DNA of 64,000 bases. It comes from Candidatus Latescibacterota bacterium (lineage in GTDB: Bacteria > Latescibacterota > UBA2968 > UBA8231). The translations under genes and the position numbers were made by a program. The notes under the pieces are model-generated. The model was not told where the DNA came from, searched no databases, and saw nothing but the letters and a program-made list of their open reading frames with translations. Location of the stretch: NCBI GenBank assembly GCA_965200315.1, contig OZ241362.1, positions 895,291 through 959,290 of the forward strand. Direction: 5' to 3'. Within the stretch, counting starts at the first letter, position 1. Each line of letters starts with the position of its first letter. Shown here piece after piece: positions 1 to 64,000 of the stretch.

Positions 1-208
1 GAGCGCGTGTAAAGCTGCACTACGTCTAAATGCGACCTGTGTTTAGACCCGCGCCGGTGCAGAGCCCAGGGGGTGGGTATGTATGAGGGGGACCGGCTTA
101 CGCAACATTGGTAGGGGGAGTTCGGCGGAAAGCGGCTTGACCAATCCGAATGAGGCGGGTTTATTTGCGCCGCCGCGCAAAACCGCTGATTGGGAAAGGG
201 GTAACGCC

Positions 209-655
209 ATGTGCAGCCATATCCGGTTCCTGCTCTGGGGGATGGTCCTATTGGGTGTGGCCGAGTGTACGCCCGCCCTACCCCCAAGACCGCTGCACAT
301 CCAAATCACCGGGGAAGAGTACACCTGGCAATTCCGCTACCCAGGCCCCGACGGCGCGTTGAACACTGCCGACGATATAGTCAAGCGAGGTAAGGAGTTA
401 CACCTTCCACTTGGTATAGAAATTGAACTCGAATTGACGAGCCGAGATTACATCTATACCTTCGCCCTACCCCATCTCGACCTGCGTCAGGTAGCCGTGC
501 CCGATTTAACCTTTGCGCTGGCCTTTACCCCACAAACCACCGGCGCATTCGCCTTCGTCGGCGACCAAATGTGCGGCTTTGAACACGAGTCGCTCAACGG
601 CCGCTTGGTAGTCGAGCCTCCAGCAGCTTTCGTCGCTTGGCTGACGGGGCCGTAA
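209..655 (+). CDS. small membrane-anchored cupredoxin-like protein (cytochrome/quinol oxidase subunit II C-terminal-domain-like, CuA ligands incomplete)
   Basis: ORF 83..655. Internal ATG at 209 is preceded by GGAAAGGGG. Hydrophobic N-terminus IRFLLWGMVLLGV. YTWQFRYP...DYIYTFALP...CGFEH follows the COX2 cupredoxin pattern, but the His, first Cys and Met ligand positions are Tyr, Gly and Leu. Confidence 0.5.
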   Translation: MCSHIRFLLWGMVLLGVAECTPALPPRPLHIQITGEEYTWQFRYPGPDGALNTADDIVKRGKELHLPLGIEIELELTSRDYIYTFALPHLDLRQVAVPDLTFALAFTPQTTGAFAFVGDQMCGFEHESLNGRLVVEPPAAFVAWLTGP

Positions 656-664
656 AGTCAGCCA

Positions 665-762
665 CCCCTCAGTCCAACCGTATCTCCTCCCCGGCCTCTT
701 GGCTGCGATAGATCCCATCGAGGATTTTCATCACCTGTAGGGATTGCTCCGGCGGCACCGGC
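665..762. repeat. direct-repeat copy A: orphan duplicate of the last ~31 codons plus stop of the oxidoreductase gene
   Basis: Block 669..762 aligns to 2611..2704 with 88/94 identities. The last 67 nt (696..762 vs 2638..2704) are perfect. On the minus strand it reads ...PVPPEQSLQVMKILDGIYRSQEAGEEIRLD*. Confidence 0.9.
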
Positions 763-773
763 TGTAGATGTAG

Positions 774-1418
774 TTAAGAGCTTTGGCTGTTTGGAAAGAA
801 CAACCGTTTCAACCAAGCAACAAGAACATCTACTTCTGGGACATTGGGATCGAGGAAGCAGGCGGTAATGGCCGTGCCGAAAGGCCGCCCTGGATCTTCT
901 TGCCAAGCAAGCCAAGTATGGACGATCGCCTTGGTCTCGTCTAGTGGTTTGAAACGCTGCTCGCCTTCAGGAATAGTGGCGACACTACCTTCCGCATGGT
1001 CAAAAAGGATGTTGGGTTGCGGAACGAGAAAGCGCAGAAAATCTTCCAAAATGCCGCTTGTTCGATTATTCGGCATAATCCAGATGCCCAATCGCGGTAA
1101 AAGTGTTCCTCGCGGAGGGTAGAGGATCGTTCCGTCTGGGCTCGGTTGAGCAGGCACCTCTTGGTATCCGACACCGATGATTCGATTTCGCACCGACTGC
1201 CAACGACTACTTATGTCCGTATCGGCGTCAACGACCACCCCAATAACGTCGCCTTCCTCGCTTAATTTGAGTCGGACGCCAAGACTCTCAATGAGTTTTT
1301 CGACATTGCCATGGCTTTCCACTCCATCAAGGTGAGGAATGCCGCGATTCCCGCAAATATGCTTCAGAACATGCTCGTCGTCAGTCCCTTCCACCATAAG
1401 CATTTTCCCGTTTGCCAT
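774..1418 (-). CDS. TOPRIM-like (DUF4435/DUF3226/RloB-type) putative nuclease effector
   Basis: ORF 774..1496. ATG at 1418 lies 1 nt after the ATPase stop (1420). MLMVEGTDDEHVL (conserved Glu), VVVDADTD (DxD) and GILEDFL fit the TOPRIM/OLD-type pattern. Confidence 0.6.
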   Translation of the reverse strand: MANGKMLMVEGTDDEHVLKHICGNRGIPHLDGVESHGNVEKLIESLGVRLKLSEEGDVIGVVVDADTDISSRWQSVRNRIIGVGYQEVPAQPSPDGTILYPPRGTLLPRLGIWIMPNNRTSGILEDFLRFLVPQPNILFDHAEGSVATIPEGEQRFKPLDETKAIVHTWLAWQEDPGRPFGTAITACFLDPNVPEVDVLVAWLKRLFFPNSQSS

Positions 1419-1419
1419 G

Positions 1420-2538
1420 TCAGCGCACCTCGACTTGGTCGCGCGTTGCAATGGCCAGTTCGTTTTCTGATAGCACAGTGGGAATAGTGTCCTCACCCCG
1501 GCGGGTCAAACGTATAAGTACCCCTTCTTTAGGTGCTTCGGCCGCCGCTTTCTGAAACGCCTCGACCGCGTCCCAACTATGGGACGTTGCAAAGACTTGA
1601 ATATCGAGCGTGTGCGCCAATCGGAATATCGTGCGCCACACATCTAACTGTACGGTGTGATGCAGGCCATTTTCAAATTCATCCACCAACAAAAGTCCCC
1701 CACGAGCGTTGACGAGGGAAAGAATTATTCCGAATAGCCGATTCAGTCCGTCGCCAAACGAGCGCAGTGGAACGGGTCGTGCGATATGGTCTGCGCGTAC
1801 AATGGCGGTAGGGTTCCTATGCGTGATGCCAACCATAGAAACGGCTGAAATCTCAGGAACGATGATGCGCAACGCTGCAACGACATCCTTCTCCCTGTCA
1901 GATAGCGCGATTTTATCCCACAATGGCCCTAACATTCCCGTGCCTTCGCCGCCGTAGGGACTGACGAAGATACAGGGCATCCGTCCGTCAGAGGGTTCAG
2001 AAAGCTCCCGGTGCATTGGGTAATGGTGTCTGCCAAAACGCTCGAGCAGGAGATTTCGCGTTCCTCCTTTCGTCTCGACGCTCAAAGCAGGGATACCTTC
2101 TGATTCATCCAAGAGGCTTGGTTGCTGAGGGACTAACCGATACTTTCCTGCCGAGTCGCGTTCCTCTGATAGCCAGCCCAAGCGCATCGTCATGCTCATT
2201 GGGCTCGACCTGCTACTGGTTGAAATAGCGATCGGCTTAGGGTTTTCTGAAAGCAGGGGAAATCCATAGAACAGCCCCGAAACCAGAAATAAGCTCTCAT
2301 GATCAGCGGAGCGCCCCCCTTCCTCTGCTTCTTCGATATTTTCTTCGCGGTATCTGAGTATATCGTAAATCACGTCAAGCGCAGCATTCTTGGCGAGAAT
2401 ATGCAGCCCTTCAAGAACAGATGATTTCCCGCTGTTGTTCCTTCCGGTAATCAGGTTCACGCGCCCCAAGCCACAGATGGTCAACTCGCGGAATGCGCGG
2501 AATCGCTCCAGCGTTAAGCTCTCAATTTTGAGACCCAT
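1420..2538 (-). CDS. ABC-type AAA ATPase (AAA_21/AAA_15-like; AriA/AbiLi/OLD N-terminal-domain-like)
   Basis: Walker A GRNNSGKSS, signature-like SFGDGLNRLFG, Walker B LLLVDEFENGLH, H-loop ATSHS. ATG at 2538 with AAAGGAAAA upstream. Confidence 0.8.
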   Translation of the reverse strand: MGLKIESLTLERFRAFRELTICGLGRVNLITGRNNSGKSSVLEGLHILAKNAALDVIYDILRYREENIEEAEEGGRSADHESLFLVSGLFYGFPLLSENPKPIAISTSSRSSPMSMTMRLGWLSEERDSAGKYRLVPQQPSLLDESEGIPALSVETKGGTRNLLLERFGRHHYPMHRELSEPSDGRMPCIFVSPYGGEGTGMLGPLWDKIALSDREKDVVAALRIIVPEISAVSMVGITHRNPTAIVRADHIARPVPLRSFGDGLNRLFGIILSLVNARGGLLLVDEFENGLHHTVQLDVWRTIFRLAHTLDIQVFATSHSWDAVEAFQKAAAEAPKEGVLIRLTRRGEDTIPTVLSENELAIATRDQVEVR

Positions 2539-2605
2539 GGCATTTTCCTTTCACTCATTCCTTCATTTCGCGACAACATATGCTAACCGCTCGAACATGA
2601 TTGGC

Positions 2606-2704
2606 CCCCTTCAGTCCAACCGGATCTCTCGCCCCGTCTCTTGGCTGCGATAGATCCCATCGAGGATTTTCATCACCTGTAGGGATTGCTCCGGCGGCAC
2701 CGGC
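2606..2704. repeat. direct-repeat copy B (functional 3' end of the oxidoreductase gene)
   Basis: See copy A. All 6 mismatches fall in the 27 nt next to the stop codon and give QETGREIRLD* versus QEAGEEIRLD*. Confidence 0.9.
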
Positions 2705-3666
2705 GAGGGCCGCCCTTGGGCAATCGCCGCGGCGAACTCCACGCATTCCTGCGCGTGGGCTTCTAGGCCGTCGTACATCAGCATGAGCTTGCGGTCGTAC
2801 TGTTGTCGGGTCTGGTTGTTGCTCTCGCAAATCGAGCACTGAGGCCAATGCGCACCGCCTCGGGTGCCGTAGAGCCACATCTGCATGTCCTCGCCTTGGG
2901 TCGGGTGATGCAAAAGCCAACTCACCTCCAAGACGAGCGTCGCACCATTGTCAAAGCGCACAAAGGCCGCGGCAAAATCCTCGACATCGTAGTGGGCTGG
3001 AATCGTCTGGCGACCCCATTGACTGAAAGCCCCTTCTTGGTGCGCCAATTCAGCGCGGGCCACGCCCGAAATAGCCACGGGCTCAGGATGCCCCATAAAC
3101 CACAAGGTCAGGTCGAGGATGTGAACCCCAATGTCGATGCAGGGGCCGCCGCCGCTGTGCTCCTTGAGAATGAACCCGCCACCGGTCGGCGCACCGGCCC
3201 GACGCAGCATCCAGCTACGAGCGTGGTAGATGTCGCCGAGTGCGCCTGTGTCTATCTCGGCTTTTAGCGCACGGGACGATCCCTGAAAGCGAAAGTGCTG
3301 CGCCGTCATCAACTCTTTGCCCGAAGCGTCGCGTGCCGCGATCATCTGGCGAACAGCCTCGGGCGTGGGAGCCAAGGGCTTTTCGCAGATCACGTGCTTG
3401 CCAGCCGACAGCGCGGCAATGGCCAATGGAGCGTGATACATGTTGGGCGTGCAGATGTCGATAATGTCGATATCGGGGTCGCTGAACAGTGCCTCCGGGT
3501 CGGTGTGCAGCTTGGTGACCCCGTTTGCTGCGCCAAAGCGCTGCAGCGCCTCCTCGCTAATATCGCTGCCAGCGATCAACTCGGCCTCGCTAGAAGCCTC
3601 CCAGCCGGGGATGTGCGTACCGGCAATTCCGCCAACGCCGACGATACCTACTTTGAGCGTACTCAT
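2611..3666 (-). CDS. Gfo/Idh/MocA family NAD(P)-dependent oxidoreductase
   Basis: N-terminal Rossmann motif KVGIVGVGGIAG, then EKP motif (VICEKPLA) and a typical C-terminal alpha/beta domain. Confidence 0.85.
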   Translation of the reverse strand: MSTLKVGIVGVGGIAGTHIPGWEASSEAELIAGSDISEEALQRFGAANGVTKLHTDPEALFSDPDIDIIDICTPNMYHAPLAIAALSAGKHVICEKPLAPTPEAVRQMIAARDASGKELMTAQHFRFQGSSRALKAEIDTGALGDIYHARSWMLRRAGAPTGGGFILKEHSGGGPCIDIGVHILDLTLWFMGHPEPVAISGVARAELAHQEGAFSQWGRQTIPAHYDVEDFAAAFVRFDNGATLVLEVSWLLHHPTQGEDMQMWLYGTRGGAHWPQCSICESNNQTRQQYDRKLMLMYDGLEAHAQECVEFAAAIAQGRPSPVPPEQSLQVMKILDGIYRSQETGREIRLD

Positions 3667-3722
3667 GGCTTATCCTTGTTTTTGGTTGTGGTTTGATCTA
3701 CGCGAAAGAGTCGTTGTTAGAT

Positions 3723-4475
3723 TTAGATCCGCGTCAGGGCTTCGGTCGGCATCCACCCGCCGAGGCCGTTGGCCAGCCTCACCAGCATCCACTCGCCCTC
3801 CTGCCGCACCAAGCGCACCTTCGTCCCTTCGTGCGCCACAAAAACCTCGGTCTGCCCGAGGTCCGGGCCGGAATACGCACGCACCTCGGCCACCGTGACG
3901 ATAGCTTCGCTCGTCTGCGCCTGATGGTGGAGGCGCGTCCCCAGCCAGAGCGCGGCCCCAACGCTCAGCCCCGCACAGAGCAAAACCCCGCCTAGCCACA
4001 GCGCACCGGGGCGCGTCTGCGCGAACAACCACCGCACCCCCAAGACAAAGACCGCGAAAAACGCCACCGCGAACAGCAGGCTGAGCTGGTTGAACGTGGG
4101 CCAGAAATAGGCGGCCACCAGCGCGGCTACTAGTGCGCCGAGGCCGTCCTGAGTTTGCGGGTCGCGGTCCTTCTTTACGAGGTTGGCGAAGCGCAGATTG
4201 GCTTCAACGTCCTCGTCGTGCGGCAGCAAGCGCTGCGCCCGCTCGTACCAGAGAATCGCTTCGCCCAGCTTCCCGGACTTGAAGCAGGCATTGCCCAGAT
4301 TGTAGTAGAGCCGCCCGTCTTGCACCCCAGCGTCCACCACCTCCAAGTAGCTGCGCCGCGCCGCCGCAAAATCCCCAGCCTGATAGAGCGCATTGGCCTC
4401 GTTGTACTGCCCAGCCGCAGCCCCGGCGTGGAGTTGAGTGCCCAGCAGGAGTAATAGCGCCAGTGCGCGCATCAT
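3723..4475 (-). CDS. batE: BatE-like TPR + C-terminal SH3 domain protein
   Basis: Signal peptide, TPR (YYNLGNACFKSGKLGEAILWYERA), membrane segments, SH3-like tail (EGEWMLVRLANGLGGWMP). ATGA overlap with batD. Confidence 0.65.
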   Translation of the reverse strand: MMRALALLLLLGTQLHAGAAAGQYNEANALYQAGDFAAARRSYLEVVDAGVQDGRLYYNLGNACFKSGKLGEAILWYERAQRLLPHDEDVEANLRFANLVKKDRDPQTQDGLGALVAALVAAYFWPTFNQLSLLFAVAFFAVFVLGVRWLFAQTRPGALWLGGVLLCAGLSVGAALWLGTRLHHQAQTSEAIVTVAEVRAYSGPDLGQTEVFVAHEGTKVRLVRQEGEWMLVRLANGLGGWMPTEALTRI

Positions 4476-6250
4476 ATCCGCTTCTCCAAACCCGCGATCA
4501 CCTCCCCGGCCAAGCGCCGTGCCGCCGCCCGGTCCGTCGGCGGACCGCCCGCGGGCGCAAAGCGCGCAAAATCGCAGCGCGTTAGCAGGTCGCGCAGGGA
4601 TTGGATCGTCTCAGCCGCGACTTGGCGCGCCGCTAGGGCCTCGGCACAAACCTCAATGGTCAGACCAGCCGCGGCGAGGTTGAGGCGGTCGGCCACAAAC
4701 TCCAGCACCGCGGCGCGGACCTCGCCGTAGAACTCGGCCTCGGTGCCAGCCTCAAGCAAGGCATCGGCGCGGGATAGGCGGCGGCCTGCTTCGCCTTTGG
4801 CCCGGCGCCGGCGCGCGTACGCCACATCGCCCTGCAAGCGCCGCTGGTGGCGTTGCCACACAAGCAGGGCCAAGAAGGCGAGGGGCAGTGCGCCCTGCCA
4901 GGTCCAAAACCAATAACGCTCGTGTAGCATAAGAGCCACGACGAGGGCCTCGACGTCGGGCTTGATGTAGCGAATGTCCTCTCCTACGGCTTCGATGTCG
5001 CGCCGGCTTAGCCCGTAGCTCACCCTTTCCTCCTCGGCACTCCCCTCGCTGTGAATGGTGATGGGCTCAGATTTGAGGACCTCATAGCGCGCTTGGTGTG
5101 GGTCGAAGTACGCAAAGCGCAGCGGCGGGATGTTCAGGGTGCCGCCCTGCTCGGGAATCAAGATGTACTCGAAGAGGCGGCGACCTCCGTACACGCCGCT
5201 GGTGATCCGCTCTTCTTCCTCGACCTTGGGATCGTAGAGCTTGACGCCAGCGACAGCATCGACTTGTAGAGGCTGCACCGCAGCCATGTTGCCCTCGCCC
5301 TCGACCAGCACGCGCAGCGTCACCGGATCCCCGGCCGCAACTTGGGTCGGCGGGGCCGCAACGCTGAGTTGGAAGCGCCCCACCGCGCCGGTAAATTCCG
5401 CCGGGCGACCCTGTTCGGGCAGCGGTAGGACCTCGATTTGCAATTCCTCGCTTTGCAGGAGCACCGAGCGAGAGCGGCCAAAGAACGGATCGCCGGCGAA
5501 GAAATCGTCGAGCAGGCCGCCGCGCCGCGAGCGCTTTTGCGGAATGTCGCAAGAAACGGCCAATGTGCCGACAGCGTGAGTCCCCGCGCCGGTGGGAAAA
5601 AGGGCCACGCGCCGCAGCGGCGCGACGCTGTAAGACACGCCGCCGCGCACCTCCTGATGCGACTCTAGCTGTTGGGCGACAAAGAGGTCTTCGGTCCAAA
5701 ACCCGACAAAGGTCGGCAGCTTGTTGAAGCTGACGTTGCGCGGTTGGATGCGGTAGAACAGGTCGTAGGACACGGTGACCTGCTGCCCCACATAAGCCCG
5801 CTGGTGGTCGGCGCGTGCCAACACGAAGATGGGACTCTCTCCTTGGCCGGCTTGCGCGCTGCTAGTGCCGCGGACGATCTCGACAGTAATGGGCTTGGTC
5901 TGATAGCGCTCACCGTCCATTTCTAGCTGGAGAGGACCAATAGTAAAGGTGCCAGCCTGCTTGGCATAGAGAGCATACGCTAGCTCGCGGGAGTAGCTAA
6001 CGTTGGAGAAGTTGCTCATCTCCATCCGCGTACTAGTCGCTGGCCCTTCGACGTGGAAATCCTTTAGGTCGAATGCTGGCGTCACTTGGGGCAACTGCTC
6101 GTCGGAGGTGATGCGGAGCGTCAGGCGAATCGGCTCGCCCTGACTAGCGCGCGTGCGATCGACAGACGCCTCGAACTGAATCGCCGCCGCCGCCTCGCTA
6201 GATGCCGCCAGCGCACACAGCACTAGCGGGATGGTTAGCCGCGCTTTCAC
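4472..6250 (-). CDS. batD: BatD-like oxygen-tolerance protein
   Basis: 592 aa. Signal peptide, repeated Ig-like beta modules, C-terminal TM plus helical tail. Position in the bat array. GTG start overlaps the batC stop. Confidence 0.65.
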   Translation of the reverse strand: MKARLTIPLVLCALAASSEAAAAIQFEASVDRTRASQGEPIRLTLRITSDEQLPQVTPAFDLKDFHVEGPATSTRMEMSNFSNVSYSRELAYALYAKQAGTFTIGPLQLEMDGERYQTKPITVEIVRGTSSAQAGQGESPIFVLARADHQRAYVGQQVTVSYDLFYRIQPRNVSFNKLPTFVGFWTEDLFVAQQLESHQEVRGGVSYSVAPLRRVALFPTGAGTHAVGTLAVSCDIPQKRSRRGGLLDDFFAGDPFFGRSRSVLLQSEELQIEVLPLPEQGRPAEFTGAVGRFQLSVAAPPTQVAAGDPVTLRVLVEGEGNMAAVQPLQVDAVAGVKLYDPKVEEEERITSGVYGGRRLFEYILIPEQGGTLNIPPLRFAYFDPHQARYEVLKSEPITIHSEGSAEEERVSYGLSRRDIEAVGEDIRYIKPDVEALVVALMLHERYWFWTWQGALPLAFLALLVWQRHQRRLQGDVAYARRRRAKGEAGRRLSRADALLEAGTEAEFYGEVRAAVLEFVADRLNLAAAGLTIEVCAEALAARQVAAETIQSLRDLLTRCDFARFAPAGGPPTDRAAARRLAGEVIAGLEKRI

Positions 6251-7035
6251 CAGTCCCTAGCCTGCGCCTTGCCGGTGGCACGAAACCGCCGCTGCTGAGC
6301 TTCCAACTCGCGGTTCTTGAGAGCATCCATGAGCTGCTGAGCTTCCTCGGGACTCATGGAGCGCTGCTCGGCAGGCTGCTCCTCCTGCTGTTGGTCCTGC
6401 TCACTTTGTTGCTGTTGCTGTTGATCCTGTTGGTCCTGCTCCGAATTTTGCTGTTGCTGTTGTTGGTCCTGTTGCTCTTGCTCTTCTGAATCCTGCTGAT
6501 TCTCCTGATTCTCCTGATTCTCCTGATTCTGCTCTGAATCTTGCTGCTGTTGATCTTGATCCTGCTCTTCTGAATCGTCCTGCTGTTCCTGCTGTTGCTG
6601 CTCCTGCTGCTCCTGCAATTTCTCCAGCGCCAGTTCCAAGTTCACCTTGGCATCCTCGTCGGTCGCGTCTAGTTCCAGCGCCTGCTTGTACGCGGCGACG
6701 GCCTGTTCAAACGCCTGCTGCTGAAAGAAGCTATTGCCCATGTTGTAATGGGCTTGCGACTGGATTTTTTTCTTTTCGGCGCTGAGCACCCGCTCAAATT
6801 CCCGTAGGGCTTGGTCGTATTCGCCGCGCTTAAAAAGCGCGTCCCCGACGTTGAAGTGCAGCTCGGGCGCGTCGGGCCGGTCGAGGAGGGCGTCTCGGTA
6901 GAGCTGTAGAGCCTGATCGTATTCGCCACGCTGGTAGTGCTCCAACGCCTCGGCGCTCTTGCTGGCCACGGGATCGCCCACGGTCGCTCCGCAGACGACC
7001 AGCCAGAGCCCCAAGAGGCCCCACAATGCACCCAT
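6247..7035 (-). CDS. batC: BatC-like TPR protein with long Q/E/D-rich tail
   Basis: ORF 6247..7131. ATG at 7035 overlaps the batB stop (TAATG). TPR repeats (HFNVGDALFKRGEYDQALREFERV), then ~90 aa of Q/E/D low complexity. Confidence 0.65.
   Translation of the reverse strand: MGALWGLLGLWLVVCGATVGDPVASKSAEALEHYQRGEYDQALQLYRDALLDRPDAPELHFNVGDALFKRGEYDQALREFERVLSAEKKKIQSQAHYNMGNSFFQQQAFEQAVAAYKQALELDATDEDAKVNLELALEKLQEQQEQQQQEQQDDSEEQDQDQQQQDSEQNQENQENQENQQDSEEQEQQDQQQQQQNSEQDQQDQQQQQQSEQDQQQEEQPAEQRSMSPEEAQQLMDALKNRELEAQQRRFRATGKAQARDW
6496..6531. repeat. 4 x 9-bp tandem repeat (ctgattctc) inside the batC Q/E-rich region
   Basis: Read directly. Encodes QENQENQENQ on the minus strand. Confidence 0.9.
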
Positions 7036-8060
7036 TAGGCGAACCGCCCCTTCCACTCGCGGGCCTGCACCCGCGCATCGCCTAAGAAAGCCTCGGCGAA
7101 GAAACAGCAAATTGCCAACAATAAGGGCCATTGGAAACGCTCCTGATAGCGGGTGAGGCGGGTAGAGCCGATCTCGCGCTGATCCATCTCGGCGATCTGG
7201 CCGTACAAGGCATCCAATTCCGCGCCGCCCAAGGTAGTGCGAAAGTAATCGCCTCCCGTCTCCAGCGCCATGTCCTGTAAGGTGCTCTCGTCGAGCCGGG
7301 TTTTGACGTATTGGCCGCGCTTGTCCTTGTGAAAGATCACGCCGCCGCCTTCCTCCTCAGTAGGGATAAGCTCGCCGTCAGGCGTCCCCAACCCCAAGGC
7401 AAAGATACGCACACCCTGTGCGGCGGCTGTCTGCGCCGCGGCCAGCGGCTGCCCCACGTGATCCTCGCCGTCGGTGAAGAGCACGATGGCCTTGTGCTGG
7501 CCTTCGCCCTCCTCAAACGAGCGCACGGCCAGCCGCACGGCGTCGCCAATGGCCGTCCCCTGGACGGGTATAGCCCCGGCGTTGAGCACATCGAGGAACA
7601 GCCCCACCGAGCCATAGTCAGTCGTCAGCGGGCACTGGACAAAAGCCTTGCCAGCAAAGACTACCAGTCCGACCCGATCACCTCGGAGCAAGTCCAACAG
7701 GCCGCGAATCTGGTGTTTGGCCCGCGCCAAGCGGCTCGGCTTGACGTCCTCGGCCTGCATGCTACGCGATACGTCGAGCACCAGCATCACGTCCACGCCC
7801 TTGCGCTCGGCCATTTCGAGTTGCGTACCGAATTGGGGGCCGGTCAGGGCTAGGATCGCAAAGAAGGTCCCCAGCCCCAATAAGACAAGTTTTCCCACTT
7901 GGCGACCCCGGCTCAAGTTGCGGGTCAGTTTCTCGGCCAGCGGGCCGCGGGCAAAACGCGCCAAGGCGCGGCGACGCGCCCAGAGCACCCAGGCAAAAAA
8001 GGCCGCCAAAAAGGGCAGCAACAACAGCAACCAAAAATTGTACAAGTTCGCAAAGCGCAT
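7035..8060 (-). CDS. batB: BatB-like von Willebrand factor A (VWA) membrane protein
   Basis: N-terminal TM pair, VWA MIDAS DVSRSM...TDGED, C-terminal TM. Confidence 0.75.
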   Translation of the reverse strand: MRFANLYNFWLLLLLPFLAAFFAWVLWARRRALARFARGPLAEKLTRNLSRGRQVGKLVLLGLGTFFAILALTGPQFGTQLEMAERKGVDVMLVLDVSRSMQAEDVKPSRLARAKHQIRGLLDLLRGDRVGLVVFAGKAFVQCPLTTDYGSVGLFLDVLNAGAIPVQGTAIGDAVRLAVRSFEEGEGQHKAIVLFTDGEDHVGQPLAAAQTAAAQGVRIFALGLGTPDGELIPTEEEGGGVIFHKDKRGQYVKTRLDESTLQDMALETGGDYFRTTLGGAELDALYGQIAEMDQREIGSTRLTRYQERFQWPLLLAICCFFAEAFLGDARVQAREWKGRFA

Positions 8061-8130
8061 ATAAACTCAGGACAGCGAGCGGATGTACAAGTTCGCAAAG
8101 CGCATATAAACTCAGGGCAGCGAGCGGAAG
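8041..8130. repeat. 2 x 45-bp tandem duplication of the batA-stop/batB-start junction
   Basis: 8041..8085 versus 8086..8130, 43/45 identical. Each copy carries tca (stop) and cat (ATG) in the junction arrangement. Confidence 0.9.
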
Positions 8131-9116
8131 CGGGTATGAGCCAACAGCATCTCCACCAACAGCAGGCCCAAGCCCGCGTAGAGAAAATAGGCAAAGCGCT
8201 CCGAATAATTCAGGTGGATTGCGGATTTGATCTCAGTCGCCTCTAACTCGCCGATCTCTCGGTAGATGGCCTCTAGCTTTTCCTCGCTGGTCGCCCGGTA
8301 GTACTGGCCGCCGGTGCGTGCGGCCACCTCCTGTAAGGTCTCCTCGTCGATCTCCACCTGTACGGTTTGATAGCGGGTGCCGAAAACTCCGCGCACGGGC
8401 CGGCGAATCTCCCCGTCGCTGCCCACGCCAATGGTATAGACCCGGATGCCCACGGCCGCGGCCACCTCAGCCGCGGTCAACGGTTCCACCTCGCCGGCGT
8501 TGTTGACGCCATCGGTCAGCAGGATAATCACCTTGCTCTCGGCGTCCGAGTCGCGCAGGCGGTTGCAGGCATTGATCAGCGCCATGCCAACGGCCGTGCC
8601 ATCCCATTCCTCGCTGGCGATCTCCACGCCTTGGAGAAACTCCAACAGCACTCGATAGTCGAGGGTCAGCGGGCACTGGGTGAAGCTCTCACCGGCAAAG
8701 ACGACCATGCCGATGCGGTCGCTGTGGCGGCCGGCGATAAAGTCGGCCACCACTTCCTTGGCCACCTGTAAGCGGCTCTTCTGGCCCTCGTCTAGGTCGT
8801 TTAACTCCATGCTCGACGAAATGTCCACGGTCAGCATAATGTCGATGCCCTCGCCCGATATTTCCCGCACCTCGCGCCCGGCTTGCGGGCGGGCCATAGC
8901 TGCGATGAGGCAACTCAAGCCAAGTAGCTTCAAAACCAAGAGACCGTGCCGGAGCTTGGTCCACAGCGACGCGGTGGCGCGGCGCAACACGCCGAGATCG
9001 GAAAACTGCACGCTGCTCCGGCGGCCCCGGTGCGCCCGCACATAGCTGTAGAGCAAGACTGGCAACAGCAGGAGTAGCAACAGCCACTCGGGATTTTCAA
9101 ACCGGATGTTCTGCAT
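8112..9116 (-). CDS. batA: BatA-like VWA membrane protein
   Basis: ORF 8112..9179. Likely start is MQNIRFENPEWLLLLLLLP at 9116. MIDAS DISSSM...TDGVNN. C-terminal TM. Confidence 0.75.
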   Translation of the reverse strand: MQNIRFENPEWLLLLLLLPVLLYSYVRAHRGRRSSVQFSDLGVLRRATASLWTKLRHGLLVLKLLGLSCLIAAMARPQAGREVREISGEGIDIMLTVDISSSMELNDLDEGQKSRLQVAKEVVADFIAGRHSDRIGMVVFAGESFTQCPLTLDYRVLLEFLQGVEIASEEWDGTAVGMALINACNRLRDSDAESKVIILLTDGVNNAGEVEPLTAAEVAAAVGIRVYTIGVGSDGEIRRPVRGVFGTRYQTVQVEIDEETLQEVAARTGGQYYRATSEEKLEAIYREIGELEATEIKSAIHLNYSERFAYFLYAGLGLLLVEMLLAHTRFRSLP

Positions 9117-10029
9117 GAGCCTCAGCAGCGCGGGTTGCGACCGTCTCCTCAATAGCGCACAGTATGGCCAAGCCGGCATCCGGTGCGCGCCGGGCCGCGT
9201 CTAGCGCCGGATGGAAGCGAGCGAACTTCACCAAGTCAGCCGCGGCCAAATAGTCGATAATCTGCTGCCTAAGCGAGTCATCTACTTCAGCCCTCTGCAA
9301 GGCGTTCGCCAACTCAGACGTGGTCTGCTCCATCGCTTCAACGGCCAAGCTTTCCTCCAAGAAGCGACGCAGGTTTTCCGCCAGCAGCGAATAGTATGTT
9401 TTGAACTCGCCGCGCTCCAACAGGCCACACGCGGCAATGCGTGCGAATTCAGCCGCGTAGTCTAGCGGCTCGGGCGGAGGCGGAGGCTCCAAGGTGCGGG
9501 TGCGGCGACGCCACAGCCAGACGCCGCCGAGCGCGCAAAGCACCAACGCCAGCAATCCGATTGCGACGACCACCCACAACGGCACTCCCCCGTGGACGGG
9601 CACGGGCGGCTTGATGTCGCGCAGTTGGTCCTCCCCTTCGCTCCGGGCACTGATGACTTCTATGGCTAGGGGTTGGGTGGCGCGCAGGAGCGTGTCGCCC
9701 GCAACGTTGACAAAGGGCACGGCCACGGCCGGCACTTCGTGTAGCCCCAGCTCGTAGAGGCGCAACTCGCATTCTTGCGCGAGCTCGAAGCCGGCTGCGA
9801 CCTCGCGTTGGTGCCAGCCGGCGCAGCGAGGGGCAAAATCCCGCAAGAGCTGGAGCAGGTCCGGGGCCTTGGGACGCACGGTGGCGTCGTGGTGTAGCGT
9901 CAACGTCAGGCGGATGGGATCGCCGACCCGAGCAGCCGCGGTGTCCAAGACCGCCTCGGCCCGAGGGGCTTGGGCGTGTAGCCCCTCGGCGAGGACCACT
10001 AGCGCGGCGAGCAGACCGCCGAGATACAT
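9097..10029 (-). CDS. DUF4381-like membrane protein with extra N-terminal beta-rich domain
   Basis: Signal peptide, BatD-like N-terminal half, single TM (LWVVVAIGLLALVLCALGGVWLW), helical tail. Position between the transporter and batA. Confidence 0.5.
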   Translation of the reverse strand: MYLGGLLAALVVLAEGLHAQAPRAEAVLDTAAARVGDPIRLTLTLHHDATVRPKAPDLLQLLRDFAPRCAGWHQREVAAGFELAQECELRLYELGLHEVPAVAVPFVNVAGDTLLRATQPLAIEVISARSEGEDQLRDIKPPVPVHGGVPLWVVVAIGLLALVLCALGGVWLWRRRTRTLEPPPPPEPLDYAAEFARIAACGLLERGEFKTYYSLLAENLRRFLEESLAVEAMEQTTSELANALQRAEVDDSLRQQIIDYLAAADLVKFARFHPALDAARRAPDAGLAILCAIEETVATRAAEAHAEHPV

Positions 10030-11444
10030 TACGGACTGTCAGCGCCGCCGTCGTCGGGGTCTTCGCTGCTGGCGGCGGGTACGGCCGGCTTTTTGGGAGC
10101 TTGCGCCACGTCGTCTATGTCCAAGTCCAACTCGGCGAAGTCGTCGCTACTCACCACGTACACCGCGTCGTCGTCGTCCTGTTGCAGGTACGAGGTTCCG
10201 GCAGTTCCGCTGAAACGCGCAGCCAGCAAGGTTTGCCCTGCGCCGAGGAGTTCAATACTGAAAACAGAAGTGGCCTCGGCGGGCAGTTCCTCGGCAAAAT
10301 TCTCGACTTCGAGCTGCTCTAAGTCGTTCAGGAGACTGTTGATCTTCCACGATTTGGCATCGCGCCCCATAGGCTCGGATAAATGCCACACACCGCTCGT
10401 ATCCTTGTCAGCCGCAAACGCGGTCGCAGCCCCGCGCGTCAGGACGATGCGCTCAACCTGCTCGCGCTCAAAGCGCAAGGGCTTTTTGTCGCGCAGCTCG
10501 GCGATGCCCTTGGTCAGCTCTTGCACCAGCGTCGAATCAACCAAGAAGACTTGCGGCCGGCTGGCGTCGCGCGCGTACCAACGGCCCTGTTCATCCTCAC
10601 CGCCAATGGCCAAGCGCTTCTCGGCCCGGTCTTCGCCGACGAGCAGGGCGATCTCCACCTGCGCCGCGCGTTCCCCCAAGCCATAAGAGGCCAAGTCGTC
10701 GGCATCGGGCTCTTCGGACGCAAAAGCCGCGATCTCGGCTTGGTTGATTTTGTCGATCAGGCCGTCCACCGCGTCGGCGTTGGCCCGAGCGACTACCGGC
10801 TCGCGCATTTGCCAGCCGGGCTCGGCCTGCGCCAGCACGGTCTCGCCGCCTGTGCCCCACCGCTGCACCTGCATCACCTCGTCTTTGGCAAAGGCCAGCA
10901 CCCGGCGGTCGCGCAGGTCAAAAGCGCGCTTGTCGAGGTTGTCGAAGCGCCAAGCGCGCACCGCGAAGATCGCGGGATTGTCGCCTTGCAGTTGGGCGTA
11001 GGTGAAGCGATCGGTGGGGCTGTCCGAGCCGAAAGCCACTACCTGCTCGGCACCGTCTGCGGTTTGCAGCCGCACCTTGAGCCGCGGCGCGTCGAACCCG
11101 TATTGCACGGCTTCCTCGGTGCTTGCAGCCGCGCTATCGACGATCACCTTTTCCCGCTCGCACTCGCGCAAATTGCGCAAGTAGCGCTCTACGGCCTCTT
11201 GGTCTGCGCCGTCGGTCACCGGCGCGCTCAGGTTCCAGCCGCTCGCCCCCTTGTCCAACACCAAGGCATCGTCGCCGCGCAACAGCTCGAGCCGCTGGGC
11301 ATCATCGTCCTCAAAGGCGAATAGCTGCTTGGATTGTTCCGCTTCTTGGCGGCGCTCCTCGCCGCCTTTGATCTCGTAGAAATAGACAAAGGCCAACAGC
11401 ACCACAAAGACGGCGCCGATCACTGCATTGGTCTTGAATTTCAT
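10029..11444 (-). CDS. DUF4340 domain protein (GldG-associated)
   Basis: N-terminal anchor MKFKTNAVIGAVFVVLLAFVYFYEI and repeated beta-rich modules. ATGA overlap with the upstream GldG-like gene. Confidence 0.6.
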   Translation of the reverse strand: MKFKTNAVIGAVFVVLLAFVYFYEIKGGEERRQEAEQSKQLFAFEDDDAQRLELLRGDDALVLDKGASGWNLSAPVTDGADQEAVERYLRNLRECEREKVIVDSAAASTEEAVQYGFDAPRLKVRLQTADGAEQVVAFGSDSPTDRFTYAQLQGDNPAIFAVRAWRFDNLDKRAFDLRDRRVLAFAKDEVMQVQRWGTGGETVLAQAEPGWQMREPVVARANADAVDGLIDKINQAEIAAFASEEPDADDLASYGLGERAAQVEIALLVGEDRAEKRLAIGGEDEQGRWYARDASRPQVFLVDSTLVQELTKGIAELRDKKPLRFEREQVERIVLTRGAATAFAADKDTSGVWHLSEPMGRDAKSWKINSLLNDLEQLEVENFAEELPAEATSVFSIELLGAGQTLLAARFSGTAGTSYLQQDDDDAVYVVSSDDFAELDLDIDDVAQAPKKPAVPAASSEDPDDGGADSP

Positions 11445-14400
11445 GCTAGCTCCTCTTGTACAAAGACCTTTTTAATCCACACGAGAATGGCCGCGTTGAC
11501 CACGAAGACTGCGGCGTAGAGCAGTTGGACCGTCTCGTTGGGAATCAGCGAGAAACCAAGGCTGGCACCGGTGAAAATCGTCAGCGCGACCACGCCGGCG
11601 CACAACCCTGAAAACGCCAAGCCGGCTTGCCAAGCCCACGCCGCGTGCCGATAGAGGCCGTAGCCAATGGCTGCCGAGGCCAAGGCCGCGATCAGTTTGA
11701 CCTCGCCCTCAAAGATCGCCCCCTCGCTGGTGGCAATGATGCCGCTGATGAAAAAGAACATCGCATTGCCCCAGAAGGTGTACACCAGCCACGACACAAA
11801 ACCTTCGGCATAGGTCTGATAGCCGCGCCTAAGCACCATGACCATGCCCGACAAAGCAACCGCAAACGGCACGATGAACACCGAGACCCAGAGAATAACC
11901 GCACCTTGATTGCCGATCAGGTTGATGGGGTTAAAGGCCGGTTGCTTGTCGGCGATGGTCAGGCGGTCTTCATCCTCGGTGAGCCAACTGACGCTGCCGA
12001 TGAATAGCTCGCCATTGGCCTGCTGAGCAAAGTACTGGTTGGAGGCAAAATCCGCGTCGCCAATGACCACCAGTCGCGTCCGTCCCTCGCCCTCGGGTGC
12101 CAAGCTGGTGTCGGCTGCCGCAGAGACGGCCACGCCCAGCGGCACCGGGCCGCTCAGATCGACTTCCGGGTCGAAATCCACCTCGCCGCCCTCGCCCATT
12201 ATGGGCGCTAGGTCCGCTTCGCCCCAACTGCTTTTGTGGGTATAGGCCAGCGCGGCGATGTCCGGCTCCTTGAGCCGGTGTTCAGTCATCTGCACCGAGC
12301 GCGCCAGCGGGAAAAAGCTCATCGTGCCGGCCGATAGCTTTGCGGTGATCGGGTGCTCTCCGTAGTTGATAACCACCGGCACGGAGGCATCCGCGCCAAA
12401 GAGCTGGCCCAAGCCGCTCAGATCGACGACAAAGTCCTGCCCCAGCTCGATCGAGTACTCGTTCAAGAGCGCTTCGAGCCCGGTCGGCTGGCCTGGATCG
12501 AGCAAAAACAGCGCACTGCCCCCGCCGGCCAAGTATTGCCGCAGCACTTCGGCCTCGGCCGCGGCAAAGCGCTCCTGAGGTGCCAAAACCACCATTAGTG
12601 TAGCGTCGTCGGGCACCGGATCGGCGAGCGTCAGCTCTCCCTCGACCGCGAAGTTGAGCTCCTTGAGACGGCCTTTGAGCGTGGAATAGCCCTGCTCATC
12701 GACTTGGTCGAGCTCGGCCTCGCCGTGGCCGCTGGTGAAATAGGCCCTTAGCTCGCGGCCTTTGAGCGCCTTGAGAATGGCATTGCTCAACGCCTCTTCG
12801 CTCTGGGCGGTAATGCGCTCGGTGCGCACCTGCCCTTGGTCGATCACCTCGACGATTGAAGTCCCCCGCTCGCGGATATTGTTCTGCTCGACGCGCAGCC
12901 GATTCTTCTGAGGATCGAGCAGCTCGTAGTCGAAGTTAGACGACACATAGCTGTATTCCTTTAAGAGATCCTCAAAGCGCACGTTTTCCATCTCGCCCAT
13001 GAAAGTCTTGACGTTGACGTACTGGCCGTGCTCTGCGAGGGGCGCGAGGAGCCGGTGGGTGTCGCCCGAGAGCGTAAACAGCGCGTCGGCCGTCATGTCC
13101 TGGCGGAGGTGGTAGCGGTCGCCGAGGAAGTTGACCAGCGCGGCAATGCCGAGCGAAATCACAATGCCCAACCCGGCCGCGCTCAAGTCGGCCAAGCTCC
13201 AGCGCCCCTTGCGCGAGACGACCACAATGCCGACCAAGGCGATTAGCCCCGGGTAGAGCACCACGCTGAGCCAGAAGATCCATTCGCCGTCGCTTTCGGT
13301 CAGGGCGATGGGGTTGTGGCCCGGTTCGCGGGGGCGGATCGAGATTAGGGCCTCGTCCTCGGCCAGCCAGCTCAAGGCGTTGAGCACCAAGTCGCCGTTG
13401 CCCTGGACGCCGAAGTACTGGTTGGTGGCAAAGTCCGAATCCCCAAAGACCACCAAGCGGCCCCCCGCCTCGGCGTCTCGGGCTGCGACAGCCAAAGACA
13501 CCGGCCCGGGCTGATCGACGCCCTCGTCGAGCTTGACCGTCTGATTGCCCTCGCTGGTGAGCACGCTCAAGTCGGTTTCGGCCCAACCGGCCTCCGACGT
13601 CTGGACTAGGATGGCTCCCTCGCGGCCGCTTTGCTCGTCAAAATGCACTGAGCGTCCAAGTTGGAAGAAGGTCATCAGGCCCTGGTGCTTGCGCGTTACT
13701 GGATGGTCGCCGTAGGAGAGGGCGACCGGCGTGGTAAAATCGAGGCCAAAGAGCGAGCCAATGCCGCTGGTGTCGATGACGAAGTCGTCGCCTATCGCCA
13801 CGCCCCACTCGCCCAACAACTCTTCCAAGCCGCTGTCGGCGAGCGGGTCCAAGAGCAACAGCAGGGCACCGCCTGCTGCTAGGTAAGAGCGTATGGCCTC
13901 GACCTCCACCGGGAAGAAGGGCGTGCGCGGGCCAGCGATGACCAGCACGGCGCAATTTTCGGGCACCGCCCCCTCGCGGGCGAGGAAGAGCGAATCCTCA
14001 ACCGCGTAGTCAATTTCCCCCAATTGGGCCTGTAGCTGCTCCAGCCCATCGGGTTGGTTTGCGAGTTGGCGCTCGCCGTGCCCCACGGTCAAGTAGATCC
14101 GGTCTTGGCGCTCGCGCGTGAGCTTGAGCAGCGAGTTGACGATCTCGCGCTCTTGGAGCTCGGTGATTTGCTGTTGCTTGTCGCCGCTTTCCAACACCAG
14201 CGTGTCGTAGCGGCGGATGCCGTAGGCTTCAGTGCGGAGCGGATCGCGGTCTGGGTCGATGAATTCGTAGCTAAAGCGAGTATTGTACGTCTCGAACTCG
14301 GCCAGCAGCAGCTCGAGTTCGGCGTTTTCACCTCCCTCCATAAAGGCGAGGGCGTGAACGTCCCGGTCCAGCGCCTTGATCGTCTCCACCGTCAAGTCGG

Positions 14401-14698
14401 CGAGGCTGTGCAGCCGGCCCTCGGTCAGGTCGAAGCGCTCGGGATAGCGGTTGCTCAAAAAATTGACCATGGCCACAATGCCAAAAACCATGATGCCGCC
14501 CCAAAAGGCGTTGAGCCAGCGGCCATACTGGCGGAAGAGCGCCGGGTTGAGCAGGCCGGCCGCGGCCACCATCAGAGCACCGAATGCTAGGTTGAAAAGC
14601 CCAACCGAGCCGCTCTCGGCATTGAGCAGATAGGCCAAGCCACCCGCGACCATCAGTGCCGCGCCGACTAGCCCCAAGGGCGTGGTATATGCCTTCAT
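11441..14698 (-). CDS. tandem (double) GldG-like ABC-transporter auxiliary protein with extra C-terminal TM bundle
   Basis: ORF 11441..14713. ATG at 14698 has GGAGG 8 nt upstream. Two successive modules each start ...NFL(S/G)(N/D)RY... and end in a TM. Four additional C-terminal TM segments follow. Confidence 0.7.
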   Translation of the reverse strand: MKAYTTPLGLVGAALMVAGGLAYLLNAESGSVGLFNLAFGALMVAAAGLLNPALFRQYGRWLNAFWGGIMVFGIVAMVNFLSNRYPERFDLTEGRLHSLADLTVETIKALDRDVHALAFMEGGENAELELLLAEFETYNTRFSYEFIDPDRDPLRTEAYGIRRYDTLVLESGDKQQQITELQEREIVNSLLKLTRERQDRIYLTVGHGERQLANQPDGLEQLQAQLGEIDYAVEDSLFLAREGAVPENCAVLVIAGPRTPFFPVEVEAIRSYLAAGGALLLLLDPLADSGLEELLGEWGVAIGDDFVIDTSGIGSLFGLDFTTPVALSYGDHPVTRKHQGLMTFFQLGRSVHFDEQSGREGAILVQTSEAGWAETDLSVLTSEGNQTVKLDEGVDQPGPVSLAVAARDAEAGGRLVVFGDSDFATNQYFGVQGNGDLVLNALSWLAEDEALISIRPREPGHNPIALTESDGEWIFWLSVVLYPGLIALVGIVVVSRKGRWSLADLSAAGLGIVISLGIAALVNFLGDRYHLRQDMTADALFTLSGDTHRLLAPLAEHGQYVNVKTFMGEMENVRFEDLLKEYSYVSSNFDYELLDPQKNRLRVEQNNIRERGTSIVEVIDQGQVRTERITAQSEEALSNAILKALKGRELRAYFTSGHGEAELDQVDEQGYSTLKGRLKELNFAVEGELTLADPVPDDATLMVVLAPQERFAAAEAEVLRQYLAGGGSALFLLDPGQPTGLEALLNEYSIELGQDFVVDLSGLGQLFGADASVPVVINYGEHPITAKLSAGTMSFFPLARSVQMTEHRLKEPDIAALAYTHKSSWGEADLAPIMGEGGEVDFDPEVDLSGPVPLGVAVSAAADTSLAPEGEGRTRLVVIGDADFASNQYFAQQANGELFIGSVSWLTEDEDRLTIADKQPAFNPINLIGNQGAVILWVSVFIVPFAVALSGMVMVLRRGYQTYAEGFVSWLVYTFWGNAMFFFISGIIATSEGAIFEGEVKLIAALASAAIGYGLYRHAAWAWQAGLAFSGLCAGVVALTIFTGASLGFSLIPNETVQLLYAAVFVVNAAILVWIKKVFVQEELA

Positions 14699-14700
14699 GC

Positions 14701-15483
14701 TCAGCGCCTCCATCTCCGCGATTCAATGACGCGCGAGGTCAAAAACAAGCAGAAAAAGGTAAAACTCAGGTAGAACACCACGTCCTTGGTGTCGATGACG
14801 CCGCGCTGGAAATCTTCGAGGTGTGCTATAAAGGAGAGGTACTGCAGGATTTTGGCGGCTGTCGGGCCGGCAAAGCTAGCCGACCAGTCGATGAGCCAAA
14901 ACAGGAGCAACATGCCAAAGGTCAGCAGCACGGCGACGATCTGATTTTCCGTCAGCGCCGAAGCTAGGATGCCCACCGAGATAAAGGTCGCGCCGAGGAA
15001 CAAATAGCCTAAATAGCCGGAAAAAATCGGGCCCCAGTCGGGCGAGCCGTACGCTTCGAGGATGACAAAGTAAATAAGCGTCAGGCTGACGATGATGCCG
15101 TAGAGCGAAAAGCAGGCAAAGAACTTGCCCAACATCACCTCGATGGTGCGCAGCGGCGAGGTCATCAGCAATTCAATGGTGCCCGACTTTTTCTCCTCGG
15201 CAAACAGCCGCATGGTCAGCATTGGGATAACCAACAGCCATATAAAGTCCATGACTGCGAAGAATTGGGTGATGACCATCTCGTTGAGATTGAGCGCCGG
15301 CATCCCCCCCATACCCATCTGCGCCCGCTGGCCAAACTGCAAGCACCAGAGGTTGAACTGCATCAGGATATTGCGGAACAGATAGCCCGAGAGAAACAGA
15401 AAAACGCCGGCGATCACATAGGCGACCGGCGAAACAAAATAGGAGCGCATCTCCTTGGTGTACACGGCGGCAAAATTACGCAT
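14701..15483 (-). CDS. ABC-2 type transporter permease (GldF-like)
   Basis: 260 aa with six hydrophobic segments. MRNFAAVYTKEMRSYFVSPVAYV is a typical N-terminus for this family. Confidence 0.8.
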   Translation of the reverse strand: MRNFAAVYTKEMRSYFVSPVAYVIAGVFLFLSGYLFRNILMQFNLWCLQFGQRAQMGMGGMPALNLNEMVITQFFAVMDFIWLLVIPMLTMRLFAEEKKSGTIELLMTSPLRTIEVMLGKFFACFSLYGIIVSLTLIYFVILEAYGSPDWGPIFSGYLGYLFLGATFISVGILASALTENQIVAVLLTFGMLLLFWLIDWSASFAGPTAAKILQYLSFIAHLEDFQRGVIDTKDVVFYLSFTFFCLFLTSRVIESRRWRR

Positions 15484-15484
15484 T

Positions 15485-16417
15485 TTAAGCTGCTACCTCC
15501 TCGCTAGTCAGGCTCAGGAAAATGTCTTCAAGGGTCATATCGAGCGGCCGCAATTCGCGCAGGCTGAAGCCGCTCTCCACCACTTTGCGGGTCAGGTCGT
15601 CGCGCACGTCGGCTCCGGGGGCGCTCGTCACCACGTACGCGCCCTCCTCACCACTAATTTCCACCTCCAGTACGCCCTCTAGCTGGCCGATCATGCCCAA
15701 CACCTGCTCGCTGGGGCCGTCTATGTGAGCGCGCAGCACCTCGCCCTCCTTGAGCTGGGCCATGAGGCTTTCGGGTGTGCCTTGGCCGGCGATGCGGCCG
15801 TTGTTGATGATCGCCACTTGCCCGCAGGTCATGCTCACCTCCGACAGGATGTGAGTGCTGAGAATGACCGTGTGGTCGCCCCCCAGCCCCTTGATGACCT
15901 CGCGGATCTCGATAATCTGCTTGGGGTCGAGGCCGACCGTCGGCTCGTCGAGGATGAGCACCTCTGGCTCGTGGACGAGAGCTTGGGCCAAGCCGACGCG
16001 CTGCCGGTAGCCCTTGGACAGGTGGCCGATCACCGTGTGCCGCTGGTGAGCGATGCCGGTTTTTTCCATGGTGTCGTCAATCCGGCTGTTGAGAGCCGCA
16101 CTGGGCACGCCCTTGATTTTGGCCACGAAACGCAAATAGGCGTTTACCGTCATATCGTGGTAGAGCGGCGGCTGTTCGGGCAGATAGCCGATGCGCTTGC
16201 GCACCTCCATAGATTCTTCGATGATGTCGAAGCCAGCGACTTTGGCTTCGCCCTGCGAAGGCGGCAGATAACAGGTAAGTATGCGCATCGTCGTGGTCTT
16301 GCCTGCGCCATTCGGGCCGAGGAATCCGAGAATGGCACCCTTGTCAACATTAAAGGACACATTCTCCACGGCGACGACATCTCCGTAGTGTTTGGACAGT
16401 TCGAGTACTTCAATCAC
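15485..16417 (-). CDS. ABC transporter ATP-binding protein (GldA-like)
   Basis: GTG at 16417 with AAGGAGGGAG 5 nt upstream. Walker A GPNGAGKTT, signature LSKGYRQR, Walker B LILDEP. The longer ORF to 16657 overlaps the DUF58 gene. Confidence 0.9.
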   Translation of the reverse strand: MIEVLELSKHYGDVVAVENVSFNVDKGAILGFLGPNGAGKTTTMRILTCYLPPSQGEAKVAGFDIIEESMEVRKRIGYLPEQPPLYHDMTVNAYLRFVAKIKGVPSAALNSRIDDTMEKTGIAHQRHTVIGHLSKGYRQRVGLAQALVHEPEVLILDEPTVGLDPKQIIEIREVIKGLGGDHTVILSTHILSEVSMTCGQVAIINNGRIAGQGTPESLMAQLKEGEVLRAHIDGPSEQVLGMIGQLEGVLEVEISGEEGAYVVTSAPGADVRDDLTRKVVESGFSLRELRPLDMTLEDIFLSLTSEEVAA

Positions 16418-16430
16418 CGTAACTCCCTCC

Positions 16431-17339
16431 TTAGTGTCGCTGCATCCGCGCACGAAAAAAGTGAATGAGAGGTTCGACATAAGGGCGCGACAGATCAATG
16501 GCGATTTCGTCGACGCCCGCCTTGTGCAATAGACTGCTGCGGCGCTCGGCCGCGGCCCGCTGTTCGGCGGCGAAAAACGCGCGCACGCCCTCGTGGCCGC
16601 TATCGACGAGCACCTGTTGGCCGGTCTCGGCGTCTTGCAAGTTGATAAAACCAACATCGGGTAGGTCCCACTCGCGCGGGTCGCTCATTACCACGGCGAT
16701 CAAGTCGTGGCGCTGGCTCAAGTGCCGCAGCGCAGGCTCGTAGCCTTGGTCGAGAAAGTCGGAAATGACAAAGACCACGCTGCGGCGGTGCAAGACGCGG
16801 CTGAGGTATTCCAAGGCCCCAGAGATGGAGGTCTTGCGCCCCTGCGGCTGAAAGTATAGCAGTTCGCGCAGGACGCGCAGCACGTGCTTGCGCCCCTTCT
16901 TCGGCGGCACGAAGACCTCGACCTCGTCGGTGAAGATGAGCAAGCCCACGCGGTCGTTGTTCTTGATCGCGCTAAAGGCCAACAACGCCGAAACCTCGAC
17001 CCCAATTTCCCCCTTCATCTGTAGCTGTGAACCAAAGGCCCCGGACGCACTGGCATCTACTACCAGTACGGCGGTCAGCTCGCGCTCCTCGTCAAATATC
17101 TTGATGAAGGGCACTCCCACCCGCGCCGTTACGTTCCAGTCGATGTGGCGCACATCGTCGCCGGGCTGGTATTCGCGTGCCTCGGCAAACTCCATCCCCC
17201 GCCCTTTAAACGCCGAGTGGTATTCGCCCGCGAAGAGGTTGTTCACCATGCTGCGGGTGTGGATCTCGATCAGGCGAACTTTGTCGAGTATCTCTTTGGG
17301 AATCACGGCTCGGCTCGCCTTGGCTTCAGGGAACTTCAA
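16431..17339 (-). CDS. DUF58 domain protein (MoxR partner)
   Basis: GEYHSAFKGRGMEFAEAREYQPGDDVRHIDW motif. The start is uncertain: TTG at 17339 or GTG at 17306. Confidence 0.8.
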   Translation of the reverse strand: MKFPEAKASRAVIPKEILDKVRLIEIHTRSMVNNLFAGEYHSAFKGRGMEFAEAREYQPGDDVRHIDWNVTARVGVPFIKIFDEERELTAVLVVDASASGAFGSQLQMKGEIGVEVSALLAFSAIKNNDRVGLLIFTDEVEVFVPPKKGRKHVLRVLRELLYFQPQGRKTSISGALEYLSRVLHRRSVVFVISDFLDQGYEPALRHLSQRHDLIAVVMSDPREWDLPDVGFINLQDAETGQQVLVDSGHEGVRAFFAAEQRAAAERRSSLLHKAGVDEIAIDLSRPYVEPLIHFFRARMQRH

Positions 17340-18324
17340 TGTGGTCGAAAAGCTGCTGCACGATGTGATCGCTGTCTATTTCCTCGGCCTCGGCCTCGTA
17401 CGAGGCGATGATCCGATGCCTGAGCACATCGGCTCCCACGGCCTTGACATCTTCCGGGGTGACGTAGCCGCGGCGCTGGATGAAGGCGTGGGCGCGCGCG
17501 GTGCGGACGAGGAAAATAGCGGCCCGCGGTGAGGCCCCGTACTCGATCAGCGGTGCCATGTCGGCCAGCCCGTAGTCGGCTGGTCGCCGGGTGGCCTGGA
17601 CGAGATCAACGATGTAATCCTTGATCTTGTCGTCGATATAGACGATCTCCACCACCTCGCGCAGGCGGCGTATTTCGTCGATACCCACCGCTTGCTTAAC
17701 CGCAATCAGACTGTCGTTGGCCATGCGGTCCAAGATCAGCCGCTCCTCGGTGCGCGATGGATAATCGACTTTTACTTTGAGCATGAAGCGATCAACTTGG
17801 GCCTCGGGCAGCGGGTAGGTTCCCTCTTGATCAATCGGATTCTGGGTAGCCATGACCAAGAACGGGTCGTCGAGTGCGTAAGTCTCCTCTCCGATGGTCA
17901 CCTGCCGCTCCTGCATGCACTCCAAGAGCGCACTCTGCACTTTGGCCGGTGCTCGGTTTATTTCGTCGGCCAAGATCAAATGGGCGAAGATCGGGCCTTT
18001 CTTGGGTATGAAGACCCCTTGGTGCTGGTTGTAAATGGTGGTCCCGGTCAGATCGGCGGGCAAAAGATCGGGGGTAAACTGGATCCGCTTGAACTCGGCG
18101 TCCACGATCCTCGCCAGCGTCGCTACCGTCAGGGTCTTGGCTAGCCCAGGCACCCCTTCGAGGAGGATGTGGCCGTTGCACAATAGCCCCATCAGGATCC
18201 GCTCCACCATGGCGCGTTGGCCGACGATGACCCGGTCCATTTCCTGCAAGATGCGCTCTACCACCATACTCTCGCGCTGGACTTGCTCGCTAATGGCGTG
18301 AATATCTATTGTTGTTTGCGTCAT
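17326..18324 (-). CDS. MoxR-family AAA+ ATPase
   Basis: ORF 17326..18384. ATG at 18324 (MTQTTIDIH). Walker A GVPGLAKT, Walker B ILADEINRA. Confidence 0.9.
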   Translation of the reverse strand: MTQTTIDIHAISEQVQRESMVVERILQEMDRVIVGQRAMVERILMGLLCNGHILLEGVPGLAKTLTVATLARIVDAEFKRIQFTPDLLPADLTGTTIYNQHQGVFIPKKGPIFAHLILADEINRAPAKVQSALLECMQERQVTIGEETYALDDPFLVMATQNPIDQEGTYPLPEAQVDRFMLKVKVDYPSRTEERLILDRMANDSLIAVKQAVGIDEIRRLREVVEIVYIDDKIKDYIVDLVQATRRPADYGLADMAPLIEYGASPRAAIFLVRTARAHAFIQRRGYVTPEDVKAVGADVLRHRIIASYEAEAEEIDSDHIVQQLFDHIEVP

Positions 18325-18358
18325 CGGCTGTACTCTCGACATGCTTAGGCTTGGCCAA

Positions 18359-18388
18359 TAAAAAACCGCCCTGCGGATTCGCAAGCGG
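18359..18388 (-). terminator. candidate intrinsic terminator after the TPR lipoprotein gene
   Basis: Minus strand reads CCGCTTGCGAATCCGCAGGGCGG followed by TTTTTTATT. The stem is imperfect. Confidence 0.4.
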
Positions 18389-18432
18389 CTGGACTCATCT
18401 GCCTCAGACCTTTATGACAACTTCATAATGTG

Positions 18433-18924
18433 TCAAGGAGCGGCGGCCTCATCCTGAAATTGAACCCATTCTTGAGGGGCACGCCCGACATTGGGCAACA
18501 GATGCCGGGCACTAGCGGCCAGCTCGGAATCCGGGTAGTTCTCAATCACGCGCTGATAGGCCCGCCGCGCTTGCTCTAAGTCGCGGATGTGCTCTTCGTA
18601 TATAAAAGCGATCATAAATTGGGCTTCGTCGCCATGCTCGCTAGCGGGATATTCGACCAACACCCGCTCGTAATACCCGATGGCCTCCTGCATCTTCCCT
18701 TGCTGCTGGGCCAATCCGGCGAGTTTTTTCAGTGCCTCTGGCGCTTTGGGAGATTGGCCAAAGCGCTCGATAAAAGCCGTAAAATGCGCGACTGCTTGGT
18801 CGGCCGTAGCAGAGTCGGCCGCCGCGGCCTCGCCGGCCGCGAATAGCTCCTCTGCGCTTTGCTGGTCGCAACCTCCCCACCAAGATCCGGCGATAAAAAT
18901 TCCCAGTAGTATCCTCGACCACAT
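18433..18924 (-). CDS. TPR-repeat lipoprotein
   Basis: Lipobox-like SWWGGC followed by TPR-like helices. Confidence 0.6.
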   Translation of the reverse strand: MWSRILLGIFIAGSWWGGCDQQSAEELFAAGEAAAADSATADQAVAHFTAFIERFGQSPKAPEALKKLAGLAQQQGKMQEAIGYYERVLVEYPASEHGDEAQFMIAFIYEEHIRDLEQARRAYQRVIENYPDSELAASARHLLPNVGRAPQEWVQFQDEAAAP

Positions 18925-18958
18925 CTATTTTTAACCACGTATCGCGGGGGAAAGTTCC

Positions 18959-19258
18959 TCAATCGGCTTTGGCAGCTTTGGCAGCTTTGGCAGCTTTGGC
19001 GTCGCCCTTTTTGCCGCCCGCCTTGCTACTGCCGCTGTCTTTGTCGGCCTTAGCCGCCTTTTGGTATCCATCGCTGCGATAGTCCGTTATGTAAAAGCCC
19101 GTCCCCTTGAAAAGCAGGCCGCCGCCCATGCCGATGAGCCGCTTGACTGGGCCTTTACAACTTGCTTCCGGGCAGGTCTGGCGCGGCGCGGCCGTAATGC
19201 TCTGAAACTCTTCAAATAGGTGGCCGCACTGCTGGCATTCGTATTCGTATGTGGGCAT
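18959..19258 (-). CDS. FmdB-family zinc-ribbon protein with Lys/Ala-rich tail
   Basis: MPTYEYECQQCGH...CPEASC (CxxC...CxxxC). Tail AKAAKAAKAAKAD is encoded by 9-bp repeats at 18971..18997. ATG at 19258 is preferred over 19273. Confidence 0.7.
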   Translation of the reverse strand: MPTYEYECQQCGHLFEEFQSITAAPRQTCPEASCKGPVKRLIGMGGGLLFKGTGFYITDYRSDGYQKAAKADKDSGSSKAGGKKGDAKAAKAAKAAKAD

Positions 19259-19314
19259 GGCGTTGGCTTTCATTATAACTAAAAATATAAACTAAGTAAT
19301 ATAAATTTGGTCAA
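19259..19314 (-). promoter_or_regulatory. AT-rich island with sigma-70-like elements upstream of the zinc-ribbon gene
   Basis: Minus strand reads TTGACC-N17-TTTATA, then a perfect TATAAT overlapping the upstream ATG at 19273. The island stands out against the GC-rich surroundings. Confidence 0.35.
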
Positions 19315-21306
19315 CTAGGGACGCAACACTTGGCGATGCACCGAGTCCCATCCGGCGGCACCCATTTCCGGGAGATCACCCGTGCCGAGGGAGCGCACCT
19401 TGTCGCGCTCGATTTTGAGCAAGGTCAGCGCATTATTGGAGCGCACGTCAGGCGACAGGGAGATAGTGCCCCAAGCTCCTTGGTAGAAACGGACCGTGGT
19501 CAACCACTCAATTAGCGCGGCTGGATCGCGGTATCCTTGCTCCCACCCTTCGAGGAGCAAGCAGGTGGCGTCGTAACCAGCCGCCGCGTAGTGTGGGTCG
19601 CGGCGGAATTGCTTGCGAAAGTTGTCGACAAACGACTGCTCGGGCGCGGACTCGGCTTGCCGCGCGGAAACGAAAATGACCCCGTCGAAATTCTTGCGCT
19701 CGCCCGGGCCCATCTGGCGGATCGCTTCGGGATCCCACCAAGCATCGTTGCCGAGAATTTGGGTCTGCAAGCGGTGAAAATGAACCTGCGGCGCGATGGT
19801 CTGGGCATCCTCAAAACTTTCGACCACCACCACTATCCCGTCGATGGTGTCGATAAACATATTTGCTTTTAGCTTTTCCTCGACCACTTCAAGCGTATCC
19901 GGCGGCGGCCTCAGCGCAAAACCAGCCTTGCGAATCTCCTCGAAAACGAGGCGGAAATCCCTCGTCTCGTTGGGGACATACCAATCGCTGTGCGCGATCT
20001 GGCCGCCGTTGCGCTCGGCAACGCGGGTAAATTCGCGCGCGAAATCCCAGCCGTATTCGCTGAGGGGAGAAATAATCGCTAAGTGTTCCAAGCCGAGGAC
20101 GAGGGTCGCGTACTCGCCCAACAGGTGCGCCTGCGTTTTCGAGACCGTGCTCAATTGGAAAATGCTGTGGCCGAGCGAATCTAAGCCGCTCTGTTGAGCC
20201 AGCGGCACCAACAGGGGAACGCCAGCGCGCGCGGCGACCGTCGCCGCCACGACGCTAGAGCTGCTAAAGAGCGGACCGACAATAGCCACGACTCCTTGAT
20301 CCAGCAACTGCTGGATCCCGTACGCCACGCGCAACAAACCGCTGGCCGGGCTCTCGCTGACGTCGCCGCCGCGATCAGTAGCGATGGGCAAATTCCCGTA
20401 GTCAACCCCGGTGTCGGCGACTATAAGCTCAAAGGGGCTGCCGGCTTCCCGATTGGCCAATTGCACACCATCGCGAAGTTCTTCGCCGATCCGGTGGTAC
20501 GGCCCAGTCATCGGCAGCAGCAAGCCCAACCGGGGCGATTCCGAGCCAACGCGCGGGCGATATGTGGTCTGATCGCTCCCCCAGACAGCGGCTATCGGAG
20601 CGAATATGCCACTGACGACGCTATCGCGATAAGTCTGCATCGCCTCGGCGGCGGCCTCTTGCCTGCCAAGGCGCTGATACCAGCGCGCCCGGCCGAAGAA
20701 CAGGGCCTCGCGCAGACGCCCGGCCCCTACGGCCTGACGCAGAGGCGTCCGCTCTTGTTCTTTTAGCTGGCCGTTCCAATACATGGCCGCCAACCGCTCG
20801 GCTGCTTGGGCTTGGATGCCAAGAGGGGCCTGCGTGGCCAACAAACGGCCGTACTGGGACGCGGCCTCTGAGTAGTGTTTGCTGTTGAAAAACGAGTCGC
20901 CAATCAACAACCGGGCATTGGGCAGGTAGCGGCTCGCGGGAAATCGACGCTGCAAGACCAAGGCCGCGTCGATGGCTTCGGCAAAGCGACCTAAGCGGTA
21001 CAAGGTTTTTCCCAAGAGGAATTGGCCGGCGCTAGACCGCTGGTTGAGTGGGAACTCCGCTAGCTGCCGCAGGTAGTTGAGTGTCTCGTCGAAATGCCCC
21101 TGTTTATATGCTTCAAGCCCGTTGCCAAAGATCTTTTCGGCGTCGGCCGAATACGTCCAGATGCGCGCCTGCCCTTCGACGCAGTTCGGCACCAGCACCG
21201 CCGCAAGGACCACGCATGCGCAACGAGCAATGTACTGCCTACAAAGGGGCCTAGGTTGTCCGCATCTGAGAGGGCGAGTATATTTTTTACGCCACCGCAT
21301 TTCCAA
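19315..21306 (-). CDS. TPR + type-1 periplasmic-binding-fold (LivJ/LpoA-like) secreted protein
   Basis: Signal-like CACVVLAAVLVPNCVEG, N-terminal TPRs, C-terminal PBP1-like domain (LGLLLPMTG...VAIVGPLFS). Confidence 0.55.
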   Translation of the reverse strand: MEMRWRKKYTRPLRCGQPRPLCRQYIARCACVVLAAVLVPNCVEGQARIWTYSADAEKIFGNGLEAYKQGHFDETLNYLRQLAEFPLNQRSSAGQFLLGKTLYRLGRFAEAIDAALVLQRRFPASRYLPNARLLIGDSFFNSKHYSEAASQYGRLLATQAPLGIQAQAAERLAAMYWNGQLKEQERTPLRQAVGAGRLREALFFGRARWYQRLGRQEAAAEAMQTYRDSVVSGIFAPIAAVWGSDQTTYRPRVGSESPRLGLLLPMTGPYHRIGEELRDGVQLANREAGSPFELIVADTGVDYGNLPIATDRGGDVSESPASGLLRVAYGIQQLLDQGVVAIVGPLFSSSSVVAATVAARAGVPLLVPLAQQSGLDSLGHSIFQLSTVSKTQAHLLGEYATLVLGLEHLAIISPLSEYGWDFAREFTRVAERNGGQIAHSDWYVPNETRDFRLVFEEIRKAGFALRPPPDTLEVVEEKLKANMFIDTIDGIVVVVESFEDAQTIAPQVHFHRLQTQILGNDAWWDPEAIRQMGPGERKNFDGVIFVSARQAESAPEQSFVDNFRKQFRRDPHYAAAGYDATCLLLEGWEQGYRDPAALIEWLTTVRFYQGAWGTISLSPDVRSNNALTLLKIERDKVRSLGTGDLPEMGAAGWDSVHRQVLRP

Positions 21307-21326
21307 CCTTTCCTTTAGGTTAATAT

Positions 21327-22832
21327 ATGCAACCGCATGCTGAAAAAGTGGAGATCGACCCAGAAAAACTGCGCCGTCTCCTAGCTAGACAAATCGAAGA
21401 ACAAGAGCAAGAGCCAGCCCAGCCCGAGGCTTCCTCCACCCAAGGCGAAGGTACTCAGACTGTCGAGTCCGAAGCCCTGCACTTCGACCTCAAACCAGAA
21501 GAATTAGAGGCCTATCTCGATCAATACGTCATCAAGCAGCAAGAAGCCAAGGCCATTCTCGCCACCAAGATCTGCACGCACTTCAACCGCCTGAAACTGC
21601 CCCCGGAAGAAGACGAGGGATTTGTCGGCAACATCAAAAACAACGTGTTGATGATCGGCCCTACCGGCGTGGGCAAAACCTATTTAATCCGCCTCATCGC
21701 CCGCAAAATCGGCGTCCCTTTCGTCAAGGGCGACGCCACCAAATTCAGCGAGACCGGTTATGTCGGCGGCGATGTCGAAGACTTGGTCCGGGACCTAGTC
21801 CGCGAGGCCAACGGCGACATTGAACGCGCCCAGTACGGCATCATATACATCGACGAAATCGACAAAATTGCCTCCGCGCAGGGAGTACACGGCCCAGATG
21901 TCTCGCGCTCGGGCGTCCAGCGCAACCTGCTCAAGCTGATGGAGGAAACCGACGTCGACCTCAAAGCTCCACACGACATTGCCTCGCAGATGGAATCCGT
22001 CATCCAGATGCAGCAGACAGGCAAGATCGAACGCCAGAAGGTCAACACTCGCAACATCCTGTTTATCGTTAGCGGGGCCTTTTCCGGGCTAGACGAAATC
22101 ATCGGCCGTCGGCTCAACAAAGGCACCATGGGGTTCCGCTCCCAAGCCGACCCAGCCCACCTCAACGCCGATCAGCTCCTATCGCACGTGCGGGCCGAGG
22201 ATCTGATCGAATACGGCTTCGAGTCCGAGTTCATTGGGCGTTTGCCCGTCATCGCCGTGCTGCACGACCTCGGCCCCGAAGATCTCCTCGAAATCCTCCG
22301 CAACCCCAAAAGCAGCGTCATCCTGTCCAAGAAGCGCGACTTTCGCGCCTATGGCATCGAGGTCGAATTTGCCGACGAGGCCCTCGCCCTGTTAGCCGAG
22401 CGCGCACACGCCGAGCACATCGGTGCCCGAGGCTTGGTCAGCGCCATTGAAAAGGTATTGCTCTACTACGAAAAGAAGCTCCCTTCCGTCGGCGTCGAGC
22501 GCCTTGCCGTTGGGGCCGATACCGTCTTGGACCCTGCGGCTGGTCTGGAACGCTTGCTCCAAGACACTTCGCTGAGCCGCTTTCTCGACAACTTTCAACG
22601 CGAACACGACATCGCCTTGGAGATCACGCCAGAAGCCTCCGCGCAAATCGAGGCCCTAGCCAGCACGCAGAACATGGCACCTGGCGAATTGTGCGAAGAA
22701 ATGTTCAGCGACTACGGGCACGGCCTCAAGCTGGCCAGATTGAGCCAGTTCTGCATTGACGCGGATGTGGTAGCCGCCCCCCAAGAGGCACTCAACGCGC
22801 TCGTCAAATACTACTACAATCAACGCCGCTAA
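21327..22832 (+). CDS. ClpX-like AAA+ unfoldase paralog lacking the N-terminal zinc-binding domain
   Basis: Walker A GPTGVGKT, pore loop TGYVGGDVE, Walker B IIYIDEIDK, MGF at the IGF-loop position. Acidic N-terminus with no CxxC pairs, plus a ~100 aa C-terminal extension. Confidence 0.7.
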   Translation: MQPHAEKVEIDPEKLRRLLARQIEEQEQEPAQPEASSTQGEGTQTVESEALHFDLKPEELEAYLDQYVIKQQEAKAILATKICTHFNRLKLPPEEDEGFVGNIKNNVLMIGPTGVGKTYLIRLIARKIGVPFVKGDATKFSETGYVGGDVEDLVRDLVREANGDIERAQYGIIYIDEIDKIASAQGVHGPDVSRSGVQRNLLKLMEETDVDLKAPHDIASQMESVIQMQQTGKIERQKVNTRNILFIVSGAFSGLDEIIGRRLNKGTMGFRSQADPAHLNADQLLSHVRAEDLIEYGFESEFIGRLPVIAVLHDLGPEDLLEILRNPKSSVILSKKRDFRAYGIEVEFADEALALLAERAHAEHIGARGLVSAIEKVLLYYEKKLPSVGVERLAVGADTVLDPAAGLERLLQDTSLSRFLDNFQREHDIALEITPEASAQIEALASTQNMAPGELCEEMFSDYGHGLKLARLSQFCIDADVVAAPQEALNALVKYYYNQRR

Positions 22833-24217
22833 ATTCCACCGTACTGCTTTACCTTGCGGTAGAGCGTACTGAGACCGATTTGCAAAATCTCGGCCGCCCG
22901 CCGTCGGTCGTCGCCAACGGCCTTCAGCGTCTCGGCGATGGCCCTCTGTTCGATCTCGGCCATGCTCATGCCGACGCGAAAACCCAATCCGGGGAAAACG
23001 CGCTCTTGGCGGTTTATGTAGCGCGGGATGTCCCCAACTTCGAGCACACCTTCGCGGGCGCACATGACGACCATGCCTTCGATGCAGTTTTTCAATTCTC
23101 GCACATTGCCCGGCCAATCGTAATCGCGCAACACGTCTAAGGCCCGCGGCCGGATGCCCGCGATGCGCTTGTCGTTCTCGGCGGCGAACTGCCGAATAAA
23201 CGCGTCGGCCAGAATGGGTATGTCCTCGCGGCACTCGCGCAGGGGCGGCACTTCGATCTTGATCACGTTGAGCCGGTAGAACAGGTCCGCCCGGAAGGTA
23301 CCGTCCCGCACCATAGCTTCTAGATCGCGGTGTGTCGCCGCGATCAAGCGCACATCAACCCGCCGGGTTTGGGTGCCGCCGATCCGCTCAAAGCAGCCAT
23401 CCTGAATCACTCTCAGGAGCTTTACTTGTGTCGGCAGGGGGATGTCCCCGACTTCGTCGAGAAACAAGGTGCCTTGATCGGCCAGTTCAAAGCGCCCTTT
23501 GCGTGCGGCTACGGCCCCGGTATAGGCCCCCTTCTCGTGGCCAAAAAGCTCGTTTTCGACCAAGCTCTCCGGTAGTGCACCGCAGTTTATTTCGACGAAG
23601 GCGTTTTCCCGCCGTCGGCTCCGCTGGTGGATGGCCTTTGCCACCTCGCCCTTGCCCGTGCCGGTCTCGCCGGCGATCAAAACACTAGTCCGCGATTGCG
23701 CCACCTGTTCGATCTGGAGGTAAATGCGCTGCCACGGCGACGAGCGGCGGGCGATGTCGTCAAAGCGATAGCGCTCGTCCAAGCGGCGCTGTAGATCCGA
23801 GACTTCCCCTACTAGCTGCTGGTAGCGCAGGCCCTTTTCCAACACCGCGCCGACCTTGGCAAAATTCAGCGGCTGGAGTTGAAAATCGTAGGCCCCTCGG
23901 CGCATCGCTTCAACCCCCAACTCAATGTCTTCAGGCCCGGCGATGGCAATGGCGCAGATGGCCGGATTGCGCTTGTGGGCCAGTTGCTGGACCCGCAACC
24001 CATCGATGCGCTTCTCGCGCAAGGCGTAGATCAGCGCATCAACCGCATCGGCGTCGAGGATGTCGTACGCGCTCTGCCCCTCGTGCGCCCAGATCACTTC
24101 GTACGCCTGTTGTTCTAGATAAAAAATCAGCGATCGGGCCTGCTGGGATTCGGGCAGCACTACCAAGAGCCGCGGCTGCGTATGGCGCTTCTCACTCACG
24201 GGGCGACCTGCTTGCAC
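22829..24217 (-). CDS. sigma-54-dependent transcriptional activator (NtrC family) with degenerate receiver domain
   Basis: Walker A GETGTGKG, GAYTGA (GAFTGA variant), C-terminal Fis-type HTH. The conserved receiver residues are all substituted (see findings). Confidence 0.85.
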   Translation of the reverse strand: MQAGRPVSEKRHTQPRLLVVLPESQQARSLIFYLEQQAYEVIWAHEGQSAYDILDADAVDALIYALREKRIDGLRVQQLAHKRNPAICAIAIAGPEDIELGVEAMRRGAYDFQLQPLNFAKVGAVLEKGLRYQQLVGEVSDLQRRLDERYRFDDIARRSSPWQRIYLQIEQVAQSRTSVLIAGETGTGKGEVAKAIHQRSRRRENAFVEINCGALPESLVENELFGHEKGAYTGAVAARKGRFELADQGTLFLDEVGDIPLPTQVKLLRVIQDGCFERIGGTQTRRVDVRLIAATHRDLEAMVRDGTFRADLFYRLNVIKIEVPPLRECREDIPILADAFIRQFAAENDKRIAGIRPRALDVLRDYDWPGNVRELKNCIEGMVVMCAREGVLEVGDIPRYINRQERVFPGLGFRVGMSMAEIEQRAIAETLKAVGDDRRRAAEILQIGLSTLYRKVKQYGGI

Positions 24218-25554
24218 AACTCGACGACCACTTCGCAGTGCGGTGTTTGGGGAAACATATCTACGGGCTGTACGCTGCGGACGCCGTAACCAGCCTCGCC
24301 CAAGGTGTGCAAATCGCCGGCTAGCGAGTGGACGTTACAGGAGACGTAAATAATGCGCGGCGGTGCCAACGCGCTTAGACCGGCCAGTACCTTTTTGTGG
24401 ATCCCGGGCCGCGGTGGATCGACGACGGCTAGGTCAAAATGCCGGCCTTGTACCACCAATTCCCCCAGTATGTCCTCGGCTGCACCGACCATGAACTCGC
24501 AGTGTCCTATCTGATTGCGCACGGCGTTACGCTTGGCATCCTCCACTGCTTCAGCGACCACTTCGATGCCCAACACAAACTGGGACCGGCGCACCAAAAG
24601 CAGGCTGATGCTGCCGGTGCCGCAGTACAAATCCAACACCGCCTTTTGCGACCCGGCCACGCGGGCTATGACCTCGTAGAGCCGCTCGGCTTGCAGCGAA
24701 TTCGTCTGAAAAAAGGACTGGGGAGAAACGTCGAATTCGAGGCCTTTGCACACTTCGGTGATGCGCCCGCTTGCCTTGAGCACAAACTCACGCTCCCCGA
24801 CTGCGACTTGGGCCTTGCCGGTGTGTAGGGTGACGAGCAAAACATCAATTTCGGGTACAGCATCCAATAATTGCTCGGCGAGCTGTTGGACGCCCAGATC
24901 GGGATACGCGGACACGACGAGGTTGACCATTACTTCTCCGGTCCGCTTGCCCTCTCGGACGACCAAGAAGCGCAACAGCCCGTGATGCCGCTTCAGGTCG
25001 TACGCGCTCAGTCCCAACGCTTGGCTGATACAGCGGACTGCTCCGACGATGCGGTTGGAAGTGTCAGACTGTAGGTGGCACTCTTCGACATCGAAGATCC
25101 AATTGAAACGCCCGCGGACGTGCAAGCCTAGTTGCAGCAAGCCCTCGCGATCCGAGCCAAAGGAAAATTCCATTTTGTTGCGATAGAAAAAGGGGGTCGG
25201 GCTGGGCAAAATCGGGGATGCGGGCGGCAGCGTCAGTCCACTAGTCGCCAATGCGCCAGCGACCATCTGCTCCTTGACGGCAAGCTGGGCCGCGTAAGGC
25301 AATTCCTGCCAGCGACAGCCGCCGCAATGTCCAAAATGGGCGCAGCGGGGATGCTTGCGCTTGTAGCCCTCTGCGAGGAACTCTTCTATCTCGGCCTCGA
25401 AGCGCCCTTTGCGCTTCTTAACGATCCGGGCGGCGACCCGGTCTCCAGGAACAGACTGACGCACGACGACTTCGCGGTGCCCGACATAAGCCATCCCGTC
25501 GCCCTTGGCGGTGGGCGCAACGACCTCGACCTCGATGCGATCTCCTCGTTTCAC
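24196..25554 (-). CDS. rlmD: TRAM-domain 23S rRNA (uracil-5-)-methyltransferase, RlmD/RumA family
   Basis: N-terminal TRAM, Fe-S cysteines CAHFGHCGGCRWQ, SAM motif VLDLYCGTG, C-terminal PVDMFPQTPHCE. Confidence 0.8.
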   Translation of the reverse strand: MKRGDRIEVEVVAPTAKGDGMAYVGHREVVVRQSVPGDRVAARIVKKRKGRFEAEIEEFLAEGYKRKHPRCAHFGHCGGCRWQELPYAAQLAVKEQMVAGALATSGLTLPPASPILPSPTPFFYRNKMEFSFGSDREGLLQLGLHVRGRFNWIFDVEECHLQSDTSNRIVGAVRCISQALGLSAYDLKRHHGLLRFLVVREGKRTGEVMVNLVVSAYPDLGVQQLAEQLLDAVPEIDVLLVTLHTGKAQVAVGEREFVLKASGRITEVCKGLEFDVSPQSFFQTNSLQAERLYEVIARVAGSQKAVLDLYCGTGSISLLLVRRSQFVLGIEVVAEAVEDAKRNAVRNQIGHCEFMVGAAEDILGELVVQGRHFDLAVVDPPRPGIHKKVLAGLSALAPPRIIYVSCNVHSLAGDLHTLGEAGYGVRSVQPVDMFPQTPHCEVVVELCKQVAP

Positions 25555-25578
25555 GTGCTCTCTATCTAAAATGCAAAC

Positions 25579-25605
25579 GGGGCAAGATGGTCATCATCTT
25601 GCCCC
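25579..25605 (-). terminator. intrinsic terminator after rplQ
   Basis: 11-bp perfect stem GGGGCAAGATG/CATCTTGCCCC with a 5-nt loop. Followed on the minus strand by GTTTGCATTTT. Confidence 0.7.
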
Positions 25606-25630
25606 GTCGCTACTGCTTTGGACGCCCACC

Positions 25631-26026
25631 TTATTCTTCGGCCTCCTGAGTCTCTTCTGAGGTTACCTCAGGGCGATCCACGAGCTCGACGATACTCATA
25701 AACGCCCCGTCGCCGCGGCGCGGGCCCAACTTGATCAAGCGCGTATAGCCGCCGTTGCGGCTTTTGTAGCGCGGGCCCAGTTCGTCAAAGAGCTTGGCGA
25801 CCACCTGCTTGTCGGCTATGACGCGCAACACTTGGCGGCGGGCGTGCAAGTCGCCTTTCTTAGCGCAAGTCAGCACCCGCTCGGCCGTGCGCTTGAGTTC
25901 TTTGGCCCGCGTCTGGGTGGTGGTGATGCGCTCGTTGATAAAGAGCGAGGCCATCATGTTGGACAACATGGCTTTGCGATGCGGAGCTGTGCGACCCAGT
26001 TTGGCTATTCTTTTTCCGTGTCTCAT
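25631..26026 (-). CDS. rplQ: 50S ribosomal protein L17
   Basis: [21 protein letters not shown]; position after rpoA. Confidence 0.97.
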
Positions 26027-26028
26027 GG

Positions 26029-27045
26029 CTAGAATTCTTCCGCCAGCGAATTGTCCGCTGTTTGGTCAATCTCAATGTTTTCGTACGGAGTCAGGTCCAT
26101 ACCCCAGCTAAGATTGTTTTCCTCGAGTATTTTCTGCAACTCGTTGAACGATTTGCGGCCGAAGTTGCGATACTGGAGCATCTCGGCCTCCGTGCGCGAC
26201 ACCAAGTCCCTGAGATGGGTGATTCCCGCGGCTTTGAGACAGTTGGCCGAGCGCACCGTCAACTCAATCTCTTCGACGGGTGTTTGCAAGAGTTGGACGA
26301 TCTTCTTGGCGTCCTCGTCAACTTCCTTCTCTTCAATGCCTTCAGGCTCTTCTGCAAAATTAATAAAAAGGCGTAGGTGTTCAGTCAGGATTTGGGCAGC
26401 TTGGGACATGGCATCCTCCGGATGCACTGAGCCATCGGTCCAGACTTCCATAATCAGCTTGTCATAGTCTGTGCGCCGCCCGACGCGTGCGTTCTCGATC
26501 TCGTAGTGGACCTTGAGAACCGGCGAATAGTTCGTATCGAGTGGAATAGCACCAATGGGCTGCTCGGGGATTTTGTTCTCCTCGGCGAACTGGTAGCCGC
26601 GACCACAGCCAACCGTCAGTTCTATTTTCAAGGAAGCCCCTTTATCCAAGGTGGCAATGTGTAGATCGGGATTTAGAACCTCGACGCTGGGGTCCACTTC
26701 TAGGTCCTTGGCTACCAAGGCTCCTTCTGTCGTGCGCTCGACGCGCAAGACGCGATCCTCTTCGCTACTATAGCGGAGCGCCACTTCCTTAAAGCTGCGC
26801 ACGATCTCCGGCACATCCTCGCGCACCCCAGCAATCGTGGAAAACTCGTGATGTACGCCTTCGATATTGACTTGCTTGATCGCGGCTCCTTGGATAAAGG
26901 ACAGCAATACGCGGCGCAGCGCGTGTCCTATAGAGACGCCAAAACCACGCTCGAGCGGCTGGACGACAAACATGCCATACGTCTCGCTGAGGCTTTCTTT
27001 TTCGACCTCGGCCAGCCTCGGCATCTGGAGACCTTCTAATTTCAT
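26029..27045 (-). CDS. rpoA: DNA-directed RNA polymerase subunit alpha
   Basis: [23 protein letters not shown] and the C-terminal domain [11 protein letters not shown]. Confidence 0.97.
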
Positions 27046-27088
27046 ACGTTAGCCCCTTACCCCTTGATGGATTGGACGGAGTAAAACG

Positions 27089-27715
27089 TCATACGCGAGA
27101 ATAAAATTCGATGACCAGTTGTTCTTCGGCGACCGTGGGGATGTCTTCGCGGCTGGGAATCTCTTCTACAGTCCCAGTCAGGTTGACCTTATCTATGGCC
27201 AGCCAAGGCACAGTCTCCCGCGAGCGCCGCAGCGATTCGTGAATGGCTTCTAGCTGGCGACTGCGTTCGGCGACTTGTACCACATCGCCCATCCGGGTCA
27301 AATAGGAAGGGATGTTAACTCGTTTGCCGTTTACCACGATGTGGTTGTGGCGCACTAACTGGCGCGCGGCCTTGCGCGACGGCGCAAAACCGAGCCGATA
27401 GACAATGTTGTCGAGGCGGCCCTCTAACAGGCGCAACAGGTTTTCGCCACTGACGCCCGGCACGCGCGACGCCTCCTTGTAATAGCCCCTGAACTGGCCT
27501 TCGCGGACTCCGTAGAGCCGAGCTAGTTTTTGCTTGGCCCGTAGCTGCACGCTGTAGTCGGACTGCCTGCGCCTCAAACCCTGACCGTGTTGGCCCGGGG
27601 CATAGCTGCGCCGCTCAAAGGAGCATTTTTCGAGATTGCAGCGCTCGCCCTTGAGGAAGAGTTTGGCTCCTTCCCGGCGGCAAAAGCGACAATTGGGACC
27701 TGTATGCCTGCTCAT
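27089..27715 (-). CDS. rpsD: 30S ribosomal protein S4
   Basis: GPNCRFCRREGAKLFLKGERC... plus an S4 RNA-binding domain. Confidence 0.97.
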   Translation of the reverse strand: MSRHTGPNCRFCRREGAKLFLKGERCNLEKCSFERRSYAPGQHGQGLRRRQSDYSVQLRAKQKLARLYGVREGQFRGYYKEASRVPGVSGENLLRLLEGRLDNIVYRLGFAPSRKAARQLVRHNHIVVNGKRVNIPSYLTRMGDVVQVAERSRQLEAIHESLRRSRETVPWLAIDKVNLTGTVEEIPSREDIPTVAEEQLVIEFYSRV

Positions 27716-27731
27716 AACGTGGTTAGCTCCT

Positions 27732-28121
27732 CTAAACGCGGCGACGCTTGGGCGGCCGACAGCCGTTGTGCGGCATGGGGGTCACGTCGCGGATTGCGGA
27801 AATCTCAAGCCCGGCGTTTTGCAAAGCGCGGATTGCAGACTCGCGCCCTACCCCCGGCCCCTTGACCCAGACCTCCACGCGGCGCAATCCCATATTCATG
27901 GCTTCTTGAGCGGCCCTTTCAGCAGCGAGCTGGCCGGCAAAGGGCGTAGATTTGCGACTGCCCCTGATGCTCATTTTCCCAGGGGTCGCCCAAGAAATCA
28001 CATTGCCCCTCGTATCGGTCAGGGTAATGATCGTATTGTTGAACGTGGCCAGAATGTGAGCCACGCCCACAGCCTCTACCTGTTTCGCTTTCTTGCGTCT
28101 CTTGCGTCTTTCGGGCGGCAA
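27732..28121 (-). CDS. rpsK: 30S ribosomal protein S11
   Basis: [18 protein letters not shown]...GSRKSTPFA. Confidence 0.97.
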
Positions 28122-28148
28122 AGGTCAATCCTCTCGGTTTGGGTTGAT

Positions 28149-28529
28149 CTATTTGACGGGGGCCTTTTTCTTGCCGGCAATAGCCCGCCGCGGCCCCTTG
28201 CGCGTGCGGGCATTGGTCTTAGTGCGCTGGCCATTGGCCGGCAGCCCGCGGCGATGCCGCAACCCCCGATAGCAGCCGATATCCATCAGCCGCTTGATAT
28301 TCATGGTGGTTTCACCGCGCAGACTACCTTCGACCTTGTGGCTGACCTCAATGATCGAACGCAAACTGCTGACCTGATCTTCGCTCAGCTCGTTGATGCG
28401 GGTTTGAGGATCGATCCTCGCCTGAGAGGCGATGCGACTGGCCGTCGTGTGCCCAATGCCAAAGATATAGGTCAATGCAATGGCAACTCGCTTGTCGCGG
28501 GGTAAATCTACACCTGCTATGCGCGCCAT
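28149..28529 (-). CDS. rpsM: 30S ribosomal protein S13
   Basis: [26 protein letters not shown]. Confidence 0.97.
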
Positions 28530-28540
28530 AGTGTTATTCC

Positions 28541-28657
28541 TCAGCCTTGTTTCTGTTTGTGGCGGGGATTGCGCTTACATATAATCCGCACGACCCCATG
28601 CCGACGGACGACTTTACACTCGTTACAGCGCTTGCTGACGGATGCTCTAACTTTCAC
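28541..28657 (-). CDS. rpmJ: 50S ribosomal protein L36
   Basis: Not in the ORF track (38 aa). My translation is [38 protein letters not shown] with a GTG start. Confidence 0.9.
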
Positions 28658-28678
28658 GGTACTCGCTCCAAGTGAGGT

Positions 28679-30025
28679 TTAGCCGCGGCGGCCTTGGATT
28701 TTGCCCCGCTTCATAAAGCCCTCGTAGTGGCGCGTCATTAGCTGGGACTCTAACTGCTGCAAGGTATCTAAAGCCACGCCAACGACGATCAAAAGCCCTG
28801 TCCCACCAAAAAACTGGGCAAACGAAGGGGCCACGTTGAATTGCCTCGTGACGAAGAAGGGAAAGATGGCTACCATCGCGAGGGCAATAGAGCCCGGCAG
28901 GGTAATGCGCGTCATAATGCCATCAATGTACTGAGCGGTCCGAGGACCGGGGCGGACACCTGGGATGAACCCCCCGTGCTTTTTCATGTTGTCAGAGAGC
29001 TGATTGGGATCCATGACGATGGCAGTATAAAAATAACAAAAGAAGATGATCATTAGCCCATAGACGAACCAATAAAACATGGATTCGGTCGAGAAAAACG
29101 AACCAATCGCCAGCATGAATTCATTGCCTGGGAACATCTGCGTGATCGTGCCGGGCAGAAACATGATCGACTGGGCAAATATGATCGGAATCACGCCCGC
29201 AGTGTTGATCCGCAGGGGAATGTGCGTGGTCTGGCCACCGTAAACCCGGCGCCCGACGACGCGCTTGGCGTACTGCACGGGAATTTTGCGCAGGCCCTGG
29301 GTCAGCAAGATAACAAACGCTACTACGGCGAACATTAGCGCGATGAGGAGAATCTCTTCGATGATATTCTTGCTGAAACCGCGATTGATGATAAAGAGAT
29401 TGTATTCCTGATTGATTGCGTAGGGCAACTCGGCGATGATGCCGATAAAGATGATCAGGGAAATGCCGTTGCCAATACCGCGTTCCGTGATCTGTTCGCC
29501 TAACCACATGATAAAGATCGTGCCGGTGGTAATCGTCAGCATGGTCGCCAGCGTAAAGCCAATGCCTGGGTCGGCAACGGCTGGCTGACCCGAGTACGGG
29601 GCCTTGATGCTAGTGATAAAAAAACTGACGCCGTAGGATTGAGCGGCCGCTAGAAAGACCGTACCGTAGCGCGTGTACTGAGTGATTTTCTTGCGCCCCT
29701 CTTCGCCTTCGCGCTGCAATTTCTGGAAGTAGGGAATAACCGCGCCCAGCAACTGCAAAATGATTGAGGCACTAATATATGGCATAATGCCCAAGGCGAA
29801 GATCGTCCCGCGGGTAAAGGCACCACCCACAAACATGTCGTACAGCCCAAAGAGGGTGTTGCCGGCGCTTTCAAAGTACTCTTTGAGCACGACTAATTCG
29901 ACACCGGGGACCGTAATCTGACCACCGATGCGATAGACGATCAAAAGCCCTAAGGTGAAAAGGATGCGACGCCGCAAATCGGGAATTTTGAAGCAGTTTT
30001 GAAAACTCTGCACCAATTGCATCAA
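28679..30025 (-). CDS. secY: preprotein translocase subunit SecY
   Basis: 448 aa, 10 TM segments, LGIMPYISASIILQLL motif. Confidence 0.97.
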   Translation of the reverse strand: MMQLVQSFQNCFKIPDLRRRILFTLGLLIVYRIGGQITVPGVELVVLKEYFESAGNTLFGLYDMFVGGAFTRGTIFALGIMPYISASIILQLLGAVIPYFQKLQREGEEGRKKITQYTRYGTVFLAAAQSYGVSFFITSIKAPYSGQPAVADPGIGFTLATMLTITTGTIFIMWLGEQITERGIGNGISLIIFIGIIAELPYAINQEYNLFIINRGFSKNIIEEILLIALMFAVVAFVILLTQGLRKIPVQYAKRVVGRRVYGGQTTHIPLRINTAGVIPIIFAQSIMFLPGTITQMFPGNEFMLAIGSFFSTESMFYWFVYGLMIIFFCYFYTAIVMDPNQLSDNMKKHGGFIPGVRPGPRTAQYIDGIMTRITLPGSIALAMVAIFPFFVTRQFNVAPSFAQFFGGTGLLIVVGVALDTLQQLESQLMTRHYEGFMKRGKIQGRRG

Positions 30026-30471
30026 ATCACCTCGACCTGACCACCTGCTTTGGCAATTTTCTCTGCTGCCGCAGCGGAGAATTTGTGCGCCTTGACCGTC
30101 AGAGGCTGACTCAGTTCCCCTTCGCCTAGGATCTTTAGTAGCCTCGATGGCTTGGCTATCAAGCCGGCAGCAGCCATTTCCTCTGGCCCGGCTTCCCCGC
30201 TGAGTCCCCGCTCTTCGAGATCCCGCAGATTGACGACCTGATAGGTCGTTTTGAATTTGCGATTGGAAAAACCCACTTTGGGGATGTGGCGGTACAGCGG
30301 CAGCGAACCGCCAGTAAACCCAACGCGGTTGCCGCGCCTAGCACCAGATCTAGCCCGTTGGCCTTTGTGGCCTTTGCCCGCGGTCTTGCCCGTTCCCGAA
30401 CCCGGCCCTTGCCCCAACCGCTTGCGGTTCCGCTTAGACCCCGGAGGGCATTTTATGTTTTCTAGACGCAT
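30022..30471 (-). CDS. rplO: 50S ribosomal protein L15
   Basis: GSGTGKTAGKGHKGQRARSG. Confidence 0.95.
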   Translation of the reverse strand: MRLENIKCPPGSKRNRKRLGQGPGSGTGKTAGKGHKGQRARSGARRGNRVGFTGGSLPLYRHIPKVGFSNRKFKTTYQVVNLRDLEERGLSGEAGPEEMAAAGLIAKPSRLLKILGEGELSQPLTVKAHKFSAAAAEKIAKAGGQVEVI

Positions 30472-30484
30472 AGCAAACCCTCGC

Positions 30485-30667
30485 TTAATTTGCTACTTCT
30501 TCAACTGAAACCAAGTGTTTGACTTTGGCAATCATACCCCGGATCTGCGGCGTGTCTTCGTGGACGACCTGTTGATATAGGCGCTTGATTCCCAAGGCCG
30601 CGATCGTCGCCTTTTGACCTTTGGCGCGGCCAATGGCACTGCGCCGCTGCGTAATGAGCAATTTCAT
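30485..30667 (-). CDS. rpmD: 50S ribosomal protein L30
   Basis: 60 aa, KLLITQRRSAIGRAKGQKATIAALG. Confidence 0.93.
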   Translation of the reverse strand: MKLLITQRRSAIGRAKGQKATIAALGIKRLYQQVVHEDTPQIRGMIAKVKHLVSVEEVAN

Positions 30668-30673
30668 TGGCTA

Positions 30674-31207
30674 TCAATCCCAAGCGCGGAGCGATTCTAC
30701 CGGTACACCGCGTTCCCGAGCAATCATCTCGGCACTGCGCAGTTGCGTCAGTGCTTTGACGGTCGCCTTCACTGAATTCTGCACGTTGTTGGATCCGAGG
30801 GATTTGGTCAGAATATCGTGAACGCCGGCCAATTCCAGTACGATGCGGGTGCCACCGCTGGCGATGATTCCGGTCCCTGGAGTGGCCGGCTTAAAAAGGA
30901 CTTTGGCTGCGCCGAAGGCCCCGACGACTTCATGCGGTATGGTCCCATCGGTCACCGGGACCTCGAAGACGTTCTTTTTGGCCGCCTCGGCCCCCTTGCG
31001 GATGGCCTCGGCGATCTCGCCGGCCTTGCCAGCACCAAATCCCACTCGGCCATTGCGGTCGCCAACTACGACCATTGCACTAAAGCTGAAGCGCCGACCG
31101 CCCTTGCGCACGTGCGAAACTCGCTTGATGCTGTTTTGGACGACGACTTCGCTCAGTTCTGCACCGCTAGGATCGGATTTCGCTTTGCTAGTATCTGCTT
31201 TCGCCAC
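30674..31207 (-). CDS. rpsE: 30S ribosomal protein S5
   Basis: [21 protein letters not shown]...GTGIIASG. Confidence 0.97.
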
Positions 31208-31218
31208 GCCGTTCTCCC

Positions 31219-31593
31219 TTAGAAATTCAAGCCAGCTTCCCGCGCTCCGTCGGCCACGGCTTTGACTACCCCGTGATAGAGAAATCCGCCGCGGTCAAAG
31301 ACAACCTGTTCAATGCCTTTTTCGCGCGCCTTAGCAGCGATCATTTTGCCAACCTCGTGCCCTTGCACCACGCGACTGTCAAACTGCCGTTCCCTTAGCT
31401 CCCGAGACTGAGTGGAAAGCCCTAAAAGGGAATGACCCGCCACGTCGTCGACTAGCTGCACCTCGATATGACGCAAGGAACGATGCACCACCATGCGCGG
31501 ACGCGTGGCGGTGCCGGAGACGATCTTGCGCAGCCGGTGTCGCCGCCGCTGATGCCGCTGGCGATTCTCAACCAAGTGTTTTTTGTCTTTCAT
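31219..31593 (-). CDS. rplR: 50S ribosomal protein L18
   Basis: [20 protein letters not shown]...[24 protein letters not shown]. Confidence 0.96.
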
Positions 31594-32150
31594 TAGCCTA
31601 CGGCCGCCTTGCCCTGTTTCCAGTGAATAGTCTCGTTCTCATAGCGGATCCCCTTGCCCTTGTAGGGCTCCGGGCGGCGCTTGAAGCGAATATCGGCGGC
31701 CACCTGACCTACGAGCTGCTTGTCGATGCCCCTGACGACGATGCGGGCTTGTGCCCCACCCGTACCTGGGGACACTTCGACTTGGATCTGCTCGGGCACC
31801 TCGTAGATCACTGGATGCGAATAACCTACATGGAGCACGAGCTGTTTGCCTTGGATCTCGGCCCGGTACCCTACGCCGAATAGATCTAAGTTCTTGAAAA
31901 AACCCTCGGAGACTCCTTCGACCGCGTTGGCGATCAAAGTTCGGGTCAATCCGTGTAGGGAGCGAGCCTGTTTACTTTCCCTTTTCCGCGTCACCGTTAA
32001 AACGCTGTCTTGCTGATCCACAGCGAGGTGTTCAGCGACAAATGACACCTGTAACTGGCCCTTTGGTCCTTTTACGGAGACCTTGGCAGGAGCCAACGCG
32101 ACTTCAACACCCTGTGGTAGAGGAAGGGATTTGTTGCCTATGCGCGACAA
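31593..32150 (-). CDS. rplF: 50S ribosomal protein L6
   Basis: [17 protein letters not shown]...[11 protein letters not shown]. Confidence 0.97.
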
Positions 32151-32175
32151 TCTAATATTCTCCCAGTGGCTTCAT

Positions 32176-32574
32176 TTACCAGATACTACAGAGGATCTCG
32201 CCGCCTACGCCGTTCATCCTCGCTTGTTTATCCGTCATCACTCCCTTAGAGGTGGAGACGATAGCGATGCCCAAGCCGCGGAGCACACGCGGGACATCGG
32301 CTTTACCCGCATATTGACGCAACCCGGGCTTGCTGACGCGCTCTAGCCCGCGAATGATGCTATTGTCATTCTGATCGTAGCGCAGATAGAGCCGCAAAAT
32401 GCCCTGCTTGCTGTCTTCGATAAAAGCGAAGTTGTCGATAAAACGGGACTCGGCTAATACGCGGGCCACTTCGCGCTTCAGCTTGGAGGCAGGGACGTCA
32501 ACTCTCGAATGCTTGGCACTACAGGCGTTGCGAATGCGGGTCAACATATCCGCTAGGGGATCCGTCATACTCAT
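32176..32574 (-). CDS. rpsH: 30S ribosomal protein S8
   Basis: DPLADMLTRIRNA...GGEILCSIW. Confidence 0.97.
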   Translation of the reverse strand: MSMTDPLADMLTRIRNACSAKHSRVDVPASKLKREVARVLAESRFIDNFAFIEDSKQGILRLYLRYDQNDNSIIRGLERVSKPGLRQYAGKADVPRVLRGLGIAIVSTSKGVMTDKQARMNGVGGEILCSIW

Positions 32575-32596
32575 ATTGATTTCTCCAACCTGCTAC

Positions 32597-32782
32597 CTAC
32601 CAGCTCGCCTTGCTGACACCCGGAATCTCGCCCTTGAGGGCCAACTCGCGAAAACAGATGCGGCACAGTCCGAACTTGCGATATACTGCACGCGGACGCC
32701 CACAGCGGTGGCAACGGGTATAGGCTCGCGAGGAAAACTTGGGTTTGCGCTGCGCTTTGGCTATCAAGCATTTTTTTGGCAT
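32597..32782 (-). CDS. rpsN: 30S ribosomal protein S14, short zinc-binding (type Z) form
   Basis: 61 aa, [20 protein letters not shown]. Confidence 0.95.
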
Positions 32783-32801
32783 TAGCAGGTTCTTTCCGAC
32801 T

Positions 32802-33347
32802 CTATTGACTGAAGGGCATGCCCAACAACTGGAGCAACTCTCGGCCTTCCTCGTCGCTTTTGGCCGAGGTGACGATGGTGATATTCATGCCTCGGACTTG
32901 ATCGATCATATCGTAGTTGATCTCGGGGAATATGATCTGTTCCTTGATGCCTAGATTGTAGTTGCCTCGTCCGTCGAAGCTTCTAGGAGAAACCCCGCGA
33001 AAATCTCGCACCTGCGGCAAGGCGAAACTGATCAAGCGGTCGAGAAAATCGTACATGCGGCCTCCCCGCAAGGTGACCATGCAGCCGACCGGCATACCGA
33101 CGCGCAACTTGAAGTTTGAGATCGCCTTCTTGGCTTGGCGGATGGCGGGCTTTTGACCGGCGATCACCGTCAATTCGGATACCGCACCTTCGAGCACCTT
33201 GGGCTCCTGCACTGCCTCACCGACACCCATATTGACGACAACCTTCTGCAGGCACGGCACCTGCATGTCGTTTTTAAATGAGAAGCGGGTCTTGAGCTGG
33301 GGCAGCACCTCTTCTCGGTAGTGTTTTTTGAGTCTGGCTTCGTACAT
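32802..33347 (-). CDS. rplE: 50S ribosomal protein L5
   Basis: [10 protein letters not shown]...[24 protein letters not shown]. Confidence 0.97.
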
Positions 33348-33350
33348 GGC

Positions 33351-33668
33351 TTATTCTCGATCAATCATTTCGCCGCTGCGCACAGAGACGCGCACACATT
33401 TGCCATTGTCCAATTTCTTGTGCCCGATGCGCGTTGGTAGGTCAGTCTTGGGACAAACGATCATGACATTGGAAACGTGAATGGGTGCCTCGCGCTCAAC
33501 GATACCCCCTTGGGGGTCGCGCGATGTGGGGCGGGTGTGGTGTTTGCACATATTTACGCCTTCGACGATGACCCGCTTCCGATCCTTAAACACGCTAAGA
33601 ACCGTCGAGCGCCGTCCTTTGTCGTTGCCGCTTATGACCTGTATTGTATCGCCTTTGCGAATGTCCAT
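33351..33668 (-). CDS. rplX: 50S ribosomal protein L24
   Basis: KGDTIQVISGNDKGRRSTVL (KOW motif). Confidence 0.96.
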   Translation of the reverse strand: MDIRKGDTIQVISGNDKGRRSTVLSVFKDRKRVIVEGVNMCKHHTRPTSRDPQGGIVEREAPIHVSNVMIVCPKTDLPTRIGHKKLDNGKCVRVSVRSGEMIDRE

Positions 33669-33679
33669 TGTGCTCTTCC

Positions 33680-34048
33680 TCAGACTACCTCGGGTGCCAG
33701 CGATACAATGCGCATGTATTGCTTTTCGCGCAGCTCGCGGGCCACAGGCCCAAATATGCGAGTACCTGTTGGCTCCTTGTCGTCGTTGACCAAGACAGCG
33801 GCGTTGTCGTCAAAGCGAATATAAGAGCCATCGGGACGACGATATTCCTTCTTGGTCCGCACGACGACAGCCTTGACCACTTGCCCTTCCTCCAAAGGCC
33901 CGTTCGGCACTACGCCGTGGACGGCGACTACGATCAGGTCGCCAATGCTGGCATAGCACTTACGAGAACCGCCGAGTACGCGAATGCAACGACCTGTGCG
34001 GGCCCCGGCGTTATCTGCCATTTTGACTACGCTGTATTCCCGAATCAT
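33680..34048 (-). CDS. rplN: 50S ribosomal protein L14
   Basis: [17 protein letters not shown]...[10 protein letters not shown]. Confidence 0.97.
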
Positions 34049-34074
34049 TTTGTCCTACAAGCCTAAATTTTTAT

Positions 34075-34332
34075 CTACTGCCGCTCTAATATATCAACGA
34101 GCCGCCAACGCTTGGTTTTGCTCATGGGGCGGCACTCCTCAATGCGCACGAGATCGCCGACCTGCGACTCTTCCCGCTCGTCGTGGGCGACGAACTTGGC
34201 GGTGCGGCGGATGATCCGGCCATACAGGGCATGCGGAATGCGCTGTTCGACCGCCACGATCCGCGTCTTGGTGTTGTTGGCCTTGAGCACTCGGCCTTCG
34301 GCCTGACGCCGGCCTATTTTTCGTTTAGCCAT
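34075..34332 (-). CDS. rpsQ: 30S ribosomal protein S17
   Basis: GRVLKANNTKTRIVAVE...AHDEREESQVGDLVRIEECRPMSKTKRW. Confidence 0.96.
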   Translation of the reverse strand: MAKRKIGRRQAEGRVLKANNTKTRIVAVEQRIPHALYGRIIRRTAKFVAHDEREESQVGDLVRIEECRPMSKTKRWRLVDILERQ

Positions 34333-34340
34333 TTTCCACC

Positions 34341-34556
34341 TTATTTCCCACTGGCCAAGGAGCGAATGCCGAGTGCGTGCTCTTTGAGTACGGTGTGTGC
34401 CTTGGCAATATCGCGCCGCACTTGCCGCAACCGAATGGGACTAGTCAACTGGCCGGCTACGTGCTGAAAACGCAGATTGAAGAATTCCTCGTGTAGTTCT
34501 TCCAACCTGTTTTGCACTTCTTCTGAACTCATTTCGCGCAATTCGCTGACCTTCAT
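34341..34556 (-). CDS. rpmC: 50S ribosomal protein L29
   Basis: ORF 34341..34661. Internal ATG at 34556 gives MKVSELREMSSEEVQNRLEELHEEFFNLRFQ and avoids overlap with rplP (ends 34561). Confidence 0.93.
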   Translation of the reverse strand: MKVSELREMSSEEVQNRLEELHEEFFNLRFQHVAGQLTSPIRLRQVRRDIAKAHTVLKEHALGIRSLASGK

Positions 34557-34560
34557 AACT

Positions 34561-34971
34561 TCATGCAACTCGTTTGACGACCTTGGTCTTGATGGGGAGT
34601 TTGTGCCCAGCGCGGCGAAAGGCCTCGCGGGCCATGGGTTCGGGTACGCCGGAAAGCTCAAACATCACCCGCCCGGGCTTGACGACCGCAACCCATCCTT
34701 CGGGCGATCCCTTGCCTTTGCCCATGCGAGTTTCGGCCGGTTTCTTGGTGATCGGTTTGTCGGGAAAAATGCGGATCCACATCTTGCCCGTACGGCTCAT
34801 TGCCCGACTAATCGCCACGCGCATAGCCTCGATCTGGCGGCTGGTAATCCAACAAGGTTCGAGTGCTTTGAGGCCGTATTCGCCAAAGGAGACCATGTCC
34901 CCGCCTTTAGTTTGGCCGCGCATTCGGCCTCGCGCCTGCTTCCTCCACTTGGACTTCTTGGGCATCAACAT
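34561..34971 (-). CDS. rplP: 50S ribosomal protein L16
   Basis: [19 protein letters not shown]...[12 protein letters not shown]. Confidence 0.97.
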
Positions 34972-34989
34972 AAGAGAGCCTCGCTGTAA

Positions 34990-35646
34990 TCAGACCGCCT
35001 GAGCGGCCCCTTCTCCTTCGGTCATAACTTCGCCATGACAAATCCAAACTTTTACGCCCACAGTCCCCGATACGGTATAAGCCGTCGCCATGGCGTAGTC
35101 GATATCAGCGCGCAGCGTGTGCAACGGGACCCGACCGGCTGGCTCGGAACGCTCGCGCCGGCCCATCTCCGAACCACCGATGCGCCCGGAACAGACGATG
35201 CGGATACCCTCAGCCCCCATGCGCATTGACGAGGCTACAGATTTCTTCATAGCCCGGCGAAAGGAAACGCGTTGCTCTAGCTGGCGGACCAGATTGTCGG
35301 CCACTATCTGAGCATCTAGTTCGGGCTTCTTGATCTCTTGGATATTGAGCGAGACATCCTTGCTGGTCAATGCCTTGAGCTCGTCGCGAATTTTATCGAC
35401 TTCGGCCCCATGACGACCAATGGCAATACCAGGTTTCGCTGTATGCACTTCAACGGTAACTCGCTTGGGCTGGCGTTCGATATTGATCTGAGATACGCCA
35501 GCTCGCTGTAAGCGCTGGCGCACGTAGCGCCGCAACATGAGGTCTTCCTTGAGCAACTCGGAAAAATCCTTTTCGGCGAACCAGTTTGAACGCCAAGGCT
35601 TGATGACTCCGAGACGGAAGCCGTATGGATGTGTTTTCTGGCCCAA
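34990..35646 (-). CDS. rpsC: 30S ribosomal protein S3
   Basis: MGQKTHPYGFRLGV... plus a KH domain. Confidence 0.97.
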   Translation of the reverse strand: MGQKTHPYGFRLGVIKPWRSNWFAEKDFSELLKEDLMLRRYVRQRLQRAGVSQINIERQPKRVTVEVHTAKPGIAIGRHGAEVDKIRDELKALTSKDVSLNIQEIKKPELDAQIVADNLVRQLEQRVSFRRAMKKSVASSMRMGAEGIRIVCSGRIGGSEMGRRERSEPAGRVPLHTLRADIDYAMATAYTVSGTVGVKVWICHGEVMTEGEGAAQAV

Positions 35647-35656
35647 GGTGTCCCCC

Positions 35657-36004
35657 TTAGTTGGCTTGGTCGCTAACGACGACCGTTAGATTGCAGTGGC
35701 GCTTGCGAATGCGATCGGCCGAGCCACGGGCTCGCGGACGAATGCGCTTGAGATCGCGCCCTTCGTCGGCGAAGATGCGCGTTACGTAGAGATCATCGGC
35801 ATCAACCGGATTTTCCTCGTCCTGATTGATCCCATTCGATATGGCCGAACGCAGGGTCTTTTCGACCAGCTTGGCCACCGGGCGAGGCGAAAACCGGAGA
35901 ATGGTGAGCGCCTCGTCGACCGGCTTGCCGCGAATCAGGTCAATGAGCTGGCGCACTTTAGTCGTCGGTACGCCAATTTGTTTGAGGACAGCTTTGGCTT
36001 CCAT
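35657..36004 (-). CDS. rplV: 50S ribosomal protein L22
   Basis: KVRQLIDLIRGKPVDEALTILRFSP...RARGSADRIRKRHCNLTV. Confidence 0.96.
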   Translation of the reverse strand: MEAKAVLKQIGVPTTKVRQLIDLIRGKPVDEALTILRFSPRPVAKLVEKTLRSAISNGINQDEENPVDADDLYVTRIFADEGRDLKRIRPRARGSADRIRKRHCNLTVVVSDQAN

Positions 36005-36006
36005 GC

Positions 36007-36294
36007 TTATTGCAACCTCGTGCCGCGCTCGGTCAACCGGCCTCCGTGCCCGCGAAAAGTGCGGGTCGGAGCAAACTCACCGAGCTTGTGCCCGACCATG
36101 TTCTCAGTAATGTACACTGGAATGAACTTATTGCCGTTGTAAACGGCTAGCGTATGGCCGACGAAGTCGGGCGTAATGGTTGAGCGCCGTGACCAAGTCC
36201 GCACGACCTGCTTGTCGCCCGTGCGATTGAGGTACGCGACCTTTTTTGCTAAATGCCCGTCGACAAAAGGGCCTTTCTTGATCGATCTTGGCAT
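36007..36294 (-). CDS. rpsS: 30S ribosomal protein S19
   Basis: [12 protein letters not shown]...[16 protein letters not shown]. Confidence 0.97.
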
Positions 36295-36303
36295 AATCTC
36301 TCG

Positions 36304-37137
36304 CTACTTCGCGTTGCGCCGACGTATAATCCACTGATTGCTTTGGTTTTTGCGCTTGCGCGTCTTGTATCCCTTGGTGGGCTTGCCCCAAGGGGTAACC
36401 GGGTGCCGGCCACCTGAAGATCGACCTTCCCCTCCCCCATGTGGGTGGTCAACCGGATTCATAACTACGCCCCGCACCTTGGGTCTGCGCCCCAACCAAC
36501 GGGAGCGGCCAGCTTTGCCAATGACAATATTGGCGTGTTCTATATTGCCCACCTGCCCCAAGGTGGCCATGCACTGGACAGGTACTTCGCGATTTTCTCC
36601 GGAAGGCAACCGCAACTGCGCCCGTCCGCCATCGCGACCGAGAAGCTGCACTTCAGAGCCTGCGCTACGCGCTAGCTGCCCGCCGCGGCCGGGATTGAGC
36701 TCGACATTGTGAACCGTTGCTCCCAAGGGAATATTGGCCAACGGCAGGGCATTGCCGACCCGGATTGGAGCATTGGGACCTGCGGAGATCTCGGCTCCAA
36801 TCTTCAGACCCAAAGGCGCGAGAATATAGCGCTTATCTCCATCGGCATAGACGATCAAAGCAATAAACGCCGAGCGGTTGGGATCGTATTCAATCGCGGC
36901 GACCCGACCCGGTACGCCAAGCTTGATGCGCTTGAAATCGATGACGCGATAGCGCCGCTTGTGCCCCCCTCCGCGCCGACGCATGGTCATGCGGCCCTGA
37001 TTGTTGCGCCCGCCCGATTTGCCAACGGCAGCAGCGAGTAAGGACTTCTCGGGCTTGCTGCGCGTTAGTTCCTCAAAGGAGTTGACCGTCTTGTAGCGCA
37101 ACGTCGGAGTTGTGGGGCGGAATTTCTTGACTGCCAT
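36304..37137 (-). CDS. rplB: 50S ribosomal protein L2
   Basis: [15 protein letters not shown]...[14 protein letters not shown]. Confidence 0.98.
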
Positions 37138-37153
37138 CTCGAGACCAACTTAG

Positions 37154-37438
37154 CTAGATATTTTCTGCAAATTCAATGGAGTCGCCGGCCTTAAGAGTCA
37201 CGTAAGCTTTTTTCCAACCGGCACGTCGCCCCAAGTACATCCCTTGCCGCTTGGGCTTGCTGGGGACTTTGATGGTGCGGACGGATTCGACTTTGACCGA
37301 AAAAATGGATTCTACTGCCTGGCGGATCTGGAATTTGTTGGCCTTGGGATGGACGCGAAAAGCGTATTTGTTGCCCTCGCGCAACGCTGAGGCTTTTTCG
37401 GTGATCACCGGCTCCTGAATAATCGCTCGTGGGTTCAT
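37154..37438 (-). CDS. rplW: 50S ribosomal protein L23
   Basis: ORF runs to 37459. ATG at 37438 (MNPRAIIQEPVITEKA) avoids overlap with the rplD stop at 37443. Confidence 0.93.
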   Translation of the reverse strand: MNPRAIIQEPVITEKASALREGNKYAFRVHPKANKFQIRQAVESIFSVKVESVRTIKVPSKPKRQGMYLGRRAGWKKAYVTLKAGDSIEFAENI

Positions 37439-37442
37439 CTTC

Positions 37443-38081
37443 TCAGCCCCTTTGGCCATGGGTTTCTACGAGCCTGTCAAAGGCTTGGCGCGTAAATAAA
37501 ACCACGTCCGCTGCCAGCAAATCATACGTAGATAGCGACCCTAGATGAGCCATTTTCACCTTGGGTAGATTGCGGCTTGATTTGATCAATACTGGGGAAC
37601 TTTCCGTAGTAATGAACAGAACCTTCTGGTCTTTGAGGCCACACGCTTCAATAATTTTCTGAAAAGAGCGGGTACTGGGAGCGGGAAAGTCGAATTCGGT
37701 GACGATTTTGATCTGTCCCTCTGTACCTTTAAGGGTGAGTGCCGAGCGGAATGCCAAACGCTTGAGAGACTTGGGCAGCTTAGAAGAATAAGAACGGGGA
37801 CGGGGACCAAAGGCCACCCCACCACCGCGTACCAAAGGCGAGCGCAGTGAACCCCGACGCGCCCAACCCGTGCCTTTCTGGCGGTGGTGCTTCTTGCTCG
37901 TACGGGCTATTTCAGAGCGAGTCTTAGCCGAGGCCGTCCCCTGCCGCTGATTCGCTTGGGTGGTGACAACCGCTCGGTAGAGGGCGTACTCCGAAACCGC
38001 AATGCCGAACAAATCCTCGGGCAATTCCACTGTGTCGTTTGCTTGCCCTTCGCTGTTTAGCACTTCTACCTGCACGCCCAT
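37443..38081 (-). CDS. rplD: 50S ribosomal protein L4
   Basis: HHRQKGTGWARRGSLRSPLVRGGGVAFGPRPRSY. Starts 7 nt after rpsJ ends. Confidence 0.96.
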   Translation of the reverse strand: MGVQVEVLNSEGQANDTVELPEDLFGIAVSEYALYRAVVTTQANQRQGTASAKTRSEIARTSKKHHRQKGTGWARRGSLRSPLVRGGGVAFGPRPRSYSSKLPKSLKRLAFRSALTLKGTEGQIKIVTEFDFPAPSTRSFQKIIEACGLKDQKVLFITTESSPVLIKSSRNLPKVKMAHLGSLSTYDLLAADVVLFTRQAFDRLVETHGQRG

Positions 38082-38088
38082 GGTCCAA

Positions 38089-38397
38089 TCAAACCTTTAT
38101 GTCGATGCCAATGCCCGCAGGCAGATCGAGCTTCATCAGCGCGTCCACGGTTTGCGGCGTTGAATCGTAAATGTCGATGAGCCGCTTGTGGATGCGTGTC
38201 TCAAACTGCTCGCGCGATTTCTTGTCCACGTGCGGGGATCTCAGCACGGTGTACACCGTGCGAGCCGTTGGCAGCGGCACCGGGCCGGCGATGCGGGCCC
38301 CGCTACGCTTGACCGTCTGGACGATTTCGTCCACGGACTTGTCCAACGCCATGTGATCGTATGCTTTGAGGCGAATGCGTATTCTATCGACTGCCAC
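38089..38397 (-). CDS. rpsJ: 30S ribosomal protein S10
   Basis: [17 protein letters not shown]...[15 protein letters not shown]. Confidence 0.97.
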
Positions 38398-38426
38398 TGG
38401 CTCGCATCTCCCTAACGCGGCTTTTC

Positions 38427-39617
38427 CTAATTGGAAACCTCGGTGACGACGCCGGAGCCGATAGTACGACCGCCCTCGCGAATGGCAAAGCGCAGCTGCG
38501 GCTCAATGGCAATCGGCTGGATTAGCTCTACTTCCATGTTGACGTTGTCGCCGGGCATGACCATTTCGGTGCCCTCGGGCAGCGCAATGGTTCCGGTGAC
38601 GTCGGTAGTGCGGAAGAAAAACTGGGGGCGGTAACCGGAGAAAAAGGGCTTTTCGCGGCCACCTTCCTTGGGGGTCAACACCACGACCTCGGCCTTAAAC
38701 TTGGTGTGCGGCTGAACAGAAGCAGGCTTGCAGATGACCATACCACGCATTAGCTCAGCCTTTTCGACGCCGCGCAGCAGCAAGCCGACATTGTCTCCGG
38801 CCTCGCCCTCGTTGAGCAACTTGCGGAACATCTCAACTCCGGTGACCGTGGTCTTGCGCGTCTCCTTGATGCCGACGATATCTACCTCTTCGCCGACTTT
38901 GATCCGACCGCGCTCGACGCGACCAGTGCCAACCGTGCCGCGTCCTTGGATCGTAAACACGTCTTCGACCGGCATCAGGAAGGGCTGATCGATATCGCGC
39001 ACCGGATCGGGAATGAACTCGTCAACGGCACTCATCAATTCGTCAATCGACTGAGTGCCAGTCGGCGAGTCCGTTCCTTCCAGCGCCTCAAGGGCCGAAC
39101 CGCGGATCATCGGGGTATCGTCGCCATCAAAGCCATACTCAGAGAGCAACTCGCGCGTCTCTAGCTCGACCAAATCCAAAAGCTCTTCGTCATCTACTTG
39201 ATCAACCTTGTTGAGATAGACGACAATGCTGGGCACGTTGACTTGGCGGGCCAATAGAATGTGCTCGCGGGTCTGGATCATCGGTCCGTCGGCGGCGCTG
39301 ACGACTAAGACCGCACCATCCATCTGGGCAGCACCGGTAATCATGTTTTTGATATAGTCGGCATGGCCGGGACAATCAACGTGCGCGTAGTGGCGCTTCT
39401 CAGTCTCGTACTCCTGATGGGAGACATTGATCGTCACCCCGCGCGCCTTTTCCTCCGGGGCATTGTCGATTTCATCAACGCCCCTAGCTTCGGCCAAGCC
39501 CTTGTTGGCCAAGTGTAAGGTGATAGCCGCTGTCAAAGTGGTCTTGCCGTGATCGACATGGCCAATGGTCCCGATATTGACGTGCGGTTTGTTGCGCTGA
39601 AATTGTTCCTTAGCCAT
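38427..39617 (-). CDS. tuf: elongation factor Tu
   Basis: [22 protein letters not shown] motifs; 396 aa. Confidence 0.99.
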
Positions 39618-39655
39618 TTCTTAAATCCTCTCCTGTTCTGAAAGGCGGTTACCGC

Positions 39656-41734
39656 TTAACCTCGAGTACTGTCGATGATTTGTTCGGTGATGTTGCTTGG
39701 GACGGCTTCGTATTTGGAAAACTGCATGGTAAAAAGCGCCCGTCCTTGGGTTAGCGAACGCAAGCGAGTGGCGTAGCCAAAAGTCTCGCTCAGCGGCACG
39801 AAGGCTTTGACGACTTGGGCATCGGAACGGGGATTGATGCCTTGTATATCGCCGCGGTGCGAATTGAGATCGCCCATTACGTCGCCCAGATATTGATCGG
39901 GGACGACGACCTCCAACTCCATAATCGGCTCCATGAGATAAGGAGATGCCTTCGCGGCACCGTCTTTGAAGGCCATGGATCCGGCGACCTTAAAGGCAAC
40001 TTCCGATGAGTCAACCTCGTGATGCGCCCCATCTACCAGCACGACTTTAACATCTTCGATCGGGTAACCGGCAACAGGACCGGTGCTCATCGCTTCAATA
40101 ATGCCCTCGCGCACTGGATTGATGTATTCCTTGGGAATGGTGCCGCCGACAATTTTCGACTCGAATACCAGCCCACTGCCCGGCTCGCCCGGCTCGATTT
40201 CCAACTCGACGTTCCCGTACTGGCCGCGGCCTCCGGTCTGTCGCACGAACCTACCTGTACTCTCGATGGCCTTGCGCAGCCCTTCTTTGTAGGCCACTTG
40301 GGGCTTGCCGACATTGGCTTCGACCTTGAATTCGCGGAAGAGGCGGTCGAGAAGGATCTCTAAGTGCAATTCGCCCATGCCCGACATGATCGTCTGGCCC
40401 GTCTCGTCGTCGATCTTGATCTGAAAGGTTGGGTCTTCCTCGCTGAGCTTGGACAAGGCAATGTATAGCTGCTCCTGATCCGCCCGCGTCTTTGGCTCAA
40501 TTGCCACGTGGATCACCGGCTCGGCGAATTCGATTTTTTCCAAGACAATGGGATGCTGCTCGTCGCAAAGCGTATCGCCAGTAGTAGTATTTTTGAGGCC
40601 GACCACCGCGACTATGTCCCCGGCATAGGCACGAGATAGCTCGGTGCGGTCATTGGCGTGCATCTCTAGCAAGCGCGCGGTGCGCTCGCGACGCTCAGTC
40701 GTCACATTATAGAGATAAGTGCCCGAGCTTAGCACACCTGAATAGACGCGAACAAAGGTGAGACGCCCGACAAAGGGATCCGTCATAACCTTAAAGGACA
40801 ACCCAGCAAAAGGCGCATCATCGAGGGCAGGACGCTCCGCTTCCGCGCTGGAATGGGGCAGCATACCCTTGACTTCACCGATGTCGGCTGGTGACGGCAG
40901 ATAGTGTAACACCGCGTCAAGCAAGCGCTGGACGCCTTTATACTTATAAGCACTGCCGCACGTTACGGGCACGGCCTTCAGCGCGATGGTGGCTTGGCGC
41001 AACGCGGCTCGGATCTCGTCGGGGTGAATTTCCTCCCCTTCGAGAAATTTTTCGAGCAGCCCATCGTCGAATTCGGCCACCGCCTCAAGAAGCTTTTCGC
41101 GGTATTGCAAGGCTCCCTCCAGTAAATCCGCAGGGATCTCGTCCTCAAAAAACTTGACGCCTTGGCTGGCCTCTTCGTAGGTAATGGCCTTCATCTCGAC
41201 CAAGTCTATCAAGCCGTTAAACGTCTCGCCAACGCCGATGGGCAACTGGACCGGCACAAAATTGCTGTTCAATCGCTCTTGGAGCATGCTGAGTACCTGA
41301 AAAAAATCAGCCCCGTTGCGATCCATTTTGTTGACAAAAGCAATGCGCGGGACGCGGTATTTGTCGGCTTGGCGCCAGACGGTCTCGGACTGCGGCTCAA
41401 CGCCGCCGACCGCGCAGAAAACGCCTATGGCACCGTCGAGCACGCGCAGCGAACGCTCGACCTCGGCAGTAAAATCCACATGGCCGGGCGTGTCGATGAT
41501 GTTGATGCGGTGATTCTTCCACTGGCAAGCAGTAGCGGCAGAGGTTATGGTAATTCCGCGCTCGCGCTCTTGCTCCATCCAGTCCATAGTCGCTGTACCG
41601 TCATGGACCTCCCCCATGCGGGGAACTCGGCCAGTATAGTAGAGGATCCGCTCGGTCGTGGTGGTCTTGCCAGCATCGATGTGAGCTGCAATCCCGATAT
41701 TGCGCGTGTCTTTTTGTGCAAACTGTCGTGCCAT
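39656..41734 (-). CDS. fusA: elongation factor G
   Basis: [24 protein letters not shown] motifs; 692 aa. Confidence 0.99.
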
Positions 41735-41750
41735 TTGGCTTAGGAACTCC

Positions 41751-42221
41751 CTAAAATCTGTAGTGAGCGAAGGCTTTGTTCGCCTCGGCCATACGGTGGA
41801 CGTCTTCCTTCATTCGCACAGCCCCACCTTCTCCCCTTGACGCAGCGATAAACTCGTTGGCCAACCGCTCGGCCATGGTGCGCTCAGAGCGCTCGCGAGC
41901 GAAGCGAATCAACCAGCGAATCGAACGCGCTGTGCGCTCGTCTGGCCGCATTTCGACCGGCACCTGATACGTTTGACCACCGACTCGACGCGATTTAACC
42001 ATGACGATGGGCTTGGCATTTTCCAGCGCCTTCTGGAAGACATCAATCCCGTCTTGGCCGCTGCGCTCAACGACCAAGTCGATCGAGTCGTAAAATATGC
42101 GCTCGGCCACGCTCTTCTTGCCTTGTTTCATCAGCGAATTTACGAACCTCGCTGCCAAGACATTGTGGAATTTCGGATCCGGCAGCAGCTTGCGCTTGAT
42201 TGCTTTTTTACGCCGCGACAT
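41751..42221 (-). CDS. rpsG: 30S ribosomal protein S7
   Basis: [18 protein letters not shown]...[13 protein letters not shown]. Confidence 0.97.
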
Positions 42222-42232
42222 TGCTCGTACTC

Positions 42233-42604
<372 letters not shown>

Positions 42605-42655
42605 ACGCTGTTGCTCCTCGTCATTTTGACATTTTGAAATAAATAGCAAGCTCAC

Positions 42656-42684
42656 AAATTAGATATAAATTCTATATCTGTCAA
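42656..42684 (-). promoter_or_regulatory. candidate sigma-70 promoter of the rpsL-rpsG-fusA-tuf block
   Basis: Minus strand reads TTGACA (42684..42679), a 17-nt spacer, then TAATTT, in an AT-rich spacer between rpoC and rpsL. The -10 match is weak. Confidence 0.35.
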
Positions 42685-42686
42685 TA

Positions 42687-46793
<4,107 letters not shown>

Positions 46794-46825
46794 CCCCTTT
46801 GCGCTTTATGCGAATGCTCTGCAAT

Positions 46826-50611
<3,786 letters not shown>

Positions 50612-50647
50612 AGTCCAACTCCTCAATTTGTGGTTTAAGCCAAATGC

Positions 50648-50677
50648 TCATGGAGCTATTGGCCAATAGCTCCATGA
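50648..50677 (-). promoter_or_regulatory. 30-bp perfect palindrome in the rplL-rpoB spacer (attenuator or processing stem candidate)
   Basis: TCATGGAGCTATTGG|CCAATAGCTCCATGA read directly. Only a weak T-run follows on the minus strand. Confidence 0.45.
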
Positions 50678-50735
50678 ATGAGCGCTGCAAAAAAGCAGGT
50701 TATGAACGAATGAGCTACTATATCAGCAGCAGTCC

Positions 50736-51146
50736 CTACTGGAGTTCTACCGTGGCTCCGGCATCCTGCAATCGGCTCTGTATTTCTTCGGCTTCTTCCT
50801 TGGTCGCCCCTTCCTTGACCGGCTTGGGTGCCTCGTCGACGAGCGCCTTGGCCTCTTTCAATCCTAAACTAGTAATCTCGCGGACGACCTTGATAACTTG
50901 GATCTTCTTCTCGCCAGCGCTAGTGAGCACTACGTCAAAGGAATCCTTTTCCTCGGCGGCCTCTTCGCCAGCACCATCGCTGGGCATCGCACCAGCCATC
51001 ATAACCGGTGCTGCGGCCGACACGCCAAACTTGTCTTCGAGGGCTTTGACCAACTCGGCTAGTTCTAGGACCGTCAGGCCGCCGATGGTCTCAATGATTT
51101 CACCTACCTTACTATTGGCGGTGGTGGCAGTGGTTTCTTCGTTCAT
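50736..51146 (-). CDS. rplL: 50S ribosomal protein L7/L12
   Basis: [20 protein letters not shown]...[27 protein letters not shown]. Confidence 0.97.
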
Positions 51147-51202
51147 GGGATACAGCCTCCTGTATATCCGTATTTGAGTTCGTTAAAAGGGACGAATGGG
51201 AA

Positions 51203-51736
51203 TCAGGCGTTTTCCCCACCTTCTGCCCGTTGCTTCTCGATGGCGGACAATGCGCCGACTAGGCCTCTAAGCAATCCATTCAGGACACCGCTCAACCCGT
51301 AAAGCGGACTCTGGACGCTGGCGGCTACCTTGCCTAGCAATTCTTCCTTAGAGGGCAGCTTAGCCAACGCCTCGACTTTGTCGGCCGCGAGGATTTCACC
51401 CTCCATAAAGCCGGTCTTGATCTGTATCTTCCCGCCATCGTCGACGAAGTCTTGCAGAATTTTGGCCGGTGCGATGGGATCTTCTTTTGAATAGGCCAAG
51501 GCCGTAGGACCGGAGAAATGCTCCTTGAGGCCGGCGATACCCACTTCCTCAACCGCGAGAATGGCCAAGCGATTTTTAATCACTTGGTATTGGACGTCGG
51601 CATCGCGCAGCTTGTTGCGCAGCTCGGTCACTGCAGCTACATCAATACCCGTAAAATCGGCCAAATAAAAGCCCTTGGCCTCGGCCATAATGGCCTTCAA
51701 TTCTTCTACTTTCGCTTCTTTCTCTGCCGTCGCCAT
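51203..51736 (-). CDS. rplJ: 50S ribosomal protein L10
   Basis: Family-typical N-terminus and position between rplA and rplL. Confidence 0.95.
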   Translation of the reverse strand: MATAEKEAKVEELKAIMAEAKGFYLADFTGIDVAAVTELRNKLRDADVQYQVIKNRLAILAVEEVGIAGLKEHFSGPTALAYSKEDPIAPAKILQDFVDDGGKIQIKTGFMEGEILAADKVEALAKLPSKEELLGKVAASVQSPLYGLSGVLNGLLRGLVGALSAIEKQRAEGGENA

Positions 51737-51754
51737 AGTAGTAGGGAGCTTTCT

Positions 51755-52453
51755 TTACGCAGCGAGTTGGGCACGGTCAATCTTGATGCCCGGCCCTACT
51801 GCCGACGAGAGAACTAACTTGCGGATGTACTGCCCTTTTGTCGCAGCCGGCCTAGCGCGCAAAATGGCGTCAGTAAACGCCTGGGCATTTTCGATCAGTG
51901 CCTGATCGGTAAAGGACAGCTTGCCGATGGGGCCTTGGGCGTTGTTGCCGGACTTGCTGTCGGCGCGGTATTCAATGCGGCCGGCCTTGGCCTCGCGGAC
52001 AGCTTGGGCGACCTCGCGCGTTACCGTGCCGGTCTTGGGGTTGGGCATCAATCCTCTCGGCCCCAAGATCCTCCCCAACTTACCTACCTGCCCCATCATA
52101 TCTGGAGAGGCAATGACTAAGTCGAAATCGAGCCAACCGCCCTGGATTTTCTCCGCCATATCGGCCCCGCCGACGAAATCGGCTCCGGCATCTTGGGCTT
52201 CCTGTACTAGCGATCCTTGGGTAATGACTAAGACCCGGAGTTCTTTTCCGGTGCCGTGGGGCAACATCACCGTGCCGCGCAGCGATTGATCGGCCTGGCG
52301 ACCATCGATCCCCAAGTTGCAAGAAAGCTCAACGGTCGGATCGTAGTTACACGCCGGGAATCCCTTGAGAATCTCAAACCCCTCTTCCCACGAATAGGCT
52401 CTGTCGCGGTCGAAAGACGCTAAGGCGTTCCTGTATTTTTTTCCTCTGGCCAT
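51755..52453 (-). CDS. rplA: 50S ribosomal protein L1
   Basis: GTVMLPHGTGKELRVLV...GPRGLMPNPKTGTVT. Confidence 0.97.
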   Translation of the reverse strand: MARGKKYRNALASFDRDRAYSWEEGFEILKGFPACNYDPTVELSCNLGIDGRQADQSLRGTVMLPHGTGKELRVLVITQGSLVQEAQDAGADFVGGADMAEKIQGGWLDFDLVIASPDMMGQVGKLGRILGPRGLMPNPKTGTVTREVAQAVREAKAGRIEYRADSKSGNNAQGPIGKLSFTDQALIENAQAFTDAILRARPAATKGQYIRKLVLSSAVGPGIKIDRAQLAA

Positions 52454-52490
52454 GTCTTGAACCTCTTATGAGGGTTACAATGCAAAGCAA

Positions 52491-52913
52491 CTACTCGATC
52501 AAGAGCCCCATACTGCGGGCCGTTCCGGCGATCATCGACATCGCGGCTTCCATTGAGGCCGCGTTCAAATCGGGCATTTTCAATTCGGCGATTTCGCGCA
52601 CTTGATCCGGAGATACAACGCCGATGTGATCTCGGTTGGGTACGCCCGACCCCTTGTCTTTTCCAGCAGCCCGCAACAGCAGCACCGCAGCCGGCGGCGT
52701 CTTGGTGATAAATGAAAACGTGCGGTCGGCGTACACCGTAATGATTACGGGAATGATCAACCCCTGCTGATCTTGGGTCTGGGCATTGAAGGTCTTGCAG
52801 AATTCCATGATGTTGACGCCGTGTTGACCCAGCGCCGGCCCAACGGGCGGCGTGGGATTCGCCTGACCGGCTGGAACCTGCAACTTGATTTGGGCTATTT
52901 CCTTTTTAGCCAT
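52491..52913 (-). CDS. rplK: 50S ribosomal protein L11
   Basis: [35 protein letters not shown]. Confidence 0.97.
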
Positions 52914-52934
52914 TTATTTTTGTCCCTCTGAAAA

Positions 52935-53480
52935 TCAGCCGACCGCCTCTTGAACCGGCTCGACCTGTAACACGTCCAATTCCACCGATGTACCGCGCCC
53001 GAAGATGCTCACCATGATTTTCAACCTGCGTTTCTCCGGCAGTACCTCTTGTACGGTGCCGATAAAATCCTTGAACGCGCCATCGTTGACCTTGACTTGA
53101 TCGTCAACGGAAAAGGGAATCTCCTCGACCTCTTGGTCTTTGCGGCGATCGACGTGCCCTAATATGCGGTCAATTTCCTCCTGCCGCAGCGGTTGCGGCT
53201 TGCGCGCTGGGCCGACGAAGTTGGTCACCCCGGGAATGTTGGTCACCTGATACCAAGCGTCCTTGGACATTTCCATTTCCACTAGTACATAACTAGGCAA
53301 AAACCGCTTCCTAGTCTTGGTTTTCTTGCCGGCGCGGAGTTCGACCACTTCCTCGGTCGGCACGACGGCTCGGGCAATCGCACCGTTGGCAGCCCCCGAC
53401 TCAATGAGCGACTCCAAGTAGGTCTTTACTTTATTTTCGTGCCCCGAATACGTATGTAGAGCATACCAGCACTGTGCCAT
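52935..53480 (-). CDS. nusG: transcription termination/antitermination factor NusG
   Basis: WYALHTYSGHENKV... plus a C-terminal KOW domain. Confidence 0.96.
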   Translation of the reverse strand: MAQCWYALHTYSGHENKVKTYLESLIESGAANGAIARAVVPTEEVVELRAGKKTKTRKRFLPSYVLVEMEMSKDAWYQVTNIPGVTNFVGPARKPQPLRQEEIDRILGHVDRRKDQEVEEIPFSVDDQVKVNDGAFKDFIGTVQEVLPEKRRLKIMVSIFGRGTSVELDVLQVEPVQEAVG

Positions 53481-53532
53481 AACTTCAATCCGGTGTTAGC
53501 TCCCATTTGCCGAGCATAAATCATAAATAAGG

Positions 53533-53563
53533 AAAAGAAGCGATGCACATTGCGTACCGCTTC
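53533..53563 (-). terminator. weak hairpin plus T-run between secE and nusG (attenuator candidate)
   Basis: Minus strand reads GAAGCG-N15-CGCTTC followed by TTTTCC. The stem is short and the loop large. Confidence 0.3.
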
Positions 53564-53586
53564 CCTTAGATACGCCCCAGCGGGCA

Positions 53587-53775
53587 TTACTGACCTAGAA
53601 GTATTCCCCAAACAAAAGAGATAATCAGGTCGAATATGCCAATAAAAACCGCAAAAATCGCCGAAAAAACTAATACCACCCCGGTGGAACTGACCAAATC
53701 TTCGCGAGTAGGCCAACTCACTTTGGAAAATTCGGTCCGCACATCTTTGATGAAATTAGTAAGTTTATTCCACAT
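53587..53775 (-). CDS. secE: preprotein translocase subunit SecE
   Basis: 62 aa, EFSKVSWPTREDL plus a single TM. Position before nusG. Confidence 0.93.
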   Translation of the reverse strand: MWNKLTNFIKDVRTEFSKVSWPTREDLVSSTGVVLVFSAIFAVFIGIFDLIISFVWGILLGQ

Positions 53776-53797
53776 CCCGTTCCCTAATGCAGAAGCC

Positions 53798-53873
53798 TGG
53801 CAGGGCAGACAGGACTTGAACCTGCAACCGCCGGTTTTGGAGACCGGTGCTCTACCAATTGAGCTACTGCCCT
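53798..53873 (-). tRNA. tRNA-Trp (anticodon CCA), CCA end encoded
   Basis: Reverse complement is AGGGCAGTAGCTCAATTGGTAGAGCACCGGTCTCCAAAACCGGCGGTTGCAGGTTCAAGTCCTGTCTGCCCTGCCA. It folds as a cloverleaf with anticodon loop CTCCAAA. Confidence 0.93.
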
Positions 53874-53877
53874 ATGC

Positions 53878-54030
53878 CTAGCGGGCTTCTTTGTGAGCCG
53901 TGTGCTTGTGGCAAAAACGGCAATACTTTTTGTACTCCACGCGGCTTGGCTGGTTTCGTCTATTTTTGGTCGTCGTGTAATTTTGCTGGCTGCACACTTC
54001 GCACTCCAGCGTTATTTGATCTCTTGGCAT
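53878..54030 (-). CDS. rpmG: 50S ribosomal protein L33 (4-Cys zinc form)
   Basis: Not in the ORF track (50 aa). My translation is [50 protein letters not shown]. Confidence 0.9.
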
Positions 54031-54069
54031 CAGAACTTGTCGCGTTTAGATGGAAACACTGTAGGAAAG

Positions 54070-54135
<66 letters not shown>

Positions 54136-54139
54136 AAAG

Positions 54140-54215
<76 letters not shown>

Positions 54216-54234
54216 TGCAATTGTTTTGGCGATC

Positions 54235-54311
54235 TGGAGCGGGAAACGGGACTCGAACCCGCGACCCCGAGCTTGGAAGGCTCGCGCTCTAGCCAACTGA
54301 GCTATTCCCGC
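54235..54311 (-). tRNA. tRNA-Gly (anticodon TCC), CCA end encoded
   Basis: Reverse complement is GCGGGAATAGCTCAGTTGGCTAGAGCGCGAGCCTTCCAAGCTCGGGGTCGCGGGTTCGAGTCCCGTTTCCCGCTCCA. Anticodon loop CTTCCAA. Confidence 0.93.
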
Positions 54312-54350
54312 TCGAACCGGATCAATGCCCGTTTAATCCACAGAACGTTA

Positions 54351-54379
54351 AAAGTATGACAGCTTTTTTAATATGTCAA
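54351..54379 (-). promoter_or_regulatory. candidate sigma-70 promoter for the tRNA-rpmG-secE-nusG... array
   Basis: Minus strand reads TTGACA (54379..54374), an A-rich 17-nt spacer, then TACTTT. An alternative is TGTCATACT as an extended -10. Lies ~40 nt upstream of tRNA-Gly. Confidence 0.45.
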
Positions 54380-54412
54380 GAAGAGGACTCGGCGCGAACC
54401 CAAAACCCGAAA

Positions 54413-54442
54413 CTCCCGGAGAGACGCGGGCCTTTCCGGGAG
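54413..54442 (-). terminator. candidate terminator after greA
   Basis: Minus strand reads CTCCCGGA-N14-TCCGGGAG followed by TTTCGGGTTTTGGG. Confidence 0.45.
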
Positions 54443-54466
54443 TCGTCAAGTAAACTGCACCTGTGC

Positions 54467-54937
54467 TCAGCGCGTGATCTTGACAATCCTGTAATGCAGC
54501 TTGCCAACGGGCACTTCAATCTCGATTTCTTCTCCTTCTTGGTGTCCGAGCAACCCCTTGCCTATCGGCGAAACCGTGGAGATCTTCCCCACTTCAAAAT
54601 CCGCTTCCTCGGGAGCGACGAGCGTGTACGTAAGCTGTCGCGCCTGCGCGAGGTCTTCTAGCTCCACGGTGGCACCGATATAGACCTTGTCTTCTGGGAT
54701 CGCCTCGTTTTCTAGCAGGCGGGCCCGGCTGAGTGTCTCTTCGAGCTTGCCGATGCGCTGCTCTAGGAAGAGCAACCTTTCTTTGGCCGCCGAATACTCG
54801 GCGTTTTCGGATAGGTCGCCAAACTCCCGCGCCCGCTGCAGCTCTTGGCGCACTGCTGGACGTTCGGTCTCCTTGAGTCCCTTCAACTCGCCCTGAAGTT
54901 TTTCGTAGCCTTCGCGCGAAAGATATATTTCACTCAT
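54467..54937 (-). CDS. greA: transcription elongation factor GreA
   Basis: ORF runs to 55051. ATG at 54937 gives MSEIYLSREGYEKLQGELKGLKETERPAV...GDLSENAEYSAAKE (156 aa). Confidence 0.95.
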   Translation of the reverse strand: MSEIYLSREGYEKLQGELKGLKETERPAVRQELQRAREFGDLSENAEYSAAKERLLFLEQRIGKLEETLSRARLLENEAIPEDKVYIGATVELEDLAQARQLTYTLVAPEEADFEVGKISTVSPIGKGLLGHQEGEEIEIEVPVGKLHYRIVKITR

Positions 54938-54979
54938 TACCAAGCCTCTAGGGAGAGAACAACATGCGTTATTTAACAC

Positions 54980-55009
54980 AAAAAGCGGAAGCGATAGTGC
55001 GCTTCCGCT
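54980..55009 (-). terminator. intrinsic terminator inside the greA leader
   Basis: Perfect 10-bp stem AGCGGAAGCG/CGCTTCCGCT with a 6-nt loop. Followed on the minus strand by TTTTGTGTT. About 45 nt upstream of the greA ATG. Confidence 0.65.
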
Positions 55010-55022
55010 ACTTAGGAGAGCT

Positions 55023-55051
55023 AATGTAATAAAAACGGTGCCGAGGTGCAA
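55023..55051 (-). promoter_or_regulatory. candidate greA promoter
   Basis: Minus strand reads TTGCAC (55051..55046), a 17-nt spacer, then TACATT (55028..55023), just upstream of the leader hairpin. Confidence 0.4.
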
Positions 55052-55135
55052 GCAAGCTACGGGACTTGCCCAAGTCCGCTACCCTCTCTATTAATAAATT
55101 GACAGACCGAACCATCTCTTCCCAAACAACGTCTC

Positions 55136-56404
55136 ATGGCATTGACAATCCTGCACTTTGCTGATCTGCATCTAGGCGTCGAAAACCACGGCAGTCTCGA
55201 CCCAAAAACCGGCCTGCATTCGCGGGTTCAAGATTTTGCTAACAGCCTAGAAGCGGTTTTCGACCTAGCCATTGAAAAGGCGGTCGACTTGGTTCTCTTC
55301 GCCGGCGACATGTACAAGAATTGCGATCCGACCCCGACCCATCAGCGCGTCTTGGCTCGCCAGCTCCAACGCCTGCAAGCGGCCGGCATCCCCATCGTGC
55401 TAGTGGTGGGCAACCACGACGCGCCGGGAGCTTTCGGCAAGGCCACTTCGGTTGACATTTTCAGCACCCTACAGCTAGAGGGCACTTACGTCATCCGCCG
55501 TCCGGATCTCCTGCGAATCGAAACGGCCAACGGCCCAGTACAAGTGGCCGGCCTGCCTTGGCCGACGCGTCATGCCCTACTCACCCACGACGAATACCGC
55601 GACCTGCCCCTAGAGGAAATCCGCGTCCAGATCCAAAAGATCTACGCGGCTCAGATCGACGAGTACGCCCGGCAACTCGACCCAACGCTGCCAAGCGTAC
55701 TCGCCGCCCATCTCACGGCCGCCGACGCCGTCTATTCTGGGGGCGAACGCACCGCCATCATCGGTCAAGATCCAGTTTTGCTCACTAGCACCCTTGCCAA
55801 TCCGGCCTACGATTACGTCGCCTTGGGGCACATTCACAAACATCAAGACCTCAACCCCGGCCAACATCCGCCCGTGATCTATTCGGGCAGCCTAGAGCGC
55901 ATTGACTTTGGCGAGGAAGGCGAAGACAAGGGCTTCTGCCTCGTCCGCATCTCAGAGGACGCCACCACGCCAAGGGGCCGGGCAACCACCTTTGAGTTCG
56001 TCCCCGTCCCGTCCCGGCGTTTTGTGACCATCAAGCTAAAGGTGCTCGATGGCCAAGACGCGACCGAGCGCATCGTCGCGGCCTGCGCCACGGCCGATCT
56101 GGCAGACGCCGTGGTCCGCGTCCTCTACGACCTGCCCGCAGGCTACGCTACGCCAGTGGACTTGCAACAGGTGCGGCAAGCACTCGAACCGGCCTTCCAC
56201 GTCGCCTCTATTCAGCCGCGCTTTGCTCCAGAAATGCGCCAACGCCGCGCCGAAATCAGCGAGGAAGCCGAATTAGGAGACGCCCTCGACCGCTACATTG
56301 ACAACAGCCCAGACCTACAAACACACCGATCCGAGCTCAAAAGCTACGCCCTCCACCTAGAGCGCGAGCTTGAAGCTGGCCAACCCGACGAAGACGACAA
56401 ATGA
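55136..56404 (+). CDS. sbcD: SbcD/Mre11-type DNA repair exonuclease
   Basis: Metallophosphoesterase motifs ILHFADLHLG, GDMYK, GNHD, GHIH. 4-nt overlap with sbcC. Confidence 0.88.
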   Translation: MALTILHFADLHLGVENHGSLDPKTGLHSRVQDFANSLEAVFDLAIEKAVDLVLFAGDMYKNCDPTPTHQRVLARQLQRLQAAGIPIVLVVGNHDAPGAFGKATSVDIFSTLQLEGTYVIRRPDLLRIETANGPVQVAGLPWPTRHALLTHDEYRDLPLEEIRVQIQKIYAAQIDEYARQLDPTLPSVLAAHLTAADAVYSGGERTAIIGQDPVLLTSTLANPAYDYVALGHIHKHQDLNPGQHPPVIYSGSLERIDFGEEGEDKGFCLVRISEDATTPRGRATTFEFVPVPSRRFVTIKLKVLDGQDATERIVAACATADLADAVVRVLYDLPAGYATPVDLQQVRQALEPAFHVASIQPRFAPEMRQRRAEISEEAELGDALDRYIDNSPDLQTHRSELKSYALHLERELEAGQPDEDDK

Positions 56405-59400
56405 TCCCCCTTTCCCTTTCGTTGCGCAATTTTCTCAGTTACGGCGAGGAGGTGCCGCCGCTCGACTTTACCCAGTTCCACGTCGCCTGTCTCACCGGCG
56501 GCAATGGCCACGGCAAATCCGCCCTGCTCGATGGGATCACCTATGCCTTGTGGGGCCAAGCCCGCAAAAGCCGCAGCGACGAAGAACTCTGTCGGATCGG
56601 AGCCAGAGAAATGCGGGTTGACTTCGACTTCGCCCTCGGCGAAAAGCACTTCCGCATCATCCGCAGTTGGCGTCGCACCAAGCGGGGCGTCCCGGCCTTA
56701 GACCTGCAAGTAGAAAGCGATGGTGTCTTCCGCACTCTCAGCGAAGGCGAGGGCATTCATCCCACCCAGCGGCGCATCAACGAACTCCTATCCATGGACT
56801 ACGACACCTTTGTCAACTCGGCCTTCATCGTCCAAGGGCGCGCCGACGAGTTCACCCAGAAAAACGCTAGGCAGCGCAAAGAAGTCCTCGGGAGGATTCT
56901 CGGCCTAGGTCGCTACGATCAGCTCCAAAGCATGGCTCGGGGCCGCTATCAAGAGTGCCAGCGCCAGAGCGAGACTCAGCAAACCCGCCTCGGCAAACTC
57001 GATGATGAATTGGCCAATCGCGAAGGCTACGAAGCCGAGCTGCGCACCGTCGATGACCACCTCGCTCTACTCGGCCGCGAAATCAGCAGCCGAGAAAAGG
57101 CGCAAGCCGAGTTGGAGGCCCAGCGCCTAGAACAGATACAGCTCCGCCAGCGCAGTGCCGAGTTGGGGCGGGAACAACAGCGCGTTGCCGAGCGGGCGCA
57201 GCAGGTCAATGACGAGCTCGAAAACCTGCGGGCGCAGCAGCGCCAAGACAGCGAAATCCTAGCAACCGCCGAATCTATCGAGCGGGACTTTGCGGCCTAC
57301 AACCAGCTCCGCATCCAAATCGGCCTGCTCGAACAAAAAGCTCAGGAGCACGGCAAGTTAGAGACCCACCACCGCCAGCTAGCAGAGCAAATCGCCCAAG
57401 CGCGCCAAAAAGTGGAGCGGCGGCAGGCGCACTGGGCGGCCACTCTCGGCGGGTGCCAGCGCCAACTCGCCGAGTACCAAGCCTTGCTCAATCGGGAACA
57501 GACCATCGCCATCCGCTACGCCGAGTTCAAAACCATCAGCGAGCAGGCCCAAGCCCTAGAGCAGGCGCGGATTCGCTACGAGGCTCTCCTCAGCGAGCGC
57601 CGCCGCCTTGAACACGAACTATCTCTCGCAGCGGAGCACGGCAAGAGCCAGCGCCAAGCACTAGCCAAGCAATTGGCACAGCTAGAGCGAGCCAGCACCG
57701 AAGGGGAAACCCTAGCAGCCCACATCCGCCAGTTGCAATCGCAACAGCTCCAATTGCAGGCCCAAGCCGAGGAACAGGACCGCCTCAAGGACGAGGGCCT
57801 CGAGCTCAAAACCCAGATCGCCGAGCGGGAACAGAAGCTGCACACCGAAGAGGAAGAATTGGCCAACGAGCGTCAGCAGGCTCTGACCTTGGCCGGTTCC
57901 GACGACGCCAATTGTCCATTGTGCGGCAGCGCACTCGACGCCGAACACCGCCAACAGGTCGCGGCCGAACTCTCGCAGCGGCAAGACCGCCGCCAAGAGC
58001 GCATCGCCGCCCTCGGCCGCGAGATGACCACGCTAGACGATCAATTGCAAAAGATGCGCACGCGCTACAAGGCCCTCGGAGAGGCAATCGCCCCACTCCA
58101 GCAGGTCCACCAAGAAAGGGCCGCCGCAGAGGCTCGTCTCGGGCAATTGCGGGAAGAGGCCGCTGAGGCCCCGTTGCTAGCCGAGCAATTAGCCAGCCTC
58201 GACCGCGAACTCAGTGACCAATCATACGCTCCCCGCGAACGCGAACTCCTGCACAAGCTCGCCGGAGAAATTGAGCTATTGGGCTATAGCAGCACCGAGC
58301 ACGAGGCGCTGGGCCAAAAGCTCGCCGAGTTGCGCCCGGTCGAGACCGAGCACGCCCGTTTGCAGGACGCCAAACGCCAAACCGACCGGCTCAACAGCGA
58401 GCGATCTGAAGCCCAAAACCAACTCGAGCGGGCCGACCGCCAGCTCGCCGAGGCCCACTATGCCCAAGAGGAACGGGAGCAACTCGGCCAAGTCGAGCAG
58501 CAGCTTGCAGCCCTAGGCTACGACAGTGCCGAGCACCAGCGGTTGCGCCTGCAACACGACGACCTGCGCGACAGCGTCCGGCAGTTCGAGCGCCTGCAAC
58601 AGGCCCGCCAACGCCGTGCTTCATCCGGCGAATCGCGGGTGCGCTACGAGGCCGAAGCCTCTACTCTAGTGGAGCAATTGCAGGCTATAAAAGAAGAAAA
58701 GGGAAAGTTGCACGAGCGGGCCGGCGAGTTAGAAAGCGTCGATAGGCGGCTCGGCGAAAACCAGGTCCAATTGAAAAAGCTGCGGGTCGAGCGGGACCAA
58801 CACCTCCAGCACCGGGGCAATCTAGAGGCCCTATGTACGCGCTGCGCTGAATTGGCGCAGGAACGGGACGCGCTGCGCCAAGACCTGCAAGGCACCCAGC
58901 GACAGGCTTGGATCTACCAACAGCTCGACAAGGCATTCGGCAAGGATGGGATCCAAGCGCTGATCATTGAAAACGCCGTGCCGCAGATTGCCGACGAAGC
59001 CAACGCCATCCTCGCACGCCTGACCGACAACCGCATCCAAGTCGCCTTTGAGTCGCTGCGCGACCTGAAAAAAGGCGGCACCCGCGAAACCCTCGACGTC
59101 AAGATCGCCGACGAAATCGGCGAGCGTTCCTATCACCTCTATTCCGGGGGCGAGGCATTTCGCACCAATTTTGCCTTGCGCATCGCGCTCTCCAAGGTGC
59201 TGGCCATGCGCTCGGGCACCCGCCTCCACACCCTCTTTATCGACGAGGGCTTCGGCACCCAAGACGAGCAAGGGCTGGAACAACTCATCGAAGCCATCCA
59301 AAAGATCAGCGAGGACTTCAAAAAGGTGTTGATCGTCACGCATCTCGACCAACTCAAGGCGGCCTTTCCAGTGCAAATCGAGGTCGCCAAACATCCAGAC

Positions 59401-59436
59401 TTAGGCTCGCGTTTTTCCGTGACGCAGCACGCCTAG
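56401..59436 (+). CDS. sbcC: SbcC/Rad50-type SMC-like ATPase
   Basis: Walker A GGNGHGKS, long coiled coil with zinc hook CPLCGS, signature YSGGEAFRTNF, Walker B LFIDEGFG. Confidence 0.88.
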   Translation: MIPLSLSLRNFLSYGEEVPPLDFTQFHVACLTGGNGHGKSALLDGITYALWGQARKSRSDEELCRIGAREMRVDFDFALGEKHFRIIRSWRRTKRGVPALDLQVESDGVFRTLSEGEGIHPTQRRINELLSMDYDTFVNSAFIVQGRADEFTQKNARQRKEVLGRILGLGRYDQLQSMARGRYQECQRQSETQQTRLGKLDDELANREGYEAELRTVDDHLALLGREISSREKAQAELEAQRLEQIQLRQRSAELGREQQRVAERAQQVNDELENLRAQQRQDSEILATAESIERDFAAYNQLRIQIGLLEQKAQEHGKLETHHRQLAEQIAQARQKVERRQAHWAATLGGCQRQLAEYQALLNREQTIAIRYAEFKTISEQAQALEQARIRYEALLSERRRLEHELSLAAEHGKSQRQALAKQLAQLERASTEGETLAAHIRQLQSQQLQLQAQAEEQDRLKDEGLELKTQIAEREQKLHTEEEELANERQQALTLAGSDDANCPLCGSALDAEHRQQVAAELSQRQDRRQERIAALGREMTTLDDQLQKMRTRYKALGEAIAPLQQVHQERAAAEARLGQLREEAAEAPLLAEQLASLDRELSDQSYAPRERELLHKLAGEIELLGYSSTEHEALGQKLAELRPVETEHARLQDAKRQTDRLNSERSEAQNQLERADRQLAEAHYAQEEREQLGQVEQQLAALGYDSAEHQRLRLQHDDLRDSVRQFERLQQARQRRASSGESRVRYEAEASTLVEQLQAIKEEKGKLHERAGELESVDRRLGENQVQLKKLRVERDQHLQHRGNLEALCTRCAELAQERDALRQDLQGTQRQAWIYQQLDKAFGKDGIQALIIENAVPQIADEANAILARLTDNRIQVAFESLRDLKKGGTRETLDVKIADEIGERSYHLYSGGEAFRTNFALRIALSKVLAMRSGTRLHTLFIDEGFGTQDEQGLEQLIEAIQKISEDFKKVLIVTHLDQLKAAFPVQIEVAKHPDLGSRFSVTQHA

Positions 59437-59440
59437 CCTC

Positions 59441-60415
59441 TTGCCCATTATGGCCCACTACGACGAATATCACGCCGCCCACACCGGCGCGGCCCTACGC
59501 GACGCGCAAGCTTCATTTCGTTTGTACATGCGCGGTGCTGACCATCTCGACTTCCTGCACCGCATGACCTCCAACGACTTCCACAACCTGCCAATCGGGC
59601 ACGGCCTCGAAGCGGTCTTTATCGAACAGCGAGCGCGGGTTCTCGATCTCGCCACCTGCTATCGCGGCCCGGACGCCGCCGCCTTGATCCTGAGTCCCGA
59701 TTCGCGCGCCGCAATCCCCGCTTGGTTGGACCGCTTCATCTTTGCCGAGGCCCTCGAATTGGCAGACCGCACAGACGAGACGGCCATGTTCGAGCTCATC
59801 GGCCCACGTGCCGCCCAGCTAGTCGCCCGCGCATTGGACGCGGAGCTGGCACAACTTCAGGATCACCAACTGCTCGACCCACAGGTCCCAGACGGCCTGT
59901 GGCTGGCGCGTACGGCCGGGCCGGGGCTGCGCGCCTTCGGGCCGCCAGACGACGTAAAGGCCCTTTGGCAGCGCCTCGCCGCCGCAGGTGCTCGTCCGAT
60001 CGAGTCGGAGACGTGGGAGATTTTGCGCGTCGAACAGGGCCTTCCCCTACTCGGGCGAGAGCTGACCCAAAATTACAACCCCTGGGAAGCAGGGCTTGGT
60101 CGCGCCATCCATCTAGATAAAGGCTGCTATATCGGCCAAGAAGTCATCGCCCGCCTAGACACCTACGACAAAGTCAAGCAGCATCTAGTCGGGCTGCGGC
60201 TTGCCGCAGCCGAGTTGCCAGCGATGGGACAACGGCTGCGCGACGGCGCACGCGAAGTAGGGTGCATCACTTCGGCAGTTCACTCCCCCAGCCTCGGTGC
60301 GATTGCCCTCGCCTATGTGCGGCGGAGCGCTTGTGCCGAGGGCACTGTGCTAGACGCGGGCGGAGCGCCGGCCACCGTAGTTTCCTTGCCTTTTTTGTCG
60401 CATGAGTCCCGCTAG
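59441..60415 (+). CDS. ygfZ: YgfZ/GcvT-like folate-binding protein
   Basis: GcvT-like fold and the characteristic DKGCYIGQEVIARL motif. Confidence 0.75.
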   Translation: MPIMAHYDEYHAAHTGAALRDAQASFRLYMRGADHLDFLHRMTSNDFHNLPIGHGLEAVFIEQRARVLDLATCYRGPDAAALILSPDSRAAIPAWLDRFIFAEALELADRTDETAMFELIGPRAAQLVARALDAELAQLQDHQLLDPQVPDGLWLARTAGPGLRAFGPPDDVKALWQRLAAAGARPIESETWEILRVEQGLPLLGRELTQNYNPWEAGLGRAIHLDKGCYIGQEVIARLDTYDKVKQHLVGLRLAAAELPAMGQRLRDGAREVGCITSAVHSPSLGAIALAYVRRSACAEGTVLDAGGAPATVVSLPFLSHESR

Positions 60416-61304
60416 GGCCAGCGGACGCCGCAAGATAGTCCACATTGGGATTGATAGCGGCCCGCGCCACAACACCCGGGCTTGCACCGAATTCGCCGCG
60501 CTCCTGCGCGAATACACCGATTGGATCGAATGGGGCGACGGCCATGCCATCCTCGACGTCACCGATAATAAGCTCGATATCCCCTTTGGAATGCGCGTCG
60601 CCAAAATGATCAAGAGCGACCTCAGGCGGCAGCTAGACTGGAGCGTTTCCATGGGTTTGGCACCCAGCAAGTTCTTGGCGCGGCTGGCTATGGAGTGCCA
60701 GCGGCCCGATGGCCTGACGGTCGTGCTGCCCGAACAGATAGGGGATTTTCTCGCCGACGTGCCCATCGATCAGCTTCCTGGCGTGGGGGCCGTTACGCGC
60801 CAGCAGCTTACGGCCATGCAAATAGAGCGCGTTGGTGCGCTGGCCCAAGTGCCGCTGAACGAACTCGTGCGCCGCTTTGGCCTGCGGGGCAGCAGCTTTT
60901 GGCACCTCGCCCAAGGCTGGGACGACGCCCCGGTTGCCCCAGCCGAACAGCTCGACCAAATCCGCAAGGAAACCTCTTTTGCCGCCCCGCTCTACACCCG
61001 CGAAGAAATGCGCGATGCCTTGCGCGAGTTGGCCGCCGCGCTCTGTGGGCGCTTGCAGTGCCGAGGGCTACAAGCACGCGACGTAATCATAGAGGTGCGC
61101 TATCCAGATTCTCGCACCGCAACGCGCACATCGCGCTTAGCCACTTTTACCGATCGCGCCCAAGTCGTCTTCGCGACTGCCTGCGAACTGTTAGAACAGA
61201 CAGAAGCCGACGACTTAGGTACGCGTCTGCTCAGCATTGGGTTGGGGGGATTTGACGACGAGGAAATTGAGCAGCTCGATTTGTTTGCTAGCGAAAAACC
61301 CTAG
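60402..61304 (+). CDS. Y-family DNA polymerase (DinB-like) remnant with internal deletion and lost catalytic carboxylates
   Basis: RKIVHIGIDSG aligns to the DinB N-terminus. About 55-60 aa of palm/fingers are missing. GDGHAILDVTD replaces SLDEAYLDVTD. Thumb, HhH (LPGVGAVT) and little finger are retained. Confidence 0.7.
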   Translation: MSPARASGRRKIVHIGIDSGPRHNTRACTEFAALLREYTDWIEWGDGHAILDVTDNKLDIPFGMRVAKMIKSDLRRQLDWSVSMGLAPSKFLARLAMECQRPDGLTVVLPEQIGDFLADVPIDQLPGVGAVTRQQLTAMQIERVGALAQVPLNELVRRFGLRGSSFWHLAQGWDDAPVAPAEQLDQIRKETSFAAPLYTREEMRDALRELAAALCGRLQCRGLQARDVIIEVRYPDSRTATRTSRLATFTDRAQVVFATACELLEQTEADDLGTRLLSIGLGGFDDEEIEQLDLFASEKP

Positions 61305-62563
61305 GCCGCAGCCTGCGGCAATACCGAATCTCCATAGGGCAGCACCCAGATCCGGGCCTCGGAGCCGACCACTTGGTGCGCGGCTGTCAGAGCTTGGCCA
61401 AGGTCGTCAAAGGGCACTAAGCCGACCCGACCTAGAGCCTCAGCCGGCAGCGACGAGACCAAATGCACGCGGGCCTTTTTCAGCACCGCGGCAATGGCGG
61501 CAGCCTTGTGCCCTCCTAGGACGAATTCTCGCTCTATGCGTGCGAGAATCGCGTCACCCGAATCCGCCTCCTGCAACCAAGAGGCAAAGGTAGCGCTGCC
61601 CAGCCCCTCTCGGCATTCGGCCACCCAGACGATAACGCCTCCTTCGCGCACCGCATGCACGGCGTTGTCGAGGGCTTTTTGCGCTTGGTACATATTGACG
61701 TCCAGCGGATAGCCGCCCGCGCTGACGAGGACAATGTCAGCGCATCGCTCAATAGGCACGGCCCCGCGCTCAGCTACCCGTGCGCATCCTTTGCGGTGCG
61801 CTTCTCGCACGTGTCCGGCAAAGGCGGAGACAATGCGATGGCGGTCGTCGACGATCGCATTGAGGATGAAGTCAATCCCCAACATGGCCGCCCCTTCTTC
61901 TAAATCTTCCCGCACCGGATTGCCTTCAAGCCGCCCGGTCTCCGCGCCGGGCCGAGCCATCAAGCCGTGGTTGGCCGCTATAGTGCTGGGAGAAGCACAG
62001 CCGGGCAAGACCGCCTTGGCCCCGCCCGAAAAACCGGCGAAGTAGTGGAACTCCAAGTTGCCCAAACAAATCCGCACATCGGCCTCGACCAAGGGACGGA
62101 AGAGCTCCACGGGCGTACCGCGAGCGGTGACGCCCAGCCGCACCACATCCTGTGGATCGTGGTTCACCACCCGCACCCGATCATAGACCGCCGGCCCCAC
62201 CAGGGCGGCCAGCTCGGCTGCGGTCTGCGCTCGATGCAGCCCCAAGGCCACGACCACAGTCACGTCGGCGTCCGGTACGCCGGCTGCGGCAAGTTCCTCC
62301 AGCACCGGCGGCAACAGGCGATCCGTGGGGCAGGGCCGGGTCATATCGCTGACGACAATCGCGACCTGCTGGCCGGGCCGCACCAAGGCGCGCAATGCCG
62401 GCGTACCCACGGGCTGGGCCAGCGCATCTCGCACCAACGCATGCTCTGCGCCGTTGCCCCCTTGTTCTGCTTTCGGCAGGACGACGCCTAGGAGACACTC
62501 ACTGGGCACGTCAACTTGCAACTGAGAGTCGCCAAAGGGCAGCTCGATTTGCGTCGCAGCCAT
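61301..62563 (-). CDS. LarA-like (DUF2088) nickel-pincer-cofactor-dependent racemase family protein
   Basis: ALGLHR and HYFAGFSGGAKAVLPG (cofactor-tethering Lys context). 420 aa. Confidence 0.7.
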   Translation of the reverse strand: MAATQIELPFGDSQLQVDVPSECLLGVVLPKAEQGGNGAEHALVRDALAQPVGTPALRALVRPGQQVAIVVSDMTRPCPTDRLLPPVLEELAAAGVPDADVTVVVALGLHRAQTAAELAALVGPAVYDRVRVVNHDPQDVVRLGVTARGTPVELFRPLVEADVRICLGNLEFHYFAGFSGGAKAVLPGCASPSTIAANHGLMARPGAETGRLEGNPVREDLEEGAAMLGIDFILNAIVDDRHRIVSAFAGHVREAHRKGCARVAERGAVPIERCADIVLVSAGGYPLDVNMYQAQKALDNAVHAVREGGVIVWVAECREGLGSATFASWLQEADSGDAILARIEREFVLGGHKAAAIAAVLKKARVHLVSSLPAEALGRVGLVPFDDLGQALTAAHQVVGSEARIWVLPYGDSVLPQAAA

Positions 62564-62572
62564 GAATCCTCC

Positions 62573-62797
62573 TCAATTGTCGAGAGCACAGGCACCGGCA
62601 CCGCGCGGATCGCCACAGGTGCCGCACGGCCCTATTGGCTCGCGCTCGCTGGCAGCGCGGCCAGCGACGGCAAAACTCGACAGCTTCTTCGCCAACTCCG
62701 CACTCTCACAAGACGGGCAAACGGCTGTCGCCGCCCCTTGTATGAGCGCGTCGAACTCCGCGCCGCACTCCTTGCAGGCGTATTCAAAAATCGGCAT
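62573..62797 (-). CDS. FmdB-family zinc-ribbon protein
   Basis: MPIFEYACKECGAEF...CPSCES; C-terminal CGTCGD. Confidence 0.7.
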   Translation of the reverse strand: MPIFEYACKECGAEFDALIQGAATAVCPSCESAELAKKLSSFAVAGRAASEREPIGPCGTCGDPRGAGACALDN

Positions 62798-62800
62798 GGC

Positions 62801-63325
62801 TCAAGCTCCGTGCAGGGCCGGCTGATACAGGCCCACGCTGTAGAATTCATAAGAAGCCGCTTTGTCTGGGAAATCAACTACGTGCACCGTGAAGCGGGCC
62901 GGGACCCCGACGTCGGGCATACAGTCGCGGAAAAAGTGGCTATAGGCTTGGGCGTATTCTTGATACATGCGTTGTTGTTCCTCGTGAAAGCGCTGCGGAT
63001 CGGTCAGCGGATTGACGTCCTTGGGCTGGGCACCAAAGGCGTGGACCTCGATGAAATCTATCTGGTCAATCGAATCGCAAATCTCGGCTTCTTGCAGCCA
63101 CTTTTCCCAACAGCGGAAGACCAACTCGACCTCGACAGAAGGCGTCATCCTCACCAGCTCGTCGCGGCCGAGGATCCCATGCGCCGAATGCCCGCCGGTC
63201 AAGCCGGCGAAGTAGATCTTCAAATCGCCGTTGTCCAGCGCTTCGGTCACCAAGGCCGATAAAGTGGGGTGATCCCCTCCGTAGTAATAGGTCAATCGGC
63301 CGCGTTGCTTGACGTTAAATGCCAT
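62801..63325 (-). CDS. conserved hypothetical protein (no family recognised from sequence alone)
   Basis: ORF 62801..63421. ATG at 63325 (MAFNVKQRG) avoids overlap with the upstream gene. Codon usage is consistent with its neighbours. Confidence 0.45.
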   Translation of the reverse strand: MAFNVKQRGRLTYYYGGDHPTLSALVTEALDNGDLKIYFAGLTGGHSAHGILGRDELVRMTPSVEVELVFRCWEKWLQEAEICDSIDQIDFIEVHAFGAQPKDVNPLTDPQRFHEEQQRMYQEYAQAYSHFFRDCMPDVGVPARFTVHVVDFPDKAASYEFYSVGLYQPALHGA

Positions 63326-63345
63326 CGTACCCCTTTCGCTTAGAA

Positions 63346-64000
63346 TTAAAGTGCTTCGACGAAAATTTCGGCCCAATGCCGCGCCCGCCGCCCAGTGAAA
63401 TCGGCAATCTGGTGGCGACACGAGGTGCCTACGGCCGCGATTTCCACGTCTTCTGCTGCCTCCGCTAGCACGGCAAAGAGCCGCTCCTGCCCCACGGCGC
63501 GCGATATTTCAAAGTGCTCCTTCTCGTAGCCAAAGCTACCAGCCATGCCACAGCAGCCCGATGGAATTTCTTCGGCACTAAAGCGGGGCGGCATGTTGAG
63601 CACGGCCAATGTCGCGGCTGTACCCGTCAGGGCTTTTTGATGGCAGTGGCCATGCACCAAAATACGGCGGGCGGTCTGGGTGAACTCCAGATCGAGCGGC
63701 GACTCGCGGACGAGAAAATCCTCGAGCAAGACGACCTGTTCGGCCACGCGCCGGCTTTGCGGATCGTCGACCAAATCTAGGTAATCGTCGCTGAGAGCCG
63801 ACGCGCAGCTCGGCTCCAACCCGATGATCGGCACCCCTTCCTCGGCCCACGGCGTGAGTATCTCCACATTGCGCTGCGCCAAGGTGCGGGCGCGGTCGAG
63901 AAAGCCCTTGGATATGAACGGCCGGCCGCAACAGCCCTTGTTTGCGGCCAAGACGACCTCGTACCCGGCGCGTTCCAAGATGATCGTCGCCGCCATGCCA
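63346..64000 (-). CDS. C-terminal part of an (Fe-S)-binding oxidase with two CCG domains (GlcF / Fe-S D-lactate dehydrogenase type), 5'-truncated by the window edge
   Basis: NKGCCGRPF and SGCCGMAGSFGYEKEHFEIS CCG motifs. The reading frame is open to the window end. Confidence 0.7.
   Translation of the reverse strand, partial: GMAATIILERAGYEVVLAANKGCCGRPFISKGFLDRARTLAQRNVEILTPWAEEGVPIIGLEPSCASALSDDYLDLVDDPQSRRVAEQVVLLEDFLVRESPLDLEFTQTARRILVHGHCHQKALTGTAATLAVLNMPPRFSAEEIPSGCCGMAGSFGYEKEHFEISRAVGQERLFAVLAEAAEDVEIAAVGTSCRHQIADFTGRRARHWAEIFVEAL

Follow-up and report, generated by a model that had tools for sequence, protein, structure and literature searches.

Many defense hotspots sit between core genes without mobility genes, and their gain and loss are usually just assumed to reflect "recombination in the flanks." In a catalogue of E. 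coli hotspots, core defense hotspots are reportedly flanked by conserved genes. Core defense hotspots that lack mobile-element genes have a precedent in cDHS1 and cDHS2 of P. aeruginosa (Johnson 2023, PMC10250203), where turnover has been attributed to recombination in the flanks. A second precedent concerns the rhs, CDI and Vibrio T6SS effector–immunity loci, for which C-terminal displacement has been proposed (Jackson 2009; Kirchberger 2017, PMC5361080) and where homology-facilitated illegitimate recombination (HFIR) leaves orphaned 3′ regions behind (PMC5361080). The locus described here is an integrase-free defense hotspot that carries a rare mechanistic footprint.

The window, a 64,000-nt stretch of Candidatus Latescibacterota DNA, was searched for repeats. 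A single direct repeat stood out (665-762 versus 2607-2704; 98 nt, 91/98 identical, 93%), with a start-to-start spacing of 1942, and the remaining repeat families in positions 1-6000 are only 14-32 nt long. The two copies bracket a 1.84-kb low-GC insert between an oxidoreductase gene, whose 3′ end they duplicate, and a cupredoxin-type gene (Table 1). The first-pass annotation had described copies that are identical at 88 of 94 positions (669-762 and 2611-2704) and perfect over 67 nt (696-762 and 2638-2704), with six mismatches near the stop codon and ends that translate to ...QEAGEEIRLD* in the orphan and ...QETGREIRLD* in the live gene. All of this was reproduced, and the six mismatches fall within 15 nt and three codons. 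The same annotation placed the two convergent genes ~13 bp apart if the insert is removed; with the last base of the cupredoxin ORF at 655 and the stop codon of the orphan at 669-671, the distance is indeed 13 nt. Its statement that the insertion lies exactly at the stop codon needs correction. The repeat extends 4 nt beyond the oxidoreductase stop codon, and comparison with relatives indicates that the incoming DNA includes ~27 nt or more from the 3′ end of the gene. Scanning for promoters and terminators, and RNA folding of the orphan region, yielded no signal above shuffled controls.

Table 1. Features of the insert and its flanks, in order along the window.
Feature	Position	Strand	Description
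Cupredoxin-type (COX2 periplasmic domain-like) gene	209..655	+	Pfam COX2 9e-6; right-hand core flank of the hotspot
Native oxidoreductase-cupredoxin spacer remnant	656..664		Empty-site type; colinear with empty L002/L008/L011
Orphan oxidoreductase 3′ end	665..762	-	Terminal 94 nt with the 4 nt after the stop; putatively the displaced resident end, tail QEAGEEIRLD*
Filler at the joint of cassette end and orphan	763..769		7 nt, ATCTACA in gene sense
DUF3226 protein, PDC-M38B	774..1418	-	214 aa; Pfam DUF3226 1e-65; PADLOC PDC-M38B 2e-50
ABC-type (AAA_21/AAA_15) ATPase, PDC-M38A/AbiLi-like	1420..2538	-	372 aa; Pfam AAA_21 2e-20
Cassette leader	2539..2606	-	Probably arrived with the cassette; shortened as in L009
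Live repeat copy, divergent end	2607..2637	-	6 substitutions in 15 nt plus different post-stop sequence; presumably donor-derived
67-nt block identical to 696-762	2638..2704	-	Putative homologous exchange site
Gfo/Idh/MocA oxidoreductase	2611..3666	-	351 aa, intact; Pfam; left-hand core flank of the hotspot

The insert holds two co-oriented genes, the ATPase stop and the start of the DUF3226 gene being 1 nt apart, and its non-coding DNA amounts to stretches of 11 nt and 68 nt. The ATPase matches the PADLOC profile PDC-M38A (1.9e-85, residues 5-372 on profile positions 2-383 of 383) and also the AbiLi (3e-59) and AriA (2e-23) profiles. Its partner matches PDC-M38B (2.3e-50, residues 9-212 on profile positions 13-218 of 220) and has invariant E-G..D and DxD motifs. 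Judged by these profile matches, the insert appears to be the PADLOC candidate system PDC-M38 with both components adjacent, and the DUF3226 protein is presumed to be the effector of the pair. We therefore treat the cassette as a candidate anti-phage module with a predicted defense function. No report of anti-phage activity of the DUF3226 protein or PDC-M38 was found in the literature searched, and in the single assay published for the related HEC-01, no protection was seen. The partner matches only DUF3226/PDC-M38B even at E <= 10, and thus no DUF4435/TOPRIM-type partner (AriB, AbiLii) was detected. An AlphaFold2 model of the DUF3226 protein from a 33-sequence alignment reached a mean pLDDT of only 52, Foldseek against the PDB returned nothing below E = 0.1, phmmer and hmmsearch found no match among PDB sequences, and hhalign gave a probability of only 1.5% against DUF4276. 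Given these null searches, assigning the DUF3226 protein to the TOPRIM fold would be a motif-based suggestion. The leader is conserved with that of relatives (..GTTCGAGC.GTT.GC.TAT.TTGTCGC..) and has no match to the sigma-70 consensus.

We compared the locus with 23 sister genomes (21 close relatives and two extra cassette-bearing genomes) and with 150 further loci. BatD, TPR and oxidoreductase genes lie on one side of the gap in all 23 relatives, and the cupredoxin gene lies on the other side in 20 of them; the loci of L005, L019 and L041 end before it. The gap is empty in three relatives (L002, L008 and L011). Elsewhere it contains PDC-M38, HEC-01, both of these, a type II R-M system with retron I-C, SLFN/RadC, an SLFN/AlbA_2 protein, an MTase fragment or remnants, and these occupancy states are scattered over the tree of the flanking genes. 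The remnants in L020, L015 and L009 are deletions with microhomology joints. The variable DNA of sister genomes sets in ~20-27 nt beyond the stop of the oxidoreductase gene, next to the stop codon of the cupredoxin gene. The oxidoreductase-cupredoxin gap is an integrase-free defense hotspot in a clade of Candidatus Latescibacterota that is apparently sponge-associated.

Ten sister genomes have a homologous PDC-M38 cassette at the same site, all without a duplicated gene end, and no orphan oxidoreductase fragment was found in the 21 close relatives, the two extra cassette-bearing genomes or the 150 further loci. The oxidoreductase protein itself, for which no exact sequence is on record, shares 91-96% amino acid identity with 20 Latescibacterota MAG loci in a genome scan. 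A metagenome scan with the oxidoreductase recovered one close relative only (L082) and no conspecific empty site. The first-pass annotation inferred that the unit had arrived by integration or recombination, and an insertion of foreign-looking DNA survives the comparison: the GC content of the insert is 52%, against 61-63% in the flanks, so its composition is not host-like, the duplication occurs in no relative, and three sites are empty. The PDC-M38 and HEC-01 modules are low in GC across the hotspot (50.6-54.6%), as is the L041 island (42.5%), with flanks at 61-64%. Relatives thus provide both the empty sites and the other cargo that had been anticipated, but none of that cargo is bracketed by the same repeats.

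The central ATPase region groups with L009/L015 and the oxidoreductase body with the other clade, so the cassette is phylogenetically incongruent with its flank. No clean recombination breakpoint between flank and cassette was found; instead of a single switch, the informative sites form a mosaic. A 19-nt copy of a motif from the upstream spacer comes after the cassette in L015/L175, for which L020 provides the matching cassette-free site. This is a second, independent case of the same topology.

The two joints of the insert differ. From the oxidoreductase onward, homology to cassette-bearing relatives continues without a gap across the cassette and 4 nt beyond the stop of the DUF3226 gene; it ends at window position 770 and is followed by the 7-nt filler and then the orphan. 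No locus of a sister species has the filler; every contig of a conspecific strain that spans the joint has it. On its other side, the orphan is contiguous with an empty-type spacer, which is ~15 nt shorter than in empty relatives, and with a cupredoxin gene that has the TAA stop of the "empty-site" type, an arrangement colinear with the empty sites of L002/L008/L011. The haplotype of the 67-nt block is specific to this genome, with 2-7 differences from each comparable relative. The orphan has 2-8 mismatches to relatives (2-4 in 14 of the 19 comparable ones), and the divergent end of the live copy has 5-9 mismatches to every relative. The orphan tail is the consensus of the relatives, and the live tail (ACGGGGCGAGAGATCC) is an outlier to all of them. 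No template for the six clustered substitutions occurs in the window or in 162 loci, nor is there a second copy elsewhere in these sequences.

In combination, the uniqueness of the duplication, the consensus-type orphan with its empty-type spacer, the outlier live tail, the filler and the lack of a recombinase in the insert indicate that the 98-bp repeats most likely represent a scar left by a single recombination event without an integrase, and not the ends of a mobile element. The explanation that we consider probable is that an empty site gained PDC-M38 from a donor, by homologous exchange on the left and an illegitimate joint on the right, the repeats being the scar and not att sites. Of the modes of arrival previously proposed, the best fit is recombination with a donor that has the same locus; site-specific integration is not supported. 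As in loci where displacement has been described, the orphan 3′ fragment lies directly downstream of the cargo and the new 3′ end has diverged; one junction is homologous (the 67-nt block) and the other is non-homologous (the filler).

Under displacement, the site would have been empty in the lineage of this genome before the event. A related donor would have supplied PDC-M38, with the ABC ATPase as sensor/motor and the DUF3226 protein as effector, on DNA that included the leader and the last ~27 nt of the donor oxidoreductase gene. The left joint would have formed by homologous exchange within the 67-nt oxidoreductase stretch, and the right joint by illegitimate joining to position -94 of the resident gene, with the 7-nt filler in between. 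This may have involved direct joining that bridges two sister chromosomes, or circularization of the fragment followed by single-crossover integration. The resident 3′ end would have been pushed downstream to become the 98-nt orphan. As a by-product, the 67-nt perfect repeat should permit precise loss of the cassette without an integrase, as host RecA could pop it out via the repeats and restore the intact gene. We infer the exact molecular route as well as the direction, in which an empty site gained the cassette; the direction is based on colinearity and the TAA-type stop only. The alternative is the opposite direction, in which an empty-type right flank was imported into a cassette-bearing genome.

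Other observations count against displacement. No donor was found in databases, where the nearest cassette has 82-87% nucleotide identity, and the live patch was found nowhere else. A donor so divergent is expected to differ within the 67-nt block too; where two relatives differ at 5-7 of the last 27 nt, they mostly have 3-5 differences in the block, and never 0. The perfect block despite a divergent donor therefore calls for exchange at its 3′ edge (both blocks being resident-derived), a conspecific donor or later gene conversion. Moreover, single-duplex ssDNA HFIR alone makes no duplication, so that the model has to invoke a circle or an intermediate of two chromosomes.

The shared, genome-specific haplotype of the two 67-nt blocks would be accounted for if the repeats arose by internal rearrangement, with tandem duplication of the last 98 nt plus the cassette and subsequent loss of the second cassette copy together with the remaining island. 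Deletions of this sort do occur in the hotspot, as illustrated by the microhomology joints of the L020, L015 and L009 remnants. However, at least two steps are needed, and the deletion must recreate both the empty-type spacer and the TAA-type cupredoxin stop. It is also left unexplained that the six clustered changes and outlier tail are on the live copy and not on the unconstrained orphan, and that the cassette and flank are incongruent. We consider internal rearrangement unlikely, though it deserves more weight than the explanations that follow.

Direct repeats that duplicate a gene 3′ end and restore its frame are the classic footprint of site-specific integration, and the first-pass annotation read them as attL and attR of a decayed or trans-mobilized islet. 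The unit would be ~1.9 kb, with an attP that includes the oxidoreductase 3′ end and an integrase that was lost or acts in trans. A long perfect core (67 nt) adjoining a divergent arm and the existence of empty sites are both in keeping with this. Nevertheless, the att reading did not hold up against the relatives, as the ten cassettes at the same site lack the duplicate, no other cargo uses the supposed att (with an orphan in 0 of 150 loci), and the variable DNA of sister genomes begins outside the gene. The 7-nt filler at the right junction is unmatched, and inverted-repeat or arm-site architecture is lacking there. The claim that no recombinase lies within or beside the unit was upheld: the two genes plus non-coding stretches of 11 nt and 68 nt fill the insert, so that neither a recombinase nor a remnant would fit, and a rough scan of the 64-kb window with XerD and Hin queries (approximate sequences) found nothing, although this search covered 64 kb of a 5.36-Mb genome. 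In addition, phage and viral collections contain essentially no members of the cassette family, with one distant match in the viral collection and none in the phage collection. On balance, we regard site-specific integration as improbable. Two other element classes were considered and rejected. For a transposon- or IS-borne cassette, there is no inverted repeat at 763/2606 and no transposase. For an integron cassette, the 11 nt after the DUF3226 stop leave no room for attC, and the 64 kb contain no integrase-like ORF or IntI.

Two independent events, those in the window and in L015/L175, placed duplicated upstream sequence immediately behind the cassette, and the right boundary lies 0-11 nt from the DUF3226 stop in four different contexts. 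These observations, and the occurrence of the ATPase-DUF3226 pair on small plasmids of Gammaproteobacteria, raise the question of whether the cassette is itself a small mobile unit. In one form, for which we see a slim chance, a recombinase-less PDC-M38 circle would take along an upstream piece and re-integrate by short-homology or host recombination, perhaps aided by its own nuclease/ATPase. If true, the 98-nt and 19-nt (L015/L175) repeats would be footprints of one process, which could be a general route for filling integrase-free defense hotspots. The related form, in which a unit with a circular intermediate and no dedicated recombinase moves by its own nuclease/ATPase or a short end site, is slimmer still. 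The duplicated segments differ, however, being 98 nt of gene in one case and 19 nt of spacer in the other, and this disagreement in position and length implies that no site is common to them. The tight right boundary could reflect selection for an intact operon, and the cassettes of most genomes have no flanking repeat at all.

Metagenome bins can be mis-assembled through repeats, so a mis-join could in principle have created the repeat or misplaced the cassette. Every junction was reproduced in independent Logan assemblies from at least 9 runs, in strain variants with identical structure at 98.3-100% identity. Contigs L166 and L168 span the cassette, filler, orphan and cupredoxin gene uninterrupted. 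In other contigs, the sequence stops exactly k-1 = 30 nt inside the 67-nt block, which is what a genuine repeat should produce, and L164 ends exactly at 762, most simply because of a missing k-mer edge. The arrangement is fixed in the strain population and, with each novel junction present in contigs of at least 9 runs, an assembly artefact is effectively refuted. At k = 31, all k-mers of an empty allele or a circle occur in the integrated form too, so that these forms would look alike in the Logan graphs. The oxidoreductase gene is cut at the repeat in the Logan contigs retrieved.

The locus appears to record one gain physically: a gene end has putatively been displaced, one junction has a filler, and the exchange point can be located to within a few bases. 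In addition, sister species of the same lineage show the empty, single-module and double-module states. It is also a compact hotspot for defense-gene mining in an uncultured, apparently sponge-associated phylum.

The ATPase and DUF3226 pair, as far as gene content and context can tell, behaves like a candidate defense module. As in PARIS AriA/AriB, AbiL, HEC-01 and OLD/Gabija, the operon pairs an AAA_15/21 ABC ATPase with a small partner gene downstream. The partner here is a DUF3226 protein, whereas it is a DUF4435 protein in PARIS (AriB) and a DUF4276 protein in HEC-01 (HEC-01B).

With P4-like satellites, ICEs and tycheposons, the locus shares direct repeats that bracket cargo, a gene restored by incoming sequence and empty sites in relatives. 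It differs from them in lacking an integrase, in a repeat that no other genome or cargo reuses, in a filler at one junction, and in a cassette that is normally repeat-free at this site. Displacement at the rhs, CDI and T6SS loci (PMC5361080) is closer: the homology anchor is in a conserved upstream gene, there is no recombinase, and a new 3′ end with its cargo functionally replaces the old one, which persists as a downstream orphan. In contrast to those loci, the anchor here is an ordinary oxidoreductase and not a polymorphic toxin, the cargo is a candidate defense module, and the displaced piece is only 98 nt, functionless alone and the product of a single displacement without an array. Hotspots of the cDHS1/2 type (PMC10250203) resemble this one in their fixed core flanks, highly variable defense content that poorly tracks phylogeny, GC content below that of the flanks, and many sites without an integrase or transposase. 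Compared with these, the Latescibacterota hotspot is far smaller (0-6 kb, 1-3 systems), belongs to an uncultured phylum, has no tRNA or tmRNA at its border, and retains a physical scar of acquisition.

A repeat search over window positions 1-6000 returned a single long direct repeat family, a 98-nt sequence at 665-762 and 2607-2704 (93% identity, spacing 1942); the remaining families were 14-32 nt each. The repeat is real and far above chance. It includes a 67-nt perfect block (696-762 = 2638-2704) and extends 4 nt beyond the stop codon of the Gfo/Idh/MocA oxidoreductase. The six coding mismatches are clustered in 15 nt and three codons. The live oxidoreductase ends in ...QETGREIRLD*, and the orphan, a detached copy of this 3′ end, would encode ...QEAGEEIRLD*. 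Repeat search and alignment confirm the first-pass annotation on the perfect 67 nt, the six mismatches near the stop and the two differing tails, and the ~13 bp that it placed between the cupredoxin gene end and an oxidoreductase-type stop are 13 nt, ending at the orphan stop codon.

Exact-protein look-ups recovered Logan contigs that come from nine or more sequencing runs and reproduce the junctions, so the structure is not an assembly artefact, an alternative raised earlier. Contigs L166 and L168 are unbroken from the DUF3226 gene through the filler and orphan to the cupredoxin gene, and L001 and L165 run from the live tail through leader and cassette into the filler. Five oxidoreductase contigs break off 30 nt into the 67-nt block, precisely k-1, the point at which a genuine repeat would have to end them. 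Because the contigs vary elsewhere (0-1.7% site differences from the window) yet are identical in filler and orphan, the arrangement is fixed in the strain population, as seen in k = 31 contigs, where k-mers of an empty allele or a circle all occur in the integrated form too. Contig L164 (SRR33991084, equal to window 1-762) differs from those of other runs, which end 30 nt into the block: it passes the whole block from the cupredoxin side and ends exactly at the repeat boundary, 762. The simplest cause is that a k-mer edge contributed by the live copy is missing; heterogeneous alleles in that sample are a second possibility.

The insert comprises two co-oriented genes, 1 nt apart. Both proteins are end-to-end matches to the PADLOC candidate system PDC-M38 (A 1.9e-85, B 2.3e-50); AbiLi (3e-59) and AriA (2e-23) are further matches of the ATPase. 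Non-coding DNA amounts to just 11 nt (763-773) and 68 nt (2539-2606), which leaves no space for a decayed recombinase. The insert has a GC content of 52.1%, against 61.3% for the oxidoreductase and 62.6% for the following 8 kb. The remainder of the window is housekeeping (Bat operon, ribosomal protein and RNA polymerase operons, SbcCD). A rough check of the 64 kb with approximate XerD and Hin query sequences (tblastn and phmmer) found no recombinase, which upholds the earlier statement that none lies within or beside the unit.

Features of the insert and its cupredoxin-side flank (window positions)
Feature	Position	Strand	Evidence
Cupredoxin-type gene	stop at 655	+	Pfam COX2 domain 9e-6
7-nt filler ATCTACA	763-769	gene sense	seven bases found in no relative
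DUF3226 protein, 214 aa	774-1418	-	Pfam DUF3226 1e-65
ABC-type ATPase, 372 aa	1420-2538	-	Pfam AAA_21 2e-20, AAA_15 3e-18

Two local features were noted in the Bat region. A 45-nt tandem duplication (8039-8128; 2.0 copies, 97%, perfect-looking) lies at the boundary of two genes encoding VWA-domain BatA/BatB-like proteins and overlaps the start of the downstream one. A BatC-like TPR protein has a low-complexity tail rich in Q, E and D and containing repeats of 9 to 39 nt, which accounts for the low GC and the strong AT skew of -0.6 at 6300-6620.

A scan of one genome per species yielded 20 loci with an oxidoreductase 91-96% identical, all from Ca. Latescibacterota or MAGs mislabelled as Gemmatimonadota; one locus from metagenomes and two from ENA bring the relatives to 23. 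Upstream genes are the same in 23 of 23, and the convergent cupredoxin gene lies downstream in 20, the fetched loci of L005, L019 and L041 having ended before it. This comparison, suggested by the first-pass annotation, revealed three empty sites as well as other cargo. In a neighbour-joining tree built from 3 kb of flanking sequence, gap states are scattered, with L007 (M1+M2), L012 (M2) and L008 (empty) as nearest neighbours. The gap is a small defence hotspot flanked by core genes, with rapid turnover and no mobility genes.

Content of the oxidoreductase-cupredoxin gap in relatives (M1, PDC-M38 module; M2, HEC-01 module of AAA_21 ATPase and DUF4276, HEC-01 matches 4e-167 / 7e-81)
Content	Loci
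Empty, 26-29 nt	L002, L008, L011
M1, alone or then M2 remnant	L009, L015, L175
M2, alone or with small upstream ORF	L003, L010, L012, L018, L082
M1 + M2	L004, L005, L007, L013, L016, L017, L176
Type II R-M + retron I-C RT-Toprim	L041
Schlafen/AlbA_2 protein + RadC	L019
Type III methyltransferase fragment + small ORF	L014
One small ORF, function not assigned	L006
M2 remnant	L020

The L041 hotspot (7328-12947, 42.5% GC) pairs a Dcm methylase with a HATPase/PD-(D/E)XK restriction enzyme beside the retron gene. The longest hotspot version contains an ORF (L005:11514-12389) with an N-terminal zinc-ribbon, CPNCGS...CRxC, and no PADLOC match; by eye only, we take this N-terminus to resemble an IS1595-family transposase. 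A small palindromic motif, GGATGAACGCATCC, occurs ~24-42 nt after the oxidoreductase stop in L003, L015, L016 (7081-7099), L017 and L018. The sequence directly after it varies with the following module, so the motif delimits the variable DNA on the oxidoreductase side; this DNA as a whole sits at a point that, in empty sites, directly adjoins the cupredoxin stop codon. Microhomology (GAACGCAKCCA) between the motif and the HEC-01 ATPase gene explains the deletion joint in L020.

The simplest reading of these alignments is that the resident locus was empty before acquisition, that live tail, leader and cassette would have been imported from a related donor, and that the resident tail would have been displaced downstream. 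Save for a ~15-nt deletion, the orphan, its downstream spacer and the cupredoxin gene with its TAA stop are colinear with L002, L008 and L011, where the site is empty. Among 17 longer-gap relatives whose cupredoxin end was fetched, all 12 with a readable stop have TGA, and most of these share a different, conserved cupredoxin-proximal sequence. The orphan tail is the commonest tail among relatives; its last 27 nt show 2-8 differences from them (2-4 in 14 of the 19 comparable), and the live tail shows 5-9 from every relative. The post-stop leader of the live copy (AGGGGGCCAA...) resembles the shortened leader of L009. The cassette ATPase gene is nearest to L015 and L009 (87.3% and 85.9% nt), the relatives to which the oxidoreductase body is least similar. 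At informative sites that body sides with the other clade and the centre of the ATPase with L009/L015, and the cassette overall is mosaic.

The 67-nt block carries a genome-specific haplotype in both copies, with 2-7 differences from each comparable relative. Since no relative pair with 5-7 differences in the last 27 nt has an identical block (3-5 differences in most), a plain comparison of donor and recipient alleles fails. Three readings can explain the block, each invoking host recombination and a single illegitimate joint. (a) If homologous exchange was resolved at the block's 3′ edge, both copies of the block would be resident DNA, and the right-hand illegitimate joint would have been made to a second locus copy, for example on a sister chromosome. 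(b) A conspecific donor with the same block sequence may have supplied a fragment that circularised and integrated through a single crossover in the block, no other stretch being of sufficient length for RecA. (c) The block may have been homogenised by gene conversion at a later time. A search for a template of the clustered substitutions found none. Given RecA biology, the perfect repeat should permit precise loss of the 1942-bp unit, leaving an intact gene with the orphan tail. On balance we favour, with some reserve, a one-off 3′-end-displacement scar, by which an empty hotspot gained a PDC-M38 candidate defence module without an integrase.

The relatives L015 and L175 provide a further case with this topology. 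In both, the spacer motif AATCGGATGAACGCATCCA stands ahead of the cassette; in L015, AATCGGACTAACGCAGCCA stands directly past the DUF3226 stop, joined to a HEC-01 ATPase 3′ remnant (one further mismatch in L175). The bracket in L015 is an imperfect 19-nt direct repeat (7080-7098 and 8784-8802), with an equivalent in L175; L020 has the same fused joint once (7080-7098) and no cassette. By our own calculation, the chance expectation for a 16/19 match exactly at the junction is ~1e-3 (6-kb region, both strands). On two or more occasions, therefore, cassette and upstream sequence have been set before a copy of that sequence already resident at the site. The L015/L175 case is an event independent of the one in the window. 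The duplicated segments differ (19 nt of spacer there, 98 nt of gene in the window), which argues against a fixed site; the two cases fit either repeated events of anchoring plus an illegitimate joint or a circular intermediate. A recombinase-less circular cassette would be interesting if true, and we consider it very improbable.

The repeats had also been read as attL and attR of a site-specifically integrated islet, which does not hold: the oxidoreductase 3′ end is duplicated in none of 21 close relatives (eight with a homologous cassette at the same place) nor at the site in L175 and L176, although ten carry the cassette, and variable DNA in relatives begins 20-27 nt past the oxidoreductase stop, beside the cupredoxin stop codon, not inside the gene. 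Among 150 wider loci, second copies occur only as full tandem paralogues, with no orphan fragment, and no relative has other cargo between the same repeats. Homology with cassette-bearing relatives is unbroken from the oxidoreductase through the cassette as far as window 770, 4 nt beyond the stop of DUF3226, and the filler separates its end from the orphan; the ends lack inverted repeats or arm-like structure. The earlier interpretation is therefore partly supported, in that insertion by recombination with a related donor stands and the att-bounded islet does not.

An AAA_15/21-type ABC ATPase with a small nuclease is a recurrent defence design (PARIS, AbiL, OLD/Gabija, HEC-01; PMC11464382; bioRxiv 10.1101/2024.01.29.577857). 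In an alignment of 33 DUF3226 sequences, E10-G11..D14 and D64-x-D66 are invariant and align with VEGGGD / VDSE of DUF4276, the domain of HEC-01B, described as TOPRIM-like (bioRxiv 10.1101/2024.01.29.577857). Fold comparison of DUF3226 gave no match (AF2 model pLDDT 52; Foldseek and PDB sequence searches empty; hhalign 1.5% probability). On Acinetobacter and Plesiomonas plasmids the two genes likewise form a conserved operon, and the phage collection lacks the pair. The ATPase is most variable among relatives in its central third (window 1900-2250; 71-86% nt vs 85-90% at the gene ends), as expected for a sensor insert; this region, which carries sites grouping the genome with L009/L015, may be such an insert under diversifying selection or may undergo frequent allelic recombination. 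A defence function for PDC-M38 is a well-motivated guess, and stays one because our literature search found no mention of DUF3226, nor of PDC-M38 among the papers listed, and because the single published assay of HEC-01 showed no protection (bioRxiv 10.1101/2024.01.29.577857).

Both elements of the favoured reading have known precedents. Defence hotspots likewise flanked by core genes and free of mobility genes have been described as cDHS in P. aeruginosa (PMC10250203). In rhs, CDI and Vibrio T6SS effector-immunity loci, "C-terminal displacement" is attributed to homology-facilitated illegitimate recombination (PMC5361080); there, too, a new 3′ end arrives with cargo and the old one is orphaned downstream with no recombinase, whereas the gene concerned by the proposed displacement in the window is an ordinary oxidoreductase that borders a defence hotspot.

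Follow-up and report, generated by a model that had tools for sequence, protein, structure and literature searches.

A predicted OLD-like ATPase and DUF3226 defence module at a variable chromosomal site in Candidatus Latescibacterota

The window analysed here, a stretch of 64,000 nucleotides from Candidatus Latescibacterota bacterium (contig OZ241362.1 of assembly GCA_965200315.1, positions 895,291 to 959,290), carries close to its start two adjacent genes on the minus strand. Gene A (1420..2538) encodes a 372-aa ABC ATPase of the OLD/AAA_21 type, and gene B (774..1418) a 214-aa protein of the DUF3226 family. The ATG of gene B lies 1 nt past the stop codon of gene A (TGAcATG), a spacing kept in all Latescibacterota carriers of the pair; in all relatives, as here, the two are separate ORFs divided by a stop and this 1-nt gap. 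An earlier note on this DNA, made from its letters, had described the motifs, sizes and gap of the two genes, all of which are in place on the minus strand. It had also called the pair richer in AT than its flanks, and the GC content is indeed 0.50-0.54 over the pair versus 0.61-0.69 in the flanks (GC3 is 0.56 for A and 0.51 for B; 0.73 for the adjacent gene). Both ORFs are intact and retain all motif residues, their profiles are covered end to end, and the identical protein pair is present in independent assemblies.

On the left the pair is flanked by a gene for a GFO_IDH_MocA oxidoreductase (OX; 2611..3666, minus strand), and on the right by a COX2/cupredoxin-like gene (83..655, plus strand), which is convergent with OX. 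Direct repeats of 98 nt, 93% identical, lie at 665-762 and 2607-2704; they were recognized earlier, though their origin in the 3′ end of the oxidoreductase gene was not. Exactly two genes lie between the repeats, and a helicase gene is found neither inside nor beside the cassette. The OX stop codon is separated from the start of gene A by a 72-nt spacer (2539..2610, minus strand), which we aligned with the OX-to-A spacers of 10 relatives. It contains a block that all carriers have kept ahead of A (...GTTCGCGTATATTGTCGCAAGATGAAGGAAC... in the relatives). The spacer belongs to the incoming cassette, and it may serve as the cassette's own promoter or 5′ UTR. A purine-rich stretch is seen in it ahead of the A ATG. 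A scan confined to consensus sigma-70-like promoters detected none in the spacer upstream of A; promoter and terminator scanning produced background-level matches only, and Rfam gave no match over positions 1-5000.

The translation of gene A contains the Walker A motif GRNNSGKSS, a signature-like SFGDGL, the Walker B motif LLLVDEFENGLH and the H-loop ATSHS. In Pfam the protein matched AAA_21 (1.8e-20) and AAA_15 (3.3e-18), with weak matches to SMC_N and AAA_23. Among the PADLOC models, PDC-M38A (PDLC04611) aligned residues 5-372 with profile positions 2-383 of 383 (E 1.9e-85), and AbiLi (PDLC02336) matched over the full length (E 3.4e-59); both scores are far above those of the AriA models (2e-23 and 1e-18, each as two partial stretches). 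GajA matched at 1.4e-12, and the match to HEC-01A models was weak (6e-12), the true HEC-01 pairs of relatives scoring 1.7e-174 and 6e-81. The top NCBIfam match was RecF, at 34 bits versus a cut-off of 172 and over the N-terminal 46 residues only. We presume that A acts as the infection sensor or regulator of the pair.

Gene B carries the motifs MVEGTDDE, VVVDADTD and GILEDFL. Its sole Pfam match is DUF3226 (PF11536; E 1.1e-65, 221.7 bits versus a gathering cut-off of 27, profile positions 2-207 of 208), a family of 2353 clusters at 50% identity, and the PADLOC model PDC-M38B (PDLC04624) matched residues 5-207 over positions 14-218 of 220 (E 2.7e-50). The earlier note had been unable to assign this protein to a family and had thought of an undescribed variant; the family is DUF3226, and the pair is already catalogued as PDC-M38. 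At E <= 1, B showed no match to DUF4435 or RloB in Pfam or to the AriB and AbiLii models in PADLOC, and HEC-01B/DUF4276 was matched in neither database. The protein consists of a TOPRIM-like N-terminal half (residues ~1-131) and a helical C-terminal half (137-213), and has the conserved set E10, D14, D64xD66, E125 and K163. Three of these, E10, E125 and K163, do not vary among 104 diverse homologues; D14 and D64 are kept in at least 90% of them, and D66, invariant among 40 closer homologues, is the majority residue there. The order of these residues matches that of the two-metal site residues E400, E404, D455xD457, E508 and K562 in the catalytic region of Bp OLD, which comprises a Toprim and a helical part (~205 aa; PMC6755086).

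An AlphaFold model of B built from 104 diverse representatives (pLDDT 96.4) superseded a mediocre one from 40 close homologues (pLDDT 73). Its core follows the order β1-E...D, β3-DxD, β4-E and then the helical half. In Foldseek, four of the top five structural neighbours were C-terminal regions of class-2 OLD proteins and the other was the retron Eco2 RT-Toprim; AriB followed. The likeness to OLD catalytic regions had E values of 0.02-0.09 and TM scores of 0.36-0.46, below the usual 0.5; TM was 0.2-0.3 for AriB, and E values across the OLD and AriB neighbours were weak (0.02-0.2). Neither B by itself nor two B profiles retrieved a significant match from the PDB sequences; of the relevant matches, the best was a weak profile alignment of the VEGxDD strand of B to the AriB N-terminus (E 0.39), and Foldseek found no meaningful match to B among the viral structures of BFVD. 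Because these scores are without significance, the TOPRIM assignment of B rests on motif order and the ranking of hits. On the model, the fold of B appears OLD-like, distantly so, and B is presumed to be the nuclease effector. The VEGxxD and DxD/DSE motifs also align between DUF3226 and DUF4276; profile-profile comparison of the two families was not significant (probability 2.8%), and we therefore make no claim of homology between them.

Over their full length, and in the same order of ATPase followed by small protein, both window proteins match PDC-M38, one of the 145 phage defence candidates of Payne et al. 2024 (bioRxiv 10.1101/2024.01.29.577857). PDC-M38 was curated as a candidate by guilt-by-embedding in known defence systems (RM type I, BREX and DISARM loci) and is named only in the supplementary table of that preprint; in the literature searched, neither DUF3226, PF11536 nor PDC-M38 is mentioned in a main text. 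The member described here differs in that it comes from an uncultivated Latescibacterota MAG and lies outside any RM, BREX or DISARM locus; structurally there is no difference. The match agrees with the "split OLD" architecture (an ABC/AAA_21 ATPase with a small TOPRIM-like protein) proposed earlier, as do the OLD, retron Eco2 and AriB structures found nearest to B, but the more specific likening to PARIS and AbiL did not hold.

PARIS likewise divides a sensor ATPase and a TOPRIM effector between two proteins (the ABC ATPase AriA and the DUF4435 TOPRIM tRNase AriB), and AriB, whose N-terminal 'LLVEGxxD' strand aligns with that of B, is among the nearest solved structures. B, however, has 214 aa versus ~305 aa for AriB, as the earlier remark on its shortness implied, and we rejected a PARIS identity because B has no AriB or DUF4435 match at E <= 1. 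A, too, is shorter than AriA (372 versus ~480 aa; AriA 53-55 kDa, PMC11464382), and is therefore predicted to lack, probably, some of the coiled-coil inserts from which the AriA hexamer is built. Lactococcal AbiL shares the two-gene architecture and an ATPase whose model A matches over the full length, and AbiLii, too, has been predicted to resemble OLD/TOPRIM proteins (PMC13064643); its effector family is different, however, and AbiL identity was rejected in the absence of an AbiLii or RloB match of B at E <= 1. With the class 1/2 OLD proteins (P2 Old, Bp/Xcc OLD, GajA) the pair has in common the OLD-type ABC motifs of A, and B shares the size (~205-214 aa), the Toprim plus helical layout of their catalytic C-terminal region and the residue order E, E/D, DxD, E, K. 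Here, in contrast, ATPase and nuclease are separate polypeptides, and the structural likeness is distant. Gabija differs in combining a fused GajA with the UvrD-like helicase GajB, whereas the cassette has no partner helicase. HEC-01 (an ABC ATPase with a DUF4276 TOPRIM-like protein) has the same dyad design and shares the site in sister genomes, where it often follows PDC-M38 directly, but its ATPase belongs to another subfamily and its effector to DUF4276 instead of DUF3226; it gave no defence in the single reported assay (Payne et al. 2024). The pair is a credible further member of the OLD/PARIS-like dyads of ATPase and TOPRIM protein, and not a new kind of system.

Both repeats reproduce the 98 nt with which the oxidoreductase gene ends. 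The proximal copy (2607..2704, minus strand) forms the functional OX 3′ end (…ETGREIRLD*) and is followed by the cassette-type spacer; it matches the OX 3′ ends of relatives less completely than the distal copy does, is of donor type and arrived with the cassette. The distal copy (665..762, minus strand) is an orphaned native OX 3′ end (…EAGEEIRLD*), which runs into the native OX-COX2 spacer as in empty sites and is the scar of the insertion. An independent assembly (L003) has the same repeat structure. At the right-hand junction (763..773, minus strand; CTACATCTACA of ...TAA/CTACATCTACAGCC/GGTGCC...), compared with the sequence downstream of B in 10 relatives, only CTAC is common with the post-B sequence of these relatives and the final GCC agrees with the pre-repeat sequence at 2705-2707 as well; the rest is filler or an illegitimate join. 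Gene A of the window is 78-79% identical to A of genomes whose OX is 96% identical. These features show that the pair was acquired recently by recombination, which left the 98-nt scar. An integrase is absent from all 11 Latescibacterota carrier loci, the 98-nt repeat occurs in this genome only and the distal copy continues into native spacer, and we therefore rejected att sites or transposon ends as a reading of the repeats. A transposase (IS1595) was seen at one of the 11 loci (L010), well downstream of the pair. Two Logan contigs (L001/L002) begin and end inside the repeat; a circular form was rejected for them, their 1935 nt being the exact length of a linear break at the shared repeat part.

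The gap between OX and COX2 is a lineage-specific defence hotspot. OX is 91-96% identical across 25 close Latescibacterota relatives, of which 10 carry PDC-M38 in the gap, 15 lack the pair and three have an empty site. HEC-01 occupies the gap in 9 or 10 of the 25, in some of them in tandem behind PDC-M38; two have a retron-type RT-Toprim in the gap and one a type II RM system, and type III RM remnants and IS1595 also occur there. The neighbourhood had earlier been described as housekeeping, which is right for the two flanking genes, both core and each a boundary of the hotspot, but not for the variable gap between them. Vertical conservation of the pair with host-like composition was not what we found, because its presence is polymorphic, it has diverged out of step with the flank and its GC3 differs from that of the host. 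In three of the 10 carrier relatives (L009, L010 and L020) B is seemingly interrupted or truncated, which shows dispensability or, in two cases, possibly an assembly error.

Beyond this lineage, the A-B pairing is conserved across phyla: all seven distant loci that we looked at (plasmids of Plesiomonas, NZ_CP027853, and Acinetobacter, NZ_CP060815, and five IMG/VR contigs; 28-39% identity to B) have an A homologue directly ahead of B in the same orientation. Homologous pairs are found on 4-40 kb plasmids of Acinetobacter, Citrobacter and Klebsiella, beside replication genes, and on prophage-like contigs, where they stand last in tail modules and in one case adjoin a fused RM gene. Phage genomes seldom contain the family: it occurs in five IMG/VR contigs, and neither INPHARED phages nor PHROGs yielded a B homologue.

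[quoted passage not shown] A function in defence, already proposed in the earlier note, is predicted and likely, given the PDC-M38 match of both proteins and the other defence systems at the same site in sister genomes. For complex formation, trigger, substrate and abortive outcome we infer a course of events by analogy with the related dyads. A and B would be translationally coupled and their products would form a complex, in which an ATPase oligomer might keep the small nuclease inactive and sense infection. A phage-derived trigger, which might be a protein or an aberrant structure in nucleic acid, would then act with ATP binding or hydrolysis to release or open the nuclease. Its putative two-metal TOPRIM site would bind metal A through E10, D64 and D66 and metal B through D14 and E125, with K163 contributed by the helical half. 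B might cut either tRNA, the target in PARIS and P2 OLD, or DNA, the target of class 1/2 OLD and Gabija; phage replication would thereby stop, and the infected cell would probably be sacrificed. A more far-reaching proposal, which we hold to be possible but rather doubtful, is that DUF3226 is a minimal stand-alone OLD catalytic region (Toprim plus helical, ~210 aa) that with its dedicated ATPase makes up a distinct fifth OLD-like immune class, having its own trigger and substrate; the frequent tandem with HEC-01 could then mean cooperation of two dyads and not mere co-location.

The pair might instead be a selfish toxin-antitoxin or addiction module, with B as nuclease toxin and A as ATPase antitoxin, that acts in post-segregational killing or stabilizes mobile DNA and has no dedicated antiviral role. 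The very small plasmids that carry homologous pairs next to replication genes, the tight coupling of A and B, the decay of B in some carriers, which is typical of such loci, and the behaviour of PARIS itself as a type II toxin-antitoxin pair (PMC13064643) would fit this. In this lineage, however, the pair is chromosomal and sits at a site of RM, retron and HEC-01 systems, not in plasmid or IS backbones, and PDC-M38 owed its selection to lying within RM type I, BREX or DISARM loci; toxin-antitoxin behaviour and abortive defence can, moreover, coexist. We regard this explanation as unlikely. That the cassette was transferred recently as a remnant and is now an inactive passenger, unexpressed or decaying in this genome, appears improbable. 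Its insertion was imprecise, B is seemingly broken in the three relatives and the consensus scan revealed no sigma-70-like promoter upstream of A; the window ORFs, however, are intact with end-to-end profile coverage and all motif residues, the identical protein pair recurs in independent assemblies, a conserved upstream block travels with the cassette, and the promoter scan, its hit count at background, covered sigma-70-like promoters only. Housekeeping or accessory DNA repair at stalled forks or gaps, after the manner of RecF (an ABC ATPase) and RecR (TOPRIM-containing according to Aravind 1998, as listed among the references of PMC11464382), was already disfavoured and is highly improbable: apart from the weak SMC_N and AAA_23 matches, A resembles RecF over its first 46 residues at a score below the equivalog cut-off, whereas the site is empty in three close relatives and holds other cargo in others, the pair is absent from 15 of 25, its GC3 and divergence set it apart from host and flank, B matched DUF3226 alone in Pfam and keeps the full catalytic-type acidic set and lysine, and the strong matches of both proteins are to defence-candidate models only.

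The reading of the pair as a defence module leaves current concepts unchanged, and its value is incremental. The locus is a core-genome defence hotspot in an uncultivated phylum, and its clear 98-nt scar shows how the cassette moved between relatives without an integrase. With about the size of the OLD catalytic region by itself, B is an unusually small effector and could therefore suit as a model for the gating of a TOPRIM nuclease by an ABC ATPase. Should the pair defend against phage, it would be a validated addition to the ATPase-nuclease group of OLD, PARIS and Gabija, and would give a function to DUF3226, a sizeable orphan family.

All the features that the earlier note had described at window positions 774-2538 are present: the reading frames, their motifs, the drop in GC content and the direct repeats. 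Both genes lie on the minus strand. Gene A (1420-2538, 372 aa) encodes an ABC ATPase with a Walker A motif (GRNNSGKSS), a signature-like SFGDGL, a Walker B motif (LLLVDEFENGLH) and an H-loop (ATSHS), and gene B (774-1418, 214 aa) encodes a small TOPRIM-like putative effector carrying MVEGTDDE, VVVDADTD and GILEDFL. The two intact frames are tightly coupled, with one nucleotide between the stop of A and the start of B (TGAcATG). GC content is 0.50-0.54 over the pair and 0.61-0.69 in the flanks, and GC3 is 0.56 in A and 0.51 in B against 0.73 in the adjacent gene. A 98-nt direct repeat (665-762 and 2607-2704, 93% identical) brackets the pair.

Profile searches place the pair in a family already catalogued, as a candidate, under the name PDC-M38. 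In PADLOC-DB the best match of A is PDC-M38A (1.9e-85, full length), followed by lower matches to an AbiLi model (3.4e-59), AriA (2e-23) and GajA (1.4e-12), while B matches PDC-M38B models only (2.7e-50 and 4.7e-37). In Pfam, A matches AAA_21 (1.8e-20) and AAA_15 (3.3e-18), and the sole match of B at E <= 1 is DUF3226 (1.1e-65), which covers B from end to end. No NCBIfam model fits B, and those that A matches (RecF, PtuA and Rad50) stay below threshold and cover its N-terminal P-loop only. The pair is thus a PDC-M38 and DUF3226 member, and the earlier view that the effector could not be assigned to a family, and might be an undescribed variant, has to be abandoned. Two cassettes are marked "Assign as candidate PDC-M38" in the supplementary table of Payne et al. 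2024 (bioRxiv 10.1101/2024.01.29.577857); in the literature searched we found no main-text mention of DUF3226, PF11536 or PDC-M38.

The B family consists of stand-alone proteins of ~200-230 aa (2353 clusters at 50% identity, E <= 1e-3). Among 104 diverse representatives, 35-60% identical to B, residues such as E10, G111, W113, P116, N118, G122, E125, K163 and P176 never vary; conservation is 90% or higher at G11, D14, D64 and A65, and D66 is the majority residue, invariant in the 40 closer homologues. The structure predicted from this alignment (pLDDT 96.4, pTM 0.91) has a strand (5-9) leading to E10, then a helix, a strand, a helix and a strand (58-63) leading to D64-A-D66, followed by a helix, a strand (109-114) and, where the next helix begins, E125; residues 137-213 form an all-helical half that bears K163. 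Foldseek comparison with the PDB ranked first the catalytic C-terminal regions of class 2 OLD proteins from Xanthomonas and Burkholderia (6njw, 6njv, 6njx, 6nk8), then retron Eco2 RT-Toprim (9lm3) and shortly afterwards AriB (8v46_D, 8ux9_A), with weak scores throughout (E 0.02-0.2, TM 0.36-0.46); an earlier, poorer model gave the identical ranking. The first strand of the family profile (kkvLlvEGkDDehV) also aligns weakly with the AriB N-terminus (KKRLLVEGRHDRSH; E 0.39). In Burkholderia (Bp) OLD the catalytic region comprises a Toprim domain (390-504) and a helical domain (505-594), metal A is bound by E400, D455 and D457 and metal B by E404, T506 and E508, and the helical domain supplies K562 (PMC6755086). 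B resembles this region in size, two-part layout and residue order (E10, D14, D64, D66, E125, K163). Because of this motif order and of which structures rank first, with no score reaching significance, we regard B as probably a catalytic region of OLD type in minimal, stand-alone form.

The pairing of A and B is conserved: in each of the seven distant loci examined (five IMG/VR contigs, a megaplasmid of Plesiomonas and a 13-kb plasmid of Acinetobacter), a homologue of A, 31-36% identical, lies on the strand of B and stops just ahead of it. On the Plesiomonas plasmid (NZ_CP027853, 246302-248046; L087) the pair adjoins phage tail genes, annotated as tail protein X and as a member of the VgrG/Pvc8 family, and in two prophage-like IMG/VR contigs (L091, L092) it closes a module of baseplate and tail-fibre genes, adjoining a fused restriction-methylase gene in L092. 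Such locations point to accessory (moron) slots of prophages. The B family is otherwise rare in phages, with no INPHARED match and no PHROG.

In the window the pair separates a GFO_IDH_MocA oxidoreductase gene (OX; 2611-3666, minus) from a COX2/cupredoxin-like gene (COX2; 83-655, plus). We fetched the loci around OX orthologues from species-representative genomes and located A, B, OX and the COX2-like gene in 25 close relatives (23 loci from genome collections, plus L004 and L006, two chromosomes derived from metagenomes), in which OX is 91-96% identical and TPR-OX synteny is the same. The gap is empty in three loci (30-33 nt; L007, L013, L016) and short without the pair in two (0.3-0.5 kb; L011, L025). 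It holds A and B in ten (L004, L006, L009, L010, L012, L014, L018, L020, L021, L022) and HEC-01, another dyad described by Payne et al., alone in four (L008, L015, L017, L023). HEC-01 is a second dyad of an ATPase and a small TOPRIM-like protein at this hotspot, consisting of a 408-aa AAA_21 ATPase (1.7e-174) and a ~200-aa DUF4276 protein (6e-81); profile-profile comparison of the latter with the B family was not significant. It also stands in tandem right after the pair, ~25 nt downstream, in L006 (6674-8235), L010 (10957-12795), L012 (10941-12793), L018 (10970-12792) and L022 (10982-12810), and probably in L021, an arrangement that may be functional or may merely reflect the shared hotspot. 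Further cargo includes a retron-type RT-Toprim fusion gene (PADLOC RT-Toprim_I-C, 3.7e-223; L004 6987-8687, L046 13133-14947), directly downstream of PDC-M38 in L004 and in L005, a second assembly of the same type (2446-4147); a C5-methylase with a type II restriction enzyme (L046); type III restriction-modification fragments (L019, L024); and a Schlafen/AlbA_2 protein (L024). Cargo GC is 0.45-0.58 throughout, against 0.61-0.66 in the flanks. B is seemingly interrupted in L009 (10293-10936) and L010 (10476-10946) by apparent frameshifts, for which errors of long-read assembly could account; in L020 (~10316-10700) a deletion has put the C-terminus of a HEC-01 ATPase directly behind the N-terminal half of B. 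The OX-COX2 gap is a lineage-specific defence island. Since its contents differ across relatives, the "housekeeping" neighbourhood of the earlier note describes the two flanking genes only. Elsewhere in the window, a TPR protein of a BatD/VWA/TPR gene cluster (6247-7131, minus) has a long Q/E/D-rich low-complexity tail (…QQQEQQDDSEEQDQDQQQQ…), where GC dips to 0.51 and AT skew is -0.5.

A pure addiction (toxin-antitoxin) module would fit the occurrence of homologues on small plasmids; such a role is compatible with defence rather than an exclusive alternative, and by itself leaves unexplained the residence in a site common to restriction-modification, retron and HEC-01 systems. The cassette may instead be an inactive passenger, against which stand two intact frames that cover their profiles end to end. 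A RecF/RecR-like repair pair is contradicted by the presence/absence polymorphism among relatives, a composition unlike the host's and the sub-threshold RecF match of A.

Only this genome and near-identical Logan assemblies carry the 98-nt segment twice; every relative has a single copy, at the OX end. The distal copy (665-762) matches the relatives' OX ends over its full length and runs into the native OX-COX2 spacer exactly as at empty sites. The proximal copy (2607-2704) completes the OX frame (tail ETGREIRLD versus EAGEEIRLD) and borders on the type of spacer that relatives with the cassette have ahead of A, of which a conserved block (...GTTCGCGTATATTGTCGCAAGATGAAGG...) forms part. This ~30-nt block lies upstream of the A start in every cassette (GTTCGCGTATATTGTCGCAAGATGAAGGAAC in relatives, GTTAGCATATGTTGTCGCGAAATGAAGGAAT in the window; window 2550-2600, minus, and the equivalent spacer in L004-L022), matches no Rfam family and may be a promoter or regulatory site. 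On the 3′ side of B, the window and relatives share only CTAC, after which the relatives' sequence runs on into HEC-01, and the window has ~10 nt of unrelated sequence and then OX from 98 nt before its stop. The simplest reading of the repeats is an insertion scar: DNA of a relative with OX-A-B(-HEC-01) would have entered a genome whose site was empty, by recombination through a homologous left crossover within OX and an illegitimate right join just past B, so that the OX tail would be duplicated. The divergence data agree with recombination from a cassette-bearing relative: window OX is 96% identical to OX of L004 and L012, whose A is only 78-79% identical to window A, and the closest A is that of L014 (84%), though its OX is the most distant (93%). 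Between L004 and L012, A (4890-5999; 9160-10266) is 97% identical and B (6001-6645; 10268-10915) 81%, a mosaic that points to effector swapping by recombination, with breakpoints inside a gene or between the two. We found no integrase in the window cassette or any carrier locus examined; an IS1595-family transposase in L010 (13514-14389) is the sole mobility gene seen among occupied sites. Two circular-looking 1935-nt Logan contigs (L001, L002) start at repeat position 38 and end at position 30, exactly the length expected from a linear assembly break in the shared part of the repeat, and therefore do not speak for circular excision.

Published work treats TOPRIM-linked dyads with OLD-type ABC ATPases as a wide class of conflict systems (PMC12839542). 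AriB of PARIS is kept sequestered by a hexamer of AriA until a phage anti-restriction protein triggers its ATP-dependent release, whereupon it cuts tRNA-Lys (PMC11464382; PMC13064643). P2 OLD reportedly opens its TOPRIM site upon tetramer destabilisation and cuts tRNA (preprint 10.64898/2026.07.10.737580), Bp OLD, of class 2, both cuts and nicks DNA in vitro (PMC6755086), and a class 1 OLD of Vibrio cholerae is described as DNA-nicking (PMC12392090). By analogy, A would act as sensor and gate in a presumed complex with B, which on a presumed trigger would attack its substrate as a metal-dependent nuclease; the outcome would probably be abortive, and the substrate may, from sequence alone, be tRNA or DNA. 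The pair would work like PARIS, AbiL or OLD while being a member of none, since B lacks the DUF4435/AriB signatures of PARIS and the AbiLii/RloB signatures of AbiL effectors (Pfam, PADLOC), and ATPase and nuclease, fused in OLD, are separate here. The original reading of a split-OLD anti-phage pair largely holds, apart from the points corrected here on family and neighbourhood. A tentative idea, which we consider rather unlikely, is that DUF3226 dyads are an OLD-like class apart, with a trigger and a target of their own and perhaps in cooperation with HEC-01. [quoted passage not shown]
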